This document shows positions 1 to 64,000 of a stretch of DNA of 64,000 nucleotides, piece after piece. Below the pieces are notes generated by a model, which was given only the letters and a program-made list of their open reading frames with translations, made no database searches and was not told the origin of the DNA. The stretch lies in assembly GCA_965205015.1 (NCBI GenBank), contig OZ242029.1, positions 2,144,001-2,208,000 of the forward strand, given 5' to 3'. The position numbers and the translations under genes are program-made. Origin of the DNA: Candidatus Poribacteria bacterium (GTDB lineage Bacteria; Poribacteria; WGA-4E; WGA-3G). The first letter of the stretch is position 1. The number at the start of each line of letters is the position of its first letter.

Positions 1-10
1 AGGCAGGCAG

Positions 11-985
11 TTACGGGGACAATGTTGGTTGCTGATCTAAAATATATTTAATCGGATTCACCCACCGCTCTTTTGGCATATCATAAATGCCATAGTGAAG
101 GTGTGCACCCGTGCTACGACCGGTATTTCCGACGTAGCCGATAATCTGACCGCGCGCCACTTTTTCCCCAACTTTGAGGCCTTCCGCGTAACCTTCCAAA
201 TGTGCGTATAACGTTTTGAACTTCTCTCCTTCATGGTCAATCTCAACGGTCTCTCCTAAATAGCCGCTCATTCCAACCTTCACAACGCTGCCAGCAGCAG
301 CAGCGATGACAGGAACCCCAGATTGGGTTTTAATATCCAATCCTTGGTGAAACTCGCGTTTCTTCGTCAATGGGTGGGTGCGCCACCCAAACCGAGATGA
401 ATACCAATAAACGTGTTTCTCTCCGCCCTCTTGTTCGAGTTTCACCGGTAGAATCGAAGGATATCCATCAAGCAGTTTTTGATGTTCGCTGATATGGTCA
501 TGGAGCAGCAGAATCTTATGTTTCAGGAGACTGGGCGTTAGCGCTTCCTGTTTTTCGTGTCTATCATTCGAGGTGCCATCCATCGCAGGGACATTTGCCT
601 GCTGTGTATCCGCTGACCCCTCAGTCTCTTCGGGGACCCAAGAGCCGCTACTGTCCCCACCACCTTGACCCAGGATACCTAAAGCCTCCTGAATCTGTTC
701 TACCATCTCGAGGATATCTTTCATCTCCTCATTAACATCAGCGAGTTCCGATTCAGCTTGGTGTTTTGCCTGTGTGAGTTGTTCAATTTGTTGCTCCGTA
801 CTCGCCAGTAATTCCTTTTCAGAACCGGTTCTTTGCTGCTTTTGGGAGAGTCCGTAATTGATCCCACCGATTCCCCCCAGGCATAGGAGCAAGAGGGCAG
901 AAAAGAAAAGCAATATATGTCCTCGGCTGATTGTATGCTGGCGGACTAAGTTCCTACGAGATGACATAACGATAAGCGTATACAT
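11..985 (-). CDS. M23 family metallopeptidase (N-terminal TM and coiled coil)
   Basis: FGWRTHP..HQGLD (HxxxD), YAHL and STGAHLHY motifs. Confidence 0.9.
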   Translation of the reverse strand: MYTLIVMSSRRNLVRQHTISRGHILLFFSALLLLCLGGIGGINYGLSQKQQRTGSEKELLASTEQQIEQLTQAKHQAESELADVNEEMKDILEMVEQIQEALGILGQGGGDSSGSWVPEETEGSADTQQANVPAMDGTSNDRHEKQEALTPSLLKHKILLLHDHISEHQKLLDGYPSILPVKLEQEGGEKHVYWYSSRFGWRTHPLTKKREFHQGLDIKTQSGVPVIAAAAGSVVKVGMSGYLGETVEIDHEGEKFKTLYAHLEGYAEGLKVGEKVARGQIIGYVGNTGRSTGAHLHYGIYDMPKERWVNPIKYILDQQPTLSP

Positions 986-1255
986 CTAATAAATCCTCCT
1001 TTACGCTCTGACGCTTTCATGGTCCCTAAGATAGGCTATATTCTGGACCTTTCTCACTAAAGGCAAGTGGCTCGATTTCTTCAACAACATTAAAAATACC
1101 ACGAAAACGTAACTAAATCAAGTAAAAAACGTTTAAAACACGTCACAGGGGTGTTGTTTGTCCAAAAATGTTACCATGCAAACACATTGTAAAGAGCAAT
1201 CTGACTGAAAAAGCCGATTTCCATAATCAACTGAACTGAATTCCTCTCTCCTATT

Positions 1256-1390
1256 TTACAAGCGGGCAACAATCGCTGGCATTTTCCAGACAAGAACGAT
1301 GATAGCACCCAGTAGAATGAGGTACCACACAATTAAGGCGCGAAGGCGTGTTCTTTTGAAAATGCGAGGGCGAGAGCGTTTCAGTCTCAT
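1256..1390 (-). CDS. Small Arg-rich single-TM protein (44 aa)
   Basis: ATG at 1390 after GGA; MRLKRSRPRIFKRTRLR followed by a hydrophobic helix; co-oriented with neighbours. Confidence 0.45.
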   Translation of the reverse strand: MRLKRSRPRIFKRTRLRALIVWYLILLGAIIVLVWKMPAIVARL

Positions 1391-1479
1391 AATTTGTTCC
1401 TTTTTTTCGTCGTGAAATTCGCGTAAATGCCCAAGATACACCCTGTACTACAGAATTAACCCGTATGGAATTCAGCACC

Positions 1480-2409
1480 TCACCGCTTACTCGCATTTTT
1501 TTTCAAAACACGAATCCCAGAAATGCGGTATTTGAAGACTTCGTCTACGTTAAATTCAAAGTCTTCATATTCAACTTTTTCGCCTTTTTCTGGCAATCGC
1601 CCGAGCAGCATGAGAATAAAACCGCCGATAGTATCACACTGTTCTGTCGGAATTCGGATATTTAACGCCGCATTGACTTCGGAAATTAACACCCGCGCAT
1701 CAATCCGCCACTCGCTCCTGCCGAGTTGCTCCACACGAGGCGTCTCGCGTTTCCGATTTGTCGCTATTTCGCCGACGAACTTTTCCAAAATATCTATTAA
1801 TTCTACAATGCCGACACAACTTCCGTGTTCGTTAACCACTATCGCTATAGGAACCTCGGATTGCCGCAGTTCGTTTAATAAGTCCAAGGCGGACTTCAGC
1901 GCGGGTACATAACGCACCTCCCTTACAAATAGTGCTAAATCATGATCATGTTGCTCGCTTGTGACGATTTCCATGGCATCAACCACTCCGATCAACCAAT
2001 CAACACGCTCGTTATAGACAGGGATGTAACGATAGTTGGAAGCGCGGCAGTACTGCGGAATTTCAGAACATGGCGATCCGACTATCAGCGGAACTATCTC
2101 AGACAAGGGAACCATCACCTCCTGCACCGTCAATGTTTTCAAATTGAAGATTGCCTGTAAGAGGTGTCCTTCGTGTTCGGGAAACGCCTGAATGTTCTCC
2201 TGAATTAACTGCACAAGTTGTCCGGCAGACAATATCGACTTGCGTCCCGATTTCCCGAAGAACCCTTTTTTTTCAGAAGCAATTTGCTGTTGATTATAAA
2301 CAACAAGAGCATTAGATTCCGCCCCTTTTACTTCCGCATCGCCCTGCTTTCTAACAGCAAGCATCTGGCTGTTATTTTCTTCTGAAATGTCTTTGGTAAT
2401 TTCGTCCAT
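1480..2409 (-). CDS. CBS-pair plus CorC_HlyC domain protein (CorC/hemolysin family)
   Basis: TVQEVMVP, YRYIPVY, AIVVNEHGSCVGIVELIDILEKFVGEI, DTIGGFI..LGRLP. Confidence 0.85.
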   Translation of the reverse strand: MDEITKDISEENNSQMLAVRKQGDAEVKGAESNALVVYNQQQIASEKKGFFGKSGRKSILSAGQLVQLIQENIQAFPEHEGHLLQAIFNLKTLTVQEVMVPLSEIVPLIVGSPCSEIPQYCRASNYRYIPVYNERVDWLIGVVDAMEIVTSEQHDHDLALFVREVRYVPALKSALDLLNELRQSEVPIAIVVNEHGSCVGIVELIDILEKFVGEIATNRKRETPRVEQLGRSEWRIDARVLISEVNAALNIRIPTEQCDTIGGFILMLLGRLPEKGEKVEYEDFEFNVDEVFKYRISGIRVLKKNASKR

Positions 2410-2448
2410 AGTGGTGACAATATAGCCCTCCGTCTGTTTGAGGATTCT

Positions 2449-3267
2449 CTATGTTTGCGCAACAAGCGTCAATTCTGTTTTACCATCGAGTCCCGCAACA
2501 ACGGGAAATGTTTTCTCGCTTGGCTTTCCATCTTTCGGCACATACCGGACCTGCGGTGAAAAGTAGGCATACAACGCCGTGTTCCGCGGGTTGGGCGTGG
2601 TGTTTGGTCCGGAACCGTGTACCATTAAACTATGAAAAAATAAACCACTTCCTGCCGAGAGTGGGACATCCATCTGTTGTTCCGCGACCTCCGTCCGATC
2701 CGTGAGTTCTGCACCCTGCTGACGGGCAATATGTCCCCATGACTGCACTCCCCACAGATGGCTTCTTGGAATTACCTTGAAACACCCATTTTCAACTGTA
2801 GCGTCGTTGAGGGCAATACTCACGGTAACAAGGTTCGGAGGCTCCATGGGCCAGTACGCTGAGTCTTGGTGCAACCCGTGCGAAGAGCCATGAAACGCCG
2901 GTTTGAACATCAGTGTGCTTCTAAAGAGCAACAGGTCTATTCCAATGAGTTCTTGGACAACGCTGATGAGCTTCGGATGCTGTGCAAGGTCTCGAAATAC
3001 TTTGGAGTACTGACGCGTATTTTCTGCCTTTCGCAGCACGGGTAAATTGTCCGCTTGTGTTTCATCTTGGGCGAACGGTTCACGCTGCACGTGCCGACGG
3101 GCGACCTCTGCCTGTTCCTTCTCCGCATCAGACTCCTGTCCTGCTGCAAACTGATGCAAACGGTGAATCTCCGTTTGGCACCTTTCCACTTCTGCTGCCG
3201 ATAACAGGTCCTCAACAACGAGATACCCTTCCTTTTCAAAAAACGCTTTTCGCGCCTTCATGTCCAT
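2449..3267 (-). CDS. Phytanoyl-CoA dioxygenase (PhyH) family Fe(II)/2OG oxygenase
   Basis: EKEGYLVVEDLLS, LHQDSAYW, ENGCFKVIPRSH, HGSGPN. Confidence 0.9.
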   Translation of the reverse strand: MDMKARKAFFEKEGYLVVEDLLSAAEVERCQTEIHRLHQFAAGQESDAEKEQAEVARRHVQREPFAQDETQADNLPVLRKAENTRQYSKVFRDLAQHPKLISVVQELIGIDLLLFRSTLMFKPAFHGSSHGLHQDSAYWPMEPPNLVTVSIALNDATVENGCFKVIPRSHLWGVQSWGHIARQQGAELTDRTEVAEQQMDVPLSAGSGLFFHSLMVHGSGPNTTPNPRNTALYAYFSPQVRYVPKDGKPSEKTFPVVAGLDGKTELTLVAQT

Positions 3268-3268
3268 T

Positions 3269-4699
3269 TTATCCTCCGATTAATTGTTTAACTTCCCAGA
3301 TGATACTTGAAATCGCAAATCCGATATAGACACATGAAGCAATTACCATCATGAAAGTAGAAAGCCGTTTCGGTTTTGCGAAATCAGGCAGAAAACGATA
3401 GTTCATGTAAAGGGTAAGCGGCACATAAATCGCCATAGCGAAACCGCCCATATACGCCGCATTAAAGAGAAATCCTAATTCACTGACGTTTAGCTGCTCC
3501 ATAACGAAGGTAATTACACACCCACCGACAATCCAGATACCTGCAATAAGGAGATACCACCAACTTAAACTCCGCTGCTGCGCGCCTCGAAAGTTGGTAT
3601 AGATAATATCAGAAATGGAGCGTGACACACCATCAACCAGCGCAAGTTGCGTCCCAAAAAGCGTCGCAACACCAACGAGTAAGAAGATCCGCTGCCCCGC
3701 TACCCCCCAAATTTCGCCTAATATCCGCGCTTCGTCGTAGATGAGTTTGCCCTGTTCAGGGACAATGCCTTGAGGGTGTAAAACCGCGAGCGCGCCGAAA
3801 ATAAAAAGTAGAATCGTGAACGTGTTGAGTGCCCAAAAAAACAGGATCTGATCTTTTTTTACATATTGCCACCAGGCAGTGAAGCGTTTTCGGTTTTCCG
3901 CCGTCACCTCAAAGAGAAACCCCGTCGCAGGCACCTTTTCGCTCCTACCTCGAAGTGGGTTCTGTAGCCCCGGCAGCTGCGCCCCCATACCAATGTTTTT
4001 ATCCCGTAGATAGAACGTGTAAAAGAGATTTGCTGTGCCGCCCGCCCCTGCGAAAACTAACGCACTAAACAATTTTTTTACCGACATGCCTGGGTCTATA
4101 TATCCAACATTTATCAGACCAGAACCGAGTTTCTGCCATGTTTCCATTGAACCCACAGCGATGGCAACTAAGATCAACCCAACTGTTACAATGGCGACGA
4201 GCACCTCAACCGTCCGTTCAACGGACTGGTAAATCATCTTCGGTCCGAAGAGGATGACCGCCACCCCAGCAAACGTCACTATTGTCCAGAAGGTATCAGA
4301 ACCCCAGCCACCAGGTCCAAGCACGAGTGCTTTGAGCGCGAGTCCTGATGTCCGTGCCCATCCTGGGGCTATCCACCCCACCAAAGTCAGCAGAATGAAC
4401 AATGGCGCAAAACCTCGCCAGATGCGATTGTACCCCGTATACACCGTCTCGCCTGTAGCGATCGTCCAGCGGCCCACTTCAAAGTTTATCCAGAGTTGAA
4501 GGAATACGCCCAGCACCGCTGCCCAGATCATACTCCCGCCATACTCAGCAGCGATTAGAGGCCAGATCACACTCTCACCCGCACCAATAGACAGACCAAC
4601 TAAGATAGCACCGGGACCCGCAATTTTCCAAAAAGGTAACTGTTTCTCTGGCAATTCGACGATCCTGAAATCGTCGAGCGGTTGATAAATCTTAGACAT
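3269..4699 (-). CDS. Nramp/YjiH-like (APC superfamily) membrane transporter
   Basis: GPGAILVGLSIGAGE motif, RWTIATGE, about 11 TM segments. Confidence 0.75.
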   Translation of the reverse strand: MSKIYQPLDDFRIVELPEKQLPFWKIAGPGAILVGLSIGAGESVIWPLIAAEYGGSMIWAAVLGVFLQLWINFEVGRWTIATGETVYTGYNRIWRGFAPLFILLTLVGWIAPGWARTSGLALKALVLGPGGWGSDTFWTIVTFAGVAVILFGPKMIYQSVERTVEVLVAIVTVGLILVAIAVGSMETWQKLGSGLINVGYIDPGMSVKKLFSALVFAGAGGTANLFYTFYLRDKNIGMGAQLPGLQNPLRGRSEKVPATGFLFEVTAENRKRFTAWWQYVKKDQILFFWALNTFTILLFIFGALAVLHPQGIVPEQGKLIYDEARILGEIWGVAGQRIFLLVGVATLFGTQLALVDGVSRSISDIIYTNFRGAQQRSLSWWYLLIAGIWIVGGCVITFVMEQLNVSELGFLFNAAYMGGFAMAIYVPLTLYMNYRFLPDFAKPKRLSTFMMVIASCVYIGFAISSIIWEVKQLIGG

Positions 4700-4730
4700 T
4701 TTTTAATCTTCCCTTGCGACGTATTGTCCC

Positions 4731-4756
4731 GCAGGTTTCCTCTATAGGAAACCTGT
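4731..4756. repeat. Intergenic inverted repeat
   Basis: gcaggtttcct-ctat-aggaaacctgt. Confidence 0.6.
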
Positions 4757-4790
4757 GCGCAGTGCGTTTCCTGCTTAGTGTGTCTTTCTC

Positions 4791-7757
4791 CTATCCGTCC
4801 TCCATTACCGCCTCACGTAAGATTTCAACCGGATGCTTCGGTTGCACGCCTGTGCCATGCTCCAACTGGTGTCTACAGGAGAAACCAGCAGCACTTAGCG
4901 CGAAACTATCCGGAGATTTCTCGCGGACAGCCTCAAAGAGTCTCAATTCACCGATTTTCATGGAGAGGTCATAGTGTGCCTTCTCGTATCCGAACGCACC
5001 CGCCATGCCGCAACAACTCGAATCAATCACGCTGACATTGTGTTCCGATGGCAAACTTAACATCTTCACGGTCGGCTGGATACCGACGAGTGCTCGCTGA
5101 TGGCAATGTCCGTGCAACAAGATGTCACGCGATTCTGTCGTGAATTCCAAAGGCAATTCACCCTTATCAGCAAGTTGGGCAAAAAATTCCTCAAACGAAC
5201 AGGTCGCCTCAGCAACACGTTTCGCGTCGGGTGTCCCGATCAACTCAACGTAATCATCAGTGATAGCAGAAGTACAACTCGGTTCGCACCCAACAATTGG
5301 AATGCCTGCGTTCGCATAATCGCGAAGTGCATCAATATTGTAACTCGCATTTGCAACGGCTCGGTCCAGCATTCCCTCGGAGATAAGGGGGCGTCCACAA
5401 CACCTTTTTTTCGGCAGTAGCACCTCGAATCCGCACGCTTCAAGCAACGCCACCGCAGCTTTGCCGATAGAGGGTTCGCTGTAGTTCATAAAGGTATCGG
5501 AAAAGAGAACCACCTTTTTGTCCGATGTCCGTCGGGATTTTCGTTTTCGGAACCACTGTTCATAGGTAGGACGTACGAAGGTCGGCATATCGCGGCGCCG
5601 ATCGACGCCAATGAGTTTCTCAGCAACCCATTTGGAAAGTCCGTTGTTGACTGCCCAGTTAGAGAAGGGTGAGAACATCGATCCTAAAGGCGCGAACGCC
5701 CCGATTTCACCGAACAACCGACGGTGTAAAGGTAAGCCGTTTGCTTTGTGATAGTGCGCAAGGACTTCATACTTAATCTTCGCCATATCTACATTCGATG
5801 GACACTCTGCCTTGCACGCTTTACATCCCAAGCATAAGTCTAACACTTCTTGGAGCCGTTCCCCTGTGAGTTCCGTATGTGGCAACGCCCCTGAAATAAT
5901 GGATCGGAGCGCATTTGCACGGCCACGTGTCGAGTGCTCCTCTTCACGTGTACCAATAAAGGAGGGACACATCGTGCCAGTTAGGGTCTTCCGACACGCA
6001 CCGACGCCGTTGCACATTTCAATTGCCCTACCAAATCCGTCTTGACTGGAAAAATCGAAGTAAGTATCAATCTTGATGGTGTTGTAGTCTGTACCGAAGC
6101 GGAGGTTCTCTGTCATCGGTGGTGCATCAACAATTTTACCCGGATTCATAATCCCGTTCGGATCAAACGCTTTTTTCACTGCAGTGAGGGCTTGATATAT
6201 ATCTCGACCGAACATGCTCTCTATCCATTCGCTGCGGACGAGACCATCGCCGTGTTCACCGCTCATCGCACCGTCTAATTCCATGAGCAGATCTCGAACC
6301 TCGCGGGCAATGTCGTGCATCTTCTGAATATCGGTTTCGGATTTGAGATTCACAATGGGACGGTTGTGCAATAACCCAACGCTCGCATGCGCGTAGTAGG
6401 CAGCAGTGGTATCGTGTGATGTAACAATCTCATCGAATCGGCGGACATATTCCGGTAAATTCTCTATCGGTACTGCGGCATCTTCGACGAAACCAACCGG
6501 TTTAGCATCACCCTTCATACCCATTAACAAGCCAAGTCCTGCTTTCCGAGTTTCCCAGACACGGGACTTCTCCTCAGCGGTGAAACAGCGTACGAATGCA
6601 TAACCGAAACCAGTACTTTTCAACGTCTTTTCAAGTCTATCTAACTGCGACTCCAATTCCGCTTGAGTCTCACCGTAAAATTCAACAGCAAGCAATGCAG
6701 CAGGTTCGCCTTGTATAAAAGTGGTAAGCCGCGAAAATTCCAATGAGCCCCGCGCCATATCAAGGATTGTCTTATCTATAAGTTCCACGGCAGTCGGGTT
6801 ACATTCCAAGATCGGTTGCATCGCCTCCATAGAACCAACAAGTGAGTCGAAATGTACAACACACAGAGCCGTCAATTTAGGAAGCGGCACGAGGTTTATT
6901 GTCGCCTCAATTGTCGTTGCGAGTGTCCCTTCAGAGCCGACAAGGATTTTCGTCAAACTAAACGGATGATCTTCGTCACAACCATCGCGACGGTAAGGCG
7001 TAACCTCTTTTGAACCGGCATTTGGGACAAACTCATCAAGGTTATAACCCGCAACGCGACGCAAGATACGAGGATAACGTTTACGAATCTCTGCTTCATT
7101 GTCCGCACACACTCGGCAAAGTTCACGATAAATGTTTGCCTCTAATGTGTTTGCCTGTTTTTTCGTCTCTAATTCTGCAATGGAAATAGGGGAGGCTGTG
7201 GTTTCATCAGCGTTGGAAAGCACTAAATCAAGCGACATGACGTGATCAATGGTTTTACCATAGATGAGAGAATGCGAACCCGCGGAATTGTTTCCAATCG
7301 TGCCACCGACGTTCGCTCGACTGCTCGTGGCAACATCCGGCGCATACATCAAGCCGTGAGGTTTTAACTGATGGTTCAATTCGTCTAAAACAATGCCGGG
7401 TTGCACGCGCGCCCAACGCTCGGCGACATTTACCTCAAGGAGTTGGTTCATGTATTTGGACATGTCCAATACGATTGCCTCACCGACACTCTGCCCAGCC
7501 AGACTCGTGCCGCCACCGCGCGGAAGGATCGGAACATTGCGTTCTGCCGCGATTTGCACAGTCTTAATAACATCTTGGCTATCTTTCGGGATTACAACAC
7601 CTATCGGCTGTATTTGGTAGAGGCTCGCGTCTGTGCTGTAGAGTGCCTTAGAATACAAATCAAATCGTACCTCCCCTGCAAGCGTATTGGATAATTGTTG
7701 TTCAAGAGTTTCCGATATAGAAGGGTCCATATTTGCTATCCAAAAAACTGTAGACAT
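4791..7757 (-). CDS. FAD-binding and (Fe-S)-binding oxidoreductase (GlcD/GlpC fusion, YdiJ-like); start may be 7730
   Basis: PRGGGTSLAGQ, GSEGTL, SGEHGDG, CxxCxxC ferredoxin motifs, two CCG domains. Confidence 0.9.
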   Translation of the reverse strand: MSTVFWIANMDPSISETLEQQLSNTLAGEVRFDLYSKALYSTDASLYQIQPIGVVIPKDSQDVIKTVQIAAERNVPILPRGGGTSLAGQSVGEAIVLDMSKYMNQLLEVNVAERWARVQPGIVLDELNHQLKPHGLMYAPDVATSSRANVGGTIGNNSAGSHSLIYGKTIDHVMSLDLVLSNADETTASPISIAELETKKQANTLEANIYRELCRVCADNEAEIRKRYPRILRRVAGYNLDEFVPNAGSKEVTPYRRDGCDEDHPFSLTKILVGSEGTLATTIEATINLVPLPKLTALCVVHFDSLVGSMEAMQPILECNPTAVELIDKTILDMARGSLEFSRLTTFIQGEPAALLAVEFYGETQAELESQLDRLEKTLKSTGFGYAFVRCFTAEEKSRVWETRKAGLGLLMGMKGDAKPVGFVEDAAVPIENLPEYVRRFDEIVTSHDTTAAYYAHASVGLLHNRPIVNLKSETDIQKMHDIAREVRDLLMELDGAMSGEHGDGLVRSEWIESMFGRDIYQALTAVKKAFDPNGIMNPGKIVDAPPMTENLRFGTDYNTIKIDTYFDFSSQDGFGRAIEMCNGVGACRKTLTGTMCPSFIGTREEEHSTRGRANALRSIISGALPHTELTGERLQEVLDLCLGCKACKAECPSNVDMAKIKYEVLAHYHKANGLPLHRRLFGEIGAFAPLGSMFSPFSNWAVNNGLSKWVAEKLIGVDRRRDMPTFVRPTYEQWFRKRKSRRTSDKKVVLFSDTFMNYSEPSIGKAAVALLEACGFEVLLPKKRCCGRPLISEGMLDRAVANASYNIDALRDYANAGIPIVGCEPSCTSAITDDYVELIGTPDAKRVAEATCSFEEFFAQLADKGELPLEFTTESRDILLHGHCHQRALVGIQPTVKMLSLPSEHNVSVIDSSCCGMAGAFGYEKAHYDLSMKIGELRLFEAVREKSPDSFALSAAGFSCRHQLEHGTGVQPKHPVEILREAVMEDG

Positions 7758-7808
7758 CGCGAGAGGTAATCGCGACCGTTATTTTTTATCCTCCCAAAAA
7801 CAAAAAAT

Positions 7809-7837
7809 TTGACATTGCCACCCAAGTAAAGTATAAT
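7809..7837 (+). promoter_or_regulatory. Sigma70 promoter of tRNA-Leu
   Basis: TTGACA-17 bp-TATAAT, perfect consensus. Confidence 0.85.
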
Positions 7838-7849
7838 TAACCATACAAC

Positions 7850-7933
7850 GCCCCTGTGGTGGAATTTGGTATACACAGCAGGTTGAGGGCCTGTGCCTTA
7901 ATTGGCATACTGGTTCGAGTCCAGTCGGGGGCA
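7850..7933 (+). tRNA. tRNA-Leu(GAG)
   Basis: Acceptor gcccctg/cgggggc, anticodon arm gcagg-ttGAGgg-cctgt, long variable arm, GGTTCGAGTCC; CCA not encoded. Confidence 0.95.
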
Positions 7934-7975
7934 TCTTCCCTTTCTTTGATTCCAGATTTATATTTCACCGCTAAC

Positions 7976-9127
7976 TTACGAAACCCCCTCGAGCAACTCC
8001 TGATATACCTGATACGTCTGTTCCGCAATCGTCTCCCATGTAAAATCCTTAACGCGGTTAAGTCCACTTTCAATTAAATCGTTCCGTAAACTGACATCGT
8101 GTGCGATGCGATGTATCTGTTCTGCCAAAGCCTCCATATCGGCTTCAGGGAAGATAAGTCCCGCGCTATCAATCACGTGCGGAATTTCGCCAGAATCTGA
8201 ACCGATAACCGGCACTTCGCATGCCATTCCTTCAATAAGCACCCTACCGAAGAATTCTACCCATCTGGGTGTTGTCCGAGAGGGGAGCACCAGTGTATCC
8301 ATACAATTAATATAGGCGGCTACCTCTTCAGGAGGCACTGCGTCTATCCACACAATATGTCCAGAGATTCCAAGGGTTTCGGCAGTTTTTTGAAAGCCCG
8401 GTTTATCTTCACCTTGCCCGACGATTAGAAGTTTATAGGTGCGCGTCGTATCTTGGTTTACAAGGTGCGCTACAGCCTCAAGAAGCGTGTCTACTCCCTT
8501 CATCTGAAGCAATCTACCGACGTAACCAACAACAAAACAGTCGTTGAGCTGCAATGAAGCCTTCAACTTGCTGACATCCATTTTATAGAAATGCCGCACA
8601 TCAACACCGTTCGGAAACGGGGTTTGCTGTCCGGTGTAACCGCGTTGCGTTAGGATTTTGCCAGCGTTCACACTCAGCGGAAAAGCGCTATCGGTTTCTC
8701 GAAAGACCCGGCGTTCGATCCATACAGGTAAAAAGCCGAACCGCTGTTTAGTCGGTATACTCAGCGATGTACGAAAAATAAAACGACTGTTTGGACAATA
8801 TTTACGTTTCAACCGAACTGTCTGTAGGGCATTCAGACTCCAAGCCTCCTCTTCTAAGTGGATAATATCCGGTTGAAAATCTCGGAAGTGGGGCTTCATA
8901 CCCTGGCGATAGTAAAAACGACTGCCGTATCCCGAGAATCGAATTGGACATGGAAATTCTTCACACGGCGCGTCCGACTCCGGTTCGAAAACAATATCTT
9001 GGAAACTTTCATACCAACGGGCGGGAACCACAACCCGTAATGTGACATCCGGACGTTCTGCGATGAGAGCGAACTTTCGTCGGTACGGCTTCATGATATA
9101 GGAATGAGAAAGGACTAAGACACGCAC
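7976..9127 (-). CDS. Glycosyltransferase family 4
   Basis: PNGVD, VGRL..KG, EFFGRVLIEGMACEVPVIGSDSG. Confidence 0.92.
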   Translation of the reverse strand: MRVLVLSHSYIMKPYRRKFALIAERPDVTLRVVVPARWYESFQDIVFEPESDAPCEEFPCPIRFSGYGSRFYYRQGMKPHFRDFQPDIIHLEEEAWSLNALQTVRLKRKYCPNSRFIFRTSLSIPTKQRFGFLPVWIERRVFRETDSAFPLSVNAGKILTQRGYTGQQTPFPNGVDVRHFYKMDVSKLKASLQLNDCFVVGYVGRLLQMKGVDTLLEAVAHLVNQDTTRTYKLLIVGQGEDKPGFQKTAETLGISGHIVWIDAVPPEEVAAYINCMDTLVLPSRTTPRWVEFFGRVLIEGMACEVPVIGSDSGEIPHVIDSAGLIFPEADMEALAEQIHRIAHDVSLRNDLIESGLNRVKDFTWETIAEQTYQVYQELLEGVS

Positions 9128-9139
9128 GAGTTTAGGTCC

Positions 9140-9541
9140 CTAAACACTCCCAAAGATTCTCGGGCTCGCTGACTCCTCAACTTCAGAGGCGTCCGCGTCC
9201 GATTCATCGGTGTCTACCTCAAACGTGATTTCATCGTTGATATCTACTGAGCTTTCATCTGAAGCAACGAGGACATCCATCAACCCCTCGAGTCTTTCTC
9301 GGATCTCTGATCGTTCATCTGAAACCGCTGTACGCTCTGAGTCAAGTTCCTCCTGAAGATTGCTATTACGATCTTCAAGGTTTTGAATCCGTGCGTCGCG
9401 TTGCAGTAAATCACTGTTGAGCCGGGCAATTTCAGCCTCAAGTTCTAACTTTTCTGCTCTCAAGTCCTGAACGGTTGAAATCGCGAGTTCAACACGTTCC
9501 TCCAGCAGTGCTACAATACTTTGTTCTAATGCATCAGACAT
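9140..9541 (-). CDS. ZapB-like coiled-coil protein with acidic tail
   Basis: LLEERVELAISTVQDLRAEK...ERSEIRERLEGLM resembles ZapB. Confidence 0.55.
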   Translation of the reverse strand: MSDALEQSIVALLEERVELAISTVQDLRAEKLELEAEIARLNSDLLQRDARIQNLEDRNSNLQEELDSERTAVSDERSEIRERLEGLMDVLVASDESSVDINDEITFEVDTDESDADASEVEESASPRIFGSV

Positions 9542-9564
9542 ATTAATCCTCCAAAGTGGTATGT

Positions 9565-10488
9565 TTATTCATTCGCGGCGGATTTGCGATTCTCCACCGC
9601 AGCAGTAAAACTTGTTTCGATTAGTGATAAATGCTCAGCATTCGCCCAATCTGGACATTCATGGACATAGTGAAAAAGGTACTGTTGCGCGTACCCCACA
9701 CTATCCCCGAAATAGATGTGTGCAAACTCGCGTATCTCATGATACGTAGCACGTCGGCGCAGATAAAGTGTCTCAAAGATTCGTTTTATCCAAACATCAA
9801 TCGGTAGGGCTGCAAGATGCCCAAGCGAAAATAAACAGATACAATCGGCGACTTTCTCACCTATACCGTTTCGGCGCATTAACTCACGCTTTGCCTGAGG
9901 ATACGACATTTCCTTCACCGTCGTGAGCGCAAGCTCACCACTCACAACTGCTGCCGCGGCCCCTTGAAGATAGCTCGCCCGGTAACCGACACCACACGCG
10001 AGAAGTTCGGCCTCTGTGGTCGCTGCGAGAACTTCTGGGCTTGGAAAACTATAATCCACGTAACTCGCAAACGTCAACCGTTCACCAAAACGCTCAGAGA
10101 GTCGCCGGATGATCCCACGAATCCGAGATACATTGTTGTTCTGAGATAGAATGAACGATGCCACCGTTTCCCAGAGTTCTTGGTTAAGAATGCGCATCCC
10201 CCAAAGTTTCTCAAGGGTCCGATGCATATACGCATCGTTGTCAACTTCAGCGAGGATCTTTGGAACATCGCGATCAAGATCAAGATAGTGTCGGAGAAAT
10301 GGGACGAAGGTAGTCTTATCCTCGGTGGTAGAACTTTCCACATGCAAGGTAGTTCCTACTTGACAAATTTTGAGGATGCGTCCCTCCACGACACCGTAAT
10401 AAGCATCATCTATTCGATTCCATCGAAACGACTGTCCGGATTCTAAGGTATATTTTAAACTAAAATCTGTTGCATCCCGAATTTGCAT
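9565..10488 (-). CDS. 8-oxoguanine DNA glycosylase/AP lyase (OGG1-type, HhH-GPD)
   Basis: TLESGQSFRW, SQNNNVSRI, GIGEKVADC, PIDVW, GYAQQYLF. Confidence 0.9.
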   Translation of the reverse strand: MQIRDATDFSLKYTLESGQSFRWNRIDDAYYGVVEGRILKICQVGTTLHVESSTTEDKTTFVPFLRHYLDLDRDVPKILAEVDNDAYMHRTLEKLWGMRILNQELWETVASFILSQNNNVSRIRGIIRRLSERFGERLTFASYVDYSFPSPEVLAATTEAELLACGVGYRASYLQGAAAAVVSGELALTTVKEMSYPQAKRELMRRNGIGEKVADCICLFSLGHLAALPIDVWIKRIFETLYLRRRATYHEIREFAHIYFGDSVGYAQQYLFHYVHECPDWANAEHLSLIETSFTAAVENRKSAANE

Positions 10489-10624
10489 TGTGTGTCTTGT
10501 TGAGTTTTGATACGCACTCGTAAGCAACGCCCTTGATATTTGCTAATTAGTATATAGCAAATTGCAAAAATTAGCAAATTTTTATTCTGAATCCCAAAAT
10601 CCACCTCATTTCCAGCGACCTGAT

Positions 10625-10653
10625 TTGACATTTCGCCTGTTTAGGAGTATAAT
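10625..10653 (+). promoter_or_regulatory. Sigma70 promoter
   Basis: TTGACA-17 bp-TATAAT upstream of the PPIase gene. Confidence 0.8.
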
Positions 10654-10773
10654 ATTAACACCCTTGTCTGTAAAATAGTAGAAACCGAATTGGGTTTGGA
10701 AATAGACCGGATTGAGTCTGGGAATAGACCAAATTCATTCCTTAGTATTACATCAGGAGAGACCTTGTAAAAC

Positions 10774-12732
10774 ATGATTATCTTTCTACGCGAAAAATTT
10801 ATTGCGCAACTCTTTATGTGGATAATCGCCATTGTGTTCCTGGCAGGCACAGTGTTCCTCTACAGCAATACGCAGGGCAGAGGTGAAGATCCCGAAGGCG
10901 AAGTCGTTCTCAGGATTAATAACACGGAAGTCAAGCGCGGAGAATTTGAAAGTGCTGTCGCGAATGCCTTAGAAACCCAAAGGCGAAACCAGAGATTCGG
11001 CGCGACCGACCGAGAAGAGATGCAAAAGTCAGTCATTGATCGCTGGGTACAACAAACCATACTTGGGAGTGTCGATATCGGTCCTGCTGAAATAGAACGC
11101 TACATCCGAAGTGACACCACTCGAGTCGAGCAGTACAATCTTTACCAACAATTCGGGGCAGCAGACCTCTACACAGAGAATGTTCGTTTACAACTCAGCT
11201 CCGCCGCACTCCGAGATAGTGTTCAATCGCTTGAGTTGGTAACCGATACTGAAGCAGAACAAGCATATCGACTTGAATCAAACAAGGCAAAAGTTAAATT
11301 TATTGAATTTAAGCATAGTGATTATGCCGCAACGACTGAAGTAGATGAAGCAGAAGCAGCGGCGTACTTTGAGAAAAATCGGGATAACTATAAATCCGGA
11401 GAACAGGTAAATGTAAAGTTTATCAGGGTAAATCCCGCCGAGCTCGTTTCAGACGAAGATATTGCTACGTATTATGAGGAAAACCAAACGGAGTTTACAA
11501 CACCCGAAGTGGTTAAAGCACGCCATATCTTGAAAAAATTTCCTGATAATGCCACCGACGAACAAAAGGCAGAGACCAAAACCGCCGCAGAGGAACTCCT
11601 CAAAACCATCAACGCAGAACTCGCAGCAGGCGCGGATTTCGCAGAACTCGCAATGACACATTCAGAGGGACCTTCCGGTGCCCAAGGCGGCGCATTAAGA
11701 GGTGGAAATCCAAAACTTCCACCTGGAGACTACTTCGCACGTGGGGACATGGTCAAACCCTTCGAGGAAACTGCCTTTGACCTTTTGGAACCGGGAGAAG
11801 TCAGCGGTTTAGTCGAAACACAATTTGGGTTTCACATCATTAAGTTGGAAGAGAAGAAATCACCAGAGGTTCAACCTTTCGATCAGGTCCAATACGACGT
11901 CCGGCAAAGGCTCGTTCAAGTCAGCGGCGTTGATGAAGCCAAAAAGGTTGCGTCCGACCTTCTGTATGAAATCGAAATTCAGGACTATGACGCAGCGCTC
12001 GCACTTGAAAGGTACAAGGAACTTTCCCTCATCGCATTGGAAACCGGGTTCTTCAGCCGTGATGCGACAACGATTCCACAGATTGGCGCAAGATGGGGTT
12101 ATCAAGGGTTAATCGAAGAACTCTTTGATATGGAAGTGAACGTCATAAAGGTTGTTGAGGCGAAAAAATCGAATGGAGAGCAGGTAGAAGCCTATTTTGT
12201 CGCCACCGTTCTTGAGAAAAAACCGGCGACTGTTCCACCGTTTTCGGAAATCAAGCCACAGGTCCTCAGCGATCTGAAAACCGAAAAATCCAAGGAACGT
12301 GCCTTTGCGGACGCACAAAACCTGTTCAATAAACGGGCAGACACCACATCGCTGGAGGCTTTATTGGAAAAGTATGATGCCCCTGAAGGCTTGGCGACAG
12401 ACCGACTTTCTGTGGGAGAAAGTAACCTGTTCCCACTCAGCCCAAACAGCGATTATATTGCCGGTATGGGAAGTTCGACTGAAACGATGTTTGCCGCATT
12501 TGGAATGAAGGTTGATGAGATGGGGGGTCCCTTCAAGGGAAGCAATTCTGTCTACATTGTCCAACTCATTGAGCGGGAAGAACCTGACGTTGAAACGTTC
12601 CAAATGGACCCCGCTGAGGAAGCGCGGCATCGTCAAGCGCTCATTCAAGCAAAGAAACGGGAAACATATTTAAATTGGTTCGCCGCACGCAAAAAGGCGA
12701 GTGAACTCTGGATCCATCCAGATTATCGCTAA
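10774..12732 (+). CDS. PpiD/SurA-like membrane-anchored parvulin peptidyl-prolyl isomerase
   Basis: N-terminal TM; VKARHIL, DFAELA..HSE, MVKPFEETAF, VETQFGFHIIK. Confidence 0.85.
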   Translation: MIIFLREKFIAQLFMWIIAIVFLAGTVFLYSNTQGRGEDPEGEVVLRINNTEVKRGEFESAVANALETQRRNQRFGATDREEMQKSVIDRWVQQTILGSVDIGPAEIERYIRSDTTRVEQYNLYQQFGAADLYTENVRLQLSSAALRDSVQSLELVTDTEAEQAYRLESNKAKVKFIEFKHSDYAATTEVDEAEAAAYFEKNRDNYKSGEQVNVKFIRVNPAELVSDEDIATYYEENQTEFTTPEVVKARHILKKFPDNATDEQKAETKTAAEELLKTINAELAAGADFAELAMTHSEGPSGAQGGALRGGNPKLPPGDYFARGDMVKPFEETAFDLLEPGEVSGLVETQFGFHIIKLEEKKSPEVQPFDQVQYDVRQRLVQVSGVDEAKKVASDLLYEIEIQDYDAALALERYKELSLIALETGFFSRDATTIPQIGARWGYQGLIEELFDMEVNVIKVVEAKKSNGEQVEAYFVATVLEKKPATVPPFSEIKPQVLSDLKTEKSKERAFADAQNLFNKRADTTSLEALLEKYDAPEGLATDRLSVGESNLFPLSPNSDYIAGMGSSTETMFAAFGMKVDEMGGPFKGSNSVYIVQLIEREEPDVETFQMDPAEEARHRQALIQAKKRETYLNWFAARKKASELWIHPDYR

Positions 12733-13796
12733 TTCAGGAGTTCGTAGAAGAAATTGCGGCGTTTGGGAATATAACCCAACTCGGCTATTGTGCGTTCGAT
12801 CTCCTCGATGGGCATGCAATAGACCGTTCCCGCTTTACTGACAACGTTCTCCTCTATCATCGTACCGCCCATATCATTCGCACCGAATTTAAGCGATAAT
12901 TGTCCGATCTTTGGACCTTGGGTTACCCATGAAGATTGAAAGTTGTCGAAGTTATCCAAGAACAATCGCGAAATAGCAAGCGTTTTGAGATATTCAAAAC
13001 TTCCTGCTGGCGGTATATGATCCATACGGGTATTGTCAGGTTGTAGGGACCAACAGATAAACGCTGTGAATCCACCTGTTTCATCTTGTAAATCGCGCAG
13101 TCTGACGAGGTGCTCAACACGCTCGGCGTAACTCTCTACATGCCCATACATCATCGTCGCGCTCGACTTGAGTCCAACCAAGTGTCCCTGACGCATGACC
13201 TCCAGCCACTCGTCAGCAGTGCACTTCTTCGGACTAATCTCATTTCGGGCAGGGTCAGTGAGGATTTCTGCACCGCCGCCAGGGATCGAATCAAGCCCAG
13301 CATCTCGCAACCGGATAAGCATTTCTTGCAGCGACATACGATTTATCTTGGCAAACCAATCCAACTCTGGTGGGGAAAACCCATGGATATGAATGCGATA
13401 ATTTGCTTTGATCCAACGTAGGAGATCTTCGTACCAGTCCAGTTTGAGTTTCGGATGCAATCCACCTTGCATGAGGATCAACTCACCGCCAAGATCCAGT
13501 GTTTCCTGTATCTTTTTCCCCAGTTCTTCCCGCTCCATAACATAAGCGTCAGGGTCTCGACGATGCCGATAGAAAGCACAAAAATCGCAGTCAACATAAC
13601 ACCAATTGGTATAGTTAATATTTCGGTCAACAATGTAAGTGACGTAGCCTGCCGGATGTTTGCGTTGCCGGACAATATCCGCGGCGTGCCCCAGAGAAAG
13701 TAGATCGTGGCTCTTAAAAAGCGTCAAACAGTCGTCAAAGTCTAACCGTTCGCCCGTGAGTGATTTCTCAAGGATGGGTTGGATGTTTGTATCCAT
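12729..13796 (-). CDS. mqnC: Cyclic dehypoxanthine futalosine synthase (radical SAM)
   Basis: DRNINYTNWCYVDCDFCAFYR, SIPGGGAEIL, QSSWVTQG, GANDMGGTMIEENVV. Confidence 0.9.
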   Translation of the reverse strand: MDTNIQPILEKSLTGERLDFDDCLTLFKSHDLLSLGHAADIVRQRKHPAGYVTYIVDRNINYTNWCYVDCDFCAFYRHRRDPDAYVMEREELGKKIQETLDLGGELILMQGGLHPKLKLDWYEDLLRWIKANYRIHIHGFSPPELDWFAKINRMSLQEMLIRLRDAGLDSIPGGGAEILTDPARNEISPKKCTADEWLEVMRQGHLVGLKSSATMMYGHVESYAERVEHLVRLRDLQDETGGFTAFICWSLQPDNTRMDHIPPAGSFEYLKTLAISRLFLDNFDNFQSSWVTQGPKIGQLSLKFGANDMGGTMIEENVVSKAGTVYCMPIEEIERTIAELGYIPKRRNFFYELLN

Positions 13797-13896
13797 TTAC
13801 GGGTTTCCTTAATTCTATAAAGCATACTGATGCCGAATCTAATACTTCAATTCTAACATTTTACAATCTGTTTGTCAACTTTTCCACCATTTTAAT

Positions 13897-13924
13897 TTGA
13901 CTTTTTCAGAAAATTAGGTATAAT
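13897..13924 (+). promoter_or_regulatory. Sigma70 promoter of rpoZ
   Basis: TTGACT-16 bp-TATAAT. Confidence 0.65.
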
Positions 13925-13965
13925 TGTAACACGTTTGTTCTGAATCTAAGTAAGGAGAGACAAAA

Positions 13966-14310
13966 ATGAGCGAAGTCGTTTACAATGAGGACTTAGTGAA
14001 ACGCGTATCAAATAAATACCTTGCAGTGAATATTGCCGCAAAACGCGCCAGAGATATAAACGCAAACGGTTTGCCTATTGCGCCTTCAAGCACTGCAGAT
14101 AAAAAGAAGAAACCTGTCGCCGTTGCAACACAAGAGTTGGTTGAAGGGAAACTTCACTTTGAAAAAAGCGAAGTCAAAGTACCCACTCAGAATACACCGT
14201 CGATTTTTACCGACTCGCAGGATTCAGACGACGGGAGTGATATCTTCGATGAAGAACTCCTTGCACGCGAAGGCGATGCGGACCCAGAGGAGCGTGAGGA
14301 AGGTCTTTAG
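13966..14310 (+). CDS. rpoZ: RNA polymerase omega subunit with acidic C-terminal extension
   Basis: NKYLAVNIAAKRARDI, KPVAVATQELVEGKL; AAGGAG RBS. Confidence 0.85.
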   Translation: MSEVVYNEDLVKRVSNKYLAVNIAAKRARDINANGLPIAPSSTADKKKKPVAVATQELVEGKLHFEKSEVKVPTQNTPSIFTDSQDSDDGSDIFDEELLAREGDADPEEREEGL

Positions 14311-14384
14311 ATCTCGTCGATGACGGAAAGAGTGCCGACCCAAACAACCTCTCGCCGAAAAAACCGCCAAAAATCGAAGGGCAC

Positions 14385-14413
14385 TTGACAATCCTCAATA
14401 AAGTGGGTATAAT
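14385..14413 (+). promoter_or_regulatory. Sigma70 promoter of the tRNA cluster
   Basis: TTGACA-17 bp-TATAAT. Confidence 0.85.
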
Positions 14414-14423
14414 TAAAAGTGCT

Positions 14424-14495
14424 GCTGACGTGGCTCAATGGTAGAGCAAGTGATTTGTAATCACTAGGTTGGAGGTTCGATTCCTCTCGTCAGCT
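14424..14495 (+). tRNA. tRNA-Thr(TGT)
   Basis: Acceptor gctgacg/cgtcagc, anticodon arm agtga-ttTGTaa-tcact. Confidence 0.95.
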
Positions 14496-14503
14496 TTTTT
14501 AAT

Positions 14504-14585
14504 GGGGGTATGCTAGAGCGGTCAAATAGGGCAGACTGTAAATCTGTTGGCTATGCCTACGGTGGTTCGAATCCATCTGCCCCCA
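14504..14585 (+). tRNA. tRNA-Tyr(GTA)
   Basis: Acceptor gggggta/tgccccc, gcaga-ctGTAaa-tctgt, long variable arm. Confidence 0.95.
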
Positions 14586-14604
14586 TCTCTTTTTATTAGA
14601 TGCT

Positions 14605-14677
14605 GCGGGAGTAGCTCAGCTGGTAGAGCATTGGCCTTCCAAGCCATGTGTCGCGGGTTCGATTCCCGTCTCCCGCT
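14605..14677 (+). tRNA. tRNA-Gly(TCC)
   Basis: Acceptor gcgggag/ctcccgc, tggc-ctTCCaa-gcca. Confidence 0.95.
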
Positions 14678-14697
14678 TGTCGGTGTTTATTATCTTT

Positions 14698-14773
<76 letters not shown>

Positions 14774-14797
14774 CTTATCGAAAGTAGAGGGTTTATT

Positions 14798-14950
14798 ATG
14801 CCCAGAGACATTGTAGTATTAGCATGTGATGCATGTAGTCAACGGAATTATGTGACAACCCGAAACCGCCGGACGAACCAAAACCGGTACGAACGGAAAA
14901 AATACTGTCGCTTCTGTCGAAAGCATACATCCCACAAGGAAACACGATAA
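14798..14950 (+). CDS. rpmG: 50S ribosomal protein L33 (Zn-ribbon, C+ form)
   Basis: [11 protein letters not shown]...[15 protein letters not shown]. Confidence 0.95.
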
Positions 14951-15020
14951 CTTTTTGGATAGGGACGATAACACCACTCTGATTATCGAATGGGTGCGTG
15001 ATCTCCTACGAAAAACTTGC

Positions 15021-15094
15021 AGGCCAGTAGCTCCAACGGCTAGAGCGTCGGTCTCCAAAACCGAATGTTGGGGGTTCGAATCCCTCCTGGCCTG
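15021..15094 (+). tRNA. tRNA-Trp(CCA)
   Basis: Acceptor aggccag/ctggcct, tcggt-ctCCAaa-accga. Confidence 0.95.
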
Positions 15095-15108
15095 CCTTTA
15101 ATAATCTT

Positions 15109-15531
15109 ATGATAGCTCGTTTGAAAAATTACATTCAGGGAATTAATCAAGAATGGCAAAGAGTGTCTAAGCCGGACGCCAAAGAGGTCCAAGGCAGCAC
15201 CATTACTGTCATCATCGCTTCCGCCGTATTAGGACTTTTCATCGGGTTAGTCGATGGCAACTCCGCTTTTCCAAAATGGAACAACCCACTTGGGTGGATC
15301 TTTCTGGCGGCTCTTCCAATCGTTGTTTTCTTTATTATGCGAAGTTGGGAGAATCAACCGCAAAGTAGTAGGGAAGCCGAATTGTCTGGCGGGAACGACG
15401 GGAATCGGAAAGTGATAGCGGCGGCAGTAGCCTGTATCCCTTTAATCGCTGTACTTGTAACCCAGTATGCCCTCAATAGTTCCCTTGAAGGTTTCGGTAT
15501 GGCTTTCCTCAGGACGCTCTTTATTCGTTAA
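15109..15531 (+). CDS. secE: Preprotein translocase subunit SecE (atypical, C-terminally extended)
   Basis: Position between tRNA-Trp and nusG; EWQRVSKP..EV..STITVII...GLVD. Confidence 0.8.
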   Translation: MIARLKNYIQGINQEWQRVSKPDAKEVQGSTITVIIASAVLGLFIGLVDGNSAFPKWNNPLGWIFLAALPIVVFFIMRSWENQPQSSREAELSGGNDGNRKVIAAAVACIPLIAVLVTQYALNSSLEGFGMAFLRTLFIR

Positions 15532-15562
15532 TCATAATGTGCATACGCTGGTGAACCGGAAT

Positions 15563-16129
15563 ATGGATGGATACTGGTACGTCGTTCAAATATACACTGG
15601 ACATGAGAAAAAGGTTAAACTTAACCTTGACAACATGATCGTGAGGGAAGAGTTACAGGACGAAATCCTGCAAGTTAATGTCCCGGAGACTGAGGTTGTA
15701 GAGGTTAAAGACAGCCAACGGAAAGTGAGTCTCCGGCCTTCTTATCCGGGGTATGTCCTTGTGAATACCACCCATGAACTCGGTCCACATGTTGACAATC
15801 CGGTTGGGCAAAAGAGTTGGGCTCTCATACAAGAGACACCGGGAGTCATGAACTTTTTAGGACCCACCTCACATCCATCACCGCTCAGCCCTGATGATGT
15901 TGAAGCAATGCTCCAGATGTCAACCGAGGAAGAGGAAGCCCCACCAGTGCCCGCAATGGAATATGAAGTAGGCGATAAGGTCAAGGTGATAAACGGTCCG
16001 TTTAGTGGATTCCCTGGCGAAATTGAGGAAATTGACATGGAGCACCAACGATTACGCCTCAGCATTTCGCTTTTCGGTCGCTCTACCTCCGTTGACTTGG
16101 GCTTACTCGAAGTGGAAGAATTGAACTAA
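15563..16129 (+). CDS. nusG: Transcription termination/antitermination factor NusG
   Basis: WYVVQIYTGHEKKV, YPGYVLV, ETPGVMNF, KOW motif GDKVKVINGPF. Confidence 0.95.
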   Translation: MDGYWYVVQIYTGHEKKVKLNLDNMIVREELQDEILQVNVPETEVVEVKDSQRKVSLRPSYPGYVLVNTTHELGPHVDNPVGQKSWALIQETPGVMNFLGPTSHPSPLSPDDVEAMLQMSTEEEEAPPVPAMEYEVGDKVKVINGPFSGFPGEIEEIDMEHQRLRLSISLFGRSTSVDLGLLEVEELN

Positions 16130-16230
16130 ACGCGAACGGCGTTGTTGAAAGGGAACCGTGATTGTGAGCTCACGTCGTCTTAACTTAAAACGCAACTTGG
16201 AACGCTCACAACCCAAAATAGGAAAAAACA

Positions 16231-16653
16231 ATGGCAAAGAAAGTAGCGGGTGAAGTTAAACTCCAGTTAGTATCCGGACAGGCGACACCACAACCGCCCG
16301 TTGGTCCCAGTCTCGCACCTTACATGATTAATCTACAGGAGTTTATCAAATCGTTTAACGCCCAGACGCAGCACCAAACCGGAATGGTGGTGACAACCGT
16401 CATCACCTGTTATAGTGATCGGTCGTTTAGTTTCAGTGTAAAGTCACCACCTGCCGCCGTCTTACTCAAGTCCGCAGCAAAGATTGCCAAAGGTTCTGGT
16501 GAACCCAATCGAAACAAGGTCGCTTCCGTTACAATGGAGCAAATTCGAGAAATCGCACAGACAAAATTGCCCGACTTAAATACGACAGACTTAGAGGCAG
16601 CAATGCGAATGGTAGAAGGAACCGCTCGTAGCATGGGGCTGACGATTAATTAG
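16231..16653 (+). CDS. rplK: 50S ribosomal protein L11
   Basis: [18 protein letters not shown]. Confidence 0.97.
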
Positions 16654-16748
16654 CAGGACTTATTCATCTGACGAAGTACAGCATCGTGGATATACGGATA
16701 AGTTCACTTTGAAACGGGGCTATACAGATATAGCCCATGGAGAACAAC

Positions 16749-17447
16749 ATGGCGAAAAGAGGGAAGCGATACCGCGGCATCAACGAACACGTAGACAGAC
16801 TCCAACTTTACACGATAGACGAGGCCGTCTCGCTGGTGAAAAAAACAGGCAGCACCAAGTTTGATGAAACCGTGGATTTGGCATCACGTCTCGGCATAGA
16901 CGCCCGACAGGCAGACCAGAATATCCGAGGCACTGTCGCACTGCCACATGGAACAGGAAAATCTGTCCGTGTTGTCGTATTCGCCCAAGGCGATCTGGCA
17001 CGACAAGCCGAAGAAGCCGGGGCAGATTTCGTCGGAACAGACGAACTTGTTGATAAAATCGTTGATGGGTGGCTCGATTTTGACGCAACAATCGCAACAC
17101 CCGACCTGATGCGAAGTATTATGCCTAAACTCGGGCGAGTTCTTGGACCCAGAGGCTTAATGCCGAATGCCAAGGCAGGTACCGTCACAATGGATGTCGC
17201 CGAAACCATCCAAGATATCAAAGCCGGACAAATCGAATACCGAGTAGAACGCTCCTCCGGTATCGTTCATGTCCCAATCGGCAAAGTGTCATTTGAGGAA
17301 GAAAGTATTAAACAGAACCTCAACGCAGTGATGAGTGCACTCGTTGCCGCTCGTCCGTCCGCGGTGAAAGGCAGATACATTCGGAGTGTTGCTATATCAG
17401 CAACAATGGGAGCTGCCATTCGGATAGATCCCCAGCAATTTGCATGA
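16749..17447 (+). CDS. rplA: 50S ribosomal protein L1
   Basis: [23 protein letters not shown]. Confidence 0.97.
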
Positions 17448-17489
17448 TCCGCGCGGGATACGATATGGAATTGTCCTACAGCTGAATAG

Positions 17490-17640
17490 AGTCGTAGAAC
17501 GTAGGTGCCATTGGCTTAATTGCCTACCGAGGCTTGAATGCAACAGAACAAGTGATGGATGATTGAAGCATCCGTGAAGTCGCTTTGTACACTGTTTGCT
17601 CCTCTTTGGATCTAAGCCTCCAGGCACCTGGGGGCTTTTT
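17490..17640 (+). ncRNA. L10 leader-like autoregulatory RNA with attenuator
   Basis: gtagaacgtagg..cttaa..cctaccgagg core upstream of rplJ, followed by a terminator hairpin. Confidence 0.7.
17614..17640 (+). terminator. Intrinsic terminator in the rplJ leader
   Basis: aagcctccag-gcac-ctgggggctt followed by a T-run. Confidence 0.75.
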
Positions 17641-17733
17641 GCATGCAATCGTATACCGAATCGATAGGTGTATAGGGAAACCAAGGTATCGCGCGCTGGT
17701 TACTATACAACCGATATAGAAAGGAACTAAAAC

Positions 17734-18300
17734 ATGCCGAATGAGGCGAATGTTCAGCAAACAGAACAAATTCGTGAGATTTTTGACAATGCCGATGTTG
17801 TTCTACTAACGGACTTTCAGGGGCTGACAGTCGCAGAAATTAACGAACTGCGAAACCAGCTTCGAGCAGCCGATATCCGCTATAAGGTCTGTAAGAATAC
17901 ATTGGTAAACGTCGTCGCTCAAGAAAGAGGTATTGATGGCTTAGCCCCTTATCTCAAAGGGAATACAGCCCTCGCTACGGGTACAGATCCAGCGACATCT
18001 TCAAAAATCTTGCTTGAATTTGGCGAGGAACACGAAAATTTTAAAATTAAAGGTGGCATTCTCGGGACGCGAATCATCGATGCCGTAGGCGTTGAAGCCC
18101 TCAAAGATATGCCATCACGAGATGTCCTGATTGCCCGCACCGTCGGGATGATCGGTGCGCCTCTCACAGGACTCATCAACACCTTAAATCAGGGTTCACC
18201 TATTACAGGAATGGTGAACGTACTCAGTGGAACGATACGGCAGGTAGCCTCTGTACTAACACAGGTTGCCGACCAAAAGAAAGAGGCGGAAGACGCCTAA
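17734..18300 (+). CDS. rplJ: 50S ribosomal protein L10
   Basis: DFQGLTVAEINELR, KVCKNTL, LKGNTALA. Confidence 0.96.
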   Translation: MPNEANVQQTEQIREIFDNADVVLLTDFQGLTVAEINELRNQLRAADIRYKVCKNTLVNVVAQERGIDGLAPYLKGNTALATGTDPATSSKILLEFGEEHENFKIKGGILGTRIIDAVGVEALKDMPSRDVLIARTVGMIGAPLTGLINTLNQGSPITGMVNVLSGTIRQVASVLTQVADQKKEAEDA

Positions 18301-18414
18301 CCCAAAGCACTTCCAGTGCTTATATCAAATATTGAGGGAGACCAAGTCCCCAAGACTTGATCAGAAAATCTCTAATCAAGTTAATTTGATACGACACATA
18401 GAGAGGATAAAAAT

Positions 18415-18819
18415 ATGGCCGCAGATATGGAAAAATTGATTGACGAAATTAGCAATATGACCGTTCTGGAACTTTCTGAACTCGTCAAAGCCTTAGAGGA
18501 TAAATTCGGAGTCAGTGCGTCAGCCGCGCCAGCAATTGCTATGCCCGGAATGATGCCAGCCGCTGCCGCTGCTGGAGATGGAGAAGAAGCCGCTGAAGCC
18601 GCAGAGCAAACAGAATTCGACGTTCAGCTCAAAGACTTCGGTTCCAAAAAGATTCCAGTTATCAAAGAGGTTCGCGCGATTACTGGACTTGGGTTGAAGG
18701 AAGCGAAAGAGAAAGTCGAATCCGCACCGGTCGTCATTCAAGAAGGCATTGCCAAAGAGGAAGCCGAGAAAACGAAAGAACAACTCGAAGCCGTCGGTGC
18801 TGAAGTCGAAATTATATAG
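18415..18819 (+). CDS. rplL: 50S ribosomal protein L7/L12
   Basis: [35 protein letters not shown]. Confidence 0.97.
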
Positions 18820-19024
18820 ACGGGAGCATACCGTCCTATATCACAAACAGCGCGCCTTTAAACTGCGCACGACTGGTAAACCCATTATGGTTCTTGAGCA
18901 TAGCGATGCCCAAATTCATCGCTCTACGGCGAACTATAGTGGGTTTCCTTTTTTGTAACCGATGGTTATCAATTAGTAAAAACACCTTCCCTATCGTCTT
19001 GAGCCCCAGCGAGGCGACATTTGT

Positions 19025-19876
19025 GTGGCACCGATGTTCAGTATCGTTGATGTTTTCTATCTTGTTTTCAGCCAACTCGCGGTGGGTGGGTTTGCGCTCC
19101 TTCTTTTGGTCCCTACAGGATTAGTGGGTTCGAATTTCTACCGTTTGATGGGTAGTATCTATCTACTCGTGAGCGGATTATCACGATGTGCAAACCTTGC
19201 GCTCCATCAGCAGCCCGTCACATTTCACAACTTCTTCGGGGCTTGGCAGAATCCCGAGTCTATTTCTGTTATCTGCTTCGTTCTCATTGTCCTCATCTAC
19301 ACACTGAGTTGGTGGTTCAAAACACCCCTCCTTACCCGGTGCCTCTTCTTTAGTGGACTTATTTGCGGCGTGGCGTGGCTGATTTTGAGTACTCAGCGGT
19401 ATCTTCAAGTCATACAACTTCCAAGTGAAATGTTCTTGTTATCACTTCAATTCTTGACTGCTGCCGCGCTCCTCGGTGCCGTCCACACCGGGATGTGGTT
19501 TGGTCATTGGTACCTCGTGGTGCCTGATTTACCTGTCGTTTATCTGAAACGATTTAATACTGTCCTGCTCTGTGCACTTTCCGGGGTAGTGCTGCTGCTC
19601 TGCCTGAACCTTTTTTTCAGACAGCAATCCACAGATACCATATCTTTTAACCTCTTCTATCAAATCATCTTCAGCATGCGGGTGCTCATAGGTATCGGTG
19701 GTACGTTGTTCCTCTACTTCATTACGTGGGACTGCTTGCGTCCGAAATCCGTCGCCCGCGATGTACTCGGTGCGACGCGAGCTGCCACAGGTTTCCTCTT
19801 TATTGCCATCATCACAGTGCTTCTCGGTGAGTTCTGCAGTCGACTGCTGCTTCTGGAAATGCGGTTTATCTTCTGA
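19025..19876 (+). CDS. Conserved polytopic membrane protein (GHWYL motif); ATG start possibly 19034
   Basis: About 8 TM segments; GMWFGHWYLVVP and ATGFLFIA motifs. Confidence 0.7.
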   Translation: MAPMFSIVDVFYLVFSQLAVGGFALLLLVPTGLVGSNFYRLMGSIYLLVSGLSRCANLALHQQPVTFHNFFGAWQNPESISVICFVLIVLIYTLSWWFKTPLLTRCLFFSGLICGVAWLILSTQRYLQVIQLPSEMFLLSLQFLTAAALLGAVHTGMWFGHWYLVVPDLPVVYLKRFNTVLLCALSGVVLLLCLNLFFRQQSTDTISFNLFYQIIFSMRVLIGIGGTLFLYFITWDCLRPKSVARDVLGATRAATGFLFIAIITVLLGEFCSRLLLLEMRFIF

Positions 19877-19972
19877 ACCCTCAAATCCCGTAGAAGGAGA
19901 AATTAAAAATTGGAATTTAAATTTCAGATATGCTAAAATAATGGCATTCATTAAAGATTTAAGGAGGCACTA

Positions 19973-21043
19973 ATGAAATCCCAAATTTTCTATGAACCCG
20001 AATCAATGAGCCTCGAAGATCGGCCCGTGCCAGCAGCCGGAGACAATGACCTACTCGTACAGGTCCGTTCGGTAGGCATCTGTGGTTCGGACGTAGCATA
20101 TTATTTTGGCAATAGTTCGCTTGAAACCGATGACGGGAAAGGACCCCTTATCCTTGGACATGAATTTACGGGTGAAGTCGTTGAGGTTGGCAGCGAAGCA
20201 GGAAAAACAGGTGGATTCAAAGTAGGGGATCGAGTTGTCGTCAATCCTGTGCAATCAAATCCAGAGTCCTTCTGGAGTAAGAAAGGATTGTCTAACTTGT
20301 GTCCCGAAAAACGCGTCTTAGGTGTAGGTGTTGATGGTGGCTTCGCCGAGTACGCAGTTTCAGACTATCGTTGGACAGTCAGGTTACCCGAAAACGTGAC
20401 CTATGACCAAGGTGCCCTAACAGAGCCACTCGCATGTGGACTCTATGCTGTCAACAATCTCAACGCTGAAGAAGGTCAAACCGCAGTCGTTTTTGGACCC
20501 GGGCCCATCGGACTAATGATGGTGCAAGTTCTGAAAAGCCGCGGCTTGAAGAACGTCCTGCTTGTCGGGACCCGTGATTATCGCTTGGACTGCGGTAAGG
20601 AACTCGGGGCTGACGGAGTCGTCAACGTTAGTGATACCAACTCTCCACACTATGTGGAAGACTTAGGGGCTATGATTCAGGAACTCAACGATGGCGAATT
20701 GGCAGATCGTGCAATTACGGCGACCAGTTCACTGGACGCGATTCACACCGCCTTAGAAGTTACAGGTAGACACGCAACTGTCGTTATCTTCGGACTTCCT
20801 GGCGATACGGATGTAATGCAGGTCCCTATCCTTGATACGATTCTTATGGACAAAACCATCAGGTTCTCTTGGCTGGCACCTGATACATGGGAAGAAGCAG
20901 TACAGCTCATTTCAAGTGGCGATGTCAACATGGACAAAATCATCAGCCACGAATTCTCGCTCGAATCACTCGTCGAAGGGATAACAAAGGTACGTAATCG
21001 TGAGGACGCTTGTACGAAGGGCTTGATAAAAGTTTCTGATTAA
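19973..21043 (+). CDS. Zn-dependent MDR alcohol/polyol dehydrogenase
   Basis: GICGSD, GHEFTGEV, EPLAC, GPGPIG. Confidence 0.92.
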   Translation: MKSQIFYEPESMSLEDRPVPAAGDNDLLVQVRSVGICGSDVAYYFGNSSLETDDGKGPLILGHEFTGEVVEVGSEAGKTGGFKVGDRVVVNPVQSNPESFWSKKGLSNLCPEKRVLGVGVDGGFAEYAVSDYRWTVRLPENVTYDQGALTEPLACGLYAVNNLNAEEGQTAVVFGPGPIGLMMVQVLKSRGLKNVLLVGTRDYRLDCGKELGADGVVNVSDTNSPHYVEDLGAMIQELNDGELADRAITATSSLDAIHTALEVTGRHATVVIFGLPGDTDVMQVPILDTILMDKTIRFSWLAPDTWEEAVQLISSGDVNMDKIISHEFSLESLVEGITKVRNREDACTKGLIKVSD

Positions 21044-21055
21044 CCTATAAATGAT

Positions 21056-21400
21056 ATGGGCATCCCATTTTTCATCCTTTTTGTCCTTTCAATCGCTTTC
21101 TTATCTCTTGGAATAACTGGATGGGGTGGCTTCGTTTCGGTGGAATGGCCGCAGCAGGACTCAGCTGACGCAAAGACCGACACCGTAGCTGTCACCCCTT
21201 ACCTCAGTTTTCAACCAAACTACTGGGCGATCGCACAGTGTTTCATAGGATTTCTGCTGTTTTTAGCGAGCCTCTATTTTATGGGCTTTTTTCTCTATCT
21301 TGAAGAACGAGAAAGCGGCAGAATCATGAAAAACATAAAAAGTTTTGCCAAACTCAGGCAGTTTCTTGAGCGACGCCAGAAGGGGGACCTGTCACAATGA
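21056..21400 (+). CDS. Hypothetical two-TM membrane protein
   Basis: Two hydrophobic helices; ATGA overlap with the next gene. Confidence 0.65.
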   Translation: MGIPFFILFVLSIAFLSLGITGWGGFVSVEWPQQDSADAKTDTVAVTPYLSFQPNYWAIAQCFIGFLLFLASLYFMGFFLYLEERESGRIMKNIKSFAKLRQFLERRQKGDLSQ

Positions 21401-22245
21401 ATTCTCTCCTAAGATGCCTTGTTGACAAATCCAAGCGGTGCAGGATGCTCGTAGGCTTCGGGATCGCATTCCTCACCCTATACTCTGCTACGACAAGCAA
21501 CGCCAAAATTGATCCAAAGACGGTTGTCGGAATCTGGCTTTTCGATGAAGGGAGTGGAAAAATTGCCCAAGATTTGTCCGGGAACGATAACGATGGCGAA
21601 CTCAAAGAAGGCACGAAATGGGAAAACGGACAGTTCGGACAAGCCGTCATCTTCGATGGAAAAGATGATTACGTTGAAATCGCCCCGTCACCTCTGTTCA
21701 ATCCCGAGGTATTCACAGTCACTTTCTGGATGCATCCAACGACTGTTGGCGGCAATAATCCAGCGGGGAAGGGATCAGCCACGCTCATCATCGCAAACGG
21801 GAACCCAGGGGACGGTGGGGGCGCGAATTGGTGGTTTGAATTCTGGAACGGTGGTAACTTTGAATTCAAAAGTTGCCAAGCCGGTTGTGCTGCAGCGAAC
21901 ACACCGGTGAATACGCCGAACGAATGGTATTTTGTCGCCGGTATCTACAACGGCACTGAATACGAACTCTATATTGATGGCGCATTTAAGTCGAAGGGAC
22001 CCAATAAGGTCGGTGAGCCTGAAAAAGGTTTACTCATCGGAAGTGGACTCTGCCCGGCAGGGCACGGGTGTGACGAGGGCTACTTCAAGGGCATTATCGA
22101 CGATGTGGCAATGTTCAGTGATGCCTTGAGTGAGGCGGATATCAAAACACTTATGGATGAAGGTGTCGGCAAAGTTCTTGGTGTTGCTCCGGTGGAACCT
22201 ACAGATAAACTGACGACGACGTGGGGCGATCTGAAAACGCGCTAA
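21397..22245 (+). CDS. Secreted LamG-like jellyroll (ConA-like) protein with C-terminal KLTTTWG motif
   Basis: Signal peptide, GIWLFDEGSG..DLSGN, FDGKDDYV, FKGIIDDV, VEPTDKLTTTWGDLK. Confidence 0.85.
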   Translation: MNSLLRCLVDKSKRCRMLVGFGIAFLTLYSATTSNAKIDPKTVVGIWLFDEGSGKIAQDLSGNDNDGELKEGTKWENGQFGQAVIFDGKDDYVEIAPSPLFNPEVFTVTFWMHPTTVGGNNPAGKGSATLIIANGNPGDGGGANWWFEFWNGGNFEFKSCQAGCAAANTPVNTPNEWYFVAGIYNGTEYELYIDGAFKSKGPNKVGEPEKGLLIGSGLCPAGHGCDEGYFKGIIDDVAMFSDALSEADIKTLMDEGVGKVLGVAPVEPTDKLTTTWGDLKTR

Positions 22246-22264
22246 AGAGGTCATTCCGAGCAGT

Positions 22265-23344
22265 ATGAGACGACAATCAAAAAATGACTTACTTCTTCGC
22301 GCATCGAGATGTCTGCCGGTGGAACGTGTCCCAGTGTGGATGATGCGGCAAGCCGGCAGATCAGATCCTGTTTATCGACAGATGCGACGTGAGCTGAATC
22401 TCCCATTGGAACGCCTCTTTCGGACCTGCCCCGCACCAATGTCCGAAACCGAGGTTGAATCAGCCGTCAAAATATCGCTGCTGCCCAAACGTATCGGGGT
22501 CGATGCCATCATTGTCTACAAAGACATTCTTACCCCCCTCGCACCCATGGGCGCGCATTTCCGATTCGATCCAGGTCCCATTTTAAACCCACCCATTTGC
22601 ACGCAAACACAAATAGACGCACTCCGACCCGTTGATGAGCCCGCTACACAATTGGCGTTCACAGGAAAAGTCATTCGCAAACTACGCGAAACCTTGAATG
22701 AGGAACTACCCCTCATCGGTTTTGCTGGGGCACCTTTGACGCTTGCTTTTTTCCTCATCGCAGGGGAAAGTCCGATCAAACGCGGTTCGGGAGTATCTGA
22801 AAAAGCTTCTCCGGTCTTCCGAATGATGGAGGAAGCACCTGAACTGTTACATCGTCTTCTAAACAAGTTGACTGATATGACTATTAACTACTTGAACTAC
22901 CAAATCAGCGAAGGGGTTCAAATAGTGCAACTTTTTGAGTCCATCGCCGATGTCTTACCGCGGCAGATATATGAAGAGTTCGCTTTTCCTTATCATCAAC
23001 AAATTTTCGCTGAACTCAATTCAGAGGCCCCCGGAATCCTATTCGCAAAAGAATGTCGCTATGTAGATTTAATGCATCGGAGTGGAGCAAACGTTCTAAG
23101 CATTGGAAAATGTGTGGATCTTAGCCAAGCCAAGGCAAACACTAATGGTGCTGTCGCCTTTCAAGGAAACGTCGATAACGACATTCTTCGCGATGGCACA
23201 CTCGCTGACATCACAGAGGCTGTTGAGACGTGTCTAAAACAGGGCGGAAAAACTGGACATATTTTGAACCTCAGCCACGGTTTACACAGAGATACGCCAT
23301 TTGAGAATGTTAAGCATTTCGTACATATCGCAAAAACACTTTAG
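22265..23344 (+). CDS. hemE: Uroporphyrinogen decarboxylase
   Basis: PVWMMRQAGR, LIGFAGAPLTLA, QGNVD, HILNLSHG. Confidence 0.93.
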   Translation: MRRQSKNDLLLRASRCLPVERVPVWMMRQAGRSDPVYRQMRRELNLPLERLFRTCPAPMSETEVESAVKISLLPKRIGVDAIIVYKDILTPLAPMGAHFRFDPGPILNPPICTQTQIDALRPVDEPATQLAFTGKVIRKLRETLNEELPLIGFAGAPLTLAFFLIAGESPIKRGSGVSEKASPVFRMMEEAPELLHRLLNKLTDMTINYLNYQISEGVQIVQLFESIADVLPRQIYEEFAFPYHQQIFAELNSEAPGILFAKECRYVDLMHRSGANVLSIGKCVDLSQAKANTNGAVAFQGNVDNDILRDGTLADITEAVETCLKQGGKTGHILNLSHGLHRDTPFENVKHFVHIAKTL

Positions 23345-23352
23345 GAAAATTG

Positions 23353-24810
23353 ATGAGAAACATCCTCGAAAACCCTTTTGCCCCACGACAATACGGACAA
23401 CTCGTTGCAGTGACAGAACGCGTATATCTCTTTCGTAATATTGTAAATTCTTCTATTATCATTGGCGATAAAGGCGTTGCGGTAATTGATACACAGGTAA
23501 ACCAAATGATGGCACGGCGGTTGCGTAATGCAATCCGTACCATTACGGATAAACCAATACTATATGCAATTAACACCCACTATCACTGGGATCATACCAA
23601 TGGAAACACTATTTTCCATGAAGCTGGAGCAACCGTTGTTGCTCGTGAAATGACCAAAGATTTTATGGTGAACAGGTCCCCGCGGCAGGAGGCATTCCTG
23701 CGTTCCCGCGGTTTCACACTCGGCGATCCACCCTTTCTACCACAACAGACGTTCGCACACGAAATCGAACTCGATTTGGGGAATCAACCGCTACATCTCG
23801 TCTACTTGGGAAAGGCAGAAACGGACGATGCCACTGCTATCAGAGTTCCAGCAGAAGATTGTATCGTTTCTGGTGATACCGTTATGACAGGAAGTTTTCC
23901 CATCTTTGGACAGCCCGTCATGAATGAAGGACTCATGGCGAACCACGATTGGATCGACACAATTAAAGAACTCCGAGCATATGAACCTAAATCTGTCCTA
24001 CCCGGACACGGACCCTTAGCGCGTGATGCCGAAATTGACCGCTTGCTTGAGATTGAGTCCTATTTCCTCACAGAAGTCCGAAAACGTGTTGAACAGGATA
24101 TGTCCTTGAACACACTGCTCGCCGAAATGGAAGCCAACTTACCCGACTGGATTCGCGCTATTGCTGAGGTCTGGGGAACACCCCGTTATGCAATCTTGAG
24201 GGTATATCGCGGGTTAATCGACGATCCAGAACCGGGGTGGCAACATCTGAAACCTTCGGCTATTCCAGCCGCGGATACCGAAAAACTTCACCAAAAAACA
24301 CACACACTTGAAGACTTTCAGGCTTACCGAGAAACCGCCGAAGAGGTTGCCGAGGGGAATGACTTTGGCTTAGCAATTGCCATCTTAAAAACCGCAACCG
24401 AAAAATATCCGAATCTACCCGACACTTGGACGGAATACGCGAATTTACTCACACAGGCATCCCGCACCGTGGCGAGCGTCCTTGAAAAGGGGGATTTCTT
24501 CGCCGAGGCTAAAAAAGCCCTCAGTATTGCACTTGAATTGGACCCTGATCACGCGCCAGCACATCTTTTGCATGGATACAACCACATCCTTTCTGCCTAT
24601 CGCAACGGGGACGAAACAAAAACAGGACTTGAGTCCATCTATAAAGCACTCGTCATCGGGATTCAGGGGACACAACTTGCACAAGCATACTTCTGTATCG
24701 GACTCGCGCATCGTACAAATGGAGACGAGACACTCGCGCGTGAAGCTTTCGCGAAGGCGATCGCTGCTGACCCAAGGTATATGCCAGCACAGTTAGCAAA
24801 TATGACATAA
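23353..24810 (+). CDS. MBL-fold metallo-hydrolase with C-terminal TPR repeats
   Basis: NTHYHWDHTNGN, SGD, PGHG; C-terminal TPR-like helices. Confidence 0.85.
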   Translation: MRNILENPFAPRQYGQLVAVTERVYLFRNIVNSSIIIGDKGVAVIDTQVNQMMARRLRNAIRTITDKPILYAINTHYHWDHTNGNTIFHEAGATVVAREMTKDFMVNRSPRQEAFLRSRGFTLGDPPFLPQQTFAHEIELDLGNQPLHLVYLGKAETDDATAIRVPAEDCIVSGDTVMTGSFPIFGQPVMNEGLMANHDWIDTIKELRAYEPKSVLPGHGPLARDAEIDRLLEIESYFLTEVRKRVEQDMSLNTLLAEMEANLPDWIRAIAEVWGTPRYAILRVYRGLIDDPEPGWQHLKPSAIPAADTEKLHQKTHTLEDFQAYRETAEEVAEGNDFGLAIAILKTATEKYPNLPDTWTEYANLLTQASRTVASVLEKGDFFAEAKKALSIALELDPDHAPAHLLHGYNHILSAYRNGDETKTGLESIYKALVIGIQGTQLAQAYFCIGLAHRTNGDETLAREAFAKAIAADPRYMPAQLANMT

Positions 24811-24822
24811 GAGGAAACAAAA

Positions 24823-25773
24823 ATGAAATACGATAGCGTCTTACTCGTTGCATTCGGTGGACCCACACCCGGCTGCTGTCAAAAATACAATAAAGATATG
24901 TGTCCCGGCGAAGCCTACTGTTTTGTTGAAGGGATTGCCGGGGTGGCTGAATCTCAAAAAGAACGCGTAAAAGACATCTCAACGCACTACGTAAAATTGG
25001 GCGGATTTTCGCCATTCAACGAATTGACTTTCAAACAAGCCTGCGCACTACAAACCGCACTGCAAGCCCGCGATCTACCGCTACCTGTTTACGCCGGATT
25101 CAGACATTGGACTCCCTATTTAAAAGAGGTCATCGCGGAAATGGCACAAAAACGACACCGCAAAATACTCGGCATTATCATGGCACCCCACCAATCCAAA
25201 GTCAGTTGGGAATGGTACCAACAAACAGTGAAAAAAGGAATTGACGCAGTCGATGGTGAGAAACCGACTGTTGATTATCTTGACCCCTGGTACACACACA
25301 AGGGTTACATTGGTGCCATCGCTGAAATCATCGAAGCTGCATGTGGCGACAAGTTAGCACGCGCTGAACTTGTTTTCACAGCACACGCGATTCCCCAAGC
25401 CGCGGCAGATACTTCACCCTATACACAACAATTCGAGAAAACAGGCGAGGCAGTCGCTAAACAGATTGGAAAAACCCGATTCGGTTTCGCGTACCAGAGC
25501 GAGGTAGAAAATAGCCCTATTCCATGGATACAACCCGATATCAATGACTGGATTAAAACCCAAAAGGAAGCAGGTGTTGATACCGTTGTCGCTTCACCGA
25601 TCGGATTTCTCTGCGACCACGTCGAAGTGCTCTACGATTTGGACATAGAGGCGGCAGAAACCGCGGAAGCGTGTGGCATCGACTTCATTCGGGCGGGCAC
25701 GGTCGGAGACCATCCCAAATTCATCAATATGTTAGCAGACTTTATATATGAAAAGGCTTCGCAAGAAGAATAA
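24823..25773 (+). CDS. hemH: Ferrochelatase (probably coproporphyrin ferrochelatase, CpfC)
   Basis: LLVAFGGP, GGFSP, RHWTP, FTAHAIP, AYQS, PIGFLCDHVEVLYDLDIE. Confidence 0.92.
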   Translation: MKYDSVLLVAFGGPTPGCCQKYNKDMCPGEAYCFVEGIAGVAESQKERVKDISTHYVKLGGFSPFNELTFKQACALQTALQARDLPLPVYAGFRHWTPYLKEVIAEMAQKRHRKILGIIMAPHQSKVSWEWYQQTVKKGIDAVDGEKPTVDYLDPWYTHKGYIGAIAEIIEAACGDKLARAELVFTAHAIPQAAADTSPYTQQFEKTGEAVAKQIGKTRFGFAYQSEVENSPIPWIQPDINDWIKTQKEAGVDTVVASPIGFLCDHVEVLYDLDIEAAETAEACGIDFIRAGTVGDHPKFINMLADFIYEKASQEE

Positions 25774-25783
25774 ATTAAAGGTA

Positions 25784-25807
25784 GTAGGCACACGTCGTGT
25801 GCCGTAC
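25784..25807. repeat. GTAG REP-like hairpin
   Basis: gtaggcacac-gtc-gtgtgccgtac. Confidence 0.5.
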
Positions 25808-25815
25808 CATAAGTT

Positions 25816-27234
25816 ATGTCGGAAAAATCGGGTAGAAAACATGCCATTGTTATCGGAGGGGGTATCACGGGGTTAGCTGCTTGCTACCGTTTGCAGCGCG
25901 AGGCTGTTGCACGCGATATTCCACTTGACATTACGCTCCTTGAGGCGAGTGAGGGCGTCGGCGGTGTTATTCAAACCGAACGCCGTGATGGGTTTCTCAT
26001 TGAACACGGTCCCGATGCGTTTATTTCAACCAAACCCGCAGCAAAAGCGTTATGTGAGGAACTCGGTATTGCAGATCAATTCATTGGGACCAACCCAAAG
26101 GTCCGTCGGAGTTTTGTCATCCGGAACGGGACGTTACATCCCGTCCCTGAAGGGTTTTATATGATGGCACCGGGCGCGTTCATGCCGTTTTTAAAAACAC
26201 CGCTCTTCAGTTGGCGAGGCAAACTGCGGATGGCACTCGACCTCGTTATTCCACGTAGGGGAAGGGATACGGATGAAGCGGTAGCACACTTCGTCAGACG
26301 TCGCCTCGGCACTGAAGCTTTCACACGAATGGCACAACCGATGATAGGCGGCATTTACACCTCAGATGCCGAAAATTTAAGCCTAAAGGCAACGTTCCCA
26401 AGATTCTTAGAAATGGAAAAGGCGCACGGCAGCATTATCAAGGCACTCCGGGCACAGAAGAAACAGGCATCCGAAACCAGTCGGGACACGAGTGGACCTC
26501 GCTACAGTCTTTTCCTTTCGTTTAAATCTGGAATGCAGACACTGACCGATACGCTTACCCAAGCAGTATCCAACAGTATCAAATTAAATGCGAAGGTAGC
26601 ACATATTCAACAAGCGAGCGATGCTAACAGGTGGCATATTTCGCTTGCTAACGGAGAAACGCTAAACGCGGAACTTCTCTGCATTGCCCTGCCAGCACCA
26701 CAGGCAGCAGGGCTCATCGGAGACCTGTCAAGTTCACTTACCTCAAAACTCAACGCGATCCCCTATGCCTCCTCGGCAACCGTCAATTTAGCATTCCGCC
26801 GTGAAGATATCACACACCCATTGGATGGTATGGGATTTGTTGTCCCCGCTACGGAAAACCTATCTCTCATCGGATGTTCTTTCAGTAGCATTAAATTTGA
26901 GAACCGCGCCCCAACCGATTTTGTCTTGTTCCGTGCCTTCGTTGGCGAACCCACGTCGAAAAAAACTGAAACTGAACTCATTGAACTATGTCAGGCAGAT
27001 TTAACCCCACTGCTTGGTCTCAAAAACACGCCACAGTTTGCCACGGTTCGTAAACATTTACAAGCAATGGCACAGTATCAGGTCGGGCATCAAGATATTG
27101 TCGGGAGTATAGAGCAGTTCACAGGCGCACTCCGGGGATTAGCACTCGCAGGAAATGGTTACCATGGAGTCGGCATCCCAGATTGTATTCAGAGCGCGGA
27201 AGCAGCGGCACTTACACTCTTAGATGCCCTATAG
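25816..27234 (+). CDS. hemY: Protoporphyrinogen/coproporphyrinogen oxidase, HemY type
   Basis: IGGGITGL, EHGPDAF, GGIY, QYQVGH, GVGIPDCI. Confidence 0.92.
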   Translation: MSEKSGRKHAIVIGGGITGLAACYRLQREAVARDIPLDITLLEASEGVGGVIQTERRDGFLIEHGPDAFISTKPAAKALCEELGIADQFIGTNPKVRRSFVIRNGTLHPVPEGFYMMAPGAFMPFLKTPLFSWRGKLRMALDLVIPRRGRDTDEAVAHFVRRRLGTEAFTRMAQPMIGGIYTSDAENLSLKATFPRFLEMEKAHGSIIKALRAQKKQASETSRDTSGPRYSLFLSFKSGMQTLTDTLTQAVSNSIKLNAKVAHIQQASDANRWHISLANGETLNAELLCIALPAPQAAGLIGDLSSSLTSKLNAIPYASSATVNLAFRREDITHPLDGMGFVVPATENLSLIGCSFSSIKFENRAPTDFVLFRAFVGEPTSKKTETELIELCQADLTPLLGLKNTPQFATVRKHLQAMAQYQVGHQDIVGSIEQFTGALRGLALAGNGYHGVGIPDCIQSAEAAALTLLDAL

Positions 27235-27251
27235 GGTTCTTTAATTTTCTT

Positions 27252-27330
27252 GTAGGAGGGAACTCCGATTCCTGGCGGAAATCCCCTATCAAAAACACTT
27301 TCCTTTGTAGGAGCGAGTTCCAGCTCGCGA
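27252..27330. repeat. Two GTAGGAG REP-like elements
   Basis: gtaggagggaactccgattcc at 27252 and gtaggagcgagttccagctcgc at 27307. Confidence 0.5.
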
Positions 27331-27336
27331 TACTTT

Positions 27337-28347
27337 ATGAGAACGTATCGACGCAGAGTTACCATAAGTTTGGGACTCTTCGGATGTGTGTTGATGACAT
27401 TCATCGGAAGCCTCGTCCCTCGTGCTGAGGATGCTAAAAATCGCGTGAAAGAAGCCTATCAAGGGTTTCAAGAAGGAAAGTGTAAAAGTTGCCACCCCGC
27501 CATCTGGAGAGAATGGGAAAATTCGATGCACGCCAAGGCGTGGGTTGACGAAATTTATCAGGAAGTCGCAAATCAAATTAAGGATAGAGAAACCAAATGT
27601 GACCAGTGCCATGCCCCTCAACCCGTCCTCATCACAGGCGTTGGGGAAATGCCAAAATTGAGAAATAAACAACGGGAAGCAGGCGTTTCGTGCCTTGTTT
27701 GCCATCTCGATGCTGAAGGCGCGATGCATGGACCACCAGCGAGTGCAGAGACTTATTTCCACGCCAACGTAACCAACCCCATCTATACCGCGCCAACGAC
27801 ACTCTGTCGTACTTGCCATGGTCAGCCGACTGTTCCTGAGCACGACCAGGTTTCCAGTTTTCTGAAGAGTAAATTCGCTGAAGAGGAGAAGAGTTGTGCC
27901 ACATGCCACATGCCAGTTGTCAACCGGCTGCAAAGCACAGCCAGTTACGAAAGTATCAAAGGCAGGAAGCATACATGGCGCGGCAGCCGAAGTGTCGCAC
28001 AACTCAGACGTGCTGCCGCGCTTCAACTTGAAATTACACCTGAAAAAGTGAATGTGAAACTACAGAGCAAAACCGGGCACATCTTGCCGGGTGGCACATT
28101 GCGCACCATGGTTCTCGAGGCAAAACTTTTCTCTCCAGAAGGTATAGAACGGCGAAAGGCGCAAATCTCAATTTCGGCGAAGCAGCAAAACCGCCTCCTC
28201 CCAAATGAGATCAGAACCTACATTTTCGACACTTTATCCAGTGCGACGGGTGACACAATCACCGTCCGGTTGCTGTACCGATTGGTACCGAAGACACCCG
28301 AATCTGAGTGGATATTAATGGCGGAAAAAATTCACGTTGTCCGTTGA
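27337..28347 (+). CDS. Pentaheme c-type cytochrome (c554-like N-terminal domain)
   Basis: Signal/TM segment then CKSCH, CDQCH, CLVCH, CRTCH, CATCH; EWENSMHA. Confidence 0.88.
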   Translation: MRTYRRRVTISLGLFGCVLMTFIGSLVPRAEDAKNRVKEAYQGFQEGKCKSCHPAIWREWENSMHAKAWVDEIYQEVANQIKDRETKCDQCHAPQPVLITGVGEMPKLRNKQREAGVSCLVCHLDAEGAMHGPPASAETYFHANVTNPIYTAPTTLCRTCHGQPTVPEHDQVSSFLKSKFAEEEKSCATCHMPVVNRLQSTASYESIKGRKHTWRGSRSVAQLRRAAALQLEITPEKVNVKLQSKTGHILPGGTLRTMVLEAKLFSPEGIERRKAQISISAKQQNRLLPNEIRTYIFDTLSSATGDTITVRLLYRLVPKTPESEWILMAEKIHVVR

Positions 28348-28350
28348 GGG

Positions 28351-29097
28351 CTAAGCGTTCATATTCGGCAATGAATCGAAACCCAGCAACCGTTTTAAAG
28401 TCGGTGTTGCGCGTGATACAACTTCATCCGATACCAATTCGAGATGTGCTTGCTGCGGTTTCAGAATAGACCGACAAAAAAAACCGAGTAACCCAACGCG
28501 CGGTTCATTCGTTCTATTTTCTGAAGAGCCATGCCATATTGCACCGTTGACGATTAAGACCGAGCCTCGGGGACCACACATCTGCAGCGCGTCGTCATAT
28601 TCCACACCGGGTTCAGGTAATGCTTCAAGGCGTCGATGGCTTTCCGGCACACAACGTGTCGCTCCATTTTCAAGCGTCCAGTCGTCTAAAAACCATACGC
28701 TGTTGGCAACCATCGGGAAGTTTGGACGTGGGGTGGGAAGCCCGGATAATGGATAATCAATATGGAGACCGGCATCAGGCGCACCAGGATAAAGCACATT
28801 GACCGTAAAGGAACTCAGCGTGCAATCAGCACCCAGTAAATACTCCATCGCGGCGAGCATTTTCGGTTGTTGAATCGCCGTTTCAAATATCTCGCCTTTG
28901 CCAACGAGGTTCCAGACCCGTTGGGCACTGCCGTCTGCAAGATATAAGTGACCTTTGCCGGCTTTTTGCTCTGCTTCGGCGAGTGCCAAAGCGTGTTCAC
29001 GGAGTTCCGTTGTGGTATCTGCAGAGATAAGGCTTTCCAGTAGCAGAAAACCGCGCTGGTCCAATTGGTGCTTTTCAGATTCACTCAAGGTAGCCAT
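28351..29097 (-). CDS. PhyH family dioxygenase
   Basis: LHIDY, ENGATRCVPESH, WHGSSEN. Confidence 0.88.
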   Translation of the reverse strand: MATLSESEKHQLDQRGFLLLESLISADTTTELREHALALAEAEQKAGKGHLYLADGSAQRVWNLVGKGEIFETAIQQPKMLAAMEYLLGADCTLSSFTVNVLYPGAPDAGLHIDYPLSGLPTPRPNFPMVANSVWFLDDWTLENGATRCVPESHRRLEALPEPGVEYDDALQMCGPRGSVLIVNGAIWHGSSENRTNEPRVGLLGFFCRSILKPQQAHLELVSDEVVSRATPTLKRLLGFDSLPNMNA

Positions 29098-29214
29098 TTT
29101 TTTTCTCCGATGTTATTTTCTTGACAGTTTAAGCGTTTTTTGGTAATATGTCAAACAGATTGTGGATTTCTACGAAAATAGCCAGAAATCTTCAGGAAAA
29201 TTTGAAATTTTGAT

Positions 29215-29243
29215 TTGACATATTTTTAGAGTTGTGGTATCAT
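29215..29243 (+). promoter_or_regulatory. Sigma70 promoter about 440 nt upstream of the large surface protein gene
   Basis: TTGACA-17 bp-TATCAT. Confidence 0.6.
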
Positions 29244-29683
29244 TATATAGGCGGACTGCAATTTAATCGATGATATACCGATGCGGCGGGAACAAATTTT
29301 TACCGATTGCACAAAACATCACGTAACTGCAGGACGATTCTGTTTACCGGTTTTGCCCGTGTAACGTAATGTCTCTGACACTTAACGATTAAAGGTTTGC
29401 TTAATTTTGCCACTTTATGTTAAAATAATAGAAAAATTCCCGCAGGGTCAAATCGCTAAAGTTAGATGCCCGCTTTTCATTTGTTTTGACCTGTGCCATA
29501 GGCTATACAAACGCTATTCCATGGTTACATCGGTATCGGGAAATTTTAACGCTCGTTGGTAGGATGTTGATTGGATGGGCGGACATCTACCCCAGTCGTC
29601 TTTAGTTGTATTCTCGCTTGCCCATCTAAGAAACTCAGTACTGAGTCTTGCGAGCGCGCAGACTTAACGAGGAGGATGAGTTA

Positions 29684-32600
29684 ATGAAAAAACGAACACT
29701 CGTTTGTTTTTTGATTTTTACATTGTGTGTTCTTTACACTTCAATCCCGAACACTGTTTTCGGACAAGAAGCTTCCCTCGCCCAACAGGTGGCTGCAAAA
29801 TACAGCGAGTTGCTTCAACGTGAGGATATCCAAGCGGTTTTGCCAGATGTTCTGGAAGGCTTAAAATCAGACCAAATTCAAGGTATTTTGAGTGGAAATC
29901 CGGCACTTATTAGTACTGTCGTTGCTGCTCCGGATCTCTTACTGAATTTTGCGCCTGACACAGATCCGAAGTTCATAACACTTCTGAAAGAAGATAAAGA
30001 TCTTCAAGCGATGCTCAACGACCCACAAGTACAGTCTTTGCTTGCAGACGTAGCAGCGATTGACGAACTCGCAGGGTTGTTGAATGTTGGCGCACCTGTG
30101 GATACGCCGCCCGTAGATACACCACCTGTAGATACGCCGCCCGTAGATACACCACCTGTGGATACGCCGCCCGTAGATACACCACCTGTAGATACACCAC
30201 CTGTGGATACACCGCCTGTAGATACGCCACCTGTGGATACACCACCAATGCCCACAGAGAAAATGCCGATGGCAGATCCATTTGACACGATAATGCCCGA
30301 AAATGAGTTCCTTTTCGGTAAATCGCGTCTCGGGGGGCTTTCCCTCAACACAACTTCTGGAAGGCGGTTTGTAGAGGGGATGGCTGCTGCATTAGGCGTG
30401 CCTGTTGAAGCAGAAACCCTCGTGGATGCACTTCTTGCATTGGTGCCGCCAGAAGTTCCTTTTCCCAAAAAACAGGTGAAGCAGATTCTAACGACGAACG
30501 ATCAAGCCATCGCTTTCGCGAATGAAGCAAGCCAGTTAGATCCTGAGAACTTCGGAAATGCCATAACCCCGAATTTCAATGATTACGTCTTCTTAGACAA
30601 AAGCAGCAAACACCTCACCAGTGATAGCTTGCACCTTTATACACGTGTACCATCCGCAAACGTTGGTGGTGTTACCTTTAACCTCTCTGGGGGTAGAACT
30701 TATAAAGGTAAGCCGGTCACATTGGGTACTATTGGATCGGAGACCATCTCTTATACCTTCCGGTTGGAAGAAACACTCGCTGCTACCAACCTACCCGCAT
30801 GGCCCAGTTTAGACACCCAGTTGTTCTCTAATGTTGTTCTCCGCTATTCACAGACAGGGTTAAAAGGAGATTATATAGCGGTTGATATGCAGTCAGCAGT
30901 TACGAAAAACGGTGTCGTTTGGGAAAAAGAAATAGGCATTCCCCCGGGTGTCAGTGTCTACTATTACTTTGAAGTAACACTCCTTGAACCCGTGGAATTC
31001 ACGACGTTGAGTCGGGAAAAACTTGCTGAGATCATCCAGGATCCGCACACTGTTTCTTTTGAAAAGATCCTGGCTGCAACGACGGTCCTCCCAGTTGAGA
31101 ATTGGGCGATGCCTGATCCGCGTAACCTTCAGTTAGCCGATCGCGGTATTATTGACGCACTCTTCACCTCCGAGGTACGGGCTGAAATTCTCGGCATTTT
31201 GGGATCACCTCAAGCCCTTCCTATCGTTCAAAAGGTTCTCAACAAGGAAGAGGTTAGCCCCAGTGAGGTTTTCAGTGCGATCACGCCGAAGCAACAACGT
31301 AGACTTCAGAATCTATTGCTCCGCAATGCGAACAAACTGATGGCAAGTTTTGAGGCTTCATTTGATCCCTTGTTGGCTTCTGTCTTCACGGTGCCACGCA
31401 TCAATCCAGAAACGGAGTCAATTTGGGCTGTACACATCCCCAATATTGACGATGGTAACTATTACTTAGAGGCACTCGTCCACGGTGCCGACGGAAATCC
31501 GGTGGATCAGATTCAAGAAACTTTCACTGTTGATACCAGTGCACCCGAGGCAGACATCACGATCGAACCCAATGATGCGAATACTGCCGTTTACCAGAAC
31601 AGCGAAGGGATCTACGTTGCCACTGCTGTTGATGCGCCCGTAATGCTCAACATTATGGGCATGCCCAAGCCCGCTTACGCAGGACAAGGCGTAGGCCGAA
31701 GCGAAGGATACCTGTTCTATCAACAGGTTGGACTCGATGCCCATGGCATGCCGACAAGCACATGGATGCCATTGACAGTTGAGAATACCATGTTGTCGTC
31801 ACGGCTGTGGATGGAAGTCCTTAAGCACAATCCAAAACAGATGGTTTCTCTCGCAAAGCAATTGCAACCGCAGCTTGTTGGTGGACTTGACGATGCGTCA
31901 ATACTCAATCTCTTAAAGGCGCAGAATCCTGAGGCAATATTGGCACTGATCTCACCGACGGACATCCAAACGCAAGCCAATAATTTCTTTAAAGATTTAG
32001 GGATAAAGGATTTCACGCTAACCGATGCCCAGGCTGCAGCGATACGCCAGGCTTTAGGTGCCTCGGTGAAAATTGTCGATCATCTCGTGCCGATTACCTA
32101 TAGCGATCCAGATAATACCGTGGTGATGCCTATCCTGCAAGGGATGTATGGCGACTACGGCATTCGGGCAATGGGGATTGATACGCTTTTCAACGTCGGT
32201 TCCTATGCTGAACCCACACGGCTTAGAGTTGTTATGCCAGATCCCGACAAAGCAAGCGTTACAGCCGCCAGTATCGGCGACCGAAACGGGGATGGCGATG
32301 CCAACGAACCCTACGAAAGCGGAACCATCTTCTCGAACACCACAGATGGTGTGATGTTGACTATCACCTTGGATAAGCGCACAGTCCACCCCGCAGCCAT
32401 TAGGGTGGAATACATGGACGCAAACGGTGCCTGGCAGTCAATCGGCGAAGAAATGTTCGATGAAGGCGAAGGCGAAACAGGATCAACCTTTGAAGTCAGG
32501 TGGGATGTCACCGATTTTGATGCGTTAGTGAGCGCGGGAGATTCTGTCATGGTGCGTGCAGTCGCAATGAATCGCCTTGGAATCTCCGATCCCGATCCAA

Positions 32601-35548
32601 TGCAGTTCTCAATCAAGTTGGATGCGGGCGTGCATCCTGTTGACCTTGAGATTCTGGCACTCGTCCTCAACGCTGAATCCATTACGAAAACAAATCCAGA
32701 TAGTGGTGCCCCACAAGGCACGGTCGTTATTGATGGATATACGCCACAACGGACATATCCAGAGACTGCCTCCCTCAAGTTGATGATTGGCGATGAAGTC
32801 GTTGGCACAGCCGATACAGGTGTTCTCGCGACCGCAGAAGAGGTCGCAGCATTACAGCAGAATACCGACTTTATCACGGATCTCGTTGCGGTTGCAGCGG
32901 AAGCGACAGCCATGGATGCGCTATCAGGGAAACCGATCTACTATCCAACCTATCTGAAATGGTCGGCTGAAGTAGATACAACAGCTCTGGAAGATACCAT
33001 CACAGCCGAGAGTGACGCCGCACGCGACGCCTCTAAGGATGACAGCCAGTATATGGTAACTGCGGTCGCAATGACCAGCGGTGGTGAGGAAAGAGCAGGA
33101 CGTCCAGGCGCAAAGACGCATCTATCGGTTGACAACGTTGACGATGTCGCCCCACTCGGGCCAACAACCATTGTCGCTGTCGCCGATGTCGCAGGGGCTA
33201 TTGAAGCTGACGCAGATGGCAACTACACAGTCGGTGGCATCGTTGATGAAACAGTTCCATCACCGATAGCAACGTATACCGCTGAACCGACTGCCGACCC
33301 GAGCACGTATGCCTCAATTCAGTTAGTTCAAGTCGATGCCGATGGCAACGAGACCATGATCGATGGTGAAGTCGGAATGCTGGACGTTACCACCGATGTC
33401 GGGATGCTTGGAAATGGCGCTTATATGATCCACGCCCTTGCAGTCGACGAAGCCGGTAATGTGCAAACCGATGAATCGCCACAAATCACGGTGAACGTGC
33501 TGAACTTCCGAGTCGCTGATGTCGCTCAGTTGAAAGTTACAGCCGTTGACGGTGTGGATGTTCTCAGAACGCCACAGGAACCGATTCCACTTCGGAGTTC
33601 ACTGACTTTCGGCTTTAATGTTGACAACGGTTCGTTAGATGCTGAAGAACTTAGCGGTTCTGTTGATGGCAGTGACGTGCCAAGCGAAAGTGCCGAAGAT
33701 CCTGAAAATACCTTCTCACTCATGGTAGATGTTTCAGAGGTACCCAACGACGGACTGTATACACCGAATGCCGTTGTTACCAAACGGAACGGTTCGGTGG
33801 GTTTCCCATTGAAAGAAATCAATCTGGATCGCACACCTCCAATGGTCGAAATTCAAACGCCTTCGGAAGACGCTACAGTCGCGAGTTTGCCAACCGTTCA
33901 TGCAACCTATAACGATGGTGACGGTAGTGGTACCGACAGCAACGGTAAGGAAGCCTTATCGTGGGCAACTACGGAACTATCTGCCGGTCCAACAGTCGGT
34001 ATAACACGCATCCACCCCGAAGCAGGGGATGTTGATGTCGCAGTCGATCAGGATGCTATTGAAACGGATAACGGCACGTTGGTCTATACCCGGACTGATA
34101 GACTCGGTGGTGGGGCGTATCGCGTAACCGTGCAAGTTGCCGATATACTCGGAAACGTCGGTAAAGCCTCCCGTGAGTTCGCTATCGAAGGGACTCCTGC
34201 AGACACAACACCGCCAGTCATCGCTGAAGTGGCTCCGTCTGGATCTATTAATGCCACCGACTTGGCTTCATCTGAATTTACCAAGGTCTCCGATGAAGAG
34301 GCTCTTATTAAGGTAAACCTTTCAGCGGTTGTGTCCGATGTCGAATCCAGCGTTGTAAGTGTGAAGTTCCGTGTAGATGACAAACCGTTTCTCTCTGTAC
34401 CGCGTATAAACATCAAAGAAGGTGCGCGAGTTGAGTTTGTCCTCGGACCAGGTACCCACACCGCAACAGTGTCCGCAACCAGCCAAGGCGGCACAACGGA
34501 ACATACGTGGACATTCGACATAATCTTTGATCAGGTCGCACCTACGATCACCTCCATTACGCCAACAGGAACTATCCGTGCTGGGCTCCCAACAATTTCG
34601 GTGAGTGCCAACGATGAATCAGGTGTTGATGAAATCAATCTTGTCCTGATGGATAGCAATGGGAAAGAGGTGAAAGGTGATACTCAAGATGATGGTGAAA
34701 GAGGTATTGAAGGTATCACACGCTTGGATTTCATGCCTGAAGAACCTCTCGATGAGGGAACTTACACGATTGAAGTCCGCGCAACCGATGCAAGCGGTAA
34801 CTCTGCCACAGCAAAGGGTGGTTTCACAATCGACTTTGATACTGCCGCTCCGGTTATCACGATGTCGTCTCCACAACAGGATGCACGACTCATATTGGAG
34901 AGCGGTGATGAAGCTCCGACGGTTTCGGTAACCTATACCGATTCCGAATCCGGTGTAAATGTTGAATCCATCGTCTTGGCAATTGAGGGACCTATATTCA
35001 AGTCTACCCGGAGTGGGGATACGATTAACCTAAAGCCCGAACAGAAGTCGGCAAGTCAGGTTATGTATACCCTTCCGCTGAATACAAATACCCCTCCAGC
35101 AGGCTGGATCGGGAAATACGTGGTAAGGCTTGAAGTGTCTGACAACGCGCATCTGGAGGGCAATGTCTCTGAAAAGAGTAGCGGTGCCCGTGAAGCGAAC
35201 ACGACAGTCCACGAGTTTAGTTTCTTTGTTGAGCACGACGGAGGTCCAATATTCGTAGCACCTCCAATGAACGTGCCCAATCCATTCACGGATAGAACCG
35301 ATATTTCCTTTGGGTTAGCTCGGCAGTCTATCGTGAGCATTGTTGTTTATGACATAACACTCCGTCCAGTTCGAGTGCTTATGGATAACGAGATGCGGGA
35401 TGCAGGCAAAAATGCGATCCGTTGGGATGGAACTAGCTCTAATGGTGAAGATTTAGCTCGAGGGGTCTACTTCTGTCAAATTATGGTGACAGATGGTGAA
35501 GATTTCGAGCCTGAATATGCCATTCTCAAAATCGCACTGACGCGCTAA
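29684..35548 (+). CDS. Large secreted/surface protein: signal peptide, PVDTP linker, Ig-like (Big) domains, C-terminal FlgD-Ig/T9SS-like sorting domain
   Basis: GAGGAGG RBS; MKKR signal peptide; DTSAP/DTTPP/DTAAP Big boundaries; NVPNPF...VYD...WDG..GE.LARGVYF. Confidence 0.85.
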   Translation: MKKRTLVCFLIFTLCVLYTSIPNTVFGQEASLAQQVAAKYSELLQREDIQAVLPDVLEGLKSDQIQGILSGNPALISTVVAAPDLLLNFAPDTDPKFITLLKEDKDLQAMLNDPQVQSLLADVAAIDELAGLLNVGAPVDTPPVDTPPVDTPPVDTPPVDTPPVDTPPVDTPPVDTPPVDTPPVDTPPMPTEKMPMADPFDTIMPENEFLFGKSRLGGLSLNTTSGRRFVEGMAAALGVPVEAETLVDALLALVPPEVPFPKKQVKQILTTNDQAIAFANEASQLDPENFGNAITPNFNDYVFLDKSSKHLTSDSLHLYTRVPSANVGGVTFNLSGGRTYKGKPVTLGTIGSETISYTFRLEETLAATNLPAWPSLDTQLFSNVVLRYSQTGLKGDYIAVDMQSAVTKNGVVWEKEIGIPPGVSVYYYFEVTLLEPVEFTTLSREKLAEIIQDPHTVSFEKILAATTVLPVENWAMPDPRNLQLADRGIIDALFTSEVRAEILGILGSPQALPIVQKVLNKEEVSPSEVFSAITPKQQRRLQNLLLRNANKLMASFEASFDPLLASVFTVPRINPETESIWAVHIPNIDDGNYYLEALVHGADGNPVDQIQETFTVDTSAPEADITIEPNDANTAVYQNSEGIYVATAVDAPVMLNIMGMPKPAYAGQGVGRSEGYLFYQQVGLDAHGMPTSTWMPLTVENTMLSSRLWMEVLKHNPKQMVSLAKQLQPQLVGGLDDASILNLLKAQNPEAILALISPTDIQTQANNFFKDLGIKDFTLTDAQAAAIRQALGASVKIVDHLVPITYSDPDNTVVMPILQGMYGDYGIRAMGIDTLFNVGSYAEPTRLRVVMPDPDKASVTAASIGDRNGDGDANEPYESGTIFSNTTDGVMLTITLDKRTVHPAAIRVEYMDANGAWQSIGEEMFDEGEGETGSTFEVRWDVTDFDALVSAGDSVMVRAVAMNRLGISDPDPMQFSIKLDAGVHPVDLEILALVLNAESITKTNPDSGAPQGTVVIDGYTPQRTYPETASLKLMIGDEVVGTADTGVLATAEEVAALQQNTDFITDLVAVAAEATAMDALSGKPIYYPTYLKWSAEVDTTALEDTITAESDAARDASKDDSQYMVTAVAMTSGGEERAGRPGAKTHLSVDNVDDVAPLGPTTIVAVADVAGAIEADADGNYTVGGIVDETVPSPIATYTAEPTADPSTYASIQLVQVDADGNETMIDGEVGMLDVTTDVGMLGNGAYMIHALAVDEAGNVQTDESPQITVNVLNFRVADVAQLKVTAVDGVDVLRTPQEPIPLRSSLTFGFNVDNGSLDAEELSGSVDGSDVPSESAEDPENTFSLMVDVSEVPNDGLYTPNAVVTKRNGSVGFPLKEINLDRTPPMVEIQTPSEDATVASLPTVHATYNDGDGSGTDSNGKEALSWATTELSAGPTVGITRIHPEAGDVDVAVDQDAIETDNGTLVYTRTDRLGGGAYRVTVQVADILGNVGKASREFAIEGTPADTTPPVIAEVAPSGSINATDLASSEFTKVSDEEALIKVNLSAVVSDVESSVVSVKFRVDDKPFLSVPRINIKEGARVEFVLGPGTHTATVSATSQGGTTEHTWTFDIIFDQVAPTITSITPTGTIRAGLPTISVSANDESGVDEINLVLMDSNGKEVKGDTQDDGERGIEGITRLDFMPEEPLDEGTYTIEVRATDASGNSATAKGGFTIDFDTAAPVITMSSPQQDARLILESGDEAPTVSVTYTDSESGVNVESIVLAIEGPIFKSTRSGDTINLKPEQKSASQVMYTLPLNTNTPPAGWIGKYVVRLEVSDNAHLEGNVSEKSSGAREANTTVHEFSFFVEHDGGPIFVAPPMNVPNPFTDRTDISFGLARQSIVSIVVYDITLRPVRVLMDNEMRDAGKNAIRWDGTSSNGEDLARGVYFCQIMVTDGEDFEPEYAILKIALTR
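30095..30244 (+). repeat. 10 x 15-bp coding tandem repeat (PVDTP)
   Basis: ccy gtr gat acr ccr repeated ten times. Confidence 0.95.
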
Positions 35549-35566
35549 GTAAATGGCAGTCTGCAT

Positions 35567-35598
35567 ATCGGGAATTGGACATCTGTCCAGTTCCCGAT
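35567..35598. repeat. Intergenic stem-loop without U-tract
   Basis: atcgggaattggaca-tc-tgtccagttcccgat. Confidence 0.7.
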
Positions 35599-35620
35599 GT
35601 GGACACTGAAGGAGGATATA

Positions 35621-36619
35621 ATGTTAATGACAGAGCAAATCGCTAAATGGGTTTCCAAACAGGGCCCGAAATTGCTATGCGGTTTAATACCACTTTTCTT
35701 TCTTATCCTAACGGTGTCACCGGTCAGCTTTGCCGGGGTGAATGCCATGCCGCATTTACGGCTTGGTGCTGGTGCACGCTCGATCGGCATGGGGGGTGCT
35801 TTCACAGCTATCGCCGATGATGCCACCGCAACCGTTTGGAACCCAGCAGGACTCGGCTCCGCAGCGGATTTAAGTCTCAACTTTTCGACGCAGCAACTCG
35901 ATCTGGATAGGAGCCATAACTTCATCGCACTGACGAAAGCACTCGGTTCGGCAGGGTCTATCGGACTTGCTGTCACAAATGCCGGCGTGAGTGGTATCCC
36001 ACAATATAGTAAAAACGCGAAATATGGTGGCACATTCAACTATAGTGCCAACGCCTATTCCCTCTCCTACGGCATTGGTTTCGGAAACTTCGGTATCGGT
36101 TTAACTGGTCGCATGTTGGCAGATAACTTTGGCGTAGAAGGGGTTGAGAACCAGAGTGGGTTTGGCGGTGTAGATGTCGGACTCATGGGACATGCCTTGC
36201 ACATAGATGTCGGCGAAGAAAAGGTCCCGACTTTCCATTACGGACTCGCTGTGAAATATTTAGGGGCAGCCCTTGGTGAAGATACCGTGCCGATGGTGAT
36301 TAGCGTCGGTGCAGCCTATAACCTCTATGTAGGTAACGTTGTCACATTCGCAGCCGATCTCGAGCAAGAGATGGTCAATCTTGACGAGAGCGCGACAAGT
36401 CTAAGACTTGGTACTGAATATACCATTGTCACTTACAAATCCACCGCACTTGCTATCAGAGGTGGAGTCAGAGCGTCACGCGATACCCAAAATCTCTTCG
36501 GAGGATTTGGCGTAAACATCGGCGGTCTGCAGATTGACTATGCTATTCAAGATGGTATGGCGAGTGAAATTAACGGTGTCGGATCGACTCACTTTGCGTC
36601 CCTCTCTTATAGATTTTAA
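35621..36619 (+). CDS. PorV/PorQ (UPF0164)-like outer-membrane beta-barrel
   Basis: LRLGAGARSIGMGGAFTAIADDATATVWNPAGL; C-terminal SYRF. Confidence 0.85.
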   Translation: MLMTEQIAKWVSKQGPKLLCGLIPLFFLILTVSPVSFAGVNAMPHLRLGAGARSIGMGGAFTAIADDATATVWNPAGLGSAADLSLNFSTQQLDLDRSHNFIALTKALGSAGSIGLAVTNAGVSGIPQYSKNAKYGGTFNYSANAYSLSYGIGFGNFGIGLTGRMLADNFGVEGVENQSGFGGVDVGLMGHALHIDVGEEKVPTFHYGLAVKYLGAALGEDTVPMVISVGAAYNLYVGNVVTFAADLEQEMVNLDESATSLRLGTEYTIVTYKSTALAIRGGVRASRDTQNLFGGFGVNIGGLQIDYAIQDGMASEINGVGSTHFASLSYRF

Positions 36620-36631
36620 AGGAGATAACTG

Positions 36632-37489
36632 ATGAAAATGATAAGAGGCACACTGAAGTTGGCACTAATTCTGTACATTTGCGCAGCACTCAGTGGAGTT
36701 TACGTGTTATCCGCATCTGCGAAAATCACACCCCATGACGGGGACGAAAGCACGACGCTCATCACCATTGTAAAAGGGGATACCCTCTGGGATCTCTGCC
36801 AGGAACACCTCAAGGACCCACTCCGGTGGCGCGAACTGAGCAAGTATAACGACTTCACTAACCCACACCTCATCTATCCCGGCGAAGAATTGCGTATTCC
36901 AATCGCTATGATGAAAGAGGTTAAGGAGATTGCTGAAGAAGAACTTGTCGCGCAGCAGGAGGCGCTTGAAAAACTAAGGGCGGAGTTAGCCGAATCCGAA
37001 GCGACGCGGGATAAACTCGAAGCAGAAATTAACGGACTCAACAAGAGTATGGACGAACTCAAGGCACAAATTGATGCACTTGAGGCAAGTCTAAAATCAC
37101 AAGAAAAGTTAATGGCTGCTGTAAGTCAATCTGGTGACGCAATCTCTTCGAGTATCAAGGAAGCCTTGGCAGCGAAAAAAGCGGCTATCATTGACAAGAT
37201 TGCCCACCTTGACGAGCGTCTCGCAGGCATCGAGAAGATGATCAAAGAGCACACAATGGCAGAGGCGGCAACACGCGAACTCATTGAATCCATCGAAGGG
37301 AACGTGAAGATGTTTTTGGCGAGTATTGAAGCCAACCAAAAGGCAATCAACGAAGTCAAAATGATACTTAAGGATGCCAAAGGTGTCCACGAGGAACTCT
37401 CCTCATCTAAACGCGCTCTGGTGTTTCTGACGACTGTGGCAGCAGGCGTCGGCTTGTTTGCTATCAACGCCATCGGTGGACGCGAATAA
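36632..37489 (+). CDS. LysM-domain coiled-coil protein with C-terminal TM anchor
   Basis: IVKGDTLWDL...NPHLIYPGEELRIP; long heptad region; hydrophobic C-terminus. Confidence 0.85.
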   Translation: MKMIRGTLKLALILYICAALSGVYVLSASAKITPHDGDESTTLITIVKGDTLWDLCQEHLKDPLRWRELSKYNDFTNPHLIYPGEELRIPIAMMKEVKEIAEEELVAQQEALEKLRAELAESEATRDKLEAEINGLNKSMDELKAQIDALEASLKSQEKLMAAVSQSGDAISSSIKEALAAKKAAIIDKIAHLDERLAGIEKMIKEHTMAEAATRELIESIEGNVKMFLASIEANQKAINEVKMILKDAKGVHEELSSSKRALVFLTTVAAGVGLFAINAIGGRE

Positions 37490-37508
37490 GCGAAACCCAT
37501 CACCTTTT

Positions 37509-37547
37509 AGGCAGGGAGGGTGTTTCAAACACCTCCCTGCCTTTTTT
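37509..37547 (+). terminator. Intrinsic terminator
   Basis: aggcagggagg...cctccctgcc followed by a T-run. Confidence 0.8.
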
Positions 37548-37582
37548 ATACAATTCGCTACGCAGCAAAGACCCTGTCCGTT

Positions 37583-37609
37583 GCTGGCGAGGTTTCAAAC
37601 CTCGCCAGC
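37583..37609. repeat. REP-like perfect palindrome
   Basis: gctggcgaggttt-c-aaacctcgccagc. Confidence 0.65.
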
Positions 37610-37635
37610 GGTGTGTGGGCAAAGGTCCTGGGTAT

Positions 37636-38256
37636 ATGTCATCAAGTATCGCTAAATATCCTCGGGGAAACACCCAAGCAAAAACACCACCCTTCACGCA
37701 GGCAATCAAACTTTACGGCGATAGAACGGGGAGTAAGGGGACCTTTAGATTCGCCGGTCTCGCGTGGATACAGGACACCAGAGTCGTTCTTGTACAAGGC
37801 GACGCACAAAGCCTGAACGATGCTGCGGAGTGGCGATGTTTTCTACGATTAACGACACTGGCACATCGCCTCAAAAAGCCTATTCTTCTATGGAATCTCC
37901 CCCTTGTACACATCGCGACAGTCCAACGTCGAACCTCATTAGAGTGTGCACAGGCAATTCAGAACGCTGAATTGGAACTCTTAAAATTGCCATACCCTAT
38001 CATCACAGTTTTCGATGAAGCTTATGACAGCACTTACGCGTATCCGGAACTTATATGGAACGACGGCGTTGTACTCGTGACACCACCGGATGCACAGTTT
38101 TCTGAACACGAAAAGGTGAAAATCGCACGGCACGCAACGGACATTGGATCCGCAATTTTGGAACTCCTCTGTCAAGCAGAAACGATTCCTGCCTCAGAAT
38201 TAATCAAAAATCGGCAAGAGTCCTTACGGCTTGCAGCGAAAAGCGGGAATAGTTAG
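37636..38256 (+). CDS. Divergent AccA-like (carboxyltransferase alpha fold) protein
   Basis: KLYGDR, AGLAWIQD, LRLTTLAHRLKKPIL and AQAIQNA..L.YPIITV align by eye with AccA. Confidence 0.5.
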   Translation: MSSSIAKYPRGNTQAKTPPFTQAIKLYGDRTGSKGTFRFAGLAWIQDTRVVLVQGDAQSLNDAAEWRCFLRLTTLAHRLKKPILLWNLPLVHIATVQRRTSLECAQAIQNAELELLKLPYPIITVFDEAYDSTYAYPELIWNDGVVLVTPPDAQFSEHEKVKIARHATDIGSAILELLCQAETIPASELIKNRQESLRLAAKSGNS

Positions 38257-38389
38257 CAGTTTGGAATGCGTAAAGGACACGCAGCCTGCAACAACGGCGC
38301 AGGCGGATATGAGGAACGCATTTGATAGTTCCAACGCCCGTTGTTCCTCCGCAAGGTAAAATTAAAAATCCGCAAGGAACCATTAAAAA

Positions 38390-39013
38390 ATGTTTGAAGC
38401 GAAATTAAAACCTCGACTTGAAATGATCCTCTCTGTCATAGCAAATAAGATGGTCGCAATCGGTATTACAGCGAATATGGTGACACTCTTCGGGTTCCTC
38501 GTGAACCTCATCGCGACCTTTTACTTTGCAACAGGTCGTCTCGTCACCGGCGGAATTCTGATTCTGTTTGGGGGGAGTTTTGATATGATAGACGGGGCAG
38601 TCGCACGCGCACAGAGAAATTCACGCGCATCCGGCGCACTCTTGGACTCCGTCATTGATCGATACTCGGAAGGCTTCCTTCTCCTTGGAGCCCTTATCTA
38701 CTTTTACGGTTTGGAAAGTCTACTTGGGATAGTTCTCGCATTCAGCGCATGGTTCGGTTCAATACTCGTCAGCTATGTTAGGGCAAGGGCGGAGGGACTT
38801 CGGGTGACCTGCAAGGTAGGACTCATGCAACGACCGGAACGTATTATTTTACTCGGGGCTGGAACCGTGCTACAAGGGGCACTCTTACACAAACTTCCCT
38901 ACCTCCAAAGTACAGGCATGATTCTACTTTGTACACTCGGTATACTCACACTCACTTCACATATTACCGCTATCCACCGCCTTATCTTTTCGTATCAAGA
39001 GTTGAGCCGCTAA
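38390..39013 (+). CDS. CDP-alcohol phosphatidyltransferase (PI/PIP-synthase-like)
   Basis: DMIDGAVAR..GALLDSVIDR, SYVRARAEG, QRPER. Confidence 0.9.
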   Translation: MFEAKLKPRLEMILSVIANKMVAIGITANMVTLFGFLVNLIATFYFATGRLVTGGILILFGGSFDMIDGAVARAQRNSRASGALLDSVIDRYSEGFLLLGALIYFYGLESLLGIVLAFSAWFGSILVSYVRARAEGLRVTCKVGLMQRPERIILLGAGTVLQGALLHKLPYLQSTGMILLCTLGILTLTSHITAIHRLIFSYQELSR

Positions 39014-39804
39014 CCGAGTCCAAGCACGGATATAATATCTAAGTTAAAAGGCTTTAACGCTAAGTTCACCGAAAAAACCAAAACAGCTACAACAAGCACC
39101 ACTTTAATCCATTTATCACCTTTTTCGACTGCCCAATGGCTGCCAATCCATGCCCCCGTAGCATTCCCTATTGCTAACGTCACACCTAAGCGCCAATCGA
39201 CCTGCTTTTCCATGATAAAAATGCCGAGGGCAAGCACGGTGTAAAAGAAGATAACTAAAACTTTAATCGCATTCGTCCGAACGAGATCAATACCCGTCAA
39301 AAGGCGCAGTGCCGTTATAACAAGCAGCCCCACGCCTGCTTGGATAAACCCACCATAAATTCCAATAAGAAAGAACGCAACCATCGCGAGGACTGTAGAA
39401 CCTGTACCCCTACTTTCAATCCTGTCCTTTAACCGTGCTGTCGGATTCAGCAGTGTTAACCCGAGCATAATGAGCATCACGGCTGCGAGGATAAATTGAA
39501 ACAGGGCTGCATCCGTACCAATCGCAATTTTAGCACCTATCCCCGCACCGATAACTGCAGGAACAGCGAGTAAGATGCCATACCGAAAATCAGAGACCCC
39601 CTTACGCCGGAAACCCATAATGGCGCTGAGGTTTTGGAAGAAAATAGCGATCCGATTTGTGCCGTTTGCTAATGTCGGATCCGAGGTGAGGAAGATAAGC
39701 ATTGGAAGTGCCAACAACGAGCCTCCCGCAGCGACTGTGTTTAAAAAACCTGCGGCAATGCCTGTACCAAACAGCAAGACCGTGTGCAAAAGGTTAAAAT
39801 CCAC
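39010..39804 (-). CDS. TauE/SafE sulfite exporter family
   Basis: AGFLNTVAAGGS, ANGTNR, GIYGGFIQAGVG. Confidence 0.88.
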   Translation of the reverse strand: MDFNLLHTVLLFGTGIAAGFLNTVAAGGSLLALPMLIFLTSDPTLANGTNRIAIFFQNLSAIMGFRRKGVSDFRYGILLAVPAVIGAGIGAKIAIGTDAALFQFILAAVMLIMLGLTLLNPTARLKDRIESRGTGSTVLAMVAFFLIGIYGGFIQAGVGLLVITALRLLTGIDLVRTNAIKVLVIFFYTVLALGIFIMEKQVDWRLGVTLAIGNATGAWIGSHWAVEKGDKWIKVVLVVAVLVFSVNLALKPFNLDIISVLGLG

Positions 39805-39813
39805 TTTATGCCC

Positions 39814-40095
39814 CTATTGTTTCCCCTTTTTTGATGAATTGGAGAGTATTTGGCGATATTTCGCAAAACCGATGAGAGCGAGAGCAACAATATTACCGAA
39901 AACAATGGCACTTCCAAATCCCGCAATTACCAAAAAACTACCGATCCGAAGAATTCCATCTCCAAACGGACACTGCCAGTCTAAAATAAAAATAGCCACG
40001 ACAGGAATCAGCGTGCCAAGTATGAACCCTATTCCCGCAGCAGCACCAGCAACGTTCTGAAATTTTTTTACCATCGGTAGCTGCACTTCAAACAT
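39814..40095 (-). CDS. Hypothetical small membrane protein
   Basis: Two hydrophobic helices; co-oriented with neighbours. Confidence 0.55.
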   Translation of the reverse strand: MFEVQLPMVKKFQNVAGAAAGIGFILGTLIPVVAIFILDWQCPFGDGILRIGSFLVIAGFGSAIVFGNIVALALIGFAKYRQILSNSSKKGKQ

Positions 40096-40126
40096 CTGCG
40101 TTCTTCCGTTTCTACATCCATTTTCG

Positions 40127-41161
40127 TTAGGTGAGCCCTAAATACTTATCCCTGCCTTGTACGAGTGCCTCTATCTTTCGATCCACTACAGAACGTTGGA
40201 GCATCCAAAAACCGCAGTCCGGATGCACCCAGCCAATCCGTCCAGACCCCAACATTTTTTCCGCTGTTTCGATGCTGGCTGCCACCTCATCCGGAGTCTC
40301 AACCGGATTGACCTTTACATCAATCACGCCGATACCGAGGACAATATCTGATCTAATCTCCCTGAGTGCCTCAAGGTCTGCCTTGGGACGATGTTGCAGT
40401 TCTAAAACTAAGTGATCGCACCGGAGCGTGTTCAAGAAGTCCACCAGAGCACGCCAGTTCCCTTTTTGGATGACCTGACCGCCATAGTTGCCAAAGCAGA
40501 AGTGCACCGCTTTCTCTCCACTAAACGCATCAAGGACAATATTAATCGCTTCGGCGGCGCGAGGACCATCTTGTGGGTTACCCGGTATATTCGCCTCATC
40601 AATTTGAAGACACGCACAATCCAGTTCACGGACCTGTGTCGCTAATACTTCTGCCAAAGCGTTCAACAGAGCATCAAAGTCCCCATAATATTTGTCCAAC
40701 AGCGTCCGTGCGAGCATGTAAGGGCTCGTTACCGTAAATTTAATATCCTTTCCAGATACGCTCACTGCGCGCTCGCAATCAGAAACGACGTTTAACGTGC
40801 CTTCTCCCAGGGCATTCTCAACAACCCCTGCCGGTTTCGCACGGAACGACATCGTCTGCATCTGCCGAAAATCATGCCATTCTTGTCTCCCTACGTCCGA
40901 TCTCACGCCAGAAAGCGGACGGATGAAATAATCAATCATTCCGTTCGTATCTGGGTGGTTGGCATCAAAACGATAAAGTTCGCCATCTGTCGGTAGGTCA
41001 ATACCGTGTTGCCGCTGGATGTCTACGACGACCCGCGTCGCATCAAGCAGCGTCTGCTCTGTTGGCATTGACAGGAGCCAGGCGGGAACAGGATAAGAAC
41101 CCACGGTTGTCGTTAAAATTTCTGGTTTTTTTGTTGTATTCTTCACAGATTTAATTTTCAA
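40127..41161 (-). CDS. Cobalamin-independent methionine synthase II family (single-barrel core MetE-like)
   Basis: TTTVGSYP, TDGE, QIDE, HFCFGN, PDCG Zn ligands. Confidence 0.88.
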   Translation of the reverse strand: MKIKSVKNTTKKPEILTTTVGSYPVPAWLLSMPTEQTLLDATRVVVDIQRQHGIDLPTDGELYRFDANHPDTNGMIDYFIRPLSGVRSDVGRQEWHDFRQMQTMSFRAKPAGVVENALGEGTLNVVSDCERAVSVSGKDIKFTVTSPYMLARTLLDKYYGDFDALLNALAEVLATQVRELDCACLQIDEANIPGNPQDGPRAAEAINIVLDAFSGEKAVHFCFGNYGGQVIQKGNWRALVDFLNTLRCDHLVLELQHRPKADLEALREIRSDIVLGIGVIDVKVNPVETPDEVAASIETAEKMLGSGRIGWVHPDCGFWMLQRSVVDRKIEALVQGRDKYLGLT

Positions 41162-42191
41162 CTAATTCAAAGGACTCAAGTTCAAAGACTGTATCGACAG
41201 TCACATCACCTCGAGTCTGCGATTGTGTAAATTTGATAATCCCAACATCCGGAGCGACCCATTTTTTTACGACAGTGATGTCAAGTGGAACATTCTGATT
41301 TTCAATATCGAATCCCCATCGAAAGGATTCTTGAACTTGGAAGACGTGTTCAAAAGTTCCAGCTGGCACCGTCACGGTCTCTTCTGAAATCACCTCAAAT
41401 TCGTCGAGTCCCCCGCCAATCGGAAAGAGTTCAGGGACTAATTGTGCCTGAAAGTTAACCTCCCATCTCTCGCCTGGGATGAGTGGGAATTGGTAGAGTG
41501 GGAGATACGGCACGAACAGAATCGTATCACCTGTGCCGGATGTGGTATTCTGCGCGTGCTGTACAATCGCTGAGACTTCACCCTTTTCATCAAGACTGGG
41601 GCCGAGGTAAGAATAGTTTACAACGTTCTCTAAACCTTCAGCCTTGCTCGATTTTTGGAGGACAAAACTTTCAATGGTTTCCCCACCGGCGCGTTGAATC
41701 TGAATGGTATCCACAATTTCGAAAGTAATCTCAGCACCGCTTGGGTCGCGATAATGCCAAACATTCCCCACAGCCAATGGATAATAGTTTCCGGGACGAG
41801 TCCGCCACACTTGGATATCCAGTGTGCTTCTCGTAGCATTTTCCCCATCGCTTACCGTAACTTCAATCTGGTATTTCCGTTCAATTTCCGGCGCGCGCCA
41901 GAGAGCACCCGAGGCGTTCTCTGTTAACTCACCACCGGTAACCGTCCACGTATATGATAGAGAGTGTCCTTCAATGTCGCCAGCTTCCAGGCGAATTGGC
42001 ACCGCTGCGCCTGGCGAAACTATATTTGATTCTGCTTCAAACACCAGAATGTACGGGGCAACGTTTATGCCGCTGGTTTCATCACCACCGCAACCTACCG
42101 CAACACCAACAAGCAAGAACCAAAGAATTTTCCAGACTGTCGTTACATTTTTCAAGGGCTGAGAGATTTCCCGCGTAAGACTTCCCGACAT
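41151..42191 (-). CDS. Putative lipoprotein with Ig/PKD-like domain
   Basis: AVGC lipobox, DIEGHSLSYTW, YYPLAVGNVW, VTVPAGTF; start uncertain. Confidence 0.7.
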   Translation of the reverse strand: MSGSLTREISQPLKNVTTVWKILWFLLVGVAVGCGGDETSGINVAPYILVFEAESNIVSPGAAVPIRLEAGDIEGHSLSYTWTVTGGELTENASGALWRAPEIERKYQIEVTVSDGENATRSTLDIQVWRTRPGNYYPLAVGNVWHYRDPSGAEITFEIVDTIQIQRAGGETIESFVLQKSSKAEGLENVVNYSYLGPSLDEKGEVSAIVQHAQNTTSGTGDTILFVPYLPLYQFPLIPGERWEVNFQAQLVPELFPIGGGLDEFEVISEETVTVPAGTFEHVFQVQESFRWGFDIENQNVPLDITVVKKWVAPDVGIIKFTQSQTRGDVTVDTVFELESFELVEN

Positions 42192-42892
42192 TGGGTTTCA
42201 CCGTTTCCTGTTACATTGTAAGCGAACGTATTCATCAGCCGGTCGTTCGCTGAATTATTGGGGGCAGAGCCATGAATAATCAGGGCATTAAAAAAGACCC
42301 CGTCCCCCGGTTCCATCTCGACGGCAACAGCGTCTTCTCGTTCTTGATAGTGACCGGGTAGAAACACCCCAAACGTCTGATGTTTCCGTTCGTGCTCTTG
42401 TAAACCCCAATCATGGCTACCGGGTACAAACTGAATGCACCCATTCTCAAGGTTTGCCTCACTGATAGCCAATTGACAATTAATCATAACGGGTTTGTTG
42501 TTATCATTTTTCCAGTAGGCGTAGTCTTGATGCCATGGAATGGCCGTTCCGTCGCCACCGGCTTTTGGAAGTAATTTACTATGATAGAGGGATATGTTTT
42601 CACCCATCAACGCTTCCAATATATCCAACACTGCATCAGAACGAAGCAGACGGTTCAGGGTCGGACTCACCAACTCACTATGCATCAACTGCTTGATACG
42701 CGGCGGGTGGTCCTCCGAATCGTAGACTTCCCAAGAAATTCCAACGCCATCAGCAGGTTGTTCTGCCATACGGTTATGTATATTTTCAACCTCGTCCTGA
42801 ATTCGCGCGATGTCTTCTGAAGAGACAAGCCCTTTTTTCAGGAAATAGCCGTTTTCCACGTAAAACTGCTGTTCTTTACTCGTAAGTCCCAT
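42152..42892 (-). CDS. PhyH family dioxygenase
   Basis: PWHQDYAYW, ENGCIQFVPGSH, HGSAPN. Confidence 0.9.
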   Translation of the reverse strand: MGLTSKEQQFYVENGYFLKKGLVSSEDIARIQDEVENIHNRMAEQPADGVGISWEVYDSEDHPPRIKQLMHSELVSPTLNRLLRSDAVLDILEALMGENISLYHSKLLPKAGGDGTAIPWHQDYAYWKNDNNKPVMINCQLAISEANLENGCIQFVPGSHDWGLQEHERKHQTFGVFLPGHYQEREDAVAVEMEPGDGVFFNALIIHGSAPNNSANDRLMNTFAYNVTGNGETQCREVLRGKSLSP

Positions 42893-43196
42893 ACGATTTC
42901 TCCTTGATGCCATTTAGCACACCAACGTTCAGACTTTGGCACACCAAACTATATGGTACCGATTTCGCCTCCCAAATAAAGTGTGCTATTAAAGTATACA
43001 CCAAGTGTTCGGAAAAATCAAGCGTTTTCATTTCTCTATTTACTTAAACGCGCGCCGGCAAAAAAAGGTTTACTTCTGTTACAAATCTTGTTAAAATATT
43101 ATAATCTGAGTTGCTACCTAACGAATTATAGACGTTTGAATAGGTTTCAAACCCTCTCTTCACCCTGTAGGGGTGATATATCTATAGAGAAATGAT

Positions 43197-43550
43197 ATGG
43201 ATTATACGCTTGAAAATTGTCAAAAACTCGTGGACGACTGGATTCACACCTTTGGGGTCCGCTATTTTTCAGAGTTAACCAATACCACTATTCTCATGGA
43301 AGAAGTCGGCGAATTAGCACGAATTATGGCACGTCAGTATGGTGAACAGAGTTTCAAGGAGAATGAGAAAGACTTGGACCTTGGTGAAGAAATGGCTGAT
43401 ATCCTTTTCGTACTTATCTGTCTCGCAAATCAAACAGGGGTCAAACTTGAGGACGCCTTCAAAAAGTCAATGGAAAAAAAGACGCGTCGAGATAAAGAAC
43501 GGCACAGCGAAAACCCTAAACTTTCGGAAAACCGAGGATCAGATACCTAA
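43197..43550 (+). CDS. MazG-like nucleotide pyrophosphohydrolase (YpjD-like)
   Basis: LMEEVGELAR, EEMADILFVLICLANQTG. Confidence 0.92.
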   Translation: MDYTLENCQKLVDDWIHTFGVRYFSELTNTTILMEEVGELARIMARQYGEQSFKENEKDLDLGEEMADILFVLICLANQTGVKLEDAFKKSMEKKTRRDKERHSENPKLSENRGSDT

Positions 43551-43569
43551 CCGCCGAAGGAGATGGACA

Positions 43570-46299
43570 ATGATGCTCCATAGAGGCAACCTACTTTTAA
43601 TCTTAAGCCTGCTTGTTATCATCGGTGGATGTGCAATTTTCCAAAAAAGTCCATCGACGCCGGTAATAGTTGATCCACTCGTTGAACGGAATCGCGAGTG
43701 GCGCGAGCAGGTTGAAATTGGCAATACTGAACTACAACGCAAAAACTTGCGCGCCGCGCTTACGGCTTATGAAACCGCTATTGCAATTCATCCGGACGCA
43801 AGCGAAGTACGACGCAAAATCGCTGAGATATATTTCCAACTCCAAGAGTACGAAAACGCAAGAGACGCATTTGTAGCATTTTTAGCACTCGAACCGAAAA
43901 ATATCGCAGCGCTGAACTATGCCGGATACATCTCTGAAAAATTGCAGGATTATGCGGCAGCCGCTGAATACTATGAGCGGGTCCTTAATGTTTCGGTGGA
44001 TAACCTCTACGCCTTGAATCACCTCGGTTTAGCCTACAAGCAGCTCCAACGTTTCGACGAAGCGATTGAAGTGCTCCATGCGGCATTGTCTTTTGATCCG
44101 AGATGTGAGCGTCCCGAAAGCGAAAACTTGCACAACTACTTGGGGTTAATTTACTTAGAGCGCGGTGAAATTGGTGAAGCCATTGCAGAACTACGGGAAT
44201 CGATTCGGTTATTTCCTAACGATATCTGGGCAAAGGAGCAACTCGCTACACTTTATGAGAACCAAAAACGTTATTTTGAAGCGCAGCTCCAATACCGACA
44301 GATTTTGGAAATTGATCCAGACAATCTCCTTGCCTTAACGCGGCTCCAAGCACTCGCCCAGCAGAACCTTGGTCCGATGGAGATTGTTGATGTGCCGCCT
44401 GTTACGCTTCTCGATCCGGATGTTGAACACATTATCGCGAATGCACCAGACGCAGGCGACTATCCTGATGCTGATACCTTAGTCCTCTTCAACCATTTCA
44501 GCCACGATGTTCTACCGACCGGACAGTCCCGCTATACAACGCATCAAGTCGTTAAAATTCTCACCGAAAGAGGCATCCAAAAATACGGTGATATCGCCAT
44601 TCCTTATCAACCCGCTGCGCAAAACATCGGTGTTAATATAGCAAGAACAATTACTGTGGACGGCACGGTGCTGCACCCTCCCACTGAAGCGTTTAACGAT
44701 GCAACACCACCGGGGTTATTGTCCCAAAATCTGTATTCCGACGCAATGTGGAAGGTCATCTCAATGGTCGGTCTCACACCAGGGGTCTGCATTGAGTACC
44801 AGGTAACACTTGAGGACAAAGTCCCTGGGGGCGAGACATGGATCACAGGGGGATACAACTTCCAAGCGACAGAGGCGACACTTCAGACGAGTTACGCCCT
44901 TCAAATGCCCAGTACGTGGCATCTTCAATGGAAAATTGCGAACGATACGTCAAATACAAACGCGCAGGAACCTGAGGTGTCCTACACAGAAAACGACACT
45001 GTTGTGTATATTTGGCGGTACGGCGAAACGCCCGCACTCACAATAGAGGAAGGCATGCCACATATTAATGACATCGCTCCGCGCTTGCGCTACTCTTCTA
45101 TTGCTAACTGGAACGATGTTTACATGTGGTATAAAGCACTCGCGAAAGGGAGATACACGCCGGATGCTAAAATCGAGGACAAAGTCCACCAGTTAACCCA
45201 GAATCTGACGACAGAAGCGGCAAAAATACGCGCGATCTACCATTTTGTCGCCACAAATATCCGTTACGTTGGTATTGAACTTGGGCAGAGTGCATATCAA
45301 CCCTCGCCTGCCGCTGAAGTCTTTCAAATGCAATACGGCGATTGCAAGGATAAAACAACGCTCCTGATTTCAATGTTAGATCTGGTGGGGATCAAGGCTT
45401 ACCCGGTTTTGATGAGCAGTGCACCCTACGAGCGGGTTGACACAACACTCCCCGCACTTAACCAATTTAATCACATGATCGCCGCAATCCCCACCGGAGC
45501 AAATGCTTATATTTGGTTAGATCCCTCCTCAGCGACGTGTAGCTACGGGGACCTCCCTTATAACGTACAAGGACGCACAGGATTTCTCATTTCCGACACA
45601 TACGGTGAATTTGTGGAAACCCCTGTTTTCCCATTCGACTCTAATAGACTTGTGAGCATGACAGATATAGCCCTAAACAACCAAGGCACTGTAGAAGGGA
45701 CACTCCACATTCAGACGAGCGGACAATATGACCTAAATACACGGTGGGCATATCAACAGATACAGCCTCGCGCCGTGAAAACCTCTTTGGCGACTGAACT
45801 CAGCCAACAATTTCCCGGTATTCAGATAGTATGGCACGAGATGTCCGACCTCAATGACCTCAATGTACCGGTGGAAATTAGGCTCGGCTTTCGCGTTGAG
45901 AATTACGCAACACCTTTACGCAACAACATGTTGATGCCTTTACCAATTGATGAATTTGGGGAGTACGCTGAGGCGTTTGCTAATGACCGACGCGTCTATT
46001 CATTGGACTTCGGTTATCCAACGCAAGTTGAGAAAACGATTCGTATCCAGATTCCAGATGGATGGAGTGCCGCTCTACCGGAAGACAGTCATCATACTAT
46101 GGAGAGCGCGGAATTTACTCGACAGTATCGGCAGGTTGAGAATATCATTACCTATCGACTTCTGTTTACTCTTAAAGATAGGGTTCTCCCAGCAGTCGCA
46201 TATCCAGCGGCAAAATTGCTTTTTACTTCGCTTGCGAGTGAAGATGGCAGTCATTTGCTGCTAAATATGGGGAGTTACAGTCGCATGTCAAAACGGTAA
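43570..46299 (+). CDS. Lipoprotein with TPR repeats, DUF3857 and transglutaminase-like domains
   Basis: IGGC lipobox; TPR repeats; YGDCKDK, FNHMI, WLDP triad. Confidence 0.85.
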   Translation: MMLHRGNLLLILSLLVIIGGCAIFQKSPSTPVIVDPLVERNREWREQVEIGNTELQRKNLRAALTAYETAIAIHPDASEVRRKIAEIYFQLQEYENARDAFVAFLALEPKNIAALNYAGYISEKLQDYAAAAEYYERVLNVSVDNLYALNHLGLAYKQLQRFDEAIEVLHAALSFDPRCERPESENLHNYLGLIYLERGEIGEAIAELRESIRLFPNDIWAKEQLATLYENQKRYFEAQLQYRQILEIDPDNLLALTRLQALAQQNLGPMEIVDVPPVTLLDPDVEHIIANAPDAGDYPDADTLVLFNHFSHDVLPTGQSRYTTHQVVKILTERGIQKYGDIAIPYQPAAQNIGVNIARTITVDGTVLHPPTEAFNDATPPGLLSQNLYSDAMWKVISMVGLTPGVCIEYQVTLEDKVPGGETWITGGYNFQATEATLQTSYALQMPSTWHLQWKIANDTSNTNAQEPEVSYTENDTVVYIWRYGETPALTIEEGMPHINDIAPRLRYSSIANWNDVYMWYKALAKGRYTPDAKIEDKVHQLTQNLTTEAAKIRAIYHFVATNIRYVGIELGQSAYQPSPAAEVFQMQYGDCKDKTTLLISMLDLVGIKAYPVLMSSAPYERVDTTLPALNQFNHMIAAIPTGANAYIWLDPSSATCSYGDLPYNVQGRTGFLISDTYGEFVETPVFPFDSNRLVSMTDIALNNQGTVEGTLHIQTSGQYDLNTRWAYQQIQPRAVKTSLATELSQQFPGIQIVWHEMSDLNDLNVPVEIRLGFRVENYATPLRNNMLMPLPIDEFGEYAEAFANDRRVYSLDFGYPTQVEKTIRIQIPDGWSAALPEDSHHTMESAEFTRQYRQVENIITYRLLFTLKDRVLPAVAYPAAKLLFTSLASEDGSHLLLNMGSYSRMSKR

Positions 46300-46325
46300 T
46301 AACTCTCTGGTCATTTCCAGTCCCG

Positions 46326-46350
46326 GTAGGTGCGGTTTCTAACCGCACCT
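46326..46350. repeat. GTAG REP-like hairpin between convergent genes
   Basis: gtaggtgcggtt-tct-aaccgcacct. Confidence 0.65.
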
Positions 46351-46365
46351 GATCGCCAGAAAGGG

Positions 46366-46968
46366 TCAACCCTTGACGTATTTCCAACCATCAACCAAGA
46401 CAGGAAGCCCGCGAATTAGGCACATCGCAACAACCACTGTAGATAGAATCACGCCTGCCAATTCCAGTCCGATGATCATTTCCGGGAAGGCACCTGAGTT
46501 TTTGAAGGCAATGACACCACCGAGATAAAGAAAGGCGAGGGTTTTCATAATACCATAAACACCACGGCTCGCCCGTGAACTGGTAAGCGCACGGGTCCAT
46601 TTCGAGGACATCATCGTGTTTTCACCAAAGGCGGTTTTGCCTTCCGCAAAGGCGGCACTCCGCAAACCATCTGTGAAAAAGCCACGGGCAATCACGATAA
46701 CTGGAATCCAGAACGGAATTAAACCCACAACGGCGAAGTATACCCAGAAGATACATTCGACAATCCGATCGCCAACTATGTCGAATAACGCACCAAAATC
46801 AGAAGTCTGATTCAGGCGTCGAGCGACGTAACCGTCAACCGCATCAAGAAATAGGATTAGACCTATGAGTCCCACGAGCAGAATGTCTAAATAAACGTGA
46901 ACACCAAAGAGGGAGATCACAACAAAAACCAATATCAGACGGAAGAGTGTAATCAAATTTGCAATCAT
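46366..46968 (-). CDS. CDP-alcohol phosphatidyltransferase (PgsA-like)
   Basis: ANLITLFR, DAVDGYVAR..SDFGALFDIVGDR. Confidence 0.9.
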   Translation of the reverse strand: MIANLITLFRLILVFVVISLFGVHVYLDILLVGLIGLILFLDAVDGYVARRLNQTSDFGALFDIVGDRIVECIFWVYFAVVGLIPFWIPVIVIARGFFTDGLRSAAFAEGKTAFGENTMMSSKWTRALTSSRASRGVYGIMKTLAFLYLGGVIAFKNSGAFPEMIIGLELAGVILSTVVVAMCLIRGLPVLVDGWKYVKG

Positions 46969-47119
46969 TTTTTTACCTCCGGAAATCTGTGGGCATTTAT
47001 GAGTCTCTGTGATTTTCAGGTTAAGTATATTTTTTCAAGTGGCACTCCTCTAATTAATAGTAACATACCGTATCACCAAAAGCAACACCAATTTTGCAAA
47101 CGAAAGGAATACTTATTCG

Positions 47120-48730
47120 ATGGATCAAAATAGAAAACCGAACATCGTCCTCATCCTGAACGATGATATGGGCTTTTCTGACTTAGGTTGCTACGGCGGC
47201 GAAGTTCACACCCCGAATCTGGATCGGCTTGCCGCAGGCGGGCTGAGGTTCACACAATTTTACAACACCGCCCGTTGTTGTCCATCCCGTGCTTCCATGC
47301 TTACCGGGCTACACCCGCACCAAACTGGGGTCGGACACATGATGGGCGATGATGGATTAGAAGGCTACCGTGGCGACTTGAACGATCGCTGTATCACGAT
47401 TGCTGATGCCGTCCGTTCGGAGGGTTACGGCACCTATATGAGCGGAAAGTGGCATATCTCTCGGCATGCCGGCGCTGATGGACCTAAGCATAGTTGGCCC
47501 TGCCAGCGGGGGTTTGACCAATACTACGGTATTATCACCGGTGCCGCAAATTTTTGGAAACCGAACACGCTGACGCGCGATAACACACGCATCCGACACA
47601 ACGAACTCCCTGAAGGTTACTTCCTCACAGATGCTATCAGCGACGAAGCAACGACCTTTATCCGCAATCACACCGAAAAGAACCCCGACAGTCCGTTTTT
47701 CACCTACGTCGCTTACACGGCACCGCATTGGCCCCTGCATGCCCACGAAGAAGACATCGCCACCTACGATGGACGTTTCGCTGCCGGATGGGACGAACTC
47801 CGAGAGGAAAGACTCTCGCGGATGCGGGAGATGAAGATTTTGGATGAAGCATGGCAACTTACGGCGCGCGATCCCTCACAGCCGCCTTGGCGCGAAGCCC
47901 AATACAAGGAATGGAATCAACGCCGTATGGAGGTTTACGCCGCGCAAATCACCCGTATGGATGCAGGTATCGGAAAAATTATCAATACGTTGGAAGAAAC
48001 GGGTGAACTCGACAACACGCTCATCCTGTTTTTAGCCGATAACGGCGGTTGCGCCGAAGAACTCGGAGGACCACCCGCAATACGCGACAGCGATTCACTC
48101 ATCAGTACTGAGACGACCTCCGATGGACAACCCATCTATCGTGGCAACGATCCGAGCATCATGCCCGGTCCCGAGACCACCTATCAAAGTTACGGGGTGC
48201 CGTGGGCAAATCTCTCCAATACGCCGTTCCGAGAATACAAACATTGGGTGCATGAAGGCGGTATCGCTACGCCACTGATTGCCCATTGGCCAGATGCTAT
48301 AAAGTCGGCGGGAGAGTTGCGCCATCAACCCGGACAATTGACGGACATCATGGCGACATGTCTTGAAGCTTCAGGGGCAACCTACCCTGAAGAACACGAC
48401 GGGAAACCAATTTTGCCGTTAGAAGGGACAAGCTTAGTACCGATTTTCGATGGGAAGGATAACGGGAAAGAGGTGCTTTATTGGGAACACGAAGGCAATT
48501 GTGCAGTCCGTCAAGATAAATGGAAACTCGTCTGCAAGTTCCCCGGCGATTGGGAACTCTACGACGTGGAAGCCGAGCGGACAGAGATCAACGATCTCGC
48601 TGCTCAGCATCCGCAAAAACTAAATGAACTTGTTGGGCTTTACCGTGACTGGGCAGATCGTTGTTTCATCTATCCCTGGGATCGGCTCCAAGAGAAACGC
48701 AGACAGCAACGGAACACGTCTGAACTATGA
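47120..48730 (+). CDS. Arylsulfatase (Cys-type)
   Basis: DDMG, CCPSRASMLTG, GKWH, APHWP. Confidence 0.93.
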   Translation: MDQNRKPNIVLILNDDMGFSDLGCYGGEVHTPNLDRLAAGGLRFTQFYNTARCCPSRASMLTGLHPHQTGVGHMMGDDGLEGYRGDLNDRCITIADAVRSEGYGTYMSGKWHISRHAGADGPKHSWPCQRGFDQYYGIITGAANFWKPNTLTRDNTRIRHNELPEGYFLTDAISDEATTFIRNHTEKNPDSPFFTYVAYTAPHWPLHAHEEDIATYDGRFAAGWDELREERLSRMREMKILDEAWQLTARDPSQPPWREAQYKEWNQRRMEVYAAQITRMDAGIGKIINTLEETGELDNTLILFLADNGGCAEELGGPPAIRDSDSLISTETTSDGQPIYRGNDPSIMPGPETTYQSYGVPWANLSNTPFREYKHWVHEGGIATPLIAHWPDAIKSAGELRHQPGQLTDIMATCLEASGATYPEEHDGKPILPLEGTSLVPIFDGKDNGKEVLYWEHEGNCAVRQDKWKLVCKFPGDWELYDVEAERTEINDLAAQHPQKLNELVGLYRDWADRCFIYPWDRLQEKRRQQRNTSEL

Positions 48731-48779
48731 TAGGACTTACGCATGTTACGCTTTTGTAGCATAACCTGTTAGGTTGTGC
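48730..48779. repeat. ATAGGACTTACGCA motif plus GTAG hairpin
   Basis: ataggacttacgca; gcataacct-gtt-aggttgtgc. Confidence 0.45.
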
Positions 48780-48846
48780 CACGCGCGCGAAGACCAATCC
48801 TAATCATGGTAAATCAGATAAATCACAAAAAATCGCGGGTCAAAAA

Positions 48847-49941
48847 CTAAGCACACGGTAGCATCTTCAAACAGACCGGTGTCGGGACCTCTGCTACGGC
48901 TCCTGTCGCATTTAATTCACCCGTTTCGGCGTCAATTGCGAATGTAACAACCGTGTCGGTCTGCTGGTTAGCAGCAAAGAGGAAGGTCCCTTCCGGATTC
49001 AACCCAAAGTTTCGCGGGGTCTGACCTTGCGTTGATTCATAACCGATGGGAGTCAGCATTCCGGTCTCTGAATCAATTGTGCAAATCGCAATGCTATCAT
49101 GTCCTCGGTTCGATCCATACAAGAATTTCCCAGAAGGATGGACGTGAATATCGGCACAATGACTGGTGCCATCGAAATCGTCAGGAAGCGTTGAGACTGT
49201 CTGGAATTCAGCCAGCCTGCCAGCACTCGCGTCGTACCGAAAAGCGGTGAAAGTAGAATCTATCTCGTTAATCACGTATGCATATTGTCCGTTCGGATGA
49301 AAATCGAAATGCCGCGGTCCTGCACCCGGTTGCACACGTACCCACGGTTGCATATGAGGCGTGAGCGTTCCGTTTGCTGCATCTAATTGATAGATGAGAA
49401 CTTTATCAAGTCCCAAGTCAGGTGAGAAAGCATAACGATTGCCCGGAGCTATCATAATCGCGTGTGCGTGGGGTTCCATCTGCCGTTGCGGATTGATGCT
49501 GGATCCCTCATGCTGCACAAAATCAGAGGCTTCACCGAGCCTGCCATCCGACCCTATGGGGAAAGCCGTAACGCTTCCACCCCCGTAGTTTGCTACAAGC
49601 AGGCACTTACCGGTAGCATCCACACTCAAATGACACGGGGCACCACCGCCGGTGGCACGTTGATTGAGATAACTAATCTCCCCTGTCTCTTTATGGATGT
49701 AAAACGCCGTGACCGCACCACTATCTTCGCCTTCAAACTCGCCCAACTCGTTGACGGCATAGAGATACTGTCCACTCGGATGTATCTCCAAAAAAGACGG
49801 ATTCTCAATGCCTGTCATTTTGCTACTATATTCCAAGGCACCCGTCGCTCCGTCTAAGCGGTAGACGTAGATCCCTTCGCTATCTCCTTGTGTGTAGGTG
49901 CCGACATAAACGAAATAGTCTTGGCTTTTCTGTTGCGCCAT
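48847..49941 (-). CDS. pgl: 6-phosphogluconolactonase (beta-propeller lactonase family)
   Basis: YVGTYT, ANYGGG, PHAH, GPRH, SNRGHDS, PRNF. Confidence 0.88.
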   Translation of the reverse strand: MAQQKSQDYFVYVGTYTQGDSEGIYVYRLDGATGALEYSSKMTGIENPSFLEIHPSGQYLYAVNELGEFEGEDSGAVTAFYIHKETGEISYLNQRATGGGAPCHLSVDATGKCLLVANYGGGSVTAFPIGSDGRLGEASDFVQHEGSSINPQRQMEPHAHAIMIAPGNRYAFSPDLGLDKVLIYQLDAANGTLTPHMQPWVRVQPGAGPRHFDFHPNGQYAYVINEIDSTFTAFRYDASAGRLAEFQTVSTLPDDFDGTSHCADIHVHPSGKFLYGSNRGHDSIAICTIDSETGMLTPIGYESTQGQTPRNFGLNPEGTFLFAANQQTDTVVTFAIDAETGELNATGAVAEVPTPVCLKMLPCA

Positions 49942-49975
49942 TATCTGAAATCTCCTTATTCAATAAATTAAAAAC

Positions 49976-51586
49976 TTATGAAACTTTGAAATGAATCGTT
50001 CTCTCTTCACTTTCACGATAACCGATGCGGATCGCTTTTGCGCGCACGGTGGTTTCGCCTGCTGACAGACGCAGGGGTTCAGTATAGAGGTGCCAGTGCG
50101 CATCATCCCCTTGCTCCGTTGTATAAGCAATTGATGCCCCTTGCGTCGAGCAGTGAAGTTGCAAAACGAGAGGTGCTGCCCACTCGCCAGCCTCGTGTAC
50201 CACCTCTGTACCCGAATGTTCGGCGTTCATCGGGATGAAAATAGGTGCTGCCGTTTGAGGTTGCGTGCCATTAGGGTACCACTGCGCAACCATCTGTTCC
50301 TCGGAGATATCCCCCATATCCCCGAATTCGGATTGCCATTGTGTCAGTGCGCCGCGCATCCTTTCCAGAACGTCGTGATGTCCGGTATCCTTCGCTAAAT
50401 TGTTGAGTTCATACCTATCGTTTTCAACATCGTAAAGTTCTTCAGCAGGACGCGGACATTGGAACATAACCGCCTGATCCCCCTCCAACTCACCTGCGGC
50501 ATACAACCGCCACATCTCCTGCATGATCGGGTGCCGATTCCGATAAGGAATCCAGAGCAGATACGGTTTTTCAGGATAATAATTTCTGATGTATTTATAC
50601 CGCTTATCGCGAACAGCACGGACCATATCGTAAGACTCGTCGTAACGGTCGCGGGTCGCAAAAATGTAGTCCCGTTCTATCTTCTCCGGTCCGAGAAACG
50701 GTTGTCCCTGTAAATGTTCCGGTGCTTGCACACCGCAAAGTGAGAGAACTGTTGGACCCAAATCAATCAGACTCACGAGTTGATCACTCACACTATCAGC
50801 AGAAAGCGAACCGGGCCACCGCACAATCAATGGAATACGAATACCAGCATCGTAGGGCCACCGTTTGCCGCGTGGAAGTCCTTCACCGTGATCGCTCCAG
50901 AGAAAGACGATGGTATTCTCCGAAAGTCCATCCTCTTCCAACTGATCGAGGAGTTCGCCGACACGGGCATCCGCAGTGGCAAGGTTATCATATTGACGCG
51001 CCAACGCCTGCCGTGCTTTCGGTGTATCCGGCAGATACGGCGGTAACTGAACATCATCCGGATTCGTAGTCGTGGTCAATGGACGATCCTCCCGTTCCCA
51101 CATACCGCTCTCGTGCGTAACCGTCGGATTGAAGACGGAAAAGAAGGGTTGTCCCCCCTCACGATTTCGCCAATGTCCGGTGTTATTACACTCGTCCCAT
51201 GCCGTGATTGGCGGTGTAAACTGATAATCCGTCTTGCTGTTATTCGTGCAGTAATAGCCCGCACCCCTGAGATATTCGGTGAACGTTTTTACATAAGGCG
51301 GTGGAACCGCAGAATATGGGGTCGGCATGTCAGGCGTGTTTTGGTTCGTGTGCGTTGTGCGCATGTGATGTGTACCAATGGAGGTCTGGTACATGCCGGT
51401 AATGATTGCAGAACGGCTCGGCGCACAGACACCGGCAGTCGAGAACGCATTCGGAAACCGACAACCGCCAGCAGCAAGCCGGTCGATATTCGGTGTCCGC
51501 GCGAGTGTATCCCCATAACAACCGAAACGCGGTGTTGTATCTTCCACAGAGATCCAAAGAATATTCGGGCGATCTGATGTGCTCAT
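49976..51586 (-). CDS. Sulfatase with C-terminal Fn3-associated domain (copy 1)
   Basis: CAPSRSAIITG, SDHG, TQGASIAYT..YTEP. Confidence 0.92.
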   Translation of the reverse strand: MSTSDRPNILWISVEDTTPRFGCYGDTLARTPNIDRLAAGGCRFPNAFSTAGVCAPSRSAIITGMYQTSIGTHHMRTTHTNQNTPDMPTPYSAVPPPYVKTFTEYLRGAGYYCTNNSKTDYQFTPPITAWDECNNTGHWRNREGGQPFFSVFNPTVTHESGMWEREDRPLTTTTNPDDVQLPPYLPDTPKARQALARQYDNLATADARVGELLDQLEEDGLSENTIVFLWSDHGEGLPRGKRWPYDAGIRIPLIVRWPGSLSADSVSDQLVSLIDLGPTVLSLCGVQAPEHLQGQPFLGPEKIERDYIFATRDRYDESYDMVRAVRDKRYKYIRNYYPEKPYLLWIPYRNRHPIMQEMWRLYAAGELEGDQAVMFQCPRPAEELYDVENDRYELNNLAKDTGHHDVLERMRGALTQWQSEFGDMGDISEEQMVAQWYPNGTQPQTAAPIFIPMNAEHSGTEVVHEAGEWAAPLVLQLHCSTQGASIAYTTEQGDDAHWHLYTEPLRLSAGETTVRAKAIRIGYRESEERTIHFKVS

Positions 51587-51651
51587 TTTTACTCCCTGTT
51601 TTTGACAGGATTGTACCCCAAACAGCGGTTTAAGTCAATAGGGTCGTCTAA

Positions 51652-53011
51652 GTCACTTACCCCCATTTTTTTCTGAAGGTTTGTGGTGAAAGGTTTTTGT
51701 TGTAAAAAGTGTGAGAAAGTCAGTGGGTTTATGATAAAATACCTCCTTACGGCAACCGTTTGTAATCGAGTTTACAAAACATGTAAGGAGGTATTTTATG
51801 AAAAAGAGATACCCAAAACGGGTAAATCCAGAAACAATGATAGCACGTTTTGGAGAAATCTTCAAGTCTGTTGGTATGAAAAAACCGGTTTTTCGGAATC
51901 TGGTGTTGGTCTTGATAGCGATCAGTGTTGCCCCGACGTTTCGGATCAATGAAATTGCGTCGCGTTTGTCGCTCGTCGTCAAGCGGGAAAAGTCGAAACA
52001 GAAAAGGTTTCTGCGTTTCCTTGACACCCCGTTGCCTGTGGATGCGCTGAAACGTGCTTGGTTTGTGTCGGTTGTAGGTTGGTTTTCCAAGGATGCCAAC
52101 GCTCATCTGTATTTGCTCGTTGATGAGACGTCTCTGATTGCCGGGTGGAAAGCACTTGTTGTTTCGATCCCGTTTCGGCATCGTGCGATCCCTGTCTTTT
52201 GGTTCATCTATAGCGATCAACAGCTTCACGAGGGTATCTATAAGAGTCATAATGAAATCATCCAATACTTCTGTGTTCATGTTTATCAAGAGGCTTTAGG
52301 GGTCGTGTCGCGGCATCAACAACGACCTGTTCTGGTGTTTGACCGTGGTTTTGGGCGTGCGCGATACGTCATCAAGTTTCTCAAGGCACGGGATATTGCG
52401 TTCGTGATGCGTGTTGCGAGGCATGTCGGTATCAGGCATGATGGGAGTCTGAAGAAACTTGATGACCTTGAAGCGGGCTGGTATCCGTATATCCTTTATC
52501 AGTCGCAGGAGCAGATACCGCTTCAACTTTATATCCTCAGAGACGGTGCCTTTAAAGACCCGATGTATCTTATCTCAAATCGCCTCAGTGGACATCAGAT
52601 ACATCACTGTTACAAAAGACGCATGCAGATTGAACACGGGTTCCGAGATATAAAGTCGTGCTTCGGCTTTGGCAAACTCGTCTTGAAAAAACCGACACAA
52701 ACGCGTCTGGATGTTCTCTGGCTGTGTGCCTGCTTGGCTTATGGATTGGTGTTTATCAGTTATGAGAAGGTCGCCTCTACACACTGGCAGAAGGCACATA
52801 ATAGTAATAACAGAAAAACTTTTTCTGTTATTACTATTATCAAACGCGTGCTCACCGACTTATGGAACCAACATTTTCTCATCTCCTTTTTCACGCAGAT
52901 ACATTCCAGGGGCGATCCGCCTTGGGAAACCCTTGGAAACTGACTTTCTCGCATACAAACCTGATGGCATCAACTACAATCTACTCTCGAAAAAAAATGG
53001 GGGTAAGTGAC
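51652..53011 (+). mobile_element. Intact insertion sequence (IS4-superfamily DDE), 1360 bp
   Basis: 21-bp perfect IR gtcacttacccccattttttt; 10-bp TSD ggtcgtctaa at 51642-51651 and 53012-53021. Confidence 0.9.
51798..52943 (+). CDS. DDE transposase (IS4-like)
   Basis: LVDET, VFDRGF, YKRRMQIEHGFRDIK (YREK motif). Confidence 0.9.
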   Translation: MKKRYPKRVNPETMIARFGEIFKSVGMKKPVFRNLVLVLIAISVAPTFRINEIASRLSLVVKREKSKQKRFLRFLDTPLPVDALKRAWFVSVVGWFSKDANAHLYLLVDETSLIAGWKALVVSIPFRHRAIPVFWFIYSDQQLHEGIYKSHNEIIQYFCVHVYQEALGVVSRHQQRPVLVFDRGFGRARYVIKFLKARDIAFVMRVARHVGIRHDGSLKKLDDLEAGWYPYILYQSQEQIPLQLYILRDGAFKDPMYLISNRLSGHQIHHCYKRRMQIEHGFRDIKSCFGFGKLVLKKPTQTRLDVLWLCACLAYGLVFISYEKVASTHWQKAHNSNNRKTFSVITIIKRVLTDLWNQHFLISFFTQIHSRGDPPWETLGN

Positions 53012-53027
53012 GGTCGTCTAAACATTT

Positions 53028-54374
53028 CAGGGGTATTCAGTTTTCGGTTTTTTCGTAATATTTTTCACATCTGTTAATATTATAAAATAAACAGATACAG
53101 CGTGACTTTTCCCGCTGTATCTGCTATACTTCACCGTAAAAAACCATCACATTTTTTGAGGTGAATCATGACAAGAAGTTCCTCTTGCCACTTACTTGAC
53201 ATATTAGCAGAAGTTCCGGATCCACGCCATAAAAAAGGGAAACGCTACAACTTGGGGTCTATCCTTGCGCTGCTCGTCATCGGTGTAATGTCGAATCATA
53301 AAGGGTATACGTCTATAGCGACTTGGGCACGGCATCAAGGGGCCCTGGCAAAAGCGTTAGGTTTCAAATCAGAGAAGACCCCGTGTGCTGGAACGCTTCA
53401 TAATCTTTTGAAGCGTCTTGACGTCGTGAGTCTCGAAGCCTTACTCACGAAATGGGTGTTTTCAAAACTTGAAAGTCTTCAAGTTTTGAAAACACAGGAT
53501 TTACAAGGGGTGGCGATAGATGGCAAAGAGTTATGTGGCTCCAAAGACCCAGAAACCCGATACCGCACACATTTACTCTCCGCTGTCTCTCATGAGTTAG
53601 GGATTACCCTTACACAGCGGGCTGTCAGTGGAAAAACAAATGAGATCCCCATCTCAACGCAACTTCTGAAAACCTTTGATGTCACCGGGAAAGTCATAAC
53701 AACAGATGCACTTTTGACCCAAAGAACCTTTTGTAAAGAGGTTCTCAAATATCACGCAAACTATGCAATGCCCGTCAAAGAGAATCACAAACAGATGTAT
53801 CACGACATTCGCGAACTCTTTGAACCGCTTTCGGAGACAGACACACCACACGTCCAAGCACGACGGTTTCAGAACCTACACACCGAGGCAGACGCACACC
53901 TTGATACCCACACAGACGTTGAAACATCACACGGGTTTATCACCACACGCACGCTAACAGCAAGCACACTCTTGACGGATTATATCAACTGGCCAGGACT
54001 CGCACAAGTGTATCAATACCAATCCAAGCGGGAGAATACCAAAACAGGCGAGACTACCTACCAGACGCAGTATGGCATCACGAGTCTTACACCACAAGAC
54101 GCATCCGCAGAAACTTTGCTCAAACTCCGACGCCAACACTGGACGATAGAAAACAAAGTCCATTGGGTGCGAGATGTCGTCCTCGGGGAGGACGCTTCAC
54201 AAGCAAGAACAGGGAGACTCCCACAAGTCATGGCTGCCCTACGCAACACTGCCCTGGCTCTCTTACGCTTTGACGGACACACAAAAATTGCGGAAACACT
54301 GCGATTTTTCGCTGCAAAACCTAAACTCGCAGTTAAACTCATACAGTGACAAAACTTAAAACTAAATACCCCTG
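53028..54374 (+). mobile_element. Intact ISAs1-family element, 1347 bp
   Basis: IR caggggtatt(c/t)agtttt; 10-bp TSD ctaaacattt at 53018-53027 and 54375-54384. Confidence 0.92.
53168..54349 (+). CDS. ISAs1 family transposase
   Basis: VPDPR, AIDGK, KTNEIP, TTDALLTQ, HWTIENKVHWVRDV..ED. Confidence 0.95.
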   Translation: MTRSSSCHLLDILAEVPDPRHKKGKRYNLGSILALLVIGVMSNHKGYTSIATWARHQGALAKALGFKSEKTPCAGTLHNLLKRLDVVSLEALLTKWVFSKLESLQVLKTQDLQGVAIDGKELCGSKDPETRYRTHLLSAVSHELGITLTQRAVSGKTNEIPISTQLLKTFDVTGKVITTDALLTQRTFCKEVLKYHANYAMPVKENHKQMYHDIRELFEPLSETDTPHVQARRFQNLHTEADAHLDTHTDVETSHGFITTRTLTASTLLTDYINWPGLAQVYQYQSKRENTKTGETTYQTQYGITSLTPQDASAETLLKLRRQHWTIENKVHWVRDVVLGEDASQARTGRLPQVMAALRNTALALLRFDGHTKIAETLRFFAAKPKLAVKLIQ

Positions 54375-54392
54375 CTAAACATTTAGGGTCAT

Positions 54393-56003
54393 TTAATTGT
54401 CTGAAACTGTGAATTTTAGAGATTTTTCATCGCTCTCTTTGTAACCGATTCGAATTGCTTTTGCTCTTATAACGGTTTCACCTTTCGGTAAACGCAAAGG
54501 TTCTGTATACAACTGCCATCGGACGTCTTCACCTTGTTCGGTTGTATACGCAATTGAGGCCCCTTGTGTTGAACAGTAGAGTTGCAGAAGCAGCGGTGCG
54601 TTCCATTCTCCATCTTCATGAGCAGGCTCCATGCCGGGGTTAGACGCGTTCATCGGAATGAAAAGTGGTGATGCCGTTTGTGGTTGTATGCCGTTAGGAT
54701 ACCACTTCGCCACCATTTGTTCTTCAGATATATTCCCCATATCCCCGAATTCCGATTGCCATGCTGTCAACGCTTCTTGCATCCGTTTAAGCACATTTGC
54801 ATGTGCTGCATTCTCTGCTAAGTTGTTGAGTTCATACTTGTCATTTTCCACATCGTAGAGTTCTTCAGTGGGGCACGGTGATTGGAACATCACCAATTGA
54901 TCTCCCTCTAATTTGCCTTCGGCATGAAGTCGCCACATCTCCTGCATCACGGGATGGCTATTGCGGTAAGGATCCCAGAGGAGATACGGCTTTTCGGGAT
55001 AATAATTTCGGATGTATTTATACTTTTTATCGCGCACAGCACGCAACATGTGATACGATAAATCAAGGCGGTCGCGCGTCGCAAAAATATATTCACGTTC
55101 TACTTTTTCTGGTCCAAGGAAGGGGTGTCCTTGTAGGTGCTGCGGGGCTTGAACACCACATAACGAAAGCACAGTGGGCCCGAGGTCAATCAAACTCACC
55201 AATTGATCACTTTCACTCCCTGGATTAAGTTCTTCGTGCCAACGCACAATCAACGGAATTCGAATCCCCGCATCATAGGGCCAACGTTTACCGCGAGGGA
55301 GTCCTTCACCGTGATCGCTCCAGAGAAAAACAATAGTATTCTCTGCGAGGCCATCTGCTTCCAGTTGATCTAACAACTCTCCGACACGTGCATCGGCAGT
55401 GGCGAGGTTATCGTACTGTCGAGCCAATGCCGCACGGGCTTTAGGTGTATCTGGTAAATAAGGCGGTAATTCCACGTCATCTGGATTCGTGGTCAGTGGT
55501 TGATCTTCCTTTTCCCACATGCCGCTTTCGTGTGTAACGATTGGGTTAAAAACGGAAAAGAAGGATTGCCCTGCCGCACGATTTCGCCAGTGCCCTTGAT
55601 TGCTATTGTCATCCCACGCTGTGATAGGGGGTGTAAACTGATAGTCTGTTTTGCTATTGTTGGTGCAATAATAGCCTGCTCCTCTCAGGTATTCGGTGAA
55701 GGTTTTCACATAAGGTGGAGGAACAACAGAATACGGGGTAGGTAAGTTAGGTGTACTTGGGTGTGTATGCGTTGTCCGATGGTGATGTGTTCCGATGGAA
55801 GTCTGATACATACCGGTGATAATAGCGGAACGACTTGGGGCACAGACGCCGGCTGTTGAAAAGGCATTTGGAAACCGACATCCGCCTGCAGCGAGGCGGT
55901 CAATATTTGGGGTGCGGGCGATTAAGTCGCCATAGCAACCGAAACGCGGCGTTGTATCCTCTAAAGATATCCAGAGGATATTCGGACGATCTGGGGTGCT
56001 CAT
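54393..56003 (-). CDS. Sulfatase with C-terminal Fn3-associated domain (copy 2)
   Basis: Close paralog of 49976..51586; CAPSR motif; ATG at 56003. Confidence 0.92.
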   Translation of the reverse strand: MSTPDRPNILWISLEDTTPRFGCYGDLIARTPNIDRLAAGGCRFPNAFSTAGVCAPSRSAIITGMYQTSIGTHHHRTTHTHPSTPNLPTPYSVVPPPYVKTFTEYLRGAGYYCTNNSKTDYQFTPPITAWDDNSNQGHWRNRAAGQSFFSVFNPIVTHESGMWEKEDQPLTTNPDDVELPPYLPDTPKARAALARQYDNLATADARVGELLDQLEADGLAENTIVFLWSDHGEGLPRGKRWPYDAGIRIPLIVRWHEELNPGSESDQLVSLIDLGPTVLSLCGVQAPQHLQGHPFLGPEKVEREYIFATRDRLDLSYHMLRAVRDKKYKYIRNYYPEKPYLLWDPYRNSHPVMQEMWRLHAEGKLEGDQLVMFQSPCPTEELYDVENDKYELNNLAENAAHANVLKRMQEALTAWQSEFGDMGNISEEQMVAKWYPNGIQPQTASPLFIPMNASNPGMEPAHEDGEWNAPLLLQLYCSTQGASIAYTTEQGEDVRWQLYTEPLRLPKGETVIRAKAIRIGYKESDEKSLKFTVSDN

Positions 56004-56034
56004 TATTGCTTCCTTTTGACAGTGATTTAATGTT

Positions 56035-56877
56035 TTAGTGCCAACACCCTTCTGTATACGCTTCACGATCAAATAACTTCTGGCGATGCGGGGTGGCACG
56101 TTCTATCCATTCCGCAGGGATTTCTTGCGTGTAACGGTGCGGTGGTCCCGCTTCCTTAAAGATGTCAATAGCGAAGATACGATAAAGCTGCGGAGAATCT
56201 ACAGGTTTCGCCTCCACCGCGTGGAAGATGCGGGCATCAATGTAGACCATGCTACCCGGTGGTAATTCAAGCCGTTTCTCTTCCAGCTTGCGTCCCGCTT
56301 CTCTGTCGAAATCACCCGCGAGCATCCGTTCAGGTGTTGCCGCTTTCGTCGGAGCGACCTTGTGGCTGCCCGCAATAACTTTGAGGTTCCGATCTCCGCG
56401 TGTAAAGCCGTTCGGATAGTACAGAATCTGTATATAGTAGTTATCGCGCTCGGCGAGGTTAACAGGGTTCTCATGTTTCCAGTGGTGATGGTCCTGATGG
56501 TATCCAAGTGGACCGATCCCACGGGGGGCGATGTTGAGTGCAGAATGGCAGAAATGGTACGCGTCGCCAATGGTGGCATGTATGAGTGCCGTAATGAAGG
56601 GATCATCAATGAGTCGATCGCTGTATTCACCGCGATCGTTCCATGGACGCGTAAAATAGGAGCGTGCCTGTTCCTCACCGTTACGCAACGCCTCGATAAA
56701 CTGGCGCGCCGGTTCAAAATGCTGCGTGATTTCCTCAATCAACCCTTCTCTACCGTCGTCCGTGAACACATCTGGATAAGCGATGTAGCCATTGTCATGA
56801 AAAGAATCGATATCCGCCTGCGACGGACCCGATAATCGGAAAAGCGAATCAAGTGCCGTAGTTGTTTCCATAGCCAT
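56035..56877 (-). CDS. PhyH family dioxygenase
   Basis: FHDNGY, YHQDH, VIAGSH, IFHAV. Confidence 0.8.
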   Translation of the reverse strand: MAMETTTALDSLFRLSGPSQADIDSFHDNGYIAYPDVFTDDGREGLIEEITQHFEPARQFIEALRNGEEQARSYFTRPWNDRGEYSDRLIDDPFITALIHATIGDAYHFCHSALNIAPRGIGPLGYHQDHHHWKHENPVNLAERDNYYIQILYYPNGFTRGDRNLKVIAGSHKVAPTKAATPERMLAGDFDREAGRKLEEKRLELPPGSMVYIDARIFHAVEAKPVDSPQLYRIFAIDIFKEAGPPHRYTQEIPAEWIERATPHRQKLFDREAYTEGCWH

Positions 56878-56919
56878 AACTCCTTACACAATTCGTAATT
56901 GCATTCCCTAAGTTTTGGT

Positions 56920-56948
56920 TTGACTTTTGGTTGATTTGACAGTATAAT
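56920..56948 (+). promoter_or_regulatory. Sigma70 promoter of the toxin-antitoxin pair
   Basis: TTGACT-17 bp-TATAAT. Confidence 0.7.
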
Positions 56949-56995
56949 TCTACTATTCTTTAGGTTTCTGACGCTGTAAACCCTTAGTGTCTTAG

Positions 56996-57247
56996 GTGAG
57001 ATCAATAGGAGCAAAAAAAATCCAAAAACTTGACCGTATAACATTTAATCCAAATGTAATGGGAGGCAAGCCTTGTATCCGCGGCATGCGGGTCACTGTC
57101 GGAATGATCGTTGGTTTGGTTGCCTCTGGTTGTTCCAACGCCGAGATTTTGGATGCCTACCCCTATTTAGAAAAGGAAGACATTCGTCAATCCCTTTCCT
57201 ATGCCGCGTGGCGAGTTCAAGAGATTGAAGTGCCAATCGGCCCATAA
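56996..57247 (+). CDS. DUF433 antitoxin (start uncertain)
   Basis: RITFNPNVMGGKPCIRGMRVTV, YPYLEKEDI. Confidence 0.88.
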   Translation: MRSIGAKKIQKLDRITFNPNVMGGKPCIRGMRVTVGMIVGLVASGCSNAEILDAYPYLEKEDIRQSLSYAAWRVQEIEVPIGP

Positions 57248-57624
57248 TGAAAGTGCTAATTGATATGAATCTTTCTATGAAATGGGTTCCCGTTTTTGAA
57301 CAATACGGATGGAGTGCGGTTCATTGGAGGAATATAGGTGAGCCGCACGCGTCAGATAGCACCATTATGACTTGGGCGCGTGAGAACGGTTATGTTGTGT
57401 TCACCCAAGATCTTGATTTTGGCACATTACTTGCAACTACCTATGTTCAAAAACCCAGTGTGATTCAAGTTCGGATACAGAACGCCCTACCGGAAAACTT
57501 AGGACCTTGGTTAGCAGGAATTCTTCAGCAACACGAAGCCTTCTTAGAAAACGGTGCTTTGCTTACCATCACCGAGGATCGAACTCAAGTGCGTGTTCTC
57601 CCATTCAAAGCGGACAATTCATAG
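57247..57624 (+). CDS. DUF5615 PIN-like toxin
   Basis: MKVLIDMNLS, SDSTIM, TQDLDFG; TAATG overlap with antitoxin. Confidence 0.88.
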   Translation: MKVLIDMNLSMKWVPVFEQYGWSAVHWRNIGEPHASDSTIMTWARENGYVVFTQDLDFGTLLATTYVQKPSVIQVRIQNALPENLGPWLAGILQQHEAFLENGALLTITEDRTQVRVLPFKADNS

Positions 57625-57629
57625 TCTCC

Positions 57630-59102
57630 TCACATCCGACTGTGTCCGTCACGTTGAAATCTCTCCAGCAACGCGGTTAACCCGTCCACGATCTCTGGGT
57701 ATTTGTTCCACAGATTGTTTGTCTCACTCGGATCCTCATAAATCTGATACAATTGCCCTGGCACATCCGATTTCGGACCCCCATCGCGCGGTGGAGGCCA
57801 CCCACCTGAACCCTGTGTCCCCAAGATCAACTTCCATGCATCGTGACGGATAGAAAAAACACCCGTGCTGGAGTGATGCACGATAGCCTCCCGCAACGGA
57901 CTCTCTATCACTTCACCTAACAGCGCAGGCAGGACATTACAACTATCCTGTCCGGCATCATCGGGGACCTCTGTTCCAACAATAGCCGCGCACGTCGCCA
58001 TCAGGTCCGTGAGACAGGTTAAGGCGTCGCTTTGCGTATTGGGTTCGATCACCCCAGGCCAGCGGGCAATCAGGGGTTCACGATGTCCACCTTCCCAGAT
58101 ATGTGCCTTATAGCCGCGCCAGTCGCCACACGACTTATGATCATAGAGGTGATACGGCATCGGACTGTTATCGCCTTGGATTCGGTCGCCAGGCAAGGCA
58201 CCGTTATCGCTCGTGACGAAGATAAGCGTCTCATCGGTTTTGCCAGTCCGCGCTAACGCATCCATCACCTCACCAACCATCCAGTCGACGAGCCATACCA
58301 GATCCCCCCGGGGACCTGCGCTGCTTTTACCACGTGCGAAATCAGGGACGACTGCCTCTGTACAAGGTTCATGCGGCGCGGAAGGCGTTAGATACAGGAA
58401 GAAAGGAGCATCTCCATCGGCTTGTCCCTCAATATATTCAACCGCCTTCTGCGCGATAATCGGATCGGCATCTTTGTGCTCCCACCCCGGGACCATCATT
58501 CCATGGCGGCTCGTAAACTCTGGCACGTCATGATAGACACTCGGAATCTCGACGAACCTATCATTCTCAATGAAACCGTAAGGGGGTTGACAGGTCGGAC
58601 AACCGGCGTTTCCATAGAAATAGTCAAAGCCGATATCTGTTGGACCCCCAGTCAATGGCGCGGTGAAGTCGATATGTTCTTCCAATTCACGTTCCGCGTT
58701 CTGCCACGGCAGCGGCGCATGGAAATCGAAATCGTAGCCTGGGACGGTCGAAAATTCAATACCTAAATGCCATTTACCGACGCATGCGGTGTTGTAACCC
58801 ACATCTTTCAGTAACCGAGGAACTGTTAGGCGTTCACGTTCGATGAGAGGTGGCTCATACCCGTAAAGCACACCATGTTTGAGGCGACTTCGCCAACAGT
58901 ACCGCCCCGTTAAGACCCCGTATCGTGTCGGCGTACAGACTGCAGAGGGAGAGTGCGCATCGGTGAAGCGGATTCCCTCCTGCGCAAGTTTATCCATATT
59001 CGGGGTGGGAATCTTTGAATCCGGGTTATAGCAGCCGACATCACCGTATCCCATATCGTCTGCCATGATAAAGACAATGTTTGGAGAACTGTGTATATCC
59101 AT
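57630..59102 (-). CDS. Arylsulfatase A-like (Cys-type)
   Basis: ADDMGYGD, CTPTRYGVLTG, GKWHLG, SDNG. Confidence 0.93.
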   Translation of the reverse strand: MDIHSSPNIVFIMADDMGYGDVGCYNPDSKIPTPNMDKLAQEGIRFTDAHSPSAVCTPTRYGVLTGRYCWRSRLKHGVLYGYEPPLIERERLTVPRLLKDVGYNTACVGKWHLGIEFSTVPGYDFDFHAPLPWQNAERELEEHIDFTAPLTGGPTDIGFDYFYGNAGCPTCQPPYGFIENDRFVEIPSVYHDVPEFTSRHGMMVPGWEHKDADPIIAQKAVEYIEGQADGDAPFFLYLTPSAPHEPCTEAVVPDFARGKSSAGPRGDLVWLVDWMVGEVMDALARTGKTDETLIFVTSDNGALPGDRIQGDNSPMPYHLYDHKSCGDWRGYKAHIWEGGHREPLIARWPGVIEPNTQSDALTCLTDLMATCAAIVGTEVPDDAGQDSCNVLPALLGEVIESPLREAIVHHSSTGVFSIRHDAWKLILGTQGSGGWPPPRDGGPKSDVPGQLYQIYEDPSETNNLWNKYPEIVDGLTALLERFQRDGHSRM

Positions 59103-59141
59103 TATAATTCCTGAAGAAAGTCTGGCGATTATAGATCGCGC

Positions 59142-60272
59142 CTATTGTAATTTCGCCTTTAATTCAGCGAGGTCTTTGTCAAGCGATGCCTCTTCAGCGT
59201 AGCTCGAAAATTCACGCTCTAATTTCGCATCCTGATATGCGACATCCACCTCAGCTGCCGTTTTCGCTAAAGTCGCTGCTTCGGTCGCATCCTGATCCAT
59301 CTTCGTAAGCGTTTCAAACGCCTTATTGTCCTGTATCTCTTTCAGCATTTCGCGAAGGTGTGCTTCTGCATTAACATTTCTGTGTTTCGCCACGACAGTT
59401 GTCTTTTTCCCCTCCGCTTCCATCGTTTTCTGCTGGAGATGCTCAAGGAGATCACTGAGGTCCCGAACGATCTGTTTCTGTTCTTCCCACCGTGTTTTAT
59501 ATTGATCCGCTAACCGTCGGTATTCGTTTCGTTTTTCCAAATCTTCGCGCGCCAAATCCTCGCGTCCGGCTTTAAGAGCAATGAGTGCCCGTTCCTGCCA
59601 CTGTTCTGCTTGGGCAACTGCACCTTCATAAGCCTCTTGAAACTGTTTTTCAACCCCAATAGAGGCAGCGACCTTCTCTTGTGCCTCCGAAAGCCGATTT
59701 TTCATCTCAACGATAACACGCTCTAATACGCGCTCTGGGTCTTCAGTTTCAATCTCAGTCTGTTCCGGTTCTGGTTCATATTTCACAACGACTGTCTCCG
59801 CGAACTTATCTCCGAGGCGTTGCTGTTTCTCCCCAAGGAACCAAAGTAGATCAAGGGGTTGAAGGATACCTGAGAATCGGCGAAGGAAAGCATCCTTGAA
59901 GGTACACGGCTTACCGTCTTTCAAACGAAGCACCTGTAGGGACAACAGTTTCTTCCCTATGCCTTGACCCTTCCTGAAACCATCTATGAAAAACAGACCG
60001 AATATCCACAAGGCAGCACTAAACAAAAAAGCAAAGACGCTGAGTCCCATGCCAGTTAATAGCGATCTGGATACATTGGAAGGGGCTGTAGGGAAATCGT
60101 CGGGGCCTGCAGGGAATATCGGGAAAAGCACGAATGTTGTTAGAAACGTTAGAAGAAGTACGAAACCTGATTGCACAGCACCTAAAAGCGCGATATCTAT
60201 AAAGAGTGCGTATAACCGTGTCATTCGGGATGCTAATTTAAATTTTTTTCCTGCAATTTTAATAGATTTCAT
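59142..60272 (-). CDS. RDD domain - PspA/IM30 fusion protein (copy 1)
   Basis: RDD: RLYALFID, GQGIGKKLLSLQV, QRLGDKFAETVVV; PspA: EDPERVLE..EM, WQERA..AL..GREDLAR, LAELKAKL. Confidence 0.85.
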   Translation of the reverse strand: MKSIKIAGKKFKLASRMTRLYALFIDIALLGAVQSGFVLLLTFLTTFVLFPIFPAGPDDFPTAPSNVSRSLLTGMGLSVFAFLFSAALWIFGLFFIDGFRKGQGIGKKLLSLQVLRLKDGKPCTFKDAFLRRFSGILQPLDLLWFLGEKQQRLGDKFAETVVVKYEPEPEQTEIETEDPERVLERVIVEMKNRLSEAQEKVAASIGVEKQFQEAYEGAVAQAEQWQERALIALKAGREDLAREDLEKRNEYRRLADQYKTRWEEQKQIVRDLSDLLEHLQQKTMEAEGKKTTVVAKHRNVNAEAHLREMLKEIQDNKAFETLTKMDQDATEAATLAKTAAEVDVAYQDAKLEREFSSYAEEASLDKDLAELKAKLQ

Positions 60273-60325
60273 TTTCAAATCCTGAAAATTTTTTTGTGTT
60301 TACGTTACACACGTTCCGATAAATT

Positions 60326-61498
60326 TTACTTCTGCAATTTCGCCTTTAATTCAGCGAGGTCCTTGTCAAGCGATGCCTCTTCAGCATAGTTCGAAAATTC
60401 ACGCTCTAATTTCATATCCTGATATGCCACATCTACTTCAGCTGCTGCTTTCGCCAAGGTGGCCGCCTCGGTCGCATCCTGCTCCGTTTTTGCAAGCGCG
60501 TCGAGTGCTTTGCTGTCCTGTATCTCTTTTAACATCTCGCGCAGATGCGCTTCAGCGTCGATGTTTCTGTGTTGTGCCATGACAACAGTTTTTTTCCCCT
60601 CCGCTTCCATCGCTTTCTGCTGAAGATGCTCGAGGAGATCATTGAAATTTCGGACCATCTCTTTCTGTTCTTCCCACTGGTTTTTGTATTGATCCGCTAA
60701 CCGTCGATATTCGTTCCGTTTTTCCAAATCTTCACGAGCCAGATCTTCGCGTCCGGCTTCGAGAGATATAATCGCGCGTTCTTGCCACTGTTCAGCTTGG
60801 GAAACAGCACTTTCATAAGCATCCTGAAACTGTTTTTCAACACCGATAGAAGCGTTAACCTTCTCACGTGCTTCCGCAAGCCTGTCTTTCAGCTCAACGA
60901 TAATACCCTCTAAAACCCGCTCTGGGTCTTCAGTTTCAATCTCAGTCTGCTCCGATTCGGGTTCAAACTTCACAACAACCGTCTCTGCGAATTTATCTCC
61001 CATCCGCTGCCGTTTTTTTCCAAGTGTCCAGAGAGAATCCAGAGGTTGAAAGACGCTTGTGAGTCGGCGAATAAAAGAATCTTTGAAACTACACGGTTTA
61101 CCATCTTTCAATTTTAGCACCTGTAAGGACAGCAGTTTTTTGCCAAATCCCTGTCCATTTTTGAAGCCATCTATGAGAAACATGCTGGCTATCCACAAGA
61201 CGGTACCACTCTTCGCTAAAGTCTCGGGATTATTATGTCCCCACGGTCCGAACAGGAAAACTAAAAGCAATTGCGCGACAACCAATACATTTCTTGGGAG
61301 TTTCGTTTTAGGTCCTAATATCCACAGTAATGCACTGAGCAATCCAATCTGGACAAAACTGGGACTTACAGCTGCGAGAAGAAGGAATAAAGCGAGTAGG
61401 ATACTCGCTAAGAACATTCCATCAATGAAAAACGCGAACAATCGCGCAAATCGGGATGCCAATTTGAATTTTTTCCCTGCAATCTCAATAAACTTCAT
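60326..61498 (-). CDS. RDD domain - PspA/IM30 fusion protein (copy 2)
   Basis: Same architecture as copy 1, with a different TM/loop segment. Confidence 0.85.
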   Translation of the reverse strand: MKFIEIAGKKFKLASRFARLFAFFIDGMFLASILLALFLLLAAVSPSFVQIGLLSALLWILGPKTKLPRNVLVVAQLLLVFLFGPWGHNNPETLAKSGTVLWIASMFLIDGFKNGQGFGKKLLSLQVLKLKDGKPCSFKDSFIRRLTSVFQPLDSLWTLGKKRQRMGDKFAETVVVKFEPESEQTEIETEDPERVLEGIIVELKDRLAEAREKVNASIGVEKQFQDAYESAVSQAEQWQERAIISLEAGREDLAREDLEKRNEYRRLADQYKNQWEEQKEMVRNFNDLLEHLQQKAMEAEGKKTVVMAQHRNIDAEAHLREMLKEIQDSKALDALAKTEQDATEAATLAKAAAEVDVAYQDMKLEREFSNYAEEASLDKDLAELKAKLQK

Positions 61499-61571
61499 CC
61501 TAAAACAGTCTCCTCGCTATACATATAGAGTCCGCAAGCGCAAAAAAGGATAGTCAAGTTATATTTTCTGT

Positions 61572-62177
61572 TTACGCTTTTTGTTCTACCATACTTGAGA
61601 GGATGCCGAGAATCTGGTCGCACTGTGCAATTGTGTAGACAGCCATATCAATATGCAGTTTTTGCCCCTCTAATTTGAGGAAAATCCAATCCGTGCCGGA
61701 GGTAGTCGTTCCATAGACGTATGGAATGCTATTTTTTCTTTCAGCGTTAAAGCGTTGCGCAGCGATCATCTCAGCAACGCATTGGCCCAATCCGAGTTTC
61801 ACGTCGGCATTTTTTGCTTCTACGAGCGCAATGACTGGTGCCTCTACGAAAAATTGCTCTGGCGACAAACTTATCAAAAAATCACACACCCCGGTTAAGT
61901 CATTTTCTGCATCAACGTTGAAATCAACACCCGAAAAGAGACTGATACGACGATCGAAGTGCTCGCGGAGTTCAAATAAGACATCGGTAATAATCAGCTC
62001 CGAGCGGGCCTTTTCTGTACCTATGGCAACGGCTAACGGCACCTTTTTTTTTAATTGCGTTGTAAGGTGTGAACTCGGCGTTATCGGCTCTATTTCAGAA
62101 AAGAGGTCTATAGACGCAACCCTTTCCAATTCAAACGCCATTCCAACGGATTCTAAAGTGAAATCGCTGTAAGCCAT
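61572..62177 (-). CDS. Conserved hypothetical protein, probable PD-(D/E)xK nuclease-like fold
   Basis: TEKARSE, GVCDF, VEAK, GQCVAEM, YGTTTSG..W.F. Confidence 0.7.
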   Translation of the reverse strand: MAYSDFTLESVGMAFELERVASIDLFSEIEPITPSSHLTTQLKKKVPLAVAIGTEKARSELIITDVLFELREHFDRRISLFSGVDFNVDAENDLTGVCDFLISLSPEQFFVEAPVIALVEAKNADVKLGLGQCVAEMIAAQRFNAERKNSIPYVYGTTTSGTDWIFLKLEGQKLHIDMAVYTIAQCDQILGILSSMVEQKA

Positions 62178-62198
62178 TTGATAGACCTCCCCAATGTG

Positions 62199-62228
62199 GT
62201 AGGACTGAGGTGCAAAACCTCGTCCTAC
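62199..62228. repeat. GTAG REP-like hairpin
   Basis: gtaggac-tgaggt-gcaaa-acctc-gtcctac. Confidence 0.55.
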
Positions 62229-62231
62229 AGA

Positions 62232-63296
62232 TCATAGAGTTGGCACTGTCACTGCCACCTCACGTCCACCAGCGTTCGAGGAATCAATAACGCCTTGAAT
62301 AATGACATTCGTGAGCATCACACCGTAAGGATCAATCGGCGACGGTTTCCCTTCACGAACAGCATCGATGAATGCCGTGTCTTCCTCATGGAACACGCTC
62401 ACCGATTCAAACGCCGTGAATTCTTGGTCAAAAATCTCACCATCTTTGTCGCCATAGACACGCACGCCGTCCTGCGGTCCGCGGACCTCGCCGATACCGA
62501 GGCGGAGTCCCGCCTTCTTGCCGAGGAAAATCGTCCCACCGAGTGAATCCATGTTCATACACCAGCACGTTTTGAAAACCATACGCGCCCCGTTCTCGAA
62601 AACCACCCAGCCGACACCGAAGTCTTCAACTTCGGTCTCTTTAAGTGCCGGGTTCCACGTGTTATGTAGACTCAGGTAGTTGGAGGTAATACCAGAAACC
62701 GCGACAGGCTTCGGATGCCCCATCAAATAGAGAGCCGTATCCAGTGCGTAAACACCGATGTCTGCAGACGCCCCTAAACCGGCGGTCGCCTTGCGGATAA
62801 AACTGCCGCCCGGATTCCCGCGCCGTCTATCTGCAACCGTTTCGACATAGTAAATATCGCCAAGGGTGCCAGCGTCAACAATCTCTTTCGCTTTAATGAC
62901 CTCTGGTGAATATCGGAGTTTCAAACCGATCATGAGGATTTTATCGTTTTCTTTTGCAGCACGCCACATTGAGGCGGCAGCGTCCAACGTCGCTTCCATC
63001 GGCTTCTCGCAGAAGACGTGTTTGCCAGCGTTCAGCGCGGCGACGGTCGGTGCCGCATGCACACCTGTCGGCGTACAGACGTACACCGCCTCAATCTCGT
63101 CCATTTTAAGCATTTCGTTGTAATCCGTGAACGTCCGCTTGATGCCCCACTGTTCTTGCGCACGTTCCAGGTTTGCAGGGACAAGGTCGGCGGCAGCGAT
63201 AATCTCAGCACCTTCAATCTCAGCAAGCGTTCGACAATGTGCTCCCGAGATACCGCCCGCCCCAATCAAGCCCAATTTAATTGTTCGCATTTCCAT
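62232..63296 (-). CDS. Gfo/Idh/MocA family oxidoreductase
   Basis: GLIGAGGI, GKHVFCEKP, GTLGDIYY. Confidence 0.92.
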   Translation of the reverse strand: MEMRTIKLGLIGAGGISGAHCRTLAEIEGAEIIAAADLVPANLERAQEQWGIKRTFTDYNEMLKMDEIEAVYVCTPTGVHAAPTVAALNAGKHVFCEKPMEATLDAAASMWRAAKENDKILMIGLKLRYSPEVIKAKEIVDAGTLGDIYYVETVADRRRGNPGGSFIRKATAGLGASADIGVYALDTALYLMGHPKPVAVSGITSNYLSLHNTWNPALKETEVEDFGVGWVVFENGARMVFKTCWCMNMDSLGGTIFLGKKAGLRLGIGEVRGPQDGVRVYGDKDGEIFDQEFTAFESVSVFHEEDTAFIDAVREGKPSPIDPYGVMLTNVIIQGVIDSSNAGGREVAVTVPTL

Positions 63297-63434
63297 CTCC
63301 TTATTCGTATAATGTCTCCTTGATTTTAACGCATCTATGATTCAGAAGTCAAGAGAAATTCTACAACGCATGTTGACACAATTCCCTTCCTATGCTATAT
63401 TTCAGACAGATTCTTAACATCTGAGGAGACTATT

Positions 63435-64000
63435 GTGAAAGCCGCTCAATTTTACGGTGGAAAAGACATAAGGGTTGAAACCGTTCCAGACCCAACGCCC
63501 GAAGAAGGACAAGTGTTGGTCCAAGTAGAAGCAGCAGGGATCTGTGGAAGCGACCTGCACGGGTACCATCATCAACCAGAGAAACCGCTATCGCCACGTA
63601 TTGGTGGACATGAATTGACAGGAGAGGTTGTTGACATAGGCACAGGTGTTACAACGCATGAAAAAGGCACACGCGTCGCCGTTGAACCGATCACGCCGTG
63701 TAACAACTGTCCCGAATGCTTCAACGGCTATTACAATATCTGCGGGAATCTACGGCACGGTGGCGGCGGTTTCGCGGAGTTCATGGTCGCCCGCACGCCA
63801 AACGTGTACACGTTACCCGATAGTGTCTCTGCTGAGGGCGGTGCATTGGCAGAGGTTTACGCAGTCGCCGTTCATGCCGTCAACAGAGCGATGGTATCCC
63901 CTGGAGACCGTGTCGCTATTATCGGAAGCGGTCCCGTCGGCTTAACGATCGCTCAGGTAGCCGATATCGCTGGGGCAACCTCTATCGCCATGCTCGGCAA
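63435..64000 (+). CDS. Zn-dependent MDR dehydrogenase, truncated by the window end (absent from the ORF track)
   Basis: GAGGAG RBS, GTG start; MKAAQFYGGKDIRV, GICGSD, GHE, CNNCPEC..C, GSGPVG. Confidence 0.9.
   Translation, partial: MKAAQFYGGKDIRVETVPDPTPEEGQVLVQVEAAGICGSDLHGYHHQPEKPLSPRIGGHELTGEVVDIGTGVTTHEKGTRVAVEPITPCNNCPECFNGYYNICGNLRHGGGGFAEFMVARTPNVYTLPDSVSAEGGALAEVYAVAVHAVNRAMVSPGDRVAIIGSGPVGLTIAQVADIAGATSIAMLG

Follow-up and report, generated by a model that had tools for sequence, protein, structure and literature searches.

PspA, IM30 (Vipp1) and LiaH, which share the Pfam family PF04012, are members of the bacterial ESCRT-III superfamily, and how proteins of the PspA/Vipp1/ESCRT-III type engage membranes is an active question in which the helix alpha0 is central. 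PspA and LiaH are normally recruited by separate membrane proteins, namely PspB/PspC and LiaI, respectively, while the ESCRT-III subunits of eukaryotes co-polymerise. An engineered Synechocystis PspA consisting of alpha1-5 only (aa 1-23 deleted) was reported to form normal rods and to show no membrane uptake (Hudina et al., 2025, 10.1101/2025.06.13.659447). Natural fusions of ESCRT-III-like domains have also been described, including Snf7 joined to an RND transporter in Actinobacteria, PspA-NlpC/P60 and PspA-PspAA (Ravi et al., 2024, PMC11237479). The RDD family (PF06271) was stated to contain a conserved binding site that lies within the membrane and faces the cytoplasm, its role being given as unknown (Burroughs, Aravind and colleagues, PMC12419801), and one RDD protein was reported as a Na+(Li+,K+)/H+ antiporter in which C-terminal R/D residues are essential (PMC5996927). 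Here we describe two adjacent genes, A and B, in a 64,000-nucleotide stretch of a Candidatus Poribacteria genome (the window), each of which encodes an RDD membrane domain fused to a PspA/IM30 body.

Two intact genes encode RDD-PspA fusions

Genes A and B are both intact, lie on the minus strand and are 67% identical to each other according to the open reading frame list and pairwise alignment (Table 1). The longest frame of gene B covers 59142-60278 and opens with a TTG, yet the ATG at 60272 is the more likely start, since the resulting length matches that of database proteins and an AGGA lies 7 nt 5' of this codon. The initial annotation had described the two genes as adjacent paralogs, each with a complete RDD domain and an acidic linker, and this was borne out, as both domains exceeded their Pfam cut-offs and the linkers, acidic and 11 residues long in both fusions, aligned between the RDD and PspA parts. 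Likewise, the PspA body, which had been placed between an EDP motif and LAELKAKL, starts with EDPERV and ends with LAELKAKLQ in the alignment.

Table 1. Positions in the window of the fusion genes, their parts and the conserved neighbouring genes.
Feature	Position	Strand	Basis
Gene A, encoding a 390-aa RDD-PspA fusion; first gene of the array ('A' orthogroup), upstream of gene B	60326..61498	minus	Open reading frame; Pfam RDD 14-171, PspA_IM30 188-387; groups with the copies in first position at other loci
Gene A, RDD membrane domain, residues 1-178	60965..61498	minus	Pfam, hydropathy, conservation
Gene A, acidic linker EPESEQTEIET, residues 179-189	60932..60964	minus	Alignment
Gene A, PspA/IM30 body alpha1-alpha5, residues 190-390, EDP start	60329..60931	minus	Profile matches, alignment
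Gene B, encoding a 376-aa RDD-PspA fusion if begun at the ATG; second gene of the array ('B' orthogroup), downstream of gene A	59142..60272	minus	Open reading frame, Pfam, database protein lengths
Gene B, RDD membrane domain, residues 1-165	59778..60272	minus	AF2 of domain alone, hydropathy, charge
Gene B, acidic linker EPEPEQTEIET, residues 166-176, predicted disordered	59745..59777	minus	Alignment; pLDDT under 50
Gene B, PspA/IM30 body alpha1-alpha5, residues 177-376	59145..59744	minus	Pfam, PDB alignment, AF2, Foldseek
Sulfatase, conserved downstream neighbour, 39 nt 3' of gene B	57630..59102	minus	Pfam domain from residue 7
GFO/IDH/MocA oxidoreductase, conserved upstream neighbour	62232..63296	minus	Pfam

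Fused frames of this kind could in principle stem from mis-assembly, from read-through of two genes or from decaying pseudogenes, and frameshifted copies in two related genomes would be in line with such an origin. In contrast, contigs from three public runs belonging to two studies span 59000-61700 without any insertion or deletion, those of the second study carrying 15 substitutions, of which 11 are synonymous and 4 conservative. Both Pfam domains were found on one chain in all of the best 120 database clusters, and open frames spanning the domain junction were present in 103 genomes; with more than 100 orthologous clusters carrying the two domains on a single chain, assembly or frameshift artefacts do not account for the junction. 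Thus, the stop or frameshift between the domains that the initial annotation had named as a possible failure was not found in these frames and contigs. Moreover, purifying selection is indicated by dN/dS, which is 0.065-0.13 in the PspA part and 0.12-0.25 in the RDD part. Conservation is stronger in the PspA half both by this measure and by identity between loci (80-96% as compared to 42-85% for the RDD part). An artefact, to which we assign a negligible probability, is therefore already refuted by the cluster, genome, contig and selection data. Candidates for natural split forms, with separate RDD and PspA genes, were seen in genomes G005 and G003 and rejected as frameshifted fusion copies.

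The PspA/IM30 body lacks helix alpha0

As initially annotated, the C-terminal half of the fusions is a genuine PspA/IM30 body comprising alpha1-alpha5, and Pfam, PDB alignment and Foldseek all agree on this assignment. The PspA_IM30 profile matched with 77.2 bits in gene B and 73.8 bits in gene A (gathering cut-off 33.9), covering positions 20-217 of 220, and residues 175-375 of gene B aligned to residues 21-217 of the Vipp1/PspA chains 6zvr, 7o3w and 8qbw (phmmer against PDB; E ~1e-16), identity of the fusion PspA part to solved Vipp1/PspA chains being 28-32%. Structure prediction, which had been suggested with the initial annotation, fits Vipp1/PspA as well: AF2 predicts helices at residues 179-234, 238-315 and 317-375 of gene B, with pLDDT above 90 in the hairpin, and the top 17 Foldseek matches of the PspA part in PDB are all Vipp1/PspA (E 1.3e-6 to 1.8e-3), so that the model has the ESCRT-III-like arrangement of an alpha1-alpha2/3 hairpin, alpha4 and alpha5. 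The fusions scored far below the equivalog cut-offs for PspA (TIGR02977; 68.5 vs 242.95 bits) or LiaH (NF045984; 47.7 vs 380 bits).

The N-terminal amphipathic helix alpha0 is absent. The first 19 profile positions are missing from the match in both genes, the Vipp1 alignment begins at residue 21, and the 11 residues directly preceding the PspA body are acidic and predicted to be disordered (AF2 pLDDT under 50). Together with the Foldseek result, this upholds the earlier claim that helix 0 has given way to an integral-membrane domain. At the opposite end the C-terminal helix alpha6 of Vipp1 is also absent, the fusions ending at the equivalent of Vipp1 residue 217-218. The residues F197 and L200, which contribute to Interface-3 of Vipp1 (Liu et al., 2021, PMC8281802), have F355 and Y358 as their counterparts in the fusion, each being at least 90% conserved among 73 family members.

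The RDD domain is a complete membrane domain with conserved charged residues

The RDD profile was matched with 53.1 bits by gene B and 39.2 bits by gene A (gathering cut-off 24.1) over positions 2-136 of 137, thus covering a complete domain. The AF2 model of the gene B domain alone (pLDDT 85.4, pTM 0.71) consists of an N-terminal beta-hairpin, TM1 (16-49), TM2 (67-98), a second beta-hairpin, short re-entrant helices (125-141) and a last strand (160-164). In gene A, hydrophobic blocks at 17-62 and 67-85 and a further stretch before an IDGF motif, the latter read by eye, suggest four TM helices and a short re-entrant stretch. Two or four TM helices are thus predicted for the fusion RDD domain, together with a short re-entrant helical hairpin and a small beta-sheet on the cytoplasmic side. 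The third hydrophobic stretch of the domain, which could be located in 72 of the 73 sequences of alignment A2, scored below the TM threshold of 1.6 in every one of the 72 (median 0.89, maximum 1.45). Lysine and arginine are unevenly distributed, with 7 within the first 19 residues, 10 between residues 96 and 135 and none in the loop connecting TM1 and TM2, and natural chains with several RDD domains exist (RDD-RDD-PspA in P0123 and P0125, four RDD domains followed by PspA in L044), in which approximately 15 residues join the C-terminal end of one RDD domain to the N-terminal end of the next, an observation that we counted toward the topology. Both ends of the RDD domain are predicted to be cytoplasmic, and the PspA part likely lies on the cytoplasmic side.

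Conservation reaches at least 90% at residues R19, D26, D97 and D155, and R131, D141 and R152 are invariant among 38 sequences, in both cases with free-standing homologues included. Such homologues of 160-198 aa occur in sister Poribacteria lineages. The initial annotation had read the RDD domain as an integral-membrane anchor or sensor; a membrane domain it is, but the conserved charges and the free-standing homologues do not fit a mere anchor. A Foldseek search of PDB gave no structural relative of the RDD domain at E <= 0.001, the best match being 7t92_A (E 0.17). Comparison of the model with 7t92_A (VIA-align wide) gave Z 8.2 and rmsd 4.1 over 121 residues, which is the background level of this tool for models without a clear match, and a fold assignment on this basis was dropped.

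Fusion genes form ordered arrays in Poribacteria

The tandem pair of the initial annotation is indeed a pair of adjacent paralogs, but it represents a wider, clade-wide family of same-strand arrays with 1-5 copies, whose old paralog groups follow one fixed order. Four paralog orthogroups (A, B, D, and E) could be distinguished, each tied to its array position. A scan of species genomes with a peptide pattern characteristic of this particular RDD subfamily identified 74 fusion loci, 71 in Poribacteria and 3 in MAGs labelled 'uncultured bacterium'; independent RDD-PspA fusions may occur in other phyla. A sulfatase gene lies downstream of the array in 69/74 loci (with no gene in between in 65, median gap 37 nt), and a GFO/IDH/MocA oxidoreductase gene lies upstream in 71/74 (adjacent in 61, median gap 143 nt). 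All these genes share one strand, and the sulfatase is possibly co-transcribed with the fusion genes. Since its domain begins at residue 7, leaving no room for a signal peptide, the sulfatase is probably cytoplasmic and would need an imported substrate. Synteny across the fusion genomes covers the whole region, including genes on the other strand, and the linkage to sulfatase and oxidoreductase may therefore be inherited rather than functional. The sulfatase cluster had no match at two standalone-RDD and two canonical-PspA loci of the sister clade (16 kb each). The array surroundings further comprise PhyH, a DUF433/DUF5615 pair, a transposase and a 201-aa open reading frame without a family. 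In agreement with the initial annotation, no PspF, PspB, PspC or Lia gene was found adjacent to gene A or B among the Pfam-annotated neighbours, and PspC was present in 0/5 related fusion-bearing genomes as compared to 2/5 sister genomes.

Using a query spanning the domain junction, we found the fusion in 103 of the 175 species genomes of the phylum Poribacteria; the 44 genomes that encode a strong canonical PspA were all without it. Among the non-fused relatives found, the closest is a canonical PspA of the sister clade, with 40% identity over 199 aa beginning at its residue 23. Hence, the fusion appears to have taken the place of mainstream PspA in the sponge-associated clade of Poribacteria. 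The fusion-bearing genomes keep two other PspA-like genes that do carry alpha0, located beside an ABC ATPase and an AAA+ ATPase, and these could carry the classical PspA function. The best 150 of 1852 representative matches included no fusion outside Poribacteria. One of the closest representative clusters of non-fusion PspA or RDD proteins belongs to Chloroflexia. A link to the 'compartmentation' of Poribacteria was considered and dropped, as the text of Jahn et al. (2016, PMC5087111) concerns storage granules and protein microcompartments and not internal membranes.

Discussion

The anatomy, conservation, distribution and selection of the fusion, as well as its likely topology, follow from the computations. 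With moderate confidence, we propose that the fusion is a permanently membrane-tethered ESCRT-III-like scaffold, in which RDD is the anchor and probably has a sensing or effector role as well. A PspA/IM30 protein would thereby be permanently built into the cytoplasmic membrane, with RDD substituting for alpha0, and the flexible linker would suspend alpha1-alpha5 at the cytoplasmic side of the membrane, attached where alpha0 would ordinarily meet alpha1. We infer that this body, which has kept the hairpin fold and the alpha5 self-assembly residues, would polymerise along the inner membrane, probably into heteromers of the array paralogs, and that the scaffold would stabilise or remodel the membrane, whereby recruitment by alpha0 or by proteins of the PspB/C or LiaI type would become unnecessary. 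As the conserved intramembrane charged residues are kept, RDD is likely also a sensor or effector responding to a lipid, an ion or a small ligand, and could couple the state of the membrane to the PspA polymer. As suggested in the initial annotation, the fusion may act as a one-component membrane-remodelling or envelope-stress system. Several points weigh against such a scaffold. A membrane domain of 165 aa on each protomer may not fit into the narrow lumen of PspA/Vipp1 rods, so that any polymer would perhaps need to be flat or of another geometry; the equivalog scores for PspA and LiaH are low; and the two alpha0-bearing PspA-like genes could perform the classical role.

The roles of the two halves might also be reversed, RDD being the working part, as an ion or solute transporter, a lipid-binding enzyme or a sensor, and the PspA coiled coil its cytoplasmic regulatory or oligomerising scaffold; RDD might, for example, form a cation/proton path gated by membrane state. 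The charged residues conserved in all fusions and in free-standing homologues point this way, as do the chains with two or four RDD domains, which suggest that these act as oligomers, the cytoplasm-facing binding site described for the family (PMC12419801) and the antiporter report with its essential R/D residues (PMC5996927). However, the antiporter claim comes from one study of a distant RDD protein, the PspA half is the better conserved by both dN/dS and identity and retains its polymer interface residues, and it is canonical PspA that the fusion replaces phyletically, all of which leads us to regard a working RDD domain with a subordinate PspA part as rather unlikely.

The conserved tight linkage to the sulfatase, on the other hand, is unexplained by a pure membrane-maintenance role. 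It would be accounted for if the array were an accessory of the sulfatase/oxidoreductase/PhyH block for sulfated compounds, forming a membrane gate or exporter held or protected by the PspA part, and the sulfatase directly after the last fusion gene, the oxidoreductase gene preceding the array, the common strand and the imported substrate required by a probably cytoplasmic sulfatase are all consistent with this. Nevertheless, Poribacteria are rich in sulfatases, the synteny extends over the region so that the linkage may be inherited, and the cluster has no counterpart at the four sister-clade loci, making such an accessory role improbable. Escherichia coli PspA binds PspF, and by analogy the PspA part could be a non-polymerising, tethered binding module for a cytoplasmic partner such as an AAA+ or ABC ATPase. 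Although pairs of PspA-like proteins with both kinds of ATPase are encoded elsewhere in Poribacteria genomes, no such partner gene occurs at the array in the 74 loci, and the conservation of the alpha5 interface residues and of the full alpha1-alpha5 body also renders this very unlikely.

Returning to the membrane-tethered scaffold, a more far-reaching version, which we put forward only tentatively and would not expect to hold in full, is that soluble PspA was replaced by a multi-paralog membrane-integral ESCRT-III, in which A, B, D and E co-polymerise from RDD-rooted protomers and RDD senses or conducts a lipid or ion signal. If true, transmembrane protomers would be found for the first time in a natural ESCRT-III-type polymer, and the RDD family would gain a first physiological role, with sensing, anchoring and remodelling in one chain. 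A natural swap of alpha0 for a transmembrane domain, selected in more than 100 species, multiplied into ordered arrays and accompanied by an apparent dispensing with ordinary PspA, offers a test of PspA polymer function when every subunit is rooted in the bilayer, and of the resulting polymer geometry, while the arrays offer a test of heteropolymers among bacterial ESCRT-III-type proteins. The fusion further connects the RDD family, as yet uncharacterised, with a defined cellular process, and suggests that these abundant, uncultured sponge symbionts have adapted their envelope in a lineage-specific way.

With PspA, IM30 and LiaH the fusion shares alpha1-alpha5, the EDPE start, the fold and the alpha5 interface residues; it differs from them by lacking both alpha0 and the Vipp1 alpha6, by its covalent integral-membrane domain and multi-copy arrays, by scoring below the NCBIfam equivalog cut-offs and by the lack of a PspF/B/C context. 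Its RDD domain passes the Pfam threshold and carries the conserved R/D residues of its family, which includes a Halobacillus RDD protein and VanZ-RDD fusions, but is followed C-terminally by PspA and has a shortened and polar third hydrophobic stretch. The fusions of Ravi et al. (2024) are a precedent for bacterial ESCRT-III-type domains joined to membrane- or lipid-acting domains, but involve other partner domains and another lineage, and 'RDD' is absent from the main text of that study. Our literature search found no published fusion of RDD to PspA, Vipp1 or ESCRT-III, and the initial annotation likewise knew of none, although the supplements and web app of Ravi et al. (2024) may list the architecture. 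Thus, TM-linked members of the ESCRT-III superfamily have precedents in bacteria, while the RDD-PspA pairing itself is new in the literature searched. As in recruitment by PspB/PspC or LiaI, a PspA-type protein would be kept at the cytoplasmic face of the inner membrane, but the link in the fusion is covalent and permanent, and no PspC was found in the five fusion-bearing genomes searched. Finally, the engineered Synechocystis PspA alpha1-5 has the same boundary as the natural fusion, in which the PspA body begins at the equivalent of residue 21-23; whereas the engineered protein, as described by Hudina et al. (2025), is soluble and does not engulf membrane, the natural fusion has swapped alpha0 for a transmembrane domain.

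Two adjacent genes encode RDD-PspA fusion proteins

Gene A and the adjacent downstream gene B each encode an RDD domain, an acidic linker and a PspA body beginning at the EDP motif, and every detail of the initial annotation that could be checked by Pfam and alignment was right on this point. RDD (PF06271) was matched at 53.1 bits in gene B and 39.2 bits in gene A (cut-off 24.1) over profile positions 2-136 of 137, and the C-terminal halves were confirmed as PspA_IM30 (PF04012) at 77.2 and 73.8 bits (cut-off 33.9), over profile positions 20-217 of 220 in both proteins. A PDB sequence search aligned residues 175-375 of gene B with residues 21-217 of Nostoc and Synechocystis Vipp1/PspA chains (E ~1e-16). 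Since the profile match starts at position 20 and this alignment spans 21-217, the PspA body corresponds to alpha1 to alpha5; judged by sequence, both fusions are without alpha0, the N-terminal amphipathic membrane-binding helix of PspA/Vipp1, and without the Vipp1-specific tail. The linker between the last RDD strand (VVVKY/F) and EDPERV is an acidic stretch of 11 residues, EPESEQTEIET in gene A and EPEPEQTEIET in gene B. The two proteins are 67% identical; they diverge most in the transmembrane stretch and least in the portion that starts where the membrane part ends. For gene B the ORF lister chose a TTG six bases further 5', and we preferred the ATG at 60272 because it matches the database protein length and has AGGA 7 nt upstream.

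Features of the fusion array and its surroundings (window positions)
Feature	Position	Strand	Basis or remark
Gene A, RDD-PspA fusion, 390 aa	60326-61498	-	ORF listing and Pfam
Gene B, RDD-PspA fusion, 376 aa	59142-60272	-	ORF listing and Pfam; ATG at 60272
201-aa ORF between oxidoreductase and gene A	61572-62177	-	No Pfam or NCBIfam match
DUF433 and DUF5615/PIN-like pair, toxin-antitoxin-like	56996-57624	+	Between sulfatase and PhyH-like gene
DDE transposase (DDE_Tnp_1 with DDE_Tnp_1_assoc)	53168-54349	+	Edge of conserved block

The fusion is genuine

A stop codon or frameshift between the domains, which would have pointed to an artefact, was not found, as contigs of three public sequencing runs from two studies cover 59000-61700 with zero insertions or deletions. 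The run from the second study showed 15 differences within the genes, 11 synonymous and 4 conservative. Genes A and B share ~30 identical nt at the linker, which is why the contigs end there; the break reflects the assembly graph rather than a gap. At E <= 0.001 there were 634 matches in a protein collection clustered at 90% identity; the best 120 of these all carry RDD and PspA_IM30 on one chain, and wherever a source organism is named it is Candidatus Poribacteria. Both halves are under purifying selection, with dN/dS of 0.065-0.13 in the PspA part and 0.12-0.25 in the RDD part, as calculated from the A/B paralog pair and four ortholog pairs (a fifth was saturated). We therefore regard an artefactual origin of the fusion as unlikely. 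Between genes A and B, dS was 0.83 in the PspA half compared to 1.52 in the RDD half, which together with the identical linker DNA hints at gene conversion.

Two array copies at related loci (L075 in genome G005 and L085 in genome G003) are frameshifted within the RDD part, and may be pseudogenes or long-read assembly errors. In the public runs X1 and X2, a contig of low depth (10.9 and 55, compared to ~240 and 930) aligns with the two genes at their conserved ends only, its joints 59195-60332 and 60388-61452 skipping 1136 and 1063 nt; its probable source is a related strain or species that was also sampled and differs in array content.

Distribution and array organization

An exhaustive HMMER pass over 1.84 billion representatives gave 1852 matches at E <= 0.001, of which only 29 reached E <= 1e-30; these were the fusion family and its fragments (identity at least 44%), below which scores fell sharply to ordinary PspA (~30% identity, E ~1e-22). 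When 15 family representatives were scanned with Pfam (E <= 0.001), both domains were found in 11 and PspA only in 4. Among the representative matches, PspA was also seen in other odd settings (P0215, P0221, P0171 and P0265): carrying a TIC20-like membrane domain at its C terminus, embedded in an alpha-2-macroglobulin-like protein of 1510 aa, and joined to CesT_Tir (CesT_Tir-PspA) or adenylate kinase (adenylate-kinase-PspA). Within a phylum sample of 175 species genomes, a 105-residue junction query (the conserved RDD end, the linker and the start of alpha1) was matched over its full length in 103 genomes (E <= 6e-19), weakly in 27, where the five examined matched the RDD part only, and not at all in 45.

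A one-genome-per-species scan, run with a subfamily-specific RDD peptide pattern and hence blind to unrelated RDD-PspA fusions, yielded 74 loci, 71 titled Poribacteria and three from 'uncultured bacterium' MAGs. At these loci the RDD-PspA units form same-strand, head-to-tail arrays, with one copy at 20 loci, two at 34, three at 17, four at two and five at one; these counts, obtained by ORF clustering, are lower bounds because contig ends truncate some loci. A FastTree phylogeny of 148 full-length members, cut into distance clusters, resolved four main groups that track array position: group 1 (including gene A) is mostly first, group 2 (including gene B) mostly second, group 3 last, and group 4 first within a second subclade. 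The duplications are thus old, with their order kept. An ORF of 101-111 aa without Pfam match lies within the arrays at 19 of the 74 loci (for instance L017:5113-5448), where it mostly precedes the last-position paralog.

Origin of the fusion

Strong canonical PspA (Pfam E 1e-48 to 1e-60, from profile position 1 or 2) was present in 44 of 150 sampled phylum genomes, none of them among the 103 with the fusion. One canonical PspA of the sister genomes, which are phylum genomes without the fusion, has 222 aa and starts with a typical alpha0, after which comes EDPEK. From residue 23 onward it aligns over 199 residues with the gene B PspA part at 40% identity, and it is by this measure the closest non-fused relative found. 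The best unnamed representative reached 35% over 204 aa; for the PspA with alpha0 encoded in a fusion genome, 37% identity extended over no more than 113 aa. Sister genomes also carry free-standing RDD proteins of 160-198 aa, which share with the fusions the beta-hairpin motif at the N terminus and every conserved charged residue, as well as an acidic tail at the C-terminal end. The most parsimonious account is that the PspA native to the phylum was, in the sponge-associated clade, fused behind a free-standing-type RDD protein and thereby deprived of alpha0, after which the fusion multiplied and soluble PspA was lost. In two sister genomes an ADH-like gene neighbours the free-standing RDD gene, and the arrays too have a similar gene, one or two genes upstream; this hints weakly at the RDD locus as the recipient in the fusion.

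Topology, assembly and possible function

Gene B has two hydrophobic blocks, and four helices were suggested for gene A from hydropathy and a reading of the translation by eye. The membrane part of gene A (60965-61498) contains an extra hydrophobic hairpin, likely giving four transmembrane helices, compared to two in gene B (59778-60272). Lysine and arginine number 7 in the N-terminal 19 residues of gene B, 0 in the inter-helix loop and 10 in residues 96-135. A third RDD hydrophobic stretch (ILQPLDLLWFL) is short and polar, never reached a transmembrane score in the 72 of 73 aligned family members where it was located, and was folded by AlphaFold2 as two short helices. The RDD domain alone was modelled with pLDDT 85.4 and pTM 0.71. 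Two related proteins (P0123 and P0125) have two RDD units ahead of one PspA, and an 886-aa frame at locus L044 (G004:C1) has four complete units, which suggests that neighbouring RDD domains function as oligomers. Since the units in these chains are joined by ~15 residues, both RDD ends should lie on the same side. Charge, hydropathy, the model and the multi-RDD chains together place the N terminus, beta-strands, linker and PspA part in the cytoplasm, as a prediction.

In an AlphaFold2 model of the fusion built on the 73 family members, the PspA part forms a long alpha1-alpha2/3 hairpin (pLDDT >90), the linker is disordered (pLDDT <50) and the membrane part is helical. In a Foldseek search of the PDB, each of its 17 best matches was a Vipp1 or PspA structure (E 1.3e-6 to 1.8e-3); Snf7 and archaeal ESCRT-III ranked much lower. 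PspA without residues 1-23 is reported to still form rods of unchanged structure (preprint 10.1101/2025.06.13.659447), and mutation of F197 and L200 in alpha5 of Vipp1, its Interface 3, severely inhibits self-assembly (PMC8281802). These residues correspond in the PDB alignment to F355 and Y358 of the fusion, each at least 90% conserved in the family. Since they are kept and truncated PspA still makes rods, the fusion body looks assembly-competent, with the membrane link at the normal attachment point. The fusion would then keep a PspA-type scaffold always at the membrane, where it could do without both alpha0 and a recruiter of the PspB/C or LiaI type. PspC was present in none of five fusion genomes compared to two of five sister genomes, both small samples. 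The stable paralog groups in fixed order suggest that array paralogs could form mixed polymers. Each protomer carries a membrane domain of 165 residues, for which the lumen of known rods may be too narrow, so that flat or wider assemblies would be likelier. That the PspA part is instead a tethered binding module appears unlikely.

The RDD domain keeps R19, D26, D97, R131, D141, R152 and D155, and a conserved intramembrane site facing the cytoplasm has been described for the family (PMC12419801), so that the anchor probably also senses or conducts something. In a rival reading the roles are reversed, with RDD as the effector and the PspA coiled coil as its regulator; one distant RDD protein has been reported as a Na+/H+ antiporter (PMC5996927). 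Alternatively, the array may be functionally tied to the genes around it: a sulfatase that leaves no room for a signal peptide lies directly 3' of the last fusion gene at 65 of the 74 loci (median gap 37 nt), and a GFO/IDH/MocA oxidoreductase 5' of the array at 61. However, the whole region is syntenic, and inheritance can explain this linkage.

Genomic neighbourhood and other PspA-like genes

Upstream of gene A lie, in order, the 201-aa ORF, the oxidoreductase and a divergent ADH-like gene. Homologues of the 201-aa ORF occupy the same place at only 7 of the 74 loci, and it thus looks like an insertion into a conserved block. Downstream of gene B follow a sulfatase, the DUF433/DUF5615 pair, a PhyH-like gene, a second sulfatase and the DDE transposase; the DUF5615 gene recurs in the same place at 18 of the 74 loci. 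As initially annotated, no Psp or Lia regulator or partner was found by Pfam and NCBIfam among the array neighbours in the window.

In five fusion-bearing genomes, in which the loci were read (two of them also Pfam-scanned), we found two further PspA-like genes besides the arrays. One encodes an alpha0-bearing PspA of 220-234 aa directly 5' of an ABC ATPase gene, whose start its stop codon overlaps (L087, L096 and related loci). The other encodes a divergent protein of ~280 aa with an N-terminal helix and adjoins an AAA+ ATPase gene in two of the five loci read.

Comparison with described PspA architectures

The initial annotation knew of no description of the RDD-PspA architecture, and our literature search gave none either: RDD with Vipp1, or 'RDD domain' with ESCRT-III, were not found together. 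RDD is absent from the main text of a 2024 PSP survey (PMC11237479), and no occurrence turned up when a 2022 phyletic survey (PMC9239133) and a 2025 review (PMC7619361) were searched for it. Literature joining 'Poribacteria' and 'phage shock' looks unrelated by titles and abstract openings, and among the matches listed the fusion proteins are named only 'PspA/IM30 family protein' or 'hypothetical protein'. According to the 2024 survey, more than 98% of PspA homologues are single-domain, and the fusions it describes are PspA with NlpC/P60 and PspAA, and Snf7-RND (PMC11237479). Set beside these, the RDD-PspA fusion, as known from sequence and models, is of real interest to the PspA/ESCRT-III field.
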